DNA of 33,330 nucleotides from an uncultured Ignavibacteriales bacterium (GTDB lineage: Bacteria > Zixibacteria > MSB-5A5 > GN15 > JAAZOE01), in NCBI GenBank assembly GCA_964611355.1, contig CAZSYD010000026.1, positions 1 through 33,330 on the forward strand, written 5' to 3'. Shown here in pieces: positions 1-33,330 of this stretch; the stretch's first letter is position 1, and every line of letters begins with the position of its first letter. The notes beneath the pieces were generated by a model that had not been told where the DNA came from, did no database searches, and was given only the letters and a program-made list of their open reading frames with translations. The position numbers were made by a program, and so were the translations under genes.

Positions 1-24
1 AATACATTCTTCCTGCTGTTTCAT
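1..24 (-). CDS. 5' end of a gene running off the window (MKQQEECI...)
   Basis: Minus strand reads GGAG-acagatt-ATG at 24 (SD plus start), open to the window edge; only 8 codons visible. Confidence 0.5.
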
Positions 25-332
25 AATCTGTCTCCGTTAATGAATACGTTTTCCAGAGGAGGATTTTTGGCTGCTCAAAAATCAGTTTCCAAATTATTAT
101 CAGGCCTGCCGCCTTTCGTAATCACCACAGGATATGTAGCGCATACTTTTAAATATGACGAAACAAACCCATTTCCACGTAACCGGGAATTGACTCAAGT
201 TAAATGTTACCGTAGGGATATATTATCAGGCTGTCGGGAGATACGTTGCGTCATATTTGGTATTATCGAAAGGAGGCACGAATATGGGTGGAAATTCGAG
301 GCGGGATTATTTGGCCGCAATCCGGCAACGCG

Positions 333-1313
333 CTATACGGTTGGCACCGGAGGGCCCATTAACAGGGCAAACTGCTCCAGAAGCTCGCGATCATAAACGC
401 CCGGGGTTGCAAACATGATCCTGAGCGCCGGGAAAGTGTCCCGTTCACGCTGATAAGCCCGACGGGTGGTCATGGCGTCGAAGGAATCGGCAATACCAAC
501 AATCTTGCCGAAAATATGGATATCATCGCTTCCAATCCCGTAAGGATAGCCGGAGCCGTCTTCCCTTTCGTGGTGCTGAATAATCGGATAGTATGAATCG
601 ACATGGATCAGGTTGGTGCTTTTCATTATCTCTACCCCCCAATCGGGATGCTTCTTAATCAACTCCATTTCCAGCGGCGTCAGCTTGGCGCGTTTGTTGA
701 GTATCCGTTCGGATATTCTGGTCTTGCCGACATCATGCAGAAGAGCGCCGGTGCCGAGGTTATTCAGAAATTCCTCGTCGGTGTAACCCAGTTGTTGGGC
801 AAAGGCAATCGAAAAAGTGCAGACGTTGACCGAATGAGTGTAAGTATAATAGTCAAACGACATAACATTGAGGAGATTGTGAAAAGCTTCCCGCCCGTTG
901 AGGATATAGGTAACCGACGTCTCGACCATCGACTGGCTGCGCCGGACGTTTTCGCTCAGGGTCGGATTAGCAAGGACATCCTTGACCAACAGCTTCGTGC
1001 TGTCATAGACTATGCCCGCCTTGGTTGGTTCGGGAATGTTGCCATCCCGCATAATCTGATCAATATTGGTCTCTACGTATCTTTGATATTTGCCTTTTTC
1101 GCCGCCAGGCACATACAGTCTGTTAACGTTGTTTTCAAGCAGGGTAGCACGGGTTTTTTCGGTGAAGGGAAGATCAGCCGCTCGGTAAAGGATCAGATCG
1201 TTGCCGATCTCGATATAGAGATCGAAATCGACAATACTGTCGAGCCGAAGAGCCTCCAAATAGATCGGCAGGAATTTCCCGGCAAATACTTCTGTTCTGT
1301 TTATCAAAGCCAT
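333..1313 (-). CDS. HD-GYP domain c-di-GMP phosphodiesterase
   Basis: Motifs YTYTHSVNV, LLHDVGK, KHP, HHEREDGSGYPYG, ADSFDAMTTRRAY; about 100-aa N-terminal extension. Confidence 0.9.
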   Translation of the reverse strand: MALINRTEVFAGKFLPIYLEALRLDSIVDFDLYIEIGNDLILYRAADLPFTEKTRATLLENNVNRLYVPGGEKGKYQRYVETNIDQIMRDGNIPEPTKAGIVYDSTKLLVKDVLANPTLSENVRRSQSMVETSVTYILNGREAFHNLLNVMSFDYYTYTHSVNVCTFSIAFAQQLGYTDEEFLNNLGTGALLHDVGKTRISERILNKRAKLTPLEMELIKKHPDWGVEIMKSTNLIHVDSYYPIIQHHEREDGSGYPYGIGSDDIHIFGKIVGIADSFDAMTTRRAYQRERDTFPALRIMFATPGVYDRELLEQFALLMGPPVPTV

Positions 1314-1340
1314 AATCTAACAGGTGTCCCGGTATCATAT

Positions 1341-1368
1341 TTATCGGTCGATTTCGGGATCGGGTTGA
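1341..1368 (-). promoter_or_regulatory. Possible sigma28 (FliA/SigD)-type promoter of the HD-GYP gene
   Basis: Minus strand TCAA-N16-ACCGATAA versus consensus TAAA-N15/16-GCCGATAA, about 28 nt upstream of the ATG. Confidence 0.4.
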
Positions 1369-1408
1369 TAAAAAAACCTGCCCAGGAGGAAAAGGCAGGT
1401 TTTTTTAT
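1368..1408. terminator. Rho-independent terminator (bidirectional type) after the 206-aa gene
   Basis: ATAAAAAAACCTGCC-11 nt-GGCAGGTTTTTTTAT perfect inverted repeat including A/T tracts. Confidence 0.85.
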
Positions 1409-1441
1409 AAAGAGAGCAAAAATCCAAGGTGTCAGGTGATA

Positions 1442-2062
1442 TTATATTCCGTAGTTTTTAACCATCATCAAGACCGACTGCAATGAGCCGGTGATGTTTT
1501 GAAGCGCCCGCGAATACCGCTTGAGAAGCTCGCTATACTGCCAGCGCACCTTGAACGCTTCGGGAGGAAACTCAAACAGGTCCAAAAGCGTTTTTTTGTA
1601 TATTTCATCCAGGTAGCGAATGACATAATAGGTGTTTTTTGGAAGGTTTTCTTCGGAGACATTGCCCTTGCCCAGCCGGTCGCGATAAGCTTCCACCTTC
1701 TCCAGCATAACGGTGCCGAAACACCAAGGGGTCATAATTATGCCGAAGTTGGAGCCGTCGGTATAATAAGAGCGGATAGTCTTGGCGATCAGCCCCAGAA
1801 TAATCTTATAGGCGGTATAATAAGCCTGCGTTTCGCTCCATTCAGTACCGAGGCTGTTCAGTTCCCGATCAACCCGCTTAAGCTCCCTCAGGCACTTTTC
1901 GAAACCCCTTTCAAGAAAGCGATAATAGTCATCGAAATAGACTTTCACGTTCTCCGATATAGTCATAATGTAAAGGCCGTTTTCGTCGTATTTGACCTTC
2001 GGCTCAGGCGTGCTTTTGAGCTTTTCTTCGGTGAATCCTCGCTTGTATTTATCCGCCAGCAT
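1442..2062 (-). CDS. Hypothetical protein (206 aa, likely helical and cytoplasmic)
   Basis: ORF with AAGGAG SD, upstream sigma54 motif and downstream terminator; no family recognised. Confidence 0.8.
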   Translation of the reverse strand: MLADKYKRGFTEEKLKSTPEPKVKYDENGLYIMTISENVKVYFDDYYRFLERGFEKCLRELKRVDRELNSLGTEWSETQAYYTAYKIILGLIAKTIRSYYTDGSNFGIIMTPWCFGTVMLEKVEAYRDRLGKGNVSEENLPKNTYYVIRYLDEIYKKTLLDLFEFPPEAFKVRWQYSELLKRYSRALQNITGSLQSVLMMVKNYGI

Positions 2063-2101
2063 TATCTCTCCTTATAAGAAATCCTTTCATCGAGGGATAA
2101 A

Positions 2102-2117
2102 TGCAAACCTTATGCCC
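2102..2117 (-). promoter_or_regulatory. sigma54 (-24/-12) promoter
   Basis: Minus strand GGGCATAAGGTTTGCA = GG-N10-GC with GGCA and TTGCA, about 40 nt upstream of ATG 2062. Confidence 0.65.
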
Positions 2118-2331
2118 TGCTGCGACACTGCCTTCGCACCAATTTGCGGGGGCCGATAAATCCGCTGCAATACAGTTAACTTATTAGGTGGAATAAAGTT
2201 ATAAGATATAAAGACGCATGATATATATAATCCTGTTTTGTGCAACGTCTTTCAAAGTATGCAAGGAATCAGCATAATTGCAGGTTTTCTCAGGCAAAAC
2301 ATTATTTTTAGCCACGGCCGCTCTCGAGGAA

Positions 2332-2435
2332 GTCATTACAAGGAGTTCGACGGCGGCGAACGACCCGGCAATCTCTTGTGGTAGGGTAGTTACAAAATTG
2401 AGATCGCCACGGTCGCCGGGGCGACCTCGCGGTCA
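2332..2435. repeat. Degenerate REP/palindromic element (GTCATT...GCAATCTC...GAGATCGCC...CTCGC)
   Basis: GGCAATCTC (2367-2375) pairs with GAGATCGCC (2400-2408); hairpins GTTCG/CGAAC (2345-2361) and GGTCGCC/GGCGACC (2411-2426). Confidence 0.55.
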
Positions 2436-2675
2436 GGGCGGGAGGAAATAAAGCTGATACCCAAGCGGTTTCATATCCGGTTCCGCTGATTTTATTTATT
2501 CATGCGGTGACAAAACAAGCAGCCGAATAGGATTTTGAGTTCCTTCATCTCAGCCGGACTTGGATACTCGGCCATTTCTTCCATGTCGATGAATCGGCAT
2601 CGTGGAGCCTCAAGCACAAAACCGGGTTCTTGTTGTTCCTGCTTGAAATCACAATTCACCCTTTGGCGTATTAGC

Positions 2676-2704
2676 TTGACTTTCGTGTTGCTACCGGCTT
2701 TAAT
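2676..2704 (+). promoter_or_regulatory. sigma70-type promoter, probably leaderless transcript
   Basis: TTGACT-N17-TTTAAT-6 nt-ATG(2711); no SD. Confidence 0.6.
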
Positions 2705-2710
2705 AACAGA

Positions 2711-4531
2711 ATGAAAACATTAGTATCGAGAAGCCCTCATCTGTTTCATATTCCCGTTATGGGCACCGGGTTTACTATTGATACGCCATTACAGGTTGCA
2801 AAATACGGTATTTCGTCGGTGATCTCGCTCGGCGATGATATCCTTATAGAGCAAATGCGAAAATATCACAGTAGAAAGCACGGCAAGCGGTATCAAGAGA
2901 TATGTAACGGGGATGAAGATGCCAGGGCCAATCGAATCACAGCATATCTGGACCTCCTAAACGATCTTATCCGTGATCAGGTTAAAGAGTTGCAATCCTC
3001 GCCATTTGAGCCGGGAAGTGAGATTACACGCTACTTTGAAATGTTACCCGACTCGCCGCTTAAACAATCCTATCTGGAAATGTTAGCAACATCCGAACCG
3101 ACTGAAAAGACGAGGATGCAGGTTGCTCTCCGCCGCCGCGCGGTTCCGGGCAGCATCGACGTGAACATCATGGCCAGCTTGAACCGCGATCTCTACCGCA
3201 ACGGGAACAAACTCCCGGAGGAGTTTGCTCTCGCTATGGCTGGTCTGCGGGGTTACGCCAAAAGCACGTTGCGATCATCAATTATTTTTTCCGCGGGCAT
3301 GAACCGGGGCCTTTTTGGTTATATGGTCAAGTTTGCCGATTTTTTTCCAGACGACAAAGGCATACTTAAGAAGAAAATCACTCTCAAGGTGAGCGATTTC
3401 CGCTCGGCCATGATTCAGGGCAAATTGCTGGCAAAAAGAGGACTGTGGATCTCAGAATACAGGATCGAGTCAGGGCTCAATTGCGGCGGTCACGCCTTTG
3501 CTACCAAAGGATACTTGATGGGTCCCATCCTGGAAGATTTCAGAAGCAGGAAGGTGGAATTGATCGGTCATCTTTACGAAGTATACAGCAGGGCGCTTGC
3601 TGCCATGGAACGCACCCCGGTTCAATCACCGCATGAAGTACGCATCACTGTACAAGGTGGCATAGGGATCGCCGATGAAAACAGGTTCCTCCTGGAGTAC
3701 TATGGCGTTGACGGCACGGGCTGGGCAACGCCCTTCCTGCTGGTTCCCGAAGTAACGAATATAGACGACGTTCACTTGAAGAAGCTGTCAGCAGCCGCTG
3801 AAAGTGAAGTATATTTGAGTGACTGCTCGCCTCTCGGTATCCCTTTCTGGAGCTTACGTAACTCAGCCAGTGAAGAAACCCGCCGCCGATTGATCAGTGC
3901 AAATAAGCCCGGCAGTTCATGTCCGAAAGGCTATCTTGTATCCGATACCGAATTTACACGGATTCCGATCTGTCGCGCTTCGCGAATTTATCAAAAGCAG
4001 AAGCTGGAGCAGCTTTCGGATAGTGATATTCCTTTGGAACGGCTTTCCGCCATGAAGGAAAACATTGTCGCCAAATCCTGTCTCTGCCGTGACCTCGCCG
4101 GTAACGTTACCTTAAAACATGGCATAGATCCAGATGCGAAGCCGGCGGTTTGTTGTGGTCCAAACATTGTAAACTTCTCCAAAGTCACTTCTCTGGAGGA
4201 AATGATCGGTCACATCTATGGACGTCTGTCTCTCCTGATCAACTCCAACCGACCGCATATGTTCATACGCGAACTCATGCTTTATGTTGACTACCTCCGC
4301 CGGGAACTTCAGAAGGTGTCGGAAGGATTGCTGGACAGGACAACCAAGTGGTTCCTTGACTTCAAGCAAAACCTGATCACCGGTATCGAATATTACCGTC
4401 AACTTGCCGAGCAATTCAGCCGAGAGCAAAAGGAAGGTTTTCTGCGAGACCTCGATACTCTGCGCAATGAGATAGATAACATTATTCTCCCTGGAACGGG
4501 CACTGCAATATCCGTCGAAAATACCGGATAG
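2711..4531 (+). CDS. Conserved hypothetical protein, possible FMN-binding TIM-barrel/Fe-S oxidoreductase
   Basis: 606-aa ORF; motifs FHIPVMG, ESGLNCGGHAF, VQGGI, GWATPFL; C-terminal Cys cluster (CPKG, ICRAS, CLC, CCGPN). Function is inference. Confidence 0.75.
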   Translation: MKTLVSRSPHLFHIPVMGTGFTIDTPLQVAKYGISSVISLGDDILIEQMRKYHSRKHGKRYQEICNGDEDARANRITAYLDLLNDLIRDQVKELQSSPFEPGSEITRYFEMLPDSPLKQSYLEMLATSEPTEKTRMQVALRRRAVPGSIDVNIMASLNRDLYRNGNKLPEEFALAMAGLRGYAKSTLRSSIIFSAGMNRGLFGYMVKFADFFPDDKGILKKKITLKVSDFRSAMIQGKLLAKRGLWISEYRIESGLNCGGHAFATKGYLMGPILEDFRSRKVELIGHLYEVYSRALAAMERTPVQSPHEVRITVQGGIGIADENRFLLEYYGVDGTGWATPFLLVPEVTNIDDVHLKKLSAAAESEVYLSDCSPLGIPFWSLRNSASEETRRRLISANKPGSSCPKGYLVSDTEFTRIPICRASRIYQKQKLEQLSDSDIPLERLSAMKENIVAKSCLCRDLAGNVTLKHGIDPDAKPAVCCGPNIVNFSKVTSLEEMIGHIYGRLSLLINSNRPHMFIRELMLYVDYLRRELQKVSEGLLDRTTKWFLDFKQNLITGIEYYRQLAEQFSREQKEGFLRDLDTLRNEIDNIILPGTGTAISVENTG

Positions 4532-4838
4532 AATTACCTCCGTACATGATTTCGCCGATCGCTACTTCTGTCCCCGACCCCGGGTTTTCGGACGTTGCAG
4601 ATTATTGGAGTTATTCGACAATATACGGCAGGATTTGGGGGGAATCGTCGAAAATACTGAGCAAAGCGAAGTAAACCCATACTTGCATTGTCAGATAAGG
4701 ATTTACACCGGAGCGTAACCAAATTGCAGCCATGCCGGTGGTCACCGACACTTTTCGTATATGGGAAGTCGGGGAATAATGTCTTTTTTGCTTGCCATAA
4801 AATATTCAAAAAAAGATATTCCGTGCCAATAAAAAATC

Positions 4839-4867
4839 TTGACACTTATTATGGAGAATAATAGCTT
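4839..4867 (+). promoter_or_regulatory. sigma70-type promoter for the OMP gene (long leader)
   Basis: TTGACA-N17-TAGCTT preceded by an A-tract. Confidence 0.55.
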
Positions 4868-5145
4868 GCATTAAGTCTGGCACAGGTCGATAGTGTCAGG
4901 CATGCCTTTTGGGAGAGGTAACTTCCCGGGGATGGAAACGGACAGGATTTGAGATATCAGAGAGACCTTAAGAAAGAAACAGAACAGGTTTTTTGAACAA
5001 AACCGGCGGAGGCGTCGTATAACAGATCAACCTTGTCGGAGATATGACTATTAGCCAAAGCCAAAAGATGTTCGAATAAATACCAAAACTTTTTGGAAAC
5101 ACAAACCAGGCGAAAATGTAATTCGCGAACAAGGAGGTAATGAGA

Positions 5146-5826
5146 ATGAAAAAGACATTTATCACAGTGATGGCCTTGGCGGCTTTTGCAATGTTGCTGG
5201 TCGTCCCTGCCCAGGCTCAGATGAAAACCGAGCTCGGTTTCAAGGGCGCCGTGAATATGGCAAACCTGAGCGGCGACGTTACAGACAGCAAAATGATGCT
5301 CGCCTTCGGCGGCGGCGTCTTTGCCAGGATTATGCCGAGCCCTCAATTCTGCATTCAGCCGGAAGTCCTGTATATGATGAAGGGCTGCAAGTTCGACGAT
5401 ATCGGCACTACCACCGACGCCAAAATAACATTGAACTACATTGAAGTACCGGTCCTGGTAAAGTATATGATCCCGACCGAAGGAAATATCTCACCAAGCA
5501 TCTTTGCCGGACCCGCCGTTGGCTTCCTTATGAGTGCAAAGGCAAAGGCTACTGAAGACGGAACTGAAGGAGATATGGACATTAAGGATTATCTCAAGAG
5601 CATCGACTTTGGCGTAGCCTTTGGGGCCGGTGTAGATTTCGCCGTCGGCGAGAAAGGCAAGATTACTTTTGACGCACGTTATACTCTGGGTCTTACCAAT
5701 GGAAACGATGTCAGCGCGGCCGACGCTGCTGCCGCTGGTATGGACGTCGATGACAGCTTCAAGAACGGTGTTATCTCCGTTATGGTCGGCTACGCCTTCC
5801 CGATAGGCCAGTCAGAAGGTATATAA
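5146..5826 (+). CDS. Outer-membrane beta-barrel (PorT/porin-family) protein
   Basis: Signal peptide ending AQA; GFKGAVN, IQPEVLY..KG, LNYIEVPVL, FAGP, DFG..FGAG, DARYTLGL. Start moved to 5146 for SD (AAGGAGG) spacing. Confidence 0.85.
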   Translation: MKKTFITVMALAAFAMLLVVPAQAQMKTELGFKGAVNMANLSGDVTDSKMMLAFGGGVFARIMPSPQFCIQPEVLYMMKGCKFDDIGTTTDAKITLNYIEVPVLVKYMIPTEGNISPSIFAGPAVGFLMSAKAKATEDGTEGDMDIKDYLKSIDFGVAFGAGVDFAVGEKGKITFDARYTLGLTNGNDVSAADAAAAGMDVDDSFKNGVISVMVGYAFPIGQSEGI

Positions 5827-5879
5827 ACAGGGCTGTTGAATTCGCACAAAGCAAATTCAACAAAATCGAATTTAATTTA

Positions 5880-5917
5880 GGCGGTCCTCTTGTTCGAGAG
5901 GGCCGTTTAATTTTATT
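5880..5917 (+). terminator. Probable terminator of the OMP gene
   Basis: GGCGGTCCTCT-tgttcg-AGAGGGCCGTT followed by TAATTTTATT. Confidence 0.65.
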
Positions 5918-6081
5918 AACAAATGACAAGAGGTCATCAATACTGATCTTGGATTTTTGTGGGCGCTTGGAAAAGAAATTGACCGTTGCATCAGGGCCTG
6001 ATCGTCGCTTATCGTGAGCATGATATGGCGCGTCGGCTATTATCGTCAAGCCATATACATAAAGGCGCGGGACGCATCAAC

Positions 6082-6114
6082 AAAAAGAGAGGAATGGAAA
6101 AGCATCCCTCTCTT
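6082..6114 (-). terminator. groEL terminator
   Basis: Minus strand AAGAGAGGGATG-cttttc-CATTCCTCTCTTTTT. Confidence 0.75.
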
Positions 6115-6143
6115 ATCAAACAGTGAAACCAGCCGCGACCGGC

Positions 6144-7805
<1,662 letters not shown>

Positions 7806-8093
7806 TTAATCGACGATCGCCAGAACGTCTGATTCACGCATGATGAGCAGGTCCTCGCCGTCGACTGAGATTTCCGTTCCGGAGTATTTGCCATAAAGGA
7901 TCTTGTCACCCTTTTTGACCGACATCGGGATAAGCTTTCCCTCTTCGGTCTGGTGGCCTTTTCCGACTTCCATGATTTTGCCCTGCATGGGTTTTTCCTT
8001 GGCGGTATCAGGAATGATGATTCCGCCCTTTTTGGTTTCTTCAGGCTCGGTCGGTTTAACCAGTACCCGATCAGCCAGAGGTCTGATTGCCAT
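7806..8093 (-). CDS. groS: Co-chaperonin GroES
   Basis: [46 protein letters not shown]. Confidence 0.99.
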
Positions 8094-8169
8094 ATCTCAA
8101 TCCTCCATCATTTGACTATTGTTTTCACCATGTTTTAGACCAAATTCCCTAAATGTCTAAATCGTCTTG

Positions 8170-8196
8170 TTAGCACTCTCGGCTTTTGAGTGCTAA
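8170..8196. promoter_or_regulatory. CIRCE element (HrcA operator)
   Basis: Exact TTAGCACTC-N9-GAGTGCTAA upstream of groES. Confidence 0.97.
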
Positions 8197-8205
8197 TTGT
8201 CAGGC

Positions 8206-8233
8206 AATAAAACGATTTCCGCTTTCGTGTCAA
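8206..8233 (-). promoter_or_regulatory. groESL sigma70-type promoter
   Basis: Minus strand TTGACA-N16-TTTATT just upstream of CIRCE. Confidence 0.6.
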
Positions 8234-8301
8234 GACATATTTGATAATTATATAAAAAAGCCTGACAGGCTCCATTGGCAGGCAAGGGGTTGCCGGGGAT
8301 T

Positions 8302-9072
8302 TTAGCCGGAATTGTAATCGGTGATTATCTGGATTCCCTCCAGCGTCAGAGTCGGGATAACATCGGTTATATATTTTGAATCGGCGGCGTAAGTGTCAGC
8401 CTCGCCGCCGGTGGCCACGACGACAGGTTGAAACCCAAGGCTTTCGAATATTTTCTCCAGTATATTGTCTATCAACCCGATAGTGCCATAATAGAGGCCT
8501 GACTTGATCGCTTCGGCGGTTGTTTTTCCAATTACCCGATCAGGTTTTTCGCCCCTCACTTCAAACAGCCGCGCCGCCTTTTTGGACAGATTTTCTCCGG
8601 CTGTCTGCGGCCCGGGTGCGATAATTCCGCCCAGATAATCGCCGTTTTCGGAAACAACATCAAAGGTGATAGCTGTCCCCAGATCAACCACGATTAACGC
8701 CTTCTTATACCGGGCAAACCCGGCGGCGGTGTTGGCCAGTCGGTCGGCGCCGACTTCGGTCGGATCGATGTAGTCGATCCCGAACGGTAATCTGACTCTG
8801 GAACTGACAGTAAACGGCTCAACGCTGAAGTATTTTCCCGCCATCTTTTCATACACTCCGGTCAGGCGAGGTACTACCGAGCAGATAGAGACCCTTTTCA
8901 CCTGCGATAATTCGGCCTCGATATGATGGTTGAAGAGTGACGAGACAAAAAGACCCGCCTCGTCAACAGTCAGGTTCAGCGCCGAGGCAACCCGGAAATG
9001 AGAGATCAGTTTTTCGCCGTCGAATATCCCGACAACGGTGTTGGTGTTGCCGATATCGATTGCCAGAAGCAT
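8302..9072 (-). CDS. coaX: Type III pantothenate kinase
   Basis: LLAIDIGNTN, CSVVP, EVGADRLAN, VDLGTAITFD, GGIIAPG, ATGG, LTLEG. Confidence 0.96.
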   Translation of the reverse strand: MLLAIDIGNTNTVVGIFDGEKLISHFRVASALNLTVDEAGLFVSSLFNHHIEAELSQVKRVSICSVVPRLTGVYEKMAGKYFSVEPFTVSSRVRLPFGIDYIDPTEVGADRLANTAAGFARYKKALIVVDLGTAITFDVVSENGDYLGGIIAPGPQTAGENLSKKAARLFEVRGEKPDRVIGKTTAEAIKSGLYYGTIGLIDNILEKIFESLGFQPVVVATGGEADTYAADSKYITDVIPTLTLEGIQIITDYNSG

Positions 9073-9078
9073 GACCGG

Positions 9079-9107
9079 AATATAGGAGAAATTTTTCAGC
9101 CGGTCAA
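9079..9107 (-). promoter_or_regulatory. coaX promoter, probably leaderless
   Basis: Minus strand TTGACC-N17-TATATT-6 nt-ATG. Confidence 0.7.
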
Positions 9108-9121
9108 GCTCTGGAAAAGGT

Positions 9122-9149
9122 TTGACAGTTACGTCGTTTAGGTTATATT
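9122..9149 (+). promoter_or_regulatory. Divergent sigma70-type promoter of the lipoprotein gene
   Basis: TTGACA-N16-TATATT, then GAGG before ATG 9164. Confidence 0.6.
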
Positions 9150-9163
9150 TTTAATGAAGAGGT

Positions 9164-9727
9164 ATGGCTGATATGATTGGCAAAGTCTCAATTTTTATAT
9201 CTCTTGTTTTTATCGTGATCGGCTGTTCTGGCGATAAAAAGATAGTCGAACCCGAACCGATCAACCTGACCGGCACGTGGGAGGAGATGTATACGCTTAC
9301 ATATTTGTCGCCTGTTGTTATTCTTGAAGGCGAGCCCGTCGAATATGAAATCTCCCTGATTTCCCAAATAACGTTCTCCGAAGACAACTTTCATATCGCC
9401 GTTTGTGAAGAAGCCGATTGCGACGCCACCGGAACAAGTTATTATTCGGGCAAATATTCTGCCTCCGGCGATACGGTTTCGTTTATTGTCAGAAATGACG
9501 GGGATTCGTCACGTATCTATTATTATCGATTTTCTATATCCGCCAACACACTTGATCTCTGCGAGATACCCCTGGATATGGGGAACGGGATATCTGCCAT
9601 TTCAATAATCGGTATCCCCTGGCAGCATGGCGAGCTCTGGTTTTCGACCCCCAAAAGGTGCGGGACGTTCACCCGCATTTCGGAGCAGGCAGGATTTAAG
9701 TCGAGTCTTTTAAAGCTCTGTCATTAA
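9164..9727 (+). CDS. Putative lipoprotein (lipocalin-like beta domain)
   Basis: Hydrophobic stretch with lipobox VIGC; LTGTW motif; beta-rich sequence. Confidence 0.7.
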   Translation: MADMIGKVSIFISLVFIVIGCSGDKKIVEPEPINLTGTWEEMYTLTYLSPVVILEGEPVEYEISLISQITFSEDNFHIAVCEEADCDATGTSYYSGKYSASGDTVSFIVRNDGDSSRIYYYRFSISANTLDLCEIPLDMGNGISAISIIGIPWQHGELWFSTPKRCGTFTRISEQAGFKSSLLKLCH

Positions 9728-9860
9728 TACCCGGCGTATTACGCGAGATATTGTTTCCTCCGTCTATTAAATAAACCTCCGCCCGATTTTGTATATCTAA
9801 TCAGATGGAGGCTGAGGAGGGTATTGATGCCGGGAGAATCAGGCTTGTTTGATTGAAAAT

Positions 9861-9892
9861 GGGGATCGGCTGGCGGCCGGTCCCCCTTTTTT
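9861..9892. terminator. Terminator between convergent genes
   Basis: GGGGATCGGC-tggcg-GCCGGTCCCC followed by CTTTTTT. Confidence 0.75.
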
Positions 9893-9956
9893 AGTTTAGG
9901 TGGATGGTTGATGCGACTGACTATTATCGGACAACGCTTTTTTATATTTCAGACAA

Positions 9957-10652
9957 TCAGCGGCGGCGGCGAACAATGCCGATACCGGCCACACCGGCGC
10001 CAAAAAGCATCAGCGTCATCGGTTCAGGGATCGCCGGGTTTACGAGCGGGTCGGCGCTGATTTCAACCTCGATTCCGGAATCGCAGGTCCAGTAATAGTC
10101 GTTGGGGAAATTGTCCGGGAGCAGGCCTTTATCGATGGTGGTTGCCATTCCCAGCCAGGCGGTGCCGGTGGTGGGGCTGTTGAACTCATAGGCAAAATTG
10201 TAAGCGAGATTTTCCGGAAGCATATGGCCAAAATGCGCCTCCGCCCATTCCGCCCCGCTCAGGATGTCACCGTACGAGGCGATGCGTGTCCATGAGAGAT
10301 CCGGAAGCGGCTCCTCGCAGCAGGGTAATCTCAGATTTCTTACCGTTGCCGTCCATAGCCATCTGGTTCCCGGGTTGTTTTTGACATCGTTGATCGTCGG
10401 ATAATACGGGAGGTATTCGAAATCGAAGGTCAGCGCGCCGGCAAGGTTAAAACCGTGTCCGTAGAATTCGCTGCCAAACTGCGGGCCGAGCATTTGGCCG
10501 TACTGTTCGATTACGTATCCGTCACCGTTGTAGGCCAGGATGCCGCTGAAATCGGTACCTGTCAGTGAGAAAGCCATCAGATCGCCGGAGAGGAGCATCA
10601 TCGCAAGGCATAAGACGATGGCGAGAGACTCCTTCATTCCTTTTGACTTCAT
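9957..10652 (-). CDS. PEP-CTERM sorting-domain protein
   Basis: Signal peptide; C-terminal IPEPMTLMLFGAGVAGIGIVRRRR; AGGAGG SD. Confidence 0.93.
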   Translation of the reverse strand: MKSKGMKESLAIVLCLAMMLLSGDLMAFSLTGTDFSGILAYNGDGYVIEQYGQMLGPQFGSEFYGHGFNLAGALTFDFEYLPYYPTINDVKNNPGTRWLWTATVRNLRLPCCEEPLPDLSWTRIASYGDILSGAEWAEAHFGHMLPENLAYNFAYEFNSPTTGTAWLGMATTIDKGLLPDNFPNDYYWTCDSGIEVEISADPLVNPAIPEPMTLMLFGAGVAGIGIVRRRR

Positions 10653-10717
10653 TAAAGCCTCCTGGGAAAACGGTTAATAGCTGCACAATCAATAAATTCT
10701 TTTACTGCCGGCCTAAG

Positions 10718-10733
10718 TGCAAATAACAGACCA
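10718..10733 (-). promoter_or_regulatory. sigma54 promoter of the PEP-CTERM gene
   Basis: Minus strand TGGTCTGTTATTTGCA = TGG-N10-GCA; PEP-CTERM genes are commonly sigma54-controlled. Confidence 0.65.
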
Positions 10734-10980
10734 AAAGATATAAAGCCGCCGGAACTTTCATTCCTTCGGTGACCATCGGGCGGCTGAAGTCGCCATAATC
10801 GGGCTTTATCGAACTGTTTCAACCCGCGAAAGAACCGGTCAACCAATTGAATTGAGCTTACTTCTCAGTTGACGAATTGGATTTCAGCAATAGCGGAATT
10901 TTTATGCCGGCCGAATGATATCCGGCCGGATGACAAACATGGAAATATCGGTTGATTTTTAATAGTCGGCTGAACCGAAA

Positions 10981-11074
10981 TGTCTTTAGTGTTACAAATC
11001 TTGCATAGATAATACCGGTTTTGCACTCCCCGAAATCTCTTTCCTGATTATTTCTTGTATGTATATCAACAAGA
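10981..11074. promoter_or_regulatory. Two TGT-N10-ACA candidate enhancer (bEBP) sites
   Basis: TGT-ctttagtgtt-ACA (10981-10996) and TCTTGT-N10-ACAAGA (11053-11074), 250-340 bp upstream of the sigma54 site. Confidence 0.4.
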
Positions 11075-11130
11075 TACAATAGAAACCCGGCGTTTTTGTA
11101 TCCGGCACATCGTTTGAGCGACAGGAGTTC

Positions 11131-13443
11131 GTGCACATATATGGTTTCGTAAATCGACTTCTGCTGTTTTTTGGACTTATGGCCGCAATGTTTTCCTTTT
11201 TTCCGGCCGCGGCTTCAGCCTCCGATCGGGTTATCTCCGGTATGGTTACTAATACTGTCGGGGAACCGGTTGCAGGGGCGTCCGTTCTTATCCTGGCTGA
11301 CGACAGTCTGATAACGGGAATAGCCACCGATCTTAAAGGCTACTATCGACTGGGGTTTTTGGCCATAAATTCGGACAACCTAACGGTAAAGGTTTCGTCA
11401 ATCGGTCATATCTCGCAAGGAAAAATCGTTCAGGCTGATTTTGATAGTCTGAGTCTGGATTTTCAGATTGATAATAAAGATATAGATTTCGGCCAGGTCG
11501 TGGTAGCGCCACAGGCAGAACCGGCTTTATCAAAATTGACTTTATCTCGCAGCGAAATAGCCGAAGTCTCCATGTATTCCCTGGTTCCGTCCAATCCGGT
11601 CAGCGCCATACGTCAGCCACAGGTGGCGCGGCAGGGTTCTTTTCATTCCTCTAAAATCAGGATCAGCGGAACCAGTCCCAAGTATTACCTGAACGGAATC
11701 GAAATAGGCCGGGACCCAAACCATTACGGTATGTTTTCCATAGTGCCCGGTTCGGTGGTGGACAGAATAATGATGTACCCAAAGGGGACGCCGGCCCTTT
11801 ATGGTTTACCGGCCATAGTGGAGATGAAAACGCCCCGCCCTTTCCGGCGACACATCGGAGGAGATATTGAAGTATCGCTGGTTGAGGCGACCGGTTCGGC
11901 GTCTATTGGCGGTGAGCGGTACTATGTTTTAACCTCCTTGCGGAAGTCCGTATTGGACAAACTTGTTTATCGCTTCGATATCCATTCCGACCGGCGGACA
12001 ATTCCCCCGACCAATTTTCAGGACCTGTTTTTCTCATCGGGGTGGCGACTGACGGACAACTCCGAAATTCTGGTTGATCAATATCAAATCCGCGATTTTT
12101 TGTCATACCGAACCGAGCCAACGACTGCTAATCCGAATGGCATTGATACTTATCAGAAAACCGATGAATATTATCTGGGAACACGCCTGGTGAAAAGTTG
12201 CGGGAGCGCCCTTATCAATTTTCACGGTTCGTATCAATCAACGCACGAGGAATACCATAGTATTCCTGTTGATGTGTCCGGGGGAAGCGGCTTACATGTC
12301 GCTCTTGACGCGGGTCAGCGAATCGGCATCGCCGGCATAGAAGCAAATTTTTTCCCTGATCAGATGGAGCTGACGTTTGGGGGACAGCTTCATTACACCC
12401 TTCGGCGAGCGATAGATATGACCCAGACCAACTGGAACTTCCTGCCGCCGGATGTGGCCAGCGATAATCCATATCTGTATCAGCCGGAATTGAACCAGAT
12501 CTTCGGCCGATATAAGCAGGAAGATAAAGAGTTGGACGGCACCGGGTATTTCATTTATAAAAGGCATTTTAAGCAATACGAGATAGAATCCGGCGTCCGT
12601 TTCGAATATTTCAGCCGTCTTCGCACGCCATCGGCTCTTTTATTTCGCAATTCCATAATTTTCGCAACCGGCCGGGACAGTCGGGCGGAACTTTTCTTCG
12701 GCACTTTTGCCGAAAACCCGGCTGGAAAAGTACTTGAATCTTATCAGGTTTTAATTCATGCCCGCCTTGATGAGTTGGAGCCGATCCGAACGAAATTGGT
12801 TTCACTTCGCTATTGTATCGGTCCGATTACTATCGGGGCCTTTAAAAAACAAATCTCGAACCTTCCACTGGTTGTTCCCAATTACGCTTACCTGACGCCC
12901 AAGGGTAAGGTTGAGAATGGTTTCATTTCGGTACAATCCGAGGGACAGGCGGGTTTCGTTGGCGGCGACATTTCATTTAAGGTCAAAGATATGCTCTCAT
13001 CGCGCCTTGACCTGTCTGGTTTCTACAGCTACAGCAACGCAAAAAAGTACCACGCCAATTCCGTCATACGGTACGAGCTTGACGCCACCCATACTCTGAA
13101 TTCACGCGGCGATTTTCGACTCAGCAAGATGGTCTCCCTGGGAGCGGAATTAACGATCAGATCAGGCTATCCGTATACTCCGGCCTATACGGATGAATTG
13201 TTTACAGATGAAAGCCGATATAGCAGGGAGTTCTATACCAGAGCAATATCTCGAGAAAACTCCCTGCGTTTTCCGGCTCACGTCATGTTTAATATTCGCG
13301 CCGTATTCGATATTGGTCGCGGTGATCTGTTTCTTGCGGTTTCCAATCTTACCAATCATGACAATCCGATAGTAAGCACTACCGACGGTTTCATCTACGA
13401 TACCGGAATTCTGCCCAGCATCGGAATTAAGTATTCTTTCTGA
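11131..13443 (+). CDS. TonB-dependent receptor with N-terminal carboxypeptidase-regulatory-like domain
   Basis: Signal peptide; ISGMVTNTVGEPVAGASV..TDLKGYY; plug-like region; beta-barrel with RSGYPYT and C-terminal KYSF; GTG start with AGGAG SD (short spacing, start uncertain). Confidence 0.85.
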   Translation: MHIYGFVNRLLLFFGLMAAMFSFFPAAASASDRVISGMVTNTVGEPVAGASVLILADDSLITGIATDLKGYYRLGFLAINSDNLTVKVSSIGHISQGKIVQADFDSLSLDFQIDNKDIDFGQVVVAPQAEPALSKLTLSRSEIAEVSMYSLVPSNPVSAIRQPQVARQGSFHSSKIRISGTSPKYYLNGIEIGRDPNHYGMFSIVPGSVVDRIMMYPKGTPALYGLPAIVEMKTPRPFRRHIGGDIEVSLVEATGSASIGGERYYVLTSLRKSVLDKLVYRFDIHSDRRTIPPTNFQDLFFSSGWRLTDNSEILVDQYQIRDFLSYRTEPTTANPNGIDTYQKTDEYYLGTRLVKSCGSALINFHGSYQSTHEEYHSIPVDVSGGSGLHVALDAGQRIGIAGIEANFFPDQMELTFGGQLHYTLRRAIDMTQTNWNFLPPDVASDNPYLYQPELNQIFGRYKQEDKELDGTGYFIYKRHFKQYEIESGVRFEYFSRLRTPSALLFRNSIIFATGRDSRAELFFGTFAENPAGKVLESYQVLIHARLDELEPIRTKLVSLRYCIGPITIGAFKKQISNLPLVVPNYAYLTPKGKVENGFISVQSEGQAGFVGGDISFKVKDMLSSRLDLSGFYSYSNAKKYHANSVIRYELDATHTLNSRGDFRLSKMVSLGAELTIRSGYPYTPAYTDELFTDESRYSREFYTRAISRENSLRFPAHVMFNIRAVFDIGRGDLFLAVSNLTNHDNPIVSTTDGFIYDTGILPSIGIKYSF

Positions 13444-13556
13444 TGCGAAGGGCGAGGATTTCGCGATTTTTCGCTTTTACCGCCCAACTCTTTCCCTTAT
13501 ATTAAATTGCTGTTTACGCAACTCAAACGATTATTTTGCAGTGTAAAAGAGGTCAT

Positions 13557-14912
13557 TTGAAAACTCCATTGATGAAATCGACATCCGGTATTCGGGGGAT
13601 TATCGGAAAGTCACTTGATCCGCCGACCGTTATTCGGTACGCCGCCGCCTTTGGCCGGTTTCTTAAGAAAGGTAAAGTGATTCTTGGGCGCGACAGCCGC
13701 CCGTCGGGCGCCTTTTTTTCTGACCTGGTAAGCTCTACACTAGCCCTGACCGGCTGCGAAATAATTGACCTCGGCATTGTTCCGACGCCGACAGTTGAAT
13801 TGGCAATAATACACCATAAAGCTGCCGGCGGGATCGCTGTTACCGCCAGCCATAACCCCTCCGAGTGGAACGCTCTCAAGTTTTTCAGCTCAAAGGGCGA
13901 GTTTATCACCGGAAGCCAGTATGCCCGCTTGGAAAAAATTACGTCGACGGAAAAATATACTTATGCTCCCCACAACCGGCTCGGTTCGATAGCGTTTGAT
14001 AATAAAGCGATTGAAAGACATATCAAGTCGGTTCTTGAAATCAAAGCCGTATCCTCGGCAAAGATCAGAAAACGAAAATTTACGGCTGTCGTTGACGCCA
14101 TAAACGGGGCCGGGTCGTTGGCTTTGCCCTTATTATTGGAAAGGCTGGGAGTTAAGGTCATCAGGCTGAATTGCAAAGGCGACGGCGACTTCTTCCGTAA
14201 TCCGGAGCCTGTTGCGAAGAATTTGACTCAGTTGGGCAAAGCCGTTGGCAGGCATAAGGCCGACCTGGGGTTGGCCTGCGATCCTGACGCCGACCGGCTG
14301 GCGCTGGTCGATGAGAAGGGACGACCGATCGGCGAAGAGTTGACGTTGACTCTGTCGGTCGTTTATTACCTGTTGAAAAACAGAGGCCCGGTAGTAATAA
14401 ACCTGTCCACCTCGCGAGCCACGGCGGACGTGGCGAAGATGGTGGGCTGCAAGGTATTCTACAGTCCGGTAGGCGAAGCCAATGTCATTGCTGAAATGCG
14501 CAGGCGAAAGGCGATCATCGGCGGGGAAGGTAATGGCGGCGTAATTCTCCCGGAATGCCATTACGGGCGCGACGCTCTGGTCGGGGCCGGCCTGATTCTC
14601 TCGCATCTGGCCGAGACCGGCAGGAGCCTGTCGCATCTGGCGGGAACGATTCCGGCCTATTGCAATATAAAGAAAAAAGCTCCACTGCCGGGTCAATTCG
14701 AGCGTAAAATAAACAGGGTTGAGAAAGAGATAACGTCAATCTTCGGGCGGGTGAAGACAGACCGCCGCGATGGCCTTCGTTTTGACCTGAATGAGGGCTG
14801 GATTCAAGTCAGAAAGTCAAATACCGAACCTGTATATAGATTAATCATTGAAGCCCGATATGAAAAGCTGGCCCGAAGGCTGGTTTCTCTGGTTCGAAAG
14901 GCTCTTGGATAA
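13557..14912 (+). CDS. glmM: Phosphoglucosamine mutase (alpha-D-phosphohexomutase family)
   Basis: SGIRG, GRDSR, TASHNP, DPDADR, GGEGNGG, RKSNTEP; directly upstream of glmS. Start placed at TTG 13557 after AGAGG SD. Confidence 0.9.
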   Translation: MKTPLMKSTSGIRGIIGKSLDPPTVIRYAAAFGRFLKKGKVILGRDSRPSGAFFSDLVSSTLALTGCEIIDLGIVPTPTVELAIIHHKAAGGIAVTASHNPSEWNALKFFSSKGEFITGSQYARLEKITSTEKYTYAPHNRLGSIAFDNKAIERHIKSVLEIKAVSSAKIRKRKFTAVVDAINGAGSLALPLLLERLGVKVIRLNCKGDGDFFRNPEPVAKNLTQLGKAVGRHKADLGLACDPDADRLALVDEKGRPIGEELTLTLSVVYYLLKNRGPVVINLSTSRATADVAKMVGCKVFYSPVGEANVIAEMRRRKAIIGGEGNGGVILPECHYGRDALVGAGLILSHLAETGRSLSHLAGTIPAYCNIKKKAPLPGQFERKINRVEKEITSIFGRVKTDRRDGLRFDLNEGWIQVRKSNTEPVYRLIIEARYEKLARRLVSLVRKALG

Positions 14913-14923
14913 GGAATAAAGCC

Positions 14924-16750
14924 ATGTGTGGGATCGTCGGGTATATCGGATATCAGAAAGCGACGCCGATTTTGATTGAAGGCCTCAAGCGGCTGGAATA
15001 TCGCGGTTACGATTCGGCCGGAATCGCCCTTATTGAAAACGAAGGCTTGATACATGAGAAAACGGCCGGCAAGGTTAACATCCTGGAGAAGCATCTGGCT
15101 AACCGGTCTTTTCAGAGCCACATCGGTATTGCTCACACCCGCTGGGCCACTCATGGCGAGCCGACCGATATCAATGCCCACCCACAACTGGACGACACCG
15201 GCAATATCGCCGTGGTGCACAACGGAATCATTGAGAACTATCGGGCCCTGAAGAAAGTGCTCGAACAAAAGGGGCACAAAATCATATCGGAGACGGATAC
15301 CGAGGTCATAGCTCACCTGATAAGTATATATTATGAAGGGAATCTGACCGAGGCGGTCAGGCTGGCGATGTCCCAGGTTGAGGGAACTTATGCCATTGCC
15401 GTCATCGACGCTCGCACACCCGGCACGATTGTGGCCGCTCGCAACGGTGCGCCGCTTCTGATCGGCAACGGCGATAGGGAAAATTTCGTGGCGAGCGACG
15501 CCGCGGCGACTCTCCGATATACCAATAAGGTCGTTTATCTGGAAGACAAGGAAATCGTTACTGTTACAGCCGAGAGCTTCAACATATCGACCATCGAGAA
15601 CGTCGAGGTTACTCACAAGGTCGAGGAGATCGGCTGGACGCTGGAGATGATCGAAAAGGCCGGGCACGACTATTTTATGCACAAAGAAATTCACGAGCAG
15701 CCGGAAACCCTGTACAACGCCATGAGAGGGCGGCTGAATTTCGAAGAGGGAACGGCGCGCCTTAACGGCCTGACCGATTATCTGGACGATCTTTCCCGAA
15801 TCAGGCGGATTATTATCACCGCTTGCGGAACCTCGTGGCACGCCGCTTTGATCGGCGAGTATATGCTGGAGGAGTATGCCCGCGTTCCGGTCGAAGTGGA
15901 GTATGCTTCCGAATTTCGTTACCGCAATCCCCCAATTGACGAGGGCACGGCAGTTCTGGTTATCTCGCAATCCGGCGAAACGGCTGATACCCTGGCGGCC
16001 ATGCGGGAGGCTCAACGGCGAGGGGCCAAAGCGTTCGGGATTGTCAATGTCGTAGGCTCGACCATCGCCCGCGAAACCGACGGCGGAGTATATATTCATG
16101 CCGGGCCAGAGATCGGCGTCGCTTCCACCAAGGCTTTCACTTCACAGATTATGGTTCTATCCCTTATTACCATCCTTTTGGGCCGAATGCGCAACATCTC
16201 GGCCAATATGGGCAAGGAAATGATTGAGGCGCTTGAATCTATCCCGAAGAAAATTCAGACGATTTTGGATACCGAAGATCAGATTCATCAAATTGCTGAA
16301 ATGTATTATAAGTATAACAATTTTCTCTATCTCGGCCGTGGTGTTAATTACCCGGTGGCGCTCGAAGGAGCGCTGAAGCTAAAGGAGATTTCATATATTC
16401 ATGCCGAGGGATATCCGGCGGCGGAGATGAAACACGGTCCGATTGCATTGATCGATGAAAATATGCCGGTGGTGGTTATCGCCACGCGGGACTCGATTTA
16501 TGACAAGGTGATGTCCAATATCGCCCAGGTAAAGGCACGACGGGCCAATGTTATCGCGATTGCCACCGAGGGGGATACCGAGATCGCCGACAGGGTCAAC
16601 CATGTTATTTACATCCCGCATATCAAGCAGATTTTTACGCCGCTTCTGGCCGTGATACCATTGCAGCTTCTGGCTTATCATATGGCGGTTTTGCGAGGCC
16701 GCAACGTCGATCAGCCGCGGAATTTGGCCAAGTCGGTGACGGTGGAGTAA
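14924..16750 (+). CDS. glmS: Glutamine-fructose-6-phosphate aminotransferase
   Basis: MCGIVG, LEYRGYDSAG, HTRWATHG, SQSGETADT, KHGPIAL, PRNLAKSVTVE. Confidence 0.99.
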   Translation: MCGIVGYIGYQKATPILIEGLKRLEYRGYDSAGIALIENEGLIHEKTAGKVNILEKHLANRSFQSHIGIAHTRWATHGEPTDINAHPQLDDTGNIAVVHNGIIENYRALKKVLEQKGHKIISETDTEVIAHLISIYYEGNLTEAVRLAMSQVEGTYAIAVIDARTPGTIVAARNGAPLLIGNGDRENFVASDAAATLRYTNKVVYLEDKEIVTVTAESFNISTIENVEVTHKVEEIGWTLEMIEKAGHDYFMHKEIHEQPETLYNAMRGRLNFEEGTARLNGLTDYLDDLSRIRRIIITACGTSWHAALIGEYMLEEYARVPVEVEYASEFRYRNPPIDEGTAVLVISQSGETADTLAAMREAQRRGAKAFGIVNVVGSTIARETDGGVYIHAGPEIGVASTKAFTSQIMVLSLITILLGRMRNISANMGKEMIEALESIPKKIQTILDTEDQIHQIAEMYYKYNNFLYLGRGVNYPVALEGALKLKEISYIHAEGYPAAEMKHGPIALIDENMPVVVIATRDSIYDKVMSNIAQVKARRANVIAIATEGDTEIADRVNHVIYIPHIKQIFTPLLAVIPLQLLAYHMAVLRGRNVDQPRNLAKSVTVE

Positions 16751-16802
16751 AAGCCTGTCTCTGCCTATTTCAAAGTGGAGATTGTAATATAAAGTCCGAA
16801 AT

Positions 16803-16832
16803 AAAAAGGCGCAGGATTTCGCCCGCGCCTTT
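16803..16832. terminator. Bidirectional terminator between glmS and the TonB receptor
   Basis: AAAGGCGC...GCGCCTTT stem with flanking A/T tracts. Confidence 0.7.
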
Positions 16833-16853
16833 CTAAATAACTACTATCTACGG

Positions 16854-19232
16854 TTAATGCACATCGATCCGAAAACCGCCGTAGATGATGCGTCCGTAAA
16901 CCGGAGCGTACATAAAGGCGGCGTCGTCGGTATGCTTCTCCTGCTGGATGTAATTGGTCAGGTTCCTGCCGCCGATATAGAGCGTATAGCAGTCAAGAAA
17001 GGTATATGATACCCTGGCGTTGAGAATAATAAATGATTCAGTCTCCTTGATCTTAGTCGGTTCCTCATCGTCCATGAAGTAGTCGATGAACATTTTGCCC
17101 TTGTATTGACCGTCAAGAATGAATCTCCAGTCAAGTGGGGAATATTCAACTTTTAATCCGCCCGCCGTCTCGGGATACCGCGATATCTTCCTGCTTTTCT
17201 CCTCGTATTCGGTACCGATCCAGTCACTTCTTGGATTGTCATACTCGCCTTTGTTGTAGGCGAAATCGACCGCAAGGGCAAGATCGGGTGTGACCGCCGA
17301 TTTGGCTCCGAATTCGGCGCCCATGACAAAGGCATTGTCGACATTTTTCCATTGATAGGAATATCCAAGGTTTTCAATTTCCGGACCGGCATCGGTGAAG
17401 TCGATCTTGTTTTTCAGATCGGTTCGGTACAGGCTGAGATTGAATGACATACGGGGCAGGGCATAATCGGCCGAAACGCTGAAACTGGTTGACCTCTCCG
17501 GCTCCAGATCGGCGCCTTTCCAGATTCGAGGCGACCCGCTGCAGAGATGCATATCTTCCGAAAAACCGTAGGGTACCCTGAACCCGGTGCCGAAACTGCC
17601 GCGCAGGGTCAATTCCGGAGCGGGTTTGAACTTTACGGCAAATCTCGGATTGACGGACGTTTCGTCGAATTTCGCCGGTTGGTAATCCAGAGAAGCGACG
17701 TCGGCGGACCCCCGGAAATTGTCTTTGGATTTATGATGGTCGACCCTGACGCCGCCGACCAGTTCGAGCTTATCGGTTACCGCAAATTCATCCTGAACAT
17801 AAGCGCCGAATTCGTCTGCTTTTTTCTCGCTGTATGAAGTGTATCCGTTTCCTTCGTCATCAATGTATCGGCCGGACTCTTCAAGCTCGTTATGCATAAT
17901 CTGTGCGCCGGCGAGGACTCGATGCGATCCGGCCATTGGGTGAACATAGTTGATAGTGGTGGCATACAGGTTCTCTTTGGCAATATAAGGGCGCACGTCG
18001 TCAACGGGGGGCAGTCCACCGTTGGCGGCCTCATAATCGCTAATGTATGTATCATTGGTGGCATTGCGTTTGTGCCGGGTAAACGAAAAGTCGATATTTA
18101 ACTCGTCGCCGGTACGGAACTGTTTTTCATAACCGACGGCCCCGGTAAAGCGGTCGGTAATGATGCGTTCGGTGCCGGGAGTAAACGGGTTTTCCCAGGC
18201 GTCGTCAATAAGTTCTCCGCCCTGGCGTATTTCGTGGAGTGATCGACCTCGTAAGGTCAGTACATCAGTTTCGGAGAGGTCTTCAATATAGAGGTTAAAA
18301 CCAAGGTTTTTCGAATTGGTTCGGACTCTGTCGGTGACGCCGTCTGGATTCTCTACCTCGTCCGAGGTCAAGCCGTCGCCGGTCTGATCAATCTCGTTGG
18401 CCTTGTTCTGTTGGCCGAAAACGAAAAATGCAAGATTCTCGTTCCGGATACCGGCCGCTACCTCGTATTTATTGGTGGAGTATTCACCGAACTCGACGCC
18501 CACGTGTCCCTTGGTCTTCTGGGGAATGGAAGAGATTATATTTATCGCTCCGGCGATGGCGTTGCTGCCGTATAGTGCGGAACCGGCTCCCTTGACTACC
18601 TCGATTTGATCGATGTCGGCCGTGCCCAACTGCTGCAATCCGTAAACCGACGCCAGCCCGGAATAAACCGGCTGACCGTTCAGCAGGATTTGAGTATGGT
18701 CGGCGCCCAGCCCCTGCATGCGCAGAACGCTGAAATTGCAGAACTGGCATTGCTGTTCCACGCGGATGCCCGGCGTGTTGTCGAGAGCTTCGTAAAGGTT
18801 ATGGGCAGCCTTGTCAATTATTTCCTGTTTCGTGATAACCTCGGTATAGACCGGTGTGTCCTTGATGTACCGCGGCGTCCTGGTGCCGGTAACAACCATT
18901 CCCTGCATTTCAAGGGGGCTTTCTTCGAGAGCGAATTTGATCGTTTCGGTTCCGCCACCCTCAAGGCTAACCTTTTTAACGCCGGTGGCATAACCGACCA
19001 TGGTAACAATCACCCTATAGGTTCTTGGGCCAAGTTTGCCGATAATGCCGATACCCTCCTGATCGGTGATCGCGCCGCGATTGGTGCCTTCTATGGTAAC
19101 ACTGGCGCCAGGCAGCGCTTCGCCGGTTCCGGCGTCAACTACGCTGACCCTGATGCCGGCGCTTGGCATAGCCAGAGCCAGACTGCATAAAAGCACGCAG
19201 GCTGTGCTTATGACTGTTATCGTTCTATACAT
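16854..19232 (-). CDS. TonB-dependent receptor, putative metal or metal-complex uptake
   Basis: Signal peptide, carboxypeptidase-like N domain, VVTGTRT, plug with EQQCQFCNF and IEVVKGAGSALYGSNAIAGAINII, barrel loop EDMHLCSG. Confidence 0.93.
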   Translation of the reverse strand: MYRTITVISTACVLLCSLALAMPSAGIRVSVVDAGTGEALPGASVTIEGTNRGAITDQEGIGIIGKLGPRTYRVIVTMVGYATGVKKVSLEGGGTETIKFALEESPLEMQGMVVTGTRTPRYIKDTPVYTEVITKQEIIDKAAHNLYEALDNTPGIRVEQQCQFCNFSVLRMQGLGADHTQILLNGQPVYSGLASVYGLQQLGTADIDQIEVVKGAGSALYGSNAIAGAINIISSIPQKTKGHVGVEFGEYSTNKYEVAAGIRNENLAFFVFGQQNKANEIDQTGDGLTSDEVENPDGVTDRVRTNSKNLGFNLYIEDLSETDVLTLRGRSLHEIRQGGELIDDAWENPFTPGTERIITDRFTGAVGYEKQFRTGDELNIDFSFTRHKRNATNDTYISDYEAANGGLPPVDDVRPYIAKENLYATTINYVHPMAGSHRVLAGAQIMHNELEESGRYIDDEGNGYTSYSEKKADEFGAYVQDEFAVTDKLELVGGVRVDHHKSKDNFRGSADVASLDYQPAKFDETSVNPRFAVKFKPAPELTLRGSFGTGFRVPYGFSEDMHLCSGSPRIWKGADLEPERSTSFSVSADYALPRMSFNLSLYRTDLKNKIDFTDAGPEIENLGYSYQWKNVDNAFVMGAEFGAKSAVTPDLALAVDFAYNKGEYDNPRSDWIGTEYEEKSRKISRYPETAGGLKVEYSPLDWRFILDGQYKGKMFIDYFMDDEEPTKIKETESFIILNARVSYTFLDCYTLYIGGRNLTNYIQQEKHTDDAAFMYAPVYGRIIYGGFRIDVH

Positions 19233-19236
19233 CTTT

Positions 19237-19316
19237 GCTTCTCCTTCCAGAGGCTGGTTTTGTGTCTATGTAAATCGCAAAACAGACCGCAGACGGCCCG
19301 TTACCAAAGGAGAAAC
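19237..19316 (-). promoter_or_regulatory. Anti-SD/SD stem sequestering the receptor ribosome-binding site
   Basis: mRNA GUUUCUCCUUU (19316-19306) can pair over 11 bp (2 G-U) with GAAGGAGAAGC (19247-19237), the SD of the receptor. Confidence 0.7.
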
Positions 19317-19702
19317 GGGGGAGCGCGATTGGAATTATCAAAGTAAATATTTCGACTTAGATCGACTTTCCCTGAGAGGAAAGAAATAAAAATAACTATT
19401 ACGAATATAATCAGGGCATTATTTAAGGACAATGTTGCCTTATATAACGCATGCGAATATATGCCATATATAATGTATTCTTTTTTTGTATGTGAATGAT
19501 GACGGTGGTCTTTCGATTCTTCCGCGTCGTCGTGACCGACAGGATGGCTGTGGACAACAACTCTGCCGTCAGGCAGCACATGCATATGTATCGAGTAAAA
19601 ATTCGACGATATGAAGCCGGTCAGGCTGAGGAAGACAAGAATGGACAGCAGCCTGAGCAGGCGATCATTTAACCGGGTATTTTTCGTCGCCCATCCAACC
19701 AT
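19301..19702 (-). CDS. His-rich membrane leader protein with C-terminal RAPP arrest motif (133 aa)
   Basis: ATG 1 nt after the DtxR stop; hydrophobic segment, HMHVLPDGRVVVHSHP..DHRHHSH, second hydrophobic segment, ends NRAPPFLLW. Confidence 0.8.
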   Translation of the reverse strand: MVGWATKNTRLNDRLLRLLSILVFLSLTGFISSNFYSIHMHVLPDGRVVVHSHPVGHDDAEESKDHRHHSHTKKEYIIYGIYSHALYKATLSLNNALIIFVIVIFISFLSGKVDLSRNIYFDNSNRAPPFLLW

Positions 19703-19703
19703 T

Positions 19704-20222
19704 TTAGCTTGATTCGATCCTTTGCCGGTACTGCTCAAGAGATTGGGACAGGCAGCGTTCGCATTTCTTTCGAGTAGGTATGCCGTGCTCACAGCGATAC
19801 CTGAATTCCTGAAGCCATTCAACTCCCGCGCGGGGGCAGGTTTCGATAAACTCGGCGAATTCGGTCAATCTTTTAAGAATCTGAGGCGGCATAGCGTGTT
19901 CCATTTTACAGGCGGTCTCGTCGGAAATCCTGTCGTCTATAAACAGAACTTTCGTAAAGAAATTCAGAAGAGCTTCATGTCTGCGGACAACGTCTCTGGC
20001 CAGCGTCTTTCCTCTGGGCGTCAGGGTAATTATCTCGTATGGGGCGTAATTAATCAGCTTTTTCTCGGCCAGACTGCGGAGAGCGCCGCTGACCGACGAC
20101 ATTTTGACTTTCAGTCTTCTCGATATATCCCTGGTCCGGGCCGCCTGCTTTTCGGAGACGATATGATAAATCGCCTCCAGGTAATCTTCCATGCCGGCGC
20201 TGAGTTTGGTTGATGACGTCAA
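19704..20222 (-). CDS. DtxR/MntR-family metal-dependent repressor with Cys-rich tail
   Basis: MEDYLEAIY, SVSGAL..L, Y..I.LT..G, RRHEALLNFF, ACKMEH. Start reassigned to TTG 20222 after AAGGAGG SD. Confidence 0.93.
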   Translation of the reverse strand: MTSSTKLSAGMEDYLEAIYHIVSEKQAARTRDISRRLKVKMSSVSGALRSLAEKKLINYAPYEIITLTPRGKTLARDVVRRHEALLNFFTKVLFIDDRISDETACKMEHAMPPQILKRLTEFAEFIETCPRAGVEWLQEFRYRCEHGIPTRKKCERCLSQSLEQYRQRIESS

Positions 20223-20282
20223 ATTATTCTCCTCCTTCAACCGTTTTGGAACGGCAAATACTATTGAGGCCTGCCGAATACT

Positions 20283-21209
20283 TTATTCTGCCGACTGCGC
20301 CGGATTGTTGATTTCCGCCCAATTGGTCGCTTTATCAACGATCCATTCGGCTATTTTCCGGCCGGGCAACAAACCACGCTCCTCGAAAACCACATTCTCC
20401 CCCGCAAAAAATTCCAATCCGTCTTTTGACGTATGCCCAAGCCAAGCCATCCAACGCCGGGTAAACCCGGCTGCACCGGAGACCATATACAGACCCAGGA
20501 CCAAAACCCGGTCGGATTTATCCCGAGCGCGCCGTATTGCCGGGACGCCTTCGGACAGGAAACCCTGTCCCATTCCGGTAAAAGCATAATCGAAATAGCC
20601 GATCCCTGTTTTGGCGCAAAGACCTGCGCCGACTTCGGTTATCAATGATGTCCAGGCCGGTTCAAACCTGCGGCTTCCGTGAGCCAGTATAACGATCGAT
20701 TCCAAGGAAGGATCAACTGATATCTCTTGAAGGCGGTCGAGCAGGACAGCTTTGATGACCTCGGCGTCAGGGGTCGGGCCGATGGTTATCCTGATATCGG
20801 CGTTTACGATGTCGATCCCTTCCTCTTTCATTTGCTCCACGATATCTTTATCGCCGTATAACCCCAGGATAGTCGGGAGATCATACAGGGTGTGGCTGGA
20901 AGGCGCCACAAACAACGGCAGAACGTAGATTCTGTCGGTTCCGTCTTTTTTCATCTTTGATGTGACCGTTGCAATCGACGGTTCGGCAAACTCCATCAAC
21001 GCCACCCTTATGGAACTGAATAGACCAGGATGCCGTGATTGCATTATTTCGCTTACCTCTTTTTCAAGGTCAAGCACGGCTTGATTCCAGGCGGGGACGG
21101 GCGAACCGTGAGCAACGATGAGAAGCCCTGGTTTTTCTTCCGCGAACAGATTGCCGGTCAGCATCAAAATCGCGATTATTATTCCCGCCGCGGCAGTAAA
21201 CCGTTTCAT
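20283..21209 (-). CDS. Exported CbiX/SirB-like (class II chelatase fold) protein
   Basis: Start at ATG 21209 (GGGGAG SD); signal peptide MKRFTAAAGIIIAILMLTGNLFA; LIVAHGS, ALMEFAEPSI, VLPLFVAPSSH, second VILAHGS. Confidence 0.85.
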   Translation of the reverse strand: MKRFTAAAGIIIAILMLTGNLFAEEKPGLLIVAHGSPVPAWNQAVLDLEKEVSEIMQSRHPGLFSSIRVALMEFAEPSIATVTSKMKKDGTDRIYVLPLFVAPSSHTLYDLPTILGLYGDKDIVEQMKEEGIDIVNADIRITIGPTPDAEVIKAVLLDRLQEISVDPSLESIVILAHGSRRFEPAWTSLITEVGAGLCAKTGIGYFDYAFTGMGQGFLSEGVPAIRRARDKSDRVLVLGLYMVSGAAGFTRRWMAWLGHTSKDGLEFFAGENVVFEERGLLPGRKIAEWIVDKATNWAEINNPAQSAE

Positions 21210-21263
21210 CTTGTTTAACTCCCCCGTGTGACGGATTAAGGTCATAAAGCGTCCAGGTTTCAC

Positions 21264-21300
21264 ATTATTAGGCAACCCTAATAATATTAGGCAGATATAA
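21264..21300. promoter_or_regulatory. DtxR/SirR-type operator (tandem)
   Basis: Perfect ATTATTAGG-caac-CCTAATAAT (core TTAGG-N4-CCTAA) plus imperfect TTAGG-caga-TATAA (21287-21300). Confidence 0.8.
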
Positions 21301-21311
21301 CATCTTGTCAA
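21284..21311 (-). promoter_or_regulatory. Promoter of the metal-uptake operon
   Basis: Minus strand TTGACA-N16-TAATAT, overlapped by the operator. Confidence 0.7.
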
Positions 21312-21378
21312 GCTTTTTTAAATTTTTTATTCCTTGCGCCGGAAACGGGATTGACTAATTCCCGTATCGCAAACCTCT

Positions 21379-21406
21379 TTGATTTTTTAAGACAAATTCG
21401 TAGATT
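21379..21406 (+). promoter_or_regulatory. recX promoter, probably leaderless
   Basis: TTGATT-N16-TAGATT-6 nt-ATG; no SD. Confidence 0.55.
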
Positions 21407-21412
21407 TTTCAC

Positions 21413-22060
21413 ATGGATACCGCGTTGGAAGCTATTACCCTTTTGAGGATAGAAAAAAAAGGACGGCTTTTTCTTTTGAGCTTCTCCAACGGATTTGAGG
21501 TTAAGGCCACGAAGGCCGCCATTGAGGACTTAAATCTCTCCGAAGGTTTGGAATTGGCTCCGGAATCATTCGAAGAGATAAAATCCGTCCTTGAAGGAAA
21601 ATTCGCTTATTACACCGCCGAATCGCTTTTGGCCCGGCGGTCGTTTTCAATCGGCGAATTTGAAGACAGGATGAAGCGGAAAGGTATCGGCGATCATTTT
21701 ATTCGGCGGATAATCAGCGATTTTCAAGCGAAGAACCTCCTTGATGATTACCGTTATGCCGCCGTCAGGGTGCGGACTCTTATGGATCACAAGCCCGCCG
21801 GCCGGAGTTATCTTATTGCGTATCTTCGCAATCGAAAGATTCCTCTGGAAACAGCCAAAGAGGTGGTGAGCGAAGCCCTTGCGCGCGTCAGCGAAATCGA
21901 AATCGCAGCGCGTTTACTCCAGAAAAGGCGCTCTTCTTTTATGAAGTTTGATATTGAAACGGCCCGCCGTAAAGCATATAATTACCTGTCGCGCCGGGGA
22001 ATTTCGTACCGGGCGGCCAGGGAAGCGTTTGAAAACCTGTTTGTAAGACCACGAGATTAG
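21413..22060 (+). CDS. recX: Regulatory protein RecX (long form)
   Basis: LLARRSFS..E, LLDDYRYA, G...L...L..RKI, KAYNYLSRRGIS; upstream of alaS. Confidence 0.88.
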   Translation: MDTALEAITLLRIEKKGRLFLLSFSNGFEVKATKAAIEDLNLSEGLELAPESFEEIKSVLEGKFAYYTAESLLARRSFSIGEFEDRMKRKGIGDHFIRRIISDFQAKNLLDDYRYAAVRVRTLMDHKPAGRSYLIAYLRNRKIPLETAKEVVSEALARVSEIEIAARLLQKRRSSFMKFDIETARRKAYNYLSRRGISYRAAREAFENLFVRPRD

Positions 22061-22075
22061 AAAAAGGCGGCAGCC

Positions 22076-24361
22076 ATCAACAGCGCGGAGATCAGACAGT
22101 CATTTATAGACTTTTACAAAGCACGCGGACACTCGCATCAGATATCTTCGCCGGTTATTCCGCTGGATGATCCCACGCTTCTGTTTGTCAACGCGGGGAT
22201 GAACCAGTTCAAGGATATTTTCACCGGTCGGCGCAGGGTTTCGTACAAGCGTGCGGTAACGGTGCAGAAATGTATTCGCGCCGGCGGGAAGCATAACGAT
22301 CTCGAAAACGTCGGCCAGACGAGCCGCCACCATACTTTTTTCGAAATGCTGGGCAATTTCTCATTCGGCGATTATTTTAAGGAAGAAGCTATTGCCTCCG
22401 CATGGGAATGGATAACGAAGACGCTTGGCCTGCCGCCCAACCGGCTTTATGCAACGGTCTACACCGAAGACGATGACGCCTTTGGACTATGGGAGAAGAT
22501 CGCCCCGGAACTTAAAAACGGGCGGATACTTCGTTTCGGCAAAAAAGATAATTACTGGGCGATGGGTGATGTCGGCCCATGTGGACCGTGTTCGGAGATT
22601 CATTTTGATCGCGGCGAGCATCTTTCAAAAAGTCAACCGGACGCATGGATTAACACCGACAGTGAACGATATGTCGAAATCTGGAATTTAGTCTTTATGC
22701 AGTATAATCAACTGCCCGGTGAAGATGAATTGGTTCCACTGCCGAAACCGTCGGTCGATACCGGAGCGGGGCTGGAACGGATCGCAGCCGTGATGCAAAA
22801 GGTCGATTCCAACTACGAAACCGACTTATTTTTACCGCTGACCGCGCACGTAGCCGATATCACTAGCGTCAAATATGATCCCGGGCGGGAGGGTACCTCG
22901 CATCGGGTCATCGCCGACCATGTGCGAGCTTTATCGTTTGCCCTTGCGGACGGCGGCGGCCTGTCCAATGAAGGTCGGGGATACGTTCTGCGCCGTATCC
23001 TCAGGCGCGCCGCGCGCCATGGCCGCCTGCTCGGATACAAAGAGCCGATTATCTATAAGCTCGTTCCGACACTGATTGACATTATGGGTAAGCATTACGG
23101 CGAGCTCCGCGAAAAGCAGAAGCATATCAAAGAAGTCGTCAAATCGGAAGAAGAACGTTTTAGCGATTTGTTAGATACCGGCCTGGAGCTTTTTTCTATA
23201 CTTGAACAGAAAGTCAAATCTTCCAGCTCCGATACCATCCCCGGCGAGGACATTTTCAAGCTGTATGACACTTATGGCTTCCCGGTTGACATGACGGCGA
23301 TCATGGCCGATGAAGCCGGCTTGAAGATGGACATGGACGGTTTCAATATAGCGATGCAACGACAGCAAGAACAGTCACGGGCGGCGTCNNNNNNNNNNNN
23401 NNNNNNNNNNNNNNNNNNNNNNNNNNNNNNNNNNNNNNNNNNNNNNNNNNNNNNNNNNNNNNNNNNNNNNNNNNNNNNNNNNNNNNNNGTGGAACCCGAC
23501 CGACTGCGATTTGATTTTTCGCATTTTAAGGCTTTAACTCCTGAAGAAATTTCGGCGGTCGTAAAAATCGTCAACGAGAAAATCCTGGCGGCCATTTCTG
23601 TCACCACAGAAACCAAATCGACCGAGGAAGCGATGAAATCCGGCGCAATGGCGTTGTTTGGCGAAAAATACGGCGATGAAGTTCGCGTTGTATCAATCGG
23701 CGATTTTTCCAAAGAATTATGCGGCGGCACTCATGTTACCAACACATCAGAGATAGGGTCATTCTTAATCACCGATGAATCGGCTATCGCCGCAGGCGTG
23801 CGCCGCATAGAAGCGGTTATCGGAAGAAAAGCCGTGGAGTTGAGTCAGTCCGGGCATAAAATACTCAAGAATCTTAGTGCAACGCTCAATGTTCCTGTTG
23901 AGCATGTTGAAGAAAGAGTCGAAAAGCTGTTTCAATCGGATAAAAAGAAGGAAAAAGAAATCAGGAAGCTGAAGGCTGAAAGCGCGCGTATAGCACATAC
24001 TGGTCAGTCAATCTATGAATCTAAAAAGATTGATGAGGTTGATTTATACTCAAAGAATCTCGGCGATACCGATCCGGATTCAATGGCCGGCTGGGCAGAT
24101 AATTTTAAGGGTTATGCTAATCCAACTATTGCTTTTGGTTTTGGTAATATCAATGGGAAAGAGACATTTATGGCAAGCGGGTCGTATGCGACCGTGGAAA
24201 TGGGATTAGACGTAGGGAAAATCTTTGGCGAGATAGCCAGAGAATTCGGCGGTCGAGGGGGTGGGAAGGCGAGTTTTGCCCGAGGTGGTGTAGCCAACGG
24301 AACAACCTTTGAGGAATTCCTGGATAAGGCCATAACGAAAATCAAGGAAGCTCAAACATAA
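22076..24361 (+). CDS. alaS: Alanine-tRNA ligase (interrupted by assembly gap; apparent ATC start)
   Basis: Frame extends 41 codons upstream of ATG 22199 as INSAEIRQSFIDFY..DPTLLFVNAGMNQFK; also HHTFFEMLGNFSFGDYFK, DTGAGLER, ELCGGTHV, GGRGGG. Confidence 0.97.
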   Translation: MNSAEIRQSFIDFYKARGHSHQISSPVIPLDDPTLLFVNAGMNQFKDIFTGRRRVSYKRAVTVQKCIRAGGKHNDLENVGQTSRHHTFFEMLGNFSFGDYFKEEAIASAWEWITKTLGLPPNRLYATVYTEDDDAFGLWEKIAPELKNGRILRFGKKDNYWAMGDVGPCGPCSEIHFDRGEHLSKSQPDAWINTDSERYVEIWNLVFMQYNQLPGEDELVPLPKPSVDTGAGLERIAAVMQKVDSNYETDLFLPLTAHVADITSVKYDPGREGTSHRVIADHVRALSFALADGGGLSNEGRGYVLRRILRRAARHGRLLGYKEPIIYKLVPTLIDIMGKHYGELREKQKHIKEVVKSEEERFSDLLDTGLELFSILEQKVKSSSSDTIPGEDIFKLYDTYGFPVDMTAIMADEAGLKMDMDGFNIAMQRQQEQSRAAXXXXXXXXXXXXXXXXXXXXXXXXXXXXXXXXXXVEPDRLRFDFSHFKALTPEEISAVVKIVNEKILAAISVTTETKSTEEAMKSGAMALFGEKYGDEVRVVSIGDFSKELCGGTHVTNTSEIGSFLITDESAIAAGVRRIEAVIGRKAVELSQSGHKILKNLSATLNVPVEHVEERVEKLFQSDKKKEKEIRKLKAESARIAHTGQSIYESKKIDEVDLYSKNLGDTDPDSMAGWADNFKGYANPTIAFGFGNINGKETFMASGSYATVEMGLDVGKIFGEIAREFGGRGGGKASFARGGVANGTTFEEFLDKAITKIKEAQT
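23389..23488. other. Scaffold gap (100 N placeholder)
   Basis: Run of exactly 100 N within alaS. Confidence 0.99.
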
Positions 24362-24459
24362 ATGGCAGGGATAATGCCGCTGTTTGATTTTTTATTACGC
24401 ATAGTCAAAGGGATGTCGGGTTTTACCGGGATATAATCCCGACAATTGTGGTGAGGGGT

Positions 24460-25218
24460 ATGGAACTGTTTGAAAAGCTTTTGAAAATCAGGGATGATAA
24501 GGGAGCCGTCTTTTGTCTGCTTCTTGATCCCGACCGGGTGGAGCGTAATCGCCTAATCAGCATGGCCGAGGCCGCCGCTTCGTTCGGCGTTGATGCTGTT
24601 CTGGCCGGAAGTTCGTTTGTCACCAGTCATACGTTTGATTCCCGCATGGCTGATATAAAAAGTTCCACTGATCTGCCGGTGATTATTTTCCCCGGCGGTT
24701 CGGGACAGGTATCCAGGCACGCCGATGCTATTCTATTTATGTCTTTGATATCCGGCCGCAACCCGACTTACCTGATCGAGGAACAGGTCAAAGGAGCGCC
24801 TTTGATTAAAGCATACGGGTTGGAACCGATTCCAACCGGTTATATGCTGATCGAATCGGGAACAATGACGTCGGTACAATATGTCTCCGGCACAATGCCA
24901 ATCCCGCGCGATAAGTATGACATTGCTATGGCCCATGCGCTGGCGGCCGGTTATATGGGAATGAAAACAGTTTACCTTGAAGCCGGTTCGGGGTGCGCCA
25001 GGCCGGTGCCGGAGAGTATGATCCGGGCGGTGGCCGAATATGGCAAACTGCCGGTGATTGTCGGCGGCGGGATTCGGCGGCCCGAGGAGGCTTCTTCACG
25101 GGTGGAAGCTGGGGCTTCTTTTATTGTCATTGGAACCCGGCTGGAGTACGAGAACGATTTCAGCTATATGTCCGAGATGGCCGATGCTGTTCATTGCGTA
25201 TCGAAAGCGGCGATTTGA
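24460..25218 (+). CDS. Geranylgeranylglyceryl phosphate synthase family protein (group II-like)
   Basis: LLLDPD, PVIIFPG, ADAILFMSLISGRNP.YLI, PTGYMLIESG, YLEAGSG, VGGGIR; ATG 24460 with GAGGGG SD. Confidence 0.92.
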   Translation: MELFEKLLKIRDDKGAVFCLLLDPDRVERNRLISMAEAAASFGVDAVLAGSSFVTSHTFDSRMADIKSSTDLPVIIFPGGSGQVSRHADAILFMSLISGRNPTYLIEEQVKGAPLIKAYGLEPIPTGYMLIESGTMTSVQYVSGTMPIPRDKYDIAMAHALAAGYMGMKTVYLEAGSGCARPVPESMIRAVAEYGKLPVIVGGGIRRPEEASSRVEAGASFIVIGTRLEYENDFSYMSEMADAVHCVSKAAI

Positions 25219-25226
25219 AATCTAAA

Positions 25227-25826
25227 ATGAAAAAAGCCGAAAAACGAAAAATTCTTATCGATGCTGCCGTCGAAGCGGTCCATGCCAAAACCGGTTTAAT
25301 GGAAAAATCAGGCGATGCCATAATTGATATGGCGGCGGGTCTTGCGCGGGTGATAAAGAAAGGCGGTGCTATTTATCTGGCCGGAAACGGCGGGTCGGCT
25401 GCCGACTGTCAGCATTTTGCCGCCGAACTGGTGGTGCGTCTGACGGGAAAATTCGAACGCCCTTCGCTGCCGGCGGTTTCGCTGACCTCGGACAGCTCCC
25501 TTCTGACCGCCGCCGGAAACGATTACGGCTTTGAAAAGATATTCGCCCGTCAGGTCGAAAGCCTGGTGCGAAAACGCGATATCCTTGTTTTGATCTCCAC
25601 TTCCGGCAATTCCGAAAATCTTATTTCTGCGGCCCGCGCGGCCAAACTAAAAGATATTCCGGTTTATGTGCTTCTCGGAAACCGCGGAGGCAAACTAAAA
25701 AAACATGCCGATAAAGCAATCGTGGTTCCTTCCGATTCGGTTCAGCGTATCCAGGAAGAGCATATTTTCATTATTCATAATCTGGTTCAACTGATGGAAA
25801 AGGATCTGTTTGATGAAGCCGGATAA
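25227..25826 (+). CDS. gmhA: D-sedoheptulose-7-phosphate isomerase (SIS domain)
   Basis: GNGGSAADCQHFAAEL, TAAGNDYG, FARQVE, ISTSGNS, RIQEEH. Start ATG 25227, or TTG 25215 overlapping the GGGPS stop. Confidence 0.93.
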   Translation: MKKAEKRKILIDAAVEAVHAKTGLMEKSGDAIIDMAAGLARVIKKGGAIYLAGNGGSAADCQHFAAELVVRLTGKFERPSLPAVSLTSDSSLLTAAGNDYGFEKIFARQVESLVRKRDILVLISTSGNSENLISAARAAKLKDIPVYVLLGNRGGKLKKHADKAIVVPSDSVQRIQEEHIFIIHNLVQLMEKDLFDEAG

Positions 25827-27039
25827 GGTTTTCCTGATTCTTACCTGGACGGGTCTGGCGGGGTATGCCTTTTTTGCTCCGGCTTCGATCGCCGTTTCTC
25901 AGATTCTGTTCGGTATCGCGGTATTGGGTTTTTTTGGCTATCTGATAACCGACAGCAGCAGGAAAGACCTTGTTTTTCCACCCGTATTGATTCTGTTTAC
26001 CGTGCTGCTTTACGTCGGTTACCGGTTCGCATCAATGATTATAGCCGATTCCGACCTGTTGATGATAAAGGAAGACTGGCTGTTTCTTATGGTTCTGGCG
26101 GGCGGCGTCATGTTTCGGGATATAAAAAACCTTACGCGCGTTCTCGATATTTTTGCTGCAGGTTTAATCCTGATGGGCGGCTACGGAATCTGGCAGCATT
26201 TTGTCGGCGTTGATCTTTACCATAAGGTGCTTCTTGATCGGATGACTTTCGGTTACCGCGTCATCGGCAATTTCTCGACTTACCTGACCTTTTCCGGATT
26301 CTTTGCCGTGGCGGCGATATTTATGGTTCCGATCGCCTTTTCCGCCGGCAGTCGAATACGTAAGTTTTACTATCTGCTGGCATCGCAGATCGGCTTGGTC
26401 TGTATCCTGTTCAACTATTCCCGCTCAACGATAGTCGCCCTGATTGTCGGAGTCATTGTGCTTTTGCTCCTGATTGGCGCCCGGTATCGTCGCTGGGTTT
26501 CGCTGGTTATTCTGCTTACGCTGGCGGTGGGAATGGTAATATCGCCTGACTTCATGAGCCGGTTCAAAAACATGAAAAATGAATTAAGCGCCGGCTATGC
26601 CAATTCCCGGTTGGCTATCTGGGGCGCGACTATATCCATGATTGAGGAAAAGCCTCTCTTTGGCGTGGGGCCGGGTAATTTCCACGATAATTATATCACT
26701 CATCGCCGGAACCGCACCGGCCGAAACCTCTCCCACGCCCATAACGATATCCTGAACGTTGCCGCCGAGTCGGGGATACCATGTGCCGCCCTGTTTATGA
26801 TAATGTGGCTTTTGGTTCTTCTGTATCTATACCGGGGATATAATCGTTGTCCCGACGGTTTCCAAAGGGGGTTGCTTTTGGGGTCGCTGACGGCCTCGCT
26901 CGTATTTCTGGTTATGTCTCAGTTCGAGGCCTCTTTTGCCGATGAAGAAGTCAGGCTTCTGCTTATGTTTGTCTGGGGCATAGGCATGGCGGTACTGGGA
27001 AATCTGAAAGCATCCGAGAGACTGTCGGAAATAGCGTGA
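25813..27039 (+). CDS. O-antigen ligase/Wzy_C family membrane protein
   Basis: Many TM helices; NYSRS, RLAIW, PLFGVGPGNF, HAHNDILNVAAESG. Confidence 0.9.
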   Translation: MKPDKVFLILTWTGLAGYAFFAPASIAVSQILFGIAVLGFFGYLITDSSRKDLVFPPVLILFTVLLYVGYRFASMIIADSDLLMIKEDWLFLMVLAGGVMFRDIKNLTRVLDIFAAGLILMGGYGIWQHFVGVDLYHKVLLDRMTFGYRVIGNFSTYLTFSGFFAVAAIFMVPIAFSAGSRIRKFYYLLASQIGLVCILFNYSRSTIVALIVGVIVLLLLIGARYRRWVSLVILLTLAVGMVISPDFMSRFKNMKNELSAGYANSRLAIWGATISMIEEKPLFGVGPGNFHDNYITHRRNRTGRNLSHAHNDILNVAAESGIPCAALFMIMWLLVLLYLYRGYNRCPDGFQRGLLLGSLTASLVFLVMSQFEASFADEEVRLLLMFVWGIGMAVLGNLKASERLSEIA

Positions 27040-27047
27040 CAATTGGC

Positions 27048-27075
27048 TTGACAGGATTTGGAATCGGCATATATT
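27048..27075 (+). promoter_or_regulatory. sigma70-type promoter for DUF3098 and the tRNAs
   Basis: TTGACA-N16-TATATT, 10 nt before ATG 27086. Confidence 0.65.
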
Positions 27076-27085
27076 GAGACGGCTT

Positions 27086-27310
27086 ATGGCTAAAGGAAAG
27101 AAAAAACCGGAAGATTCGGGCCTGCCTTTCGGGCCCAAAAATTATGCTCTGATGGGCGCGGCCCTGGTTTTTATTATTCTTGGATTCATTTTCCTCGGCT
27201 CGGGGGATATAACGCTAGCCCCGATCCTGCTGGTTCTGGGTTACTGCGTGCTTTTTCCGATCGGTATAATCTGGAAAGACCGGGCGAAAAACGTTGAAAC
27301 GGAGAAATAG
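27086..27310 (+). CDS. DUF3098-like small membrane protein
   Basis: FGPKNYALM...IILGF...ITLAPILLVLGY pattern. Confidence 0.8.
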   Translation: MAKGKKKPEDSGLPFGPKNYALMGAALVFIILGFIFLGSGDITLAPILLVLGYCVLFPIGIIWKDRAKNVETEK

Positions 27311-27351
27311 AGGCGGTCATAAGTCTTAAAAAAGGCGACTGCCCTAATCTT

Positions 27352-27429
27352 GGGCAGTTAGCTCAGCTGGTTTAGAGCACCTGCCTTACACGCAGGGGGT
27401 CACAGGTTCGAATCCTGTACTGCCCACCA
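27352..27429 (+). tRNA. tRNA-Val(TAC)
   Basis: GGGCAGT/ACTGCCC acceptor, CCTGC-cttacac-GCAGG anticodon arm, GGTTCGAATCC, encoded CCA. Confidence 0.97.
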
Positions 27430-27503
27430 TAAAAAGCCGCCGGAAGAGAGATAAAAGCGACGATAATAGAATAAGCATATATAATTCGTTATAGAGTAAT
27501 CGC

Positions 27504-27581
27504 GGGGTTGTAGTTCAGTTTGGCTAGAACGCCTGCCTGTCACGCAGGAGGTCGCGAGTTCGAGTCTCGTCAACCCCGCCA
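27504..27581 (+). tRNA. tRNA-Asp(GTC)
   Basis: GGGGTTG/CAACCCC acceptor, CCTGC-ctgtcac-GCAGG, GTTCGAGTC, G discriminator plus CCA. Confidence 0.97.
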
Positions 27582-27589
27582 TAGACTTT

Positions 27590-27619
27590 AAAAGCCCCGA
27601 AACTGGTCGGGGCTTTTTT
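27590..27619. terminator. Bidirectional terminator after the tRNAs
   Basis: AAAAGCCCCGA-aactgg-TCGGGGCTTTTTT. Confidence 0.9.
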
Positions 27620-27667
27620 ATACAAATGCAATCTTAAGACTACTCGTAACAGCAATGGTATTAGCCG

Positions 27668-28714
27668 TTACTGAAGACCCCAGGCCGCGATTCCGTACGC
27701 ACTTATTCCACCGACACTGTCGAAATTCCCGCCTGCGATCAGCTTGTTGTTCCACACCTCCAGTCCATAGACGATGTCGTTCATTCCTGTTCCGAGGGCG
27801 GTCCAGGACGTATCATTCCAGGCGGCAATATAGTTGACATCGACCCCACCGGCGGTGGAGAATCCCCCCGCTGCAATCAGCTTGTTATCAAAGACGGCGA
27901 GATCATAGACCCAGTAGTCTGTCCCCGTTCCGAGAGTGGTCCAGGAGGAACCGTCCCAGGCGGAAATATACATTTGTTCAGTGAAGTTCATTTGGGATGC
28001 TCCACCCCGTATTAACTTGTCGCCATAAACGGCAAGAGCAGTTGTACTGCCGCCCTGCTGTATGACGGGACCATCCGGAACAAAGGTCCATGACGTACCA
28101 TTCCATACGATGAGCCTTGTGCCGGCACCTGCATAAAGCTGGCCGTCATAGACGATGAGCTCAGAGACAGTCTCGTTCCACCCGGCCCCCAGAGAGTCCC
28201 ATGAAGAACCATCCCAGGCGGCAATTCCAGGCGCACTTACTCCACCGGCACTGTCGAAATTCCCGCATGCGATCAGCTTGTTGTTCCACACCGTGAGCCC
28301 CCAGATATCGGCATCCGTTCCCGTTCCGAGAGTTGACCACGCCGTTCCGTCCCACGAGGCGATATTGTTCGCATTAATTTCTTCACCGGTTTCGGTATAA
28401 AGGCTGGTGAACATTCCAGCGGCTATGAGCTTATTGTCATATACGGCGAGCGCATCCGCCCCTCCGTTAGACACCAATATCTCCCAAGATGATCCGTCCC
28501 AGGCCGAGATTCCCCAGCCTGCAGCAATCAGCTTGTTGTCATAAACAGTAAGCGCAGACGCCCCGCCGAAGAAATCTTCCGTTCCGAATGCTGCCCATCT
28601 CCATTGAGGGTCAGATGCTGTAGGTTTATCATCATCCGAACAACTGACTGTGAGCAAACCCGCTATAATGGCAAGGAAGAATAATATTAAAACGTTTGAC
28701 TTCGTCACGTGCAT
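27668..28714 (-). CDS. Lipoprotein with repeated WDG/NKLIAAG units (probable beta-propeller)
   Basis: Start ATG 28714 (AGGAGG SD); lipobox TVSC; about 7 repeats of L.V.(D/N)NKLIA.G...AWDG..W..LG.G. Confidence 0.85.
   Translation of the reverse strand: MHVTKSNVLILFFLAIIAGLLTVSCSDDDKPTASDPQWRWAAFGTEDFFGGASALTVYDNKLIAAGWGISAWDGSSWEILVSNGGADALAVYDNKLIAAGMFTSLYTETGEEINANNIASWDGTAWSTLGTGTDADIWGLTVWNNKLIACGNFDSAGGVSAPGIAAWDGSSWDSLGAGWNETVSELIVYDGQLYAGAGTRLIVWNGTSWTFVPDGPVIQQGGSTTALAVYGDKLIRGGASQMNFTEQMYISAWDGSSWTTLGTGTDYWVYDLAVFDNKLIAAGGFSTAGGVDVNYIAAWNDTSWTALGTGMNDIVYGLEVWNNKLIAGGNFDSVGGISAYGIAAWGLQ
27707..28292. repeat. 52-bp intragenic direct repeat (27707-27758 and 28241-28292)
   Basis: TCCACCG[A/G]CACTGTCGAAATTCCCGC[C/A]TGCGATCAGCTTGTTGTTCCACACC, 50/52 identical. 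Confidence 0.9.
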
Positions 28715-28780
28715 ATGACCTCCTATTGGAGAAGTAAGACGATGCAAGACAAATGTTTTTATATGAGAAAATCTTCATAT

Positions 28781-28809
28781 AAGATATGTTGTCCTTATCA
28801 GATAGTCAA
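28781..28809 (-). promoter_or_regulatory. sigma70-type promoter of the propeller lipoprotein
   Basis: Minus strand TTGACT-N17-TATCTT. Confidence 0.55.
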
Positions 28810-29027
28810 ACAAAAACCAGGCTTTGGGCTGGTTTGATTCAATTTCTTTATTTTCCAGCAATCGAGATATGTTGATATACTTCAAGGTCTTTTGATTACG
28901 ACCGGATATTCTCTCAAGTAATTATCTTCCAACGTGTTCCGCTTTGTGTGGAATAGTCTTTTTCCACCTGAAAATTGAATTTCACAAAAGTTTGGGGAGA
29001 GTGATATTGGGGCCGCCATAAACCTTG

Positions 29028-29050
29028 AAAGCCTCGGTTTACACCGAGGC
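29028..29050 (-). terminator. Probable terminator after the large secreted gene
   Basis: GCCTCGGT-ttac-ACCGAGGC with a short U tract on the minus strand. Confidence 0.6.
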
Positions 29051-29094
29051 CTTCGCATTTTCTATCTGGACTTTCAAAGAGGATCAATGTCCAA

Positions 29095-32000
29095 TTATTT
29101 CAGCAGCAGCATCTTCTTCGTCTCTACGTGATCGCCAGCCTGGAACCGATAGAGATAGACGCCTGTAGCGACTGTAGTCCCGGAAGCAGTTGTGCCGTCC
29201 CAAGTAACAGCATAAGCTCCCGCGGGCTCTTCACTGTCAACAAGCGTCCGCACTTTCTGCCCCAGCACATTATACACTGCGATCGTTACATGACTCCGCC
29301 GTGGTAAACTATACCCAATGGTCGTTACTGGATTGAACGGGTTAGGATAGTTCTGGGCCAAATCGAATCGGTAAGGCAGAAGTGAGCCCTGGGTATCGTC
29401 CTCAACACCGGTCAAAACGTTTAGAATCGTGGAATCATCGTAGTTGCCATCGCCGTCGTTGTCGAGCAGCCATTTGATCTGACCCAGATTAGTCTCATCC
29501 CACTCCGGGGCCACCGTACCTAAGGCTCCGGCCGGGAGACTGACTGTCTCGGTCTTAACCCATTTGCTCCCACTCGGGCCGACTGTCCAAAACTCAAAAT
29601 CGATGGTCTGACCGGTGGAGTAATCCCGGAGGCTGAAAGTCGCGCCTCCGGCGGTTGTGAGATCAAGCCGCTCTCCGGAATTCAGGGTCACTCCTTCTAG
29701 CGCGAACAGTCGGTCTTCGCTGGCACCCATGCAAAGACATGACAGACGGCACCCTTTGGTGGCCGGATCATTGTTAGCTACCGATAGGCCGGTATCATAC
29801 GTGATCTCGTCGGTCTGCGACGGATCCGCGCCGCCGCGAGCGTAGTAATAATTGGTGGTGCTATCCCAAATTGAAAGCGTCATGGCCGTGTCGTCGGTTG
29901 TCCCTATATCACACTTGTACGTGTCGGACGGAAGCAGATAACCGTAGGGTCGCGAGGGAGACCCGTTGATCCGGACATGCGTAAAGGCTCCGGCAATTGC
30001 GGACCATACGGTGTCGCCGCGGAAGCCGATTCGCCGCCCGGAATGATCCTCGATTACGACATCCGTGACACCGTTAAAGAGAACATTCAGCGAATCATTC
30101 GCGATGTAGGCGATCCTAAGGGCGGGGCGATGTGGCGCCGGTGAGGACAGTGTCGGTAAGCGCAGGTACGACGCTGAAGAATCCATCATGTGACAAAAGC
30201 CGAGAGGTCCGGGCCAGTTTTGGAAGTCAGAGTATGACCAGCTATTGGCAGCCGAGTCGATAAACAACGTGTCCCTCCGGTCCGGGATGTCAGGAGCCGG
30301 ATGGTTACAGTCATAGATAAAAACCAAGTACCGTCCCGGTGTAGCTGTGTCGGCCTCCAGTCGATACGGGTTGACCACATGTCCGCCGCCGTCTGGACCG
30401 TTGTTGCCGATCGCCAGCATTGGACCGTTGACGTAGTTTCTACCCATCATTTCCTTGAGCTTTGCGAGTGTCTCGCGCGGGCTGTCAGGTTCGTTGGCTG
30501 TCATGCAGGCTTGATGTTCGTATCCGTACTGTTGAGTGTAATACTCTGTGATCAAGTTGCGCCTGTACCCCGATGTATCGAGTTCGTGCAGGCCCGCGAA
30601 CGCCCCCACACCAGGGTGGGCAGCGTGAAAATTGGTCGAGTCGAAGAACGCCAACGGCGAGGAAGCTCCAAAACCAAAACACGAGCCGCCCCAGTCATCC
30701 TTGATATCGCGCCAGCACATCACCGCTGGCAAGTGATAGTACAGCTGACCGCCGACGTTTTCGTAACATTGATCGACTCCGAAGGCGCGAACGAAACTGG
30801 GCCAATCCGGGAAATCCTTCGGCTGCGCGTTGACAATCAGCGGATTGTAGAACGCGAATGGGTATGGCTGTCCGGTGAAAGGGTCGTTTGCGTGGGCGTA
30901 GTCGAACTGGGCGAACCAGGTTGCCGGCCACATGTGGGCCTCGTCGTTGGGGAAACGCCATCCGTCGACCTCCGGAAAGAACGGAATCAAACTGGAGTCC
31001 GCCGTCTTCCGAACCAGGGTCCACGGCTTAATCGTAAAAGGACCAGCCTGAGCATTGATGCTGCTGTCCGTTACATCCTCCAGACGGATGAGGTACTTCG
31101 CCGAGACATCTTCCGGGACCGCCCAGGCATACTCACCCGTGGCGGCATTTATGTTTAGAGCCACAGTGTCCCACCAAATCAGGTCGGGGTCGTTGGTGGC
31201 ACTTGACAGTATGTGCACGTGCGCCACGCTGTCGGTCTCCCAGCGGATTTTGCAGGTATCGCCCTCGCCAAAGAACTCGCCCGGCGTCGGGTAAGTAATC
31301 CGGATTGGAGATTCATAGCCGGAATTCGGGTTGTATTCATCGGCCCCAATATCAACTATTGCGACATCATCACTATCGCCATCTATAACACGATCTTCTC
31401 GGTCAATATCATAGAATCCCACGACGCTGGCATCTCTGCCGGCATCGACCAATGGAGAGATATCCAAAAGATGATGATTGAAGATTCTAAAGACATCCCC
31501 AGTATCGGCTACATCTCTTATATCGCCGAGAATATATAGGGAATCGGCAGTACTGCGAACTACGTAAAACCAGGGATATTCCAAGGTATCCGGCTGAATA
31601 ATAGTATGTTCAAGGTGGCTGTCTCGAAATACGGAATCATCGGTTATGATAATAGAAGTGTTGCTTATTGAATCATAACTGAATTGAGAAATGGAATCTA
31701 CGATCTCTGGAGTAAACATAGGATCGAGATGTAAGTTGGAAGCGTATTCTCCCCCTAATGTAGCGACATCTTCTACGCTGTATAAGCCTCCACTCGAAGT
31801 CCAGAAAAACAGTTCTCCTTTGGAACCTATGTCATTCCAGAAATCATTCTTAGCAAGCAGGGGAGTGGTTTCAGTGTATTTGAAAATACCATAATTCCCA
31901 TTATTGAAAAAGATATTGTTCACCACATCATTATTATCCGTTGCGGATGGATAATACTTTAATCCCATCCCATAGCTGTATCCTACGGTGTTGTTGGTAA

Positions 32001-33330
32001 AATTGATACTACCCGGCCCAATATCTACAGCATCATGACCGAACCCAGAGGGAAATGTATTGCCATTGCCAACGATAACATTGTTTGCAATATCAAAATT
32101 GATATTATCTATCCCATAGTCATTGGCTATTATACCATCATTCGCATTAGCTGAGATAAATGAATTGAAAATATCAATACTGCCTGAACCGGACATATAC
32201 CAGACACCTATTCCATACTCCCCATTACCGGCCAACTGACAATTATCTATGGCAGCATGTATAGAGTGGTTATTTCTAAACTCTAAAGATAATCCATCAG
32301 CTCCATTTGATAGTGAAGAAACATTGATTAAAGAAAGAGCTTGAATACTGCCACTATCACAATTGGCGGATAGGGCGGTAAAAGTATTGTTCCTGAAGGT
32401 GGAATTGGAAACTTGAAAATTATTATCGTTAAAGCCGTTGAGCGATAAGGCGTGATGATTATTTTCAAAAAGACAACTATCAATAAAGGCATCCCCTTTA
32501 GTGACAAGACCAAATTCCGAATATAGAACCTTGCAGTTAGTTAAATTAATAGTTCCCGAAGGTTCGACTTTAATACCTCGGCTCCAGTACAGGGGATTCC
32601 CCGTATCGTCAAGATCTGTATTGCCACCATAAGAATCATCCCGCCAGGATGTGAAAACAGTATTATTTGCTGTCAGAGAACCCAAAACAGTCATATTATT
32701 GGCAGGATCAACATAGAACATTTTTAAAATTGAACCTTCACCAATCTCCAAAGCTCCACTCTCTGTAATACCCAAAACATTAATAATAAATGGTAGTTCA
32801 TTGGAAGATTGTAAATATGCATTGCCATCGACAATACAGTTATGAAAATTGAAGGCATTTAATGTGGTGTTATTCGCAGTATTATTTTTAATACTTTTTA
32901 TGCTACATCCATTAAGATAGATTATCCCAAAAAAGGGATCGGGCCAAAAGAAAACATTTTCAAAATGATTATTCTCTAAGACAACTGACTTTGCGAAACC
33001 CAAATATATAGCCTGCGTTTTAGTCAAATAATTATCAAAGTGACTGTTCTCAAAGGTACAATTACGAATGGTAACATCCCATACCGCACCCCGGCCTAAC
33101 TGTATGGCGTACGGATCATAAAAATCAAGAAAACTAAAAAAGTAGTCACTGAAATTACTAAATGAACAGCCATCAAAAGTAATATTACCACCCTGAAAAT
33201 TAAATGGTTCTGTATTTACACGGTAGGCAGGGTTGTCAAAGACACAATTGTTAAAAGTAATATCATAGCTGTTGAAGTATACTGCCCCCCATTAGTGACA
33301 GTTGGTTATTAAGGTAGTATTTTGCGGCTG
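29095..33330 (-). CDS. Large secreted protein: right-handed beta-helix, Ig-like domain, putative Cys-peptidase-like domain, FlgD/T9SS-like C-terminal domain; 5' end outside window, in-frame TAA at 33292-33294
   Basis: NCxF/NNTF-type repeats, SPLVDAG..DIGADE, C-terminal LAQNYPNPFNP..WDG..GVYLYR..KKMLLLK. The frame stays coding upstream of the ORF-track start except for one TAA. Confidence 0.85.

Follow-up and report, generated by a model that had tools for sequence, protein, structure and literature searches.

What does a small, histidine-rich protein do when its gene lies directly ahead of the gene for a TonB-dependent receptor? We address this question for a locus in a 33,330-nt stretch of DNA (hereafter the window) from an organism represented solely by a metagenome-assembled genome. 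The original prediction was that the small protein is a leader on which the ribosome stalls at a C-terminal RAPP motif, thereby freeing the Shine-Dalgarno (SD) region of the receptor, and that metal loading of an exported histidine cluster releases the stall. The analysis below keeps the core of this reading: a membrane-anchored small protein probably switches receptor translation according to metal supply. This type of switch is known for copper, but the characterized examples do not include a histidine version.

The leader gene and its neighbours

The features of the locus are collected in Table 1. Retranslation reproduced the predicted 133-aa open reading frame (P0001), with its C-terminal RAPP at 19327-19316 and its ten histidines—H39, H41, H51, H53, H57, H66, H68, H69, H71, and H84. 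The protein contains no cysteine, and its C-terminus reads NSN-RAPP-FLLW-stop. The ATG at 19702 lies 1 nt past the stop codon of the upstream DtxR-family gene. A longer, 173-aa frame that begins at TTG is disfavoured, since a homologue with 75% identity (P0002) is also 133 aa long and 140 of 160 family sequences align a methionine at the ATG start.

P0001 carries two features of RAPP-type arrest peptides: an N-terminal signal or transmembrane (TM) segment, seen as an AF2 helix and by hydropathy, and an R-A/G-P-P motif near the C-terminus, here RAPP followed by four residues. The N-terminal segment is general in the family, with a 19-residue Kyte-Doolittle maximum of at least 1.6 in 97% of 144 members; by the positive-inside rule, the leader would adopt an N-in topology. 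The loop behind it holds three HxH pairs (H39/H41, H51/H53, and H69/H71), the first two of which are placed by AF2 on the two strands (38-42 and 48-52) of a beta hairpin. The AF2 model as a whole is confident (pLDDT 81) and comprises a two-helix membrane hairpin plus this structured beta hairpin. A second hydrophobic segment, also predicted originally, is present in P0001; across the family, no more than 87 of 149 members have a TM-like stretch here.

The receptor gene follows 68 nt downstream of the leader, with its ATG at 19232-19230. Pfam matches to the Plug and barrel domains (PF07715, 6.7e-24; PF00593, 7.4e-49) and to CarboxypepD_reg identify its product as a TonB-dependent receptor; however, every NCBIfam match falls below cut-off, and the substrate subfamily is not assignable. 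Among solved structures there is no close relative—only a plug-domain likeness to CirA, BtuB, and PhuR, which gives no clue to the substrate. Upstream of the leader lie the DtxR/MntR-family gene and a CbiX-like gene, the latter heading the likely operon.

Table 1. Features of the leader-receptor locus, in window coordinates.
Feature	Coordinates	Strand	Basis
TonB-dependent receptor, 792 aa: signal peptide, CarboxypepD_reg, Plug, beta barrel	16854..19232	minus	Pfam
Receptor Shine-Dalgarno region GAAGGAGAAGC, core GGAG 19244-19241	19237..19247	minus	Fold
Inner 8-bp hairpin, loop UCUG, between anti-SD and SD	19282..19301	minus	MFE and centroid folds
Leader ORF P0001, 133 aa, including stop codon	19301..19702	minus	ORF translation
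Anti-SD GUUUCUCCUUU, starting at last base of second Pro codon	19306..19316	minus	Fold and duplex tests
RAPP codons cgc gct ccc ccg, presumed arrest motif	19316..19327	minus	Translation and family conservation
Fixed-length spacer, 54 intervening residues 72-125 (H71 to R126 offset 55)	19328..19489	minus	Family spacing
Second hydrophobic segment, residues ~91-111, inside spacer	19370-19432	minus	AF2 helix 73-116
His loop, residues 39-71, three HxH pairs and G46	19490..19588	minus	Family alignment
N-terminal hydrophobic signal/anchor segment, ~residues 15-37, K/R before	19592..19660	minus	AF2 helix 9-36 and hydropathy
DtxR/MntR-family metal-dependent regulator	19704..20240	minus	Fe_dep_repress and Fe_dep_repr_C; MntR models below cut-offs
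CbiX-like chelatase-fold protein, hydrophobic N-terminus	20283..21311	minus	Pfam/NCBIfam

Conservation of the leader family

Homolog searches at E<=1e-3 place P0001 in a family of at least 285 representative clusters at 50% identity. No Pfam model describes it: P0001 matches 0 families at E<=0.1, and 139 members give only scattered chance matches. In the ESM Atlas the closest clusters are unnamed hypothetical proteins; among clusters with a Pfam family, DUF6769 comes nearest, at 0.93, and we treat it as a lead only. Literature searches by motif strings, and by Bacteroides, stalling, TonB, leader, and histidine-rich as terms, returned no description of the leader family. Of 285 genomes from the window's phylum, 36 encode a family member, as do 27 of 301 genomes from a second phylum. 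A metagenome scan with alignment A1 gave 7 loci, two of which (L016 and L017) have only the His motif, within other proteins. The assemblies from which further relatives are listed are suggested by the Atlas to be mostly Bacteroidota.

Most of the leader sequence varies freely, with a mean column identity of 21% in an alignment of 160 sequences. Against this background, each of the six loop histidines is His in 159-160 of the 160 sequences and G46 is kept in 156, while R126, P128, and P129 are kept in 154, 154, and 155, respectively. The predicted C-terminal motif proved near-invariant in the form R-[AGSP]-P-P, with 150 of the 160 sequences carrying it at a distance of 1-11 residues from their end (RAPP in 98, RSPP in 31, RGPP in 16, and RPPP in 5). 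RAPP, RGPP, and RSPP have been reported as arrest-competent or partly permissive, and R-x-P-P as strongly avoided in ordinary proteins (PMC12992588). The spacer between loop and motif is kept in length and poorly conserved in sequence: among 149 sequences, 90 have an offset of 55 from the last histidine to the arginine, and 142 fall within the range 52-56.

The genomic setting is kept as well. Among 54 non-redundant loci in two phyla, 51 have a TonB-dependent receptor of the CarboxypepD_reg type directly next (the window itself, then 10/10, 21/22, and 19/21 loci), as the proposed role of the leader had led one to look for; a Sec or YidC component is never the next gene in these 54 loci. A DtxR/MntR-family gene also lies upstream of the leader in L022 and L031, and a CbiX-like gene also adjoins the receptor in L001.

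Pairing between the leader and the receptor SD region

The original prediction held that the codons just after RAPP pair over 11 bp with the receptor SD. Folding of 19345-19215 recovers this pairing in the MFE structure as well as in the centroid, where GUUUCUCCUUU (19316-19306) faces GAAGGAGAAGC (19247-19237) over 11 positions, as 9 Watson-Crick and 2 G.U pairs. Folding of the whole 131-nt region is not unusual when compared with shuffled sequences (z = -0.24; 82 of 200 shuffles at least as stable)—the RNA signal resides in the specific pairing, not in the fold of the whole region. In L011, a near-identical metagenome copy, the duplex between the post-RAPP window and the ribosome-binding site reaches -21.0 kcal/mol. 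None of the 97 windows of equal length from the L011 leader coding sequence does as well, and neither does any of 32 ribosome-binding sites taken from other loci.

We extended this duplex test to the family by pairing a fixed 36-nt window from the Arg codon with positions -22..+3 of the receptor start; receptor start codons were chosen by SD strength and signal-peptide appearance, with eight corrected by hand. The anti-SD offset varies (0-18 nt after the Arg codon) and intergenic lengths differ, so a swap and permutation test was used in place of a column-by-column covariation count. Overall, a locus's own anti-SD and SD average -11.6 kcal/mol versus -8.8 kcal/mol when swapped between loci, with 0 of 20000 permutations matching—although such figures overstate independence, because the loci are related. 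From locus to locus the two strands change in sequence yet still pair, as expected of compensating changes, and the predicted stem covaries in this sense. A first set of 33 loci gives -13.28 versus -9.92 kcal/mol (0 of 20000 permutations attain the own sum), and a second set of 19 gives -8.60 versus -7.26 kcal/mol (122 of 20000); the effect is weaker in the second phylum. When the post-Arg window is ranked against the ~92 windows of equal length from the same leader coding sequence, it comes first in 22 of 52 loci and does better than the median in 45; L005, L015, L032, L041, L007, and L026 have no pairing above background.

The geometry also fits the prediction that a ribosome stalled at RAPP would cover the anti-SD. 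With the stall position (P and A sites occupied by the two Pro codons) taken from the toeprint of the CruR leader (PMC12992588), the anti-SD falls inside the expected footprint. Duplexes of -10 kcal/mol or below form in 33 of 52 loci; in 28 of these, half or more of the anti-SD bases that pair lie within the footprint, and in 32 the SD zone contributes 5 or more paired bases. When the footprint is masked, the predicted chance of an unpaired SD climbs from 0.04 to 0.36 in L011 (0.04 with a control footprint 30 nt upstream), and from a mean of 0.29 to 0.43 in the first set (control, 0.30). The predicted unmasking is partial, reaching a gain of at least 0.2 in only 19 of 52 loci. By computation, then, a ribosome stalled on these leaders would change an mRNA structure of the kind that could control the next gene, with weak pairing (above -10 kcal/mol) in 19 of 52 loci.

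Other RNA features of the intergenic region are less specific. G+C-rich hairpins comparable to the inner hairpin of Table 1 are visible in many loci, and the intergenic fold has a z-score of -2 or below in 14 of 50; the intergenic region has a median length of 65 nt in the window's phylum and 125 nt in the second phylum. A scan for intrinsic terminators gave none on the coding strand in the stretch from leader to receptor (3 regional sites versus 2.7 expected). A permissive Rfam scan of 18800-20400 found no known RNA family; its CrcZ match is a chance one (E = 0.52, 13.7 bits versus a 95-bit threshold).

Proposed mechanism and alternatives

We propose, with a probability of roughly 60%, that the leader is a metal-sensing arrest peptide: a RAPP-stalled ribosome covers the anti-SD and frees the SD, and metal on the exported loop alters the stall. 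The N-terminal segment would target the nascent chain to the membrane, so that the loop with its three HxH pairs faces the periplasm. A ribosome that reaches R-A-P-P would stall, its P and A sites holding the two Pro codons, and would cover 19316-19306, which otherwise pair with the receptor SD; under this proposal the receptor would therefore be translated only while the stall lasts. The 55-residue distance from the last HxH pair to the arginine would be about the length that spans exit tunnel and translocon. Metal capture by the six histidines as the third pair emerges could then create or change a pull on the chain and alter the duration of the stall.

The direction of the response is a guess: copper is reported to release the stall of CruR (PMC9426467) but to strengthen that of a second leader, CutF (PMC9973294). 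For an uptake receptor, a sensible polarity would be that metal releases the stall, the hairpin re-forms, and the receptor is turned off. A stronger version of the proposal, which we offer tentatively, is that the six-His periplasmic loop, placed exactly 55 residues ahead of RAPP, is a co-translational, non-copper sensor (for Ni, Fe, or Zn) in which metal capture outside the membrane ends the stall by force through translocon and exit tunnel, and the amount of metal in the periplasm thereby sets how much receptor is made. It would be the first cysteine-free, non-copper metal-sensing arrest peptide, and one that is widespread in the FCB group. The FCB group comprises Fibrobacterota, Chlorobiota, and Bacteroidota, and relatives are listed from many cultured Bacteroidota-type assemblies. 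SD-led initiation is rare in Bacteroidota, to which most assemblies of the listed relatives would belong according to the Atlas, so SD shielding cannot be the output everywhere.

Several other explanations share parts of this evidence. The small protein could be mainly the receptor's partner, an inner-membrane, periplasm-facing metal binder that accepts metal from the receptor or passes it on, with RAPP and the anti-SD only coupling translation at a fixed ratio and the stall insensitive to metal. The confident AF2 model, with its membrane and beta hairpins, would suit such a protein, and the six histidines are conserved more strictly than a bare regulatory peptide seems to need; plain translational coupling would also use the same anti-SD/SD pairing, because any ribosome that reaches the stop codon also crosses the anti-SD. 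However, the second helix is TM-like in only 87 of 149 members, a spacer conserved in length without sequence suits a ruler better than a folded partner, and a motif avoided in ordinary proteins (PMC12992588) is kept here at a fixed C-terminal place; we regard this explanation as quite unlikely. It is improbable, too, that the stall acts mainly on transcription, with a parked ribosome that blocks Rho or an intergenic RNA structure and the anti-SD as a secondary matter. CruR, the only characterized TonB-receptor leader of this kind, does use Rho-dependent termination (PMC9426467), the second phylum combines long intergenic regions with weaker pairing, and a hairpin lies between stop codon and SD, with the low z-scores noted above; yet the pairing with the SD covaries, the coding strand has no intrinsic terminator between the two genes, and intergenic regions in the window's phylum are short.

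Rather unlikely is an arrangement in which the same parts work with the opposite polarity, so that loop-bound metal slows export, prolongs the stall, and has the receptor made when metal or its chelate is present. The precedent is CutF, whose stall is reported to be strengthened by periplasmic copper with opening of an SD-shielding stem-loop (PMC9973294; bioRxiv 10.1101/2025.02.05.636593); against it stands an argument from logic only, namely that the controlled gene encodes an uptake-type receptor rather than a detoxifying enzyme and that the neighbours encode repressor-type metal regulators and importers. That the leader instead monitors membrane insertion or export capacity (Sec/YidC), as do SecM, MifM, and ApdA/ApdP, with the histidines incidental, we regard as very improbable. 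An N-terminal localization signal with a C-terminal RAPP is indeed the hallmark of monitoring substrates (PMC7897499, PMC10987492), but the next gene is almost always a TonB receptor and never a Sec or YidC component, and six invariant histidines at a fixed distance would have no role.

Candidate metals

The N-terminal prefix of HypB binds nickel. A weak likeness to this prefix (HypB_prefix_2, NCBIfam NF053668) is seen in 103 of 139 family members, all below cut-off (best E = 2.2e-6), and favours nickel. P0001 itself scores 18.8 bits against a cut-off of 35 and lacks the GTPase domain, and so falls outside the HypB_prefix_2 family, with which it shares a similar HxH...G...HxH motif. The family's HxH-VLPDGR-x-V-x-HSH motif also heads a CobW/HypB/UreG-domain protein in L016. 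The neighbouring genes across loci encode FeoB, DtxR/MntR-family and Fur-family regulators, ZIP, and CbiX-like proteins, an assortment that points to Fe, Mn, or Zn and does not agree on one metal. From the histidine-based sensor, the original prediction had named the set Ni, Co, or Zn—the HypB-prefix likeness lends nickel some support, but the set as such is only one possibility beside the Fe, Mn, or Zn suggested by the neighbours.

Comparison with known systems

The closest parallel in anatomy is CruR of Bordetella pertussis (Bp2923), a DUF2946 protein and the leader of the TonB-dependent copper transporter BfrG/CrtA (PMC9426467), for which arrest and a toeprint have been reported (PMC12992588). 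Both are small, exported proteins at the head of an operon with RAPP a few residues before the stop codon and a TonB-dependent receptor next, and both have a metal motif at a fixed distance from RAPP, 45 residues in CruR and 55 in our leader (PMC9426467). The CruR stall is reported to keep the receptor on (PMC9426467), as proposed for our leader. The two differ in the sensor, a CXXC motif in CruR versus six conserved histidines in the cysteine-free P0001; in the proposed place of sensing, which for CruR is cytoplasmic and independent of the signal peptide (PMC9426467) and for P0001 would be a periplasmic loop; and in the receptor, which here is of the CarboxypepD_reg type. They differ also in output—Rho-dependent termination in CruR (PMC9426467) and, as proposed, SD shielding here—so the analogy drawn originally is imperfect, and the proposed output resembles that of CutF. 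P0001 has no match to DUF2946 (PF11162), only 2 of 139 members match it weakly (best E = 9.3e-5), and no match occurs across the window's genome; the family shares with DUF2946 leaders the fixed spacing from sensor to RAPP and lacks their CXXC/CxxxC motif.

CutF, the DUF2946 leader of cutO in Rhodobacter capsulatus (PMC9973294), is closer in output: it is a co-translationally exported leader that senses periplasmic metal and acts through a shielded SD (PMC9973294), and its mature form is reported to be undetectable or rapidly degraded. It belongs to another protein family, however, and as described it has a CxxxC sensor, an EF-P-dependent PPP-type motif, and a multicopper oxidase target that serves detoxification. 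Also similar, as far as their published description allows comparison, are the His-only CutF-like SSN clusters 14 and 17 (Ozturk et al. 2023), which are small and have a signal peptide, His-only motifs, and a C-terminal PP; these were proposed as Ni/Co sensors, and their neighbours are HupE/UreJ-family genes rather than TonB receptors (PMC9973294). ApdA, ApdP, and SecM (RAPP/RAGP) share the near-C-terminal arrest motif, the N-terminal localization signal, and downstream control through a stalled ribosome (PMC10951233, PMC7897499), but are described as Sec/YidC monitors encoded upstream of sec or yidC genes and without a metal-binding motif.

A class of RAPP/RGPP uORFs located upstream of TonB receptors has already been published, and our leader family belongs to it by definition. 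The Figure 4 source data of a 2025 paper list the L029 leader with a TonB-dependent receptor downstream, along with at least 92 entries with IVHSHP, at least 15 with VVHSHP, and at least 19 with VHAHP; the novelty implied originally is reduced to this extent. For these entries, the main-text passages considered here give no description of the His motif, the fixed spacer, or any SD pairing. Where Sec and YidC are not involved, the origin of the force that frees RAPP-stalled ribosomes has been raised as a question (PMC12992588, discussion), and the anatomy described here makes it testable. For the many unassigned CarboxypepD_reg-type TonB receptors of Zixibacteria-like, Marinimicrobia-like, and Bacteroidota genomes, the leader would provide a way into their regulation and a clue to what they transport. 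The metal-sensing arrest peptides demonstrated to date, CruR and CutF, all respond to copper and all use cysteine sensors; this family would offer a second sensor chemistry, built from six invariant histidines, a spacer of fixed length and free sequence, an invariant arrest motif, and a compensated pairing with the SD.

The Leader and Its Gene Neighborhood

Translation confirms the leader of the original prediction: an open reading frame (P0001) with 10 histidines, two hydrophobic segments, and RAPP near its end, its codons lying where they had been placed. The protein runs from a basic N-terminus through a hydrophobic segment (residues ~15-37), the stretch holding the 10 histidines, and a second hydrophobic segment (~91-111) to NSN-RAPP-FLLW-stop. 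The predicted pairing of the bases after RAPP (the anti-SD) with the receptor's Shine-Dalgarno (SD) region is likewise confirmed, with nine Watson-Crick and two G.U pairs over 11 positions.

Features of the leader-receptor locus in the window
Feature	Position	Strand	Basis
CbiX-like protein, hydrophobic N-terminus, upstream of the DtxR/MntR-family gene	21311-20283	minus	domain matches
DtxR/MntR-family regulator, stop 1 nt ahead of the leader ATG	20240-19704	minus	domain matches
Leader P0001, 133 aa	19702-19301	minus	translation
RAPP codons	19327-19316	minus	translation of P0001
Anti-SD GUUUCUCCUUU, 11 bases, the first being the final base of the second Pro codon	19316-19306	minus	complementarity to 19247-19237
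Receptor SD stretch GAAGGAGAAGC, with GGAG core 8 nt ahead of the receptor ATG (19232)	19247-19237	minus	complementarity
TonB-dependent receptor, 792 aa, CarboxypepD_reg + Plug + barrel; next gene after the leader	19232-16854	minus	domain matches

CbiX-like (chelatase-fold) proteins with hydrophobic N-termini adjoin the leader-receptor pair in two loci, the window (20283-21311, minus) and L001 (4019-4963); their best NCBIfam matches are nickelochelatase models, under the cut-offs of those models, and the proteins are possibly periplasmic. A promoter-like site at the head of the window's cbiX-like gene (TTGACA, 16 nt, TAATAT; 10/12 matches; 21284-21311, minus) could serve a cbiX-dtxR-leader-receptor operon; the count of such sites around it is not above that in shuffled sequence (5 vs 2.9 +/- 1.6). 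Elsewhere, a run of 34 X in the translated 720-aa plus-strand ORF at 22199-24361 implies ~100 N within 23300-23400—a scaffold gap or masked stretch.

A Family Defined by Histidine Pairs and R-x-P-P

A word-indexed search with P0001 gave 12 proteins at E<=0.01 from 31 candidates, and HMMER, run exhaustively against 1.84 billion cluster representatives, returned 285 at E<=1e-3, 17 at <=1e-10, and one at <=1e-30. Six histidines, arranged as three HxH pairs, are essentially invariant: in a MAFFT alignment of 160 family sequences, H39, H41, H51, and H71 occur in all 160, and H53 and H69 in 159. Also conserved are G46 (156/160), E75 (129/160), R126 (154/160), P128 (154/160), and P129 (155/160), while residues outside this set drift (mean column identity 21% in alignment A2). 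The expectation that homologs would keep RAPP is borne out by R-x-P-P 1-11 residues from the C-terminus in 150/160 sequences (98 RAPP, 31 RSPP, 16 RGPP, 5 RPPP); the other 10 have H/K-x-PP or an incomplete ending. Three leaders (L062, L068, and L070) continue for 38, 14, and 11 residues beyond R-x-P-P, where 1-6 is usual; L062 retains anti-SD pairing at -12.9 kcal/mol.

The two motifs lie a fixed distance apart: of the 149 sequences that could be parsed by pattern, 90 have an offset of 55 from the last histidine of the third pair to the arginine, and 142 fall within 52-56. Seven sequences stand apart at 40-45; P0001 is one of them, the pattern having taken a later YSH, and its true value is 55; one Bacteroidota-type relative in the source data of PMC12992588, counted by hand, has 56. 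The middle hydrophobic segment is not essential, since it is TM-like in only 87/149 members. An AlphaFold2 model (139-row alignment; pLDDT 81.1, pTM 0.44) predicts a helix at 9-36, a beta hairpin at 38-42/48-52 carrying the first two HxH pairs, and a helix at 73-116, with the third pair in a low-confidence loop.

Judged by profile comparison, the leader falls outside the described protein families. Pfam gives no match for P0001 at E<=0.1; DUF2946, the family of the copper-sensing leaders CruR and CutF, is weakly matched by 2/139 members (best E = 9.3e-5) and has no match in the window's genome. The NCBIfam model HypB_prefix_2 (NF053668) is matched under its cut-off by 103/139 members (best E = 2.2e-6), P0001 scoring 18.8 bits against a cut-off of 35. 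Pattern scans also met the motif HxH-VLPDGR-x-V-x-H(S/A)H at the head of two other proteins, one with a CobW/HypB/UreG domain (L016:2800-3816) and one a membrane protein that weakly matches DsbD_2 (L017:2-484); the motif may be a portable metal-binding module. The ESM Atlas returned only unnamed clusters for the leader, commonest in Bacteroidota; the nearest with a Pfam family is DUF6769 (0.93). The PMC12992588 source data also list, upstream of RND efflux adaptor genes, a second Bacteroidota-type RAPP family that is His- and Cys-rich and carries the annotation DUF6769.

Synteny with TonB-Dependent Receptors

The predicted synteny holds in 51/54 leader loci, window included. All 10 loci from a genome scan, in MAGs labelled Zixibacteriota, Neomarinimicrobiota, Ignavibacteria, or only 'bacterium', are followed directly by a gene for a CarboxypepD_reg + Plug + barrel receptor. 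Within the window's phylum the family occurs in 36/285 genomes (27/198 high-quality genomes), and 21/22 non-redundant downstream ORFs scanned are such receptors; the exception, L022, encodes a 372-aa protein of no family, and the L033 receptor ORF closed at 363 aa. A second phylum, that of L003, has the family in 27/301 sampled genomes and the receptor in 19/21 downstream ORFs, the exceptions being L059 (a 27-aa remnant, then a MatE gene) and L071 (387 aa, weak OMP_b-brl match). The L059 leader (G305:C1) is intact and ends RAPP-VMI, the 27-aa ORF in the receptor's place has a signal-like start, and the locus looks decayed or rearranged.

Other neighbors are varied: DtxR-family regulators (window, L022, L031), a Fur-family regulator (L006), FeoB or its Gate domain (L003, L049, L051, L052, L061), ZIP transporters (L003, L009), and CbiX-like proteins (window, L001). 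A Nitro_FeMo-Co-family protein (PF02579) of 110-115 aa is encoded just upstream of the leader in L047, L053, L056, L063, and L066, preceded by a response-regulator gene in L056, L063, and L066.

Covarying Anti-SD/SD Pairing

In the window, the pairing is present in both the MFE and centroid folds and encloses an inner 8-bp hairpin (19301-19282), but the whole 131-nt region folds no better than shuffled sequence (z = -0.24; 82/200 shuffles at least as good), so it is the specific pairing, and not the stability of the whole, that must carry the claim. Similar G+C-rich hairpins lie between leader stop and receptor SD in many loci (intergenic fold z <= -2 in 14/50); they are probably not terminators, because a U tract does not usually follow, and may draw anti-SD and SD together.

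For each locus we took the best duplex that RNA beginning at the Arg codon forms with receptor start positions -22..+3. Start codons were picked by SD strength and signal-peptide look, eight being hand-corrected. Identical leader cores were dropped before counting, as were L044 (near-copy of L040), L013 (downstream DNA missing), and L016 and L017 (outside the family); set 2, from the second phylum, also lost L048 (same as L003), L056 (near-copy of L053), L059 and L071 (no receptor), L067 (start unclear), and L065 (no motif ORF found). For a stretch that begins at the Arg codon and ends 6 nt beyond the stop (set 1, n=33), own pairs averaged -13.05 kcal/mol and swapped pairs -9.80, and 0/20000 permutations reached the own sum—a figure that, like those tabulated, is not a true probability because the loci are related. 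This stretch was the best of ~92 same-length stretches of its own leader's coding sequence in 15/33 loci and beat their median in 28/33.

Anti-SD/SD pairing with a fixed 36-nt stretch
Loci	n	Own (kcal/mol)	Swapped (kcal/mol)	Permutations	Best	Beats median
Set 1	33	-13.28	-9.92	0/20000	15/33	29/33
Set 2	19	-8.60	-7.26	122/20000	7/19	16/19
Both	52	-11.57	-8.80	0/20000	22/52	45/52

The paired sequences vary between loci and reach into non-SD flanks; L034, L035, L036, L008, and L028 have 8-11 perfect pairs each of unrelated sequence, the signature of compensating change. The predicted covariation is seen in both sets; L005, L015, L032, L041, L007, and L026 show no pairing above background (stretch ending 6 nt beyond the stop, n=33). 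In some second-phylum loci (e.g., L050, L054, L058, L064) the anti-SD is the Ala-Pro-Pro codons themselves (GCA/GCU CCU CC-), resembling the 16S anti-SD tail, so that arrest codons and RNA switch overlap.

Geometry of the Presumed Stall

Toeprinting of CruR locates both Pro codons of its RAPP, one in the P site and the other in the A site (PMC12992588). With the footprint taken to run 15 nt past the first base of the P site, a ribosome stalled in this way would, in the window, cover the whole anti-SD. Duplexes reach <= -10 kcal/mol in 33/52 loci; 28 of these 33 have at least half of the paired anti-SD bases under the footprint (12 have all), and 32 pair at least five bases within the -15..-5 zone. 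When the footprint is masked in a partition-function model, the SD's mean probability of being unpaired climbs from 0.04 to 0.36 for the window's copy (0.04 with a control mask 30 nt upstream), from 0.29 to 0.43 in set 1 (control 0.30), and from 0.43 to 0.53 in set 2 (control 0.43). Gains of at least 0.2 occur in 14/33 and 5/19 loci, against 3/33 and 0/19 for the control; the modeled unmasking goes the expected way, though only in part.

Proposed Mechanism

The original prediction joined a RAPP stall, a metal-responsive His loop, and control of the receptor SD; its anatomy and RNA switch are supported by conservation, synteny, and covarying pairing under the presumed stall, and our confidence in the complete chain of steps is about 0.6. 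Arrest at R-x-P-P is very probable by analogy with the motif's known behavior (PMC10951233, PMC12992588), and SD shielding is a likely output in the window. The N-terminal segment would insert N-in, judging by the positive-inside rule and the AlphaFold2 topology, leaving the His loop periplasmic. A 55-residue spacer is roughly what the exit tunnel (30-40 residues) and the translocon take up together, which would put the third HxH pair at the point of emerging when the ribosome is at RAPP. The six histidines would bind a divalent metal; that the leader senses metal is fairly probable. Binding would alter the pull on the nascent chain, so the stall would last longer when metal is scarce, opening the SD for receptor synthesis; this polarity, with metal releasing the stall, is somewhat favored. 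Likeness to the HypB prefix favors Ni or Co as the cognate metal, and neighboring genes favor Fe, Mn, or Zn.

Comparison with Known Systems

In CruR, CXXC and RAPP go with a TonB copper receptor, and the output is Rho-dependent (PMC9426467); CutF combines CxxxC and a proline motif with periplasmic sensing and an SD-shielding stem-loop (PMC9973294; bioRxiv 10.1101/2025.02.05.636593), and His-only CutF-like clusters adjoin HupE/UreJ genes (Ozturk et al., PMC9973294). RAPP/RGPP small proteins are enriched upstream of TonB-dependent receptors (2025 EMBO J paper, PMC12992588). The source file of that paper holds 5450 RAPP vs 722 AAPP entries, among them the L029 leader and its receptor, and relatives of the leader with IVHSHP (at least 92 occurrences), VVHSHP (at least 15), and VHAHP (at least 19); among the main-text passages covered, histidines come up only for Streptomyces proteins, and SD pairing for the TonB class comes up in none. 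Literature searches gave no description of the His-rich RAPP leader family.

P0001 has no cysteine in its 133 aa and hence lacks the sensor by which CruR and CutF are defined, CXXC/CxxxC; it differs from both in sensor chemistry, protein family, and phyla, and would join a CutF-like output (SD shielding) to a CruR-like target (a TonB receptor). The family is uncharacterized, its class is published (CruR, CutF, RAPP uORFs), and the family is a real, well-supported variant of the RAPP/TonB-receptor leaders.
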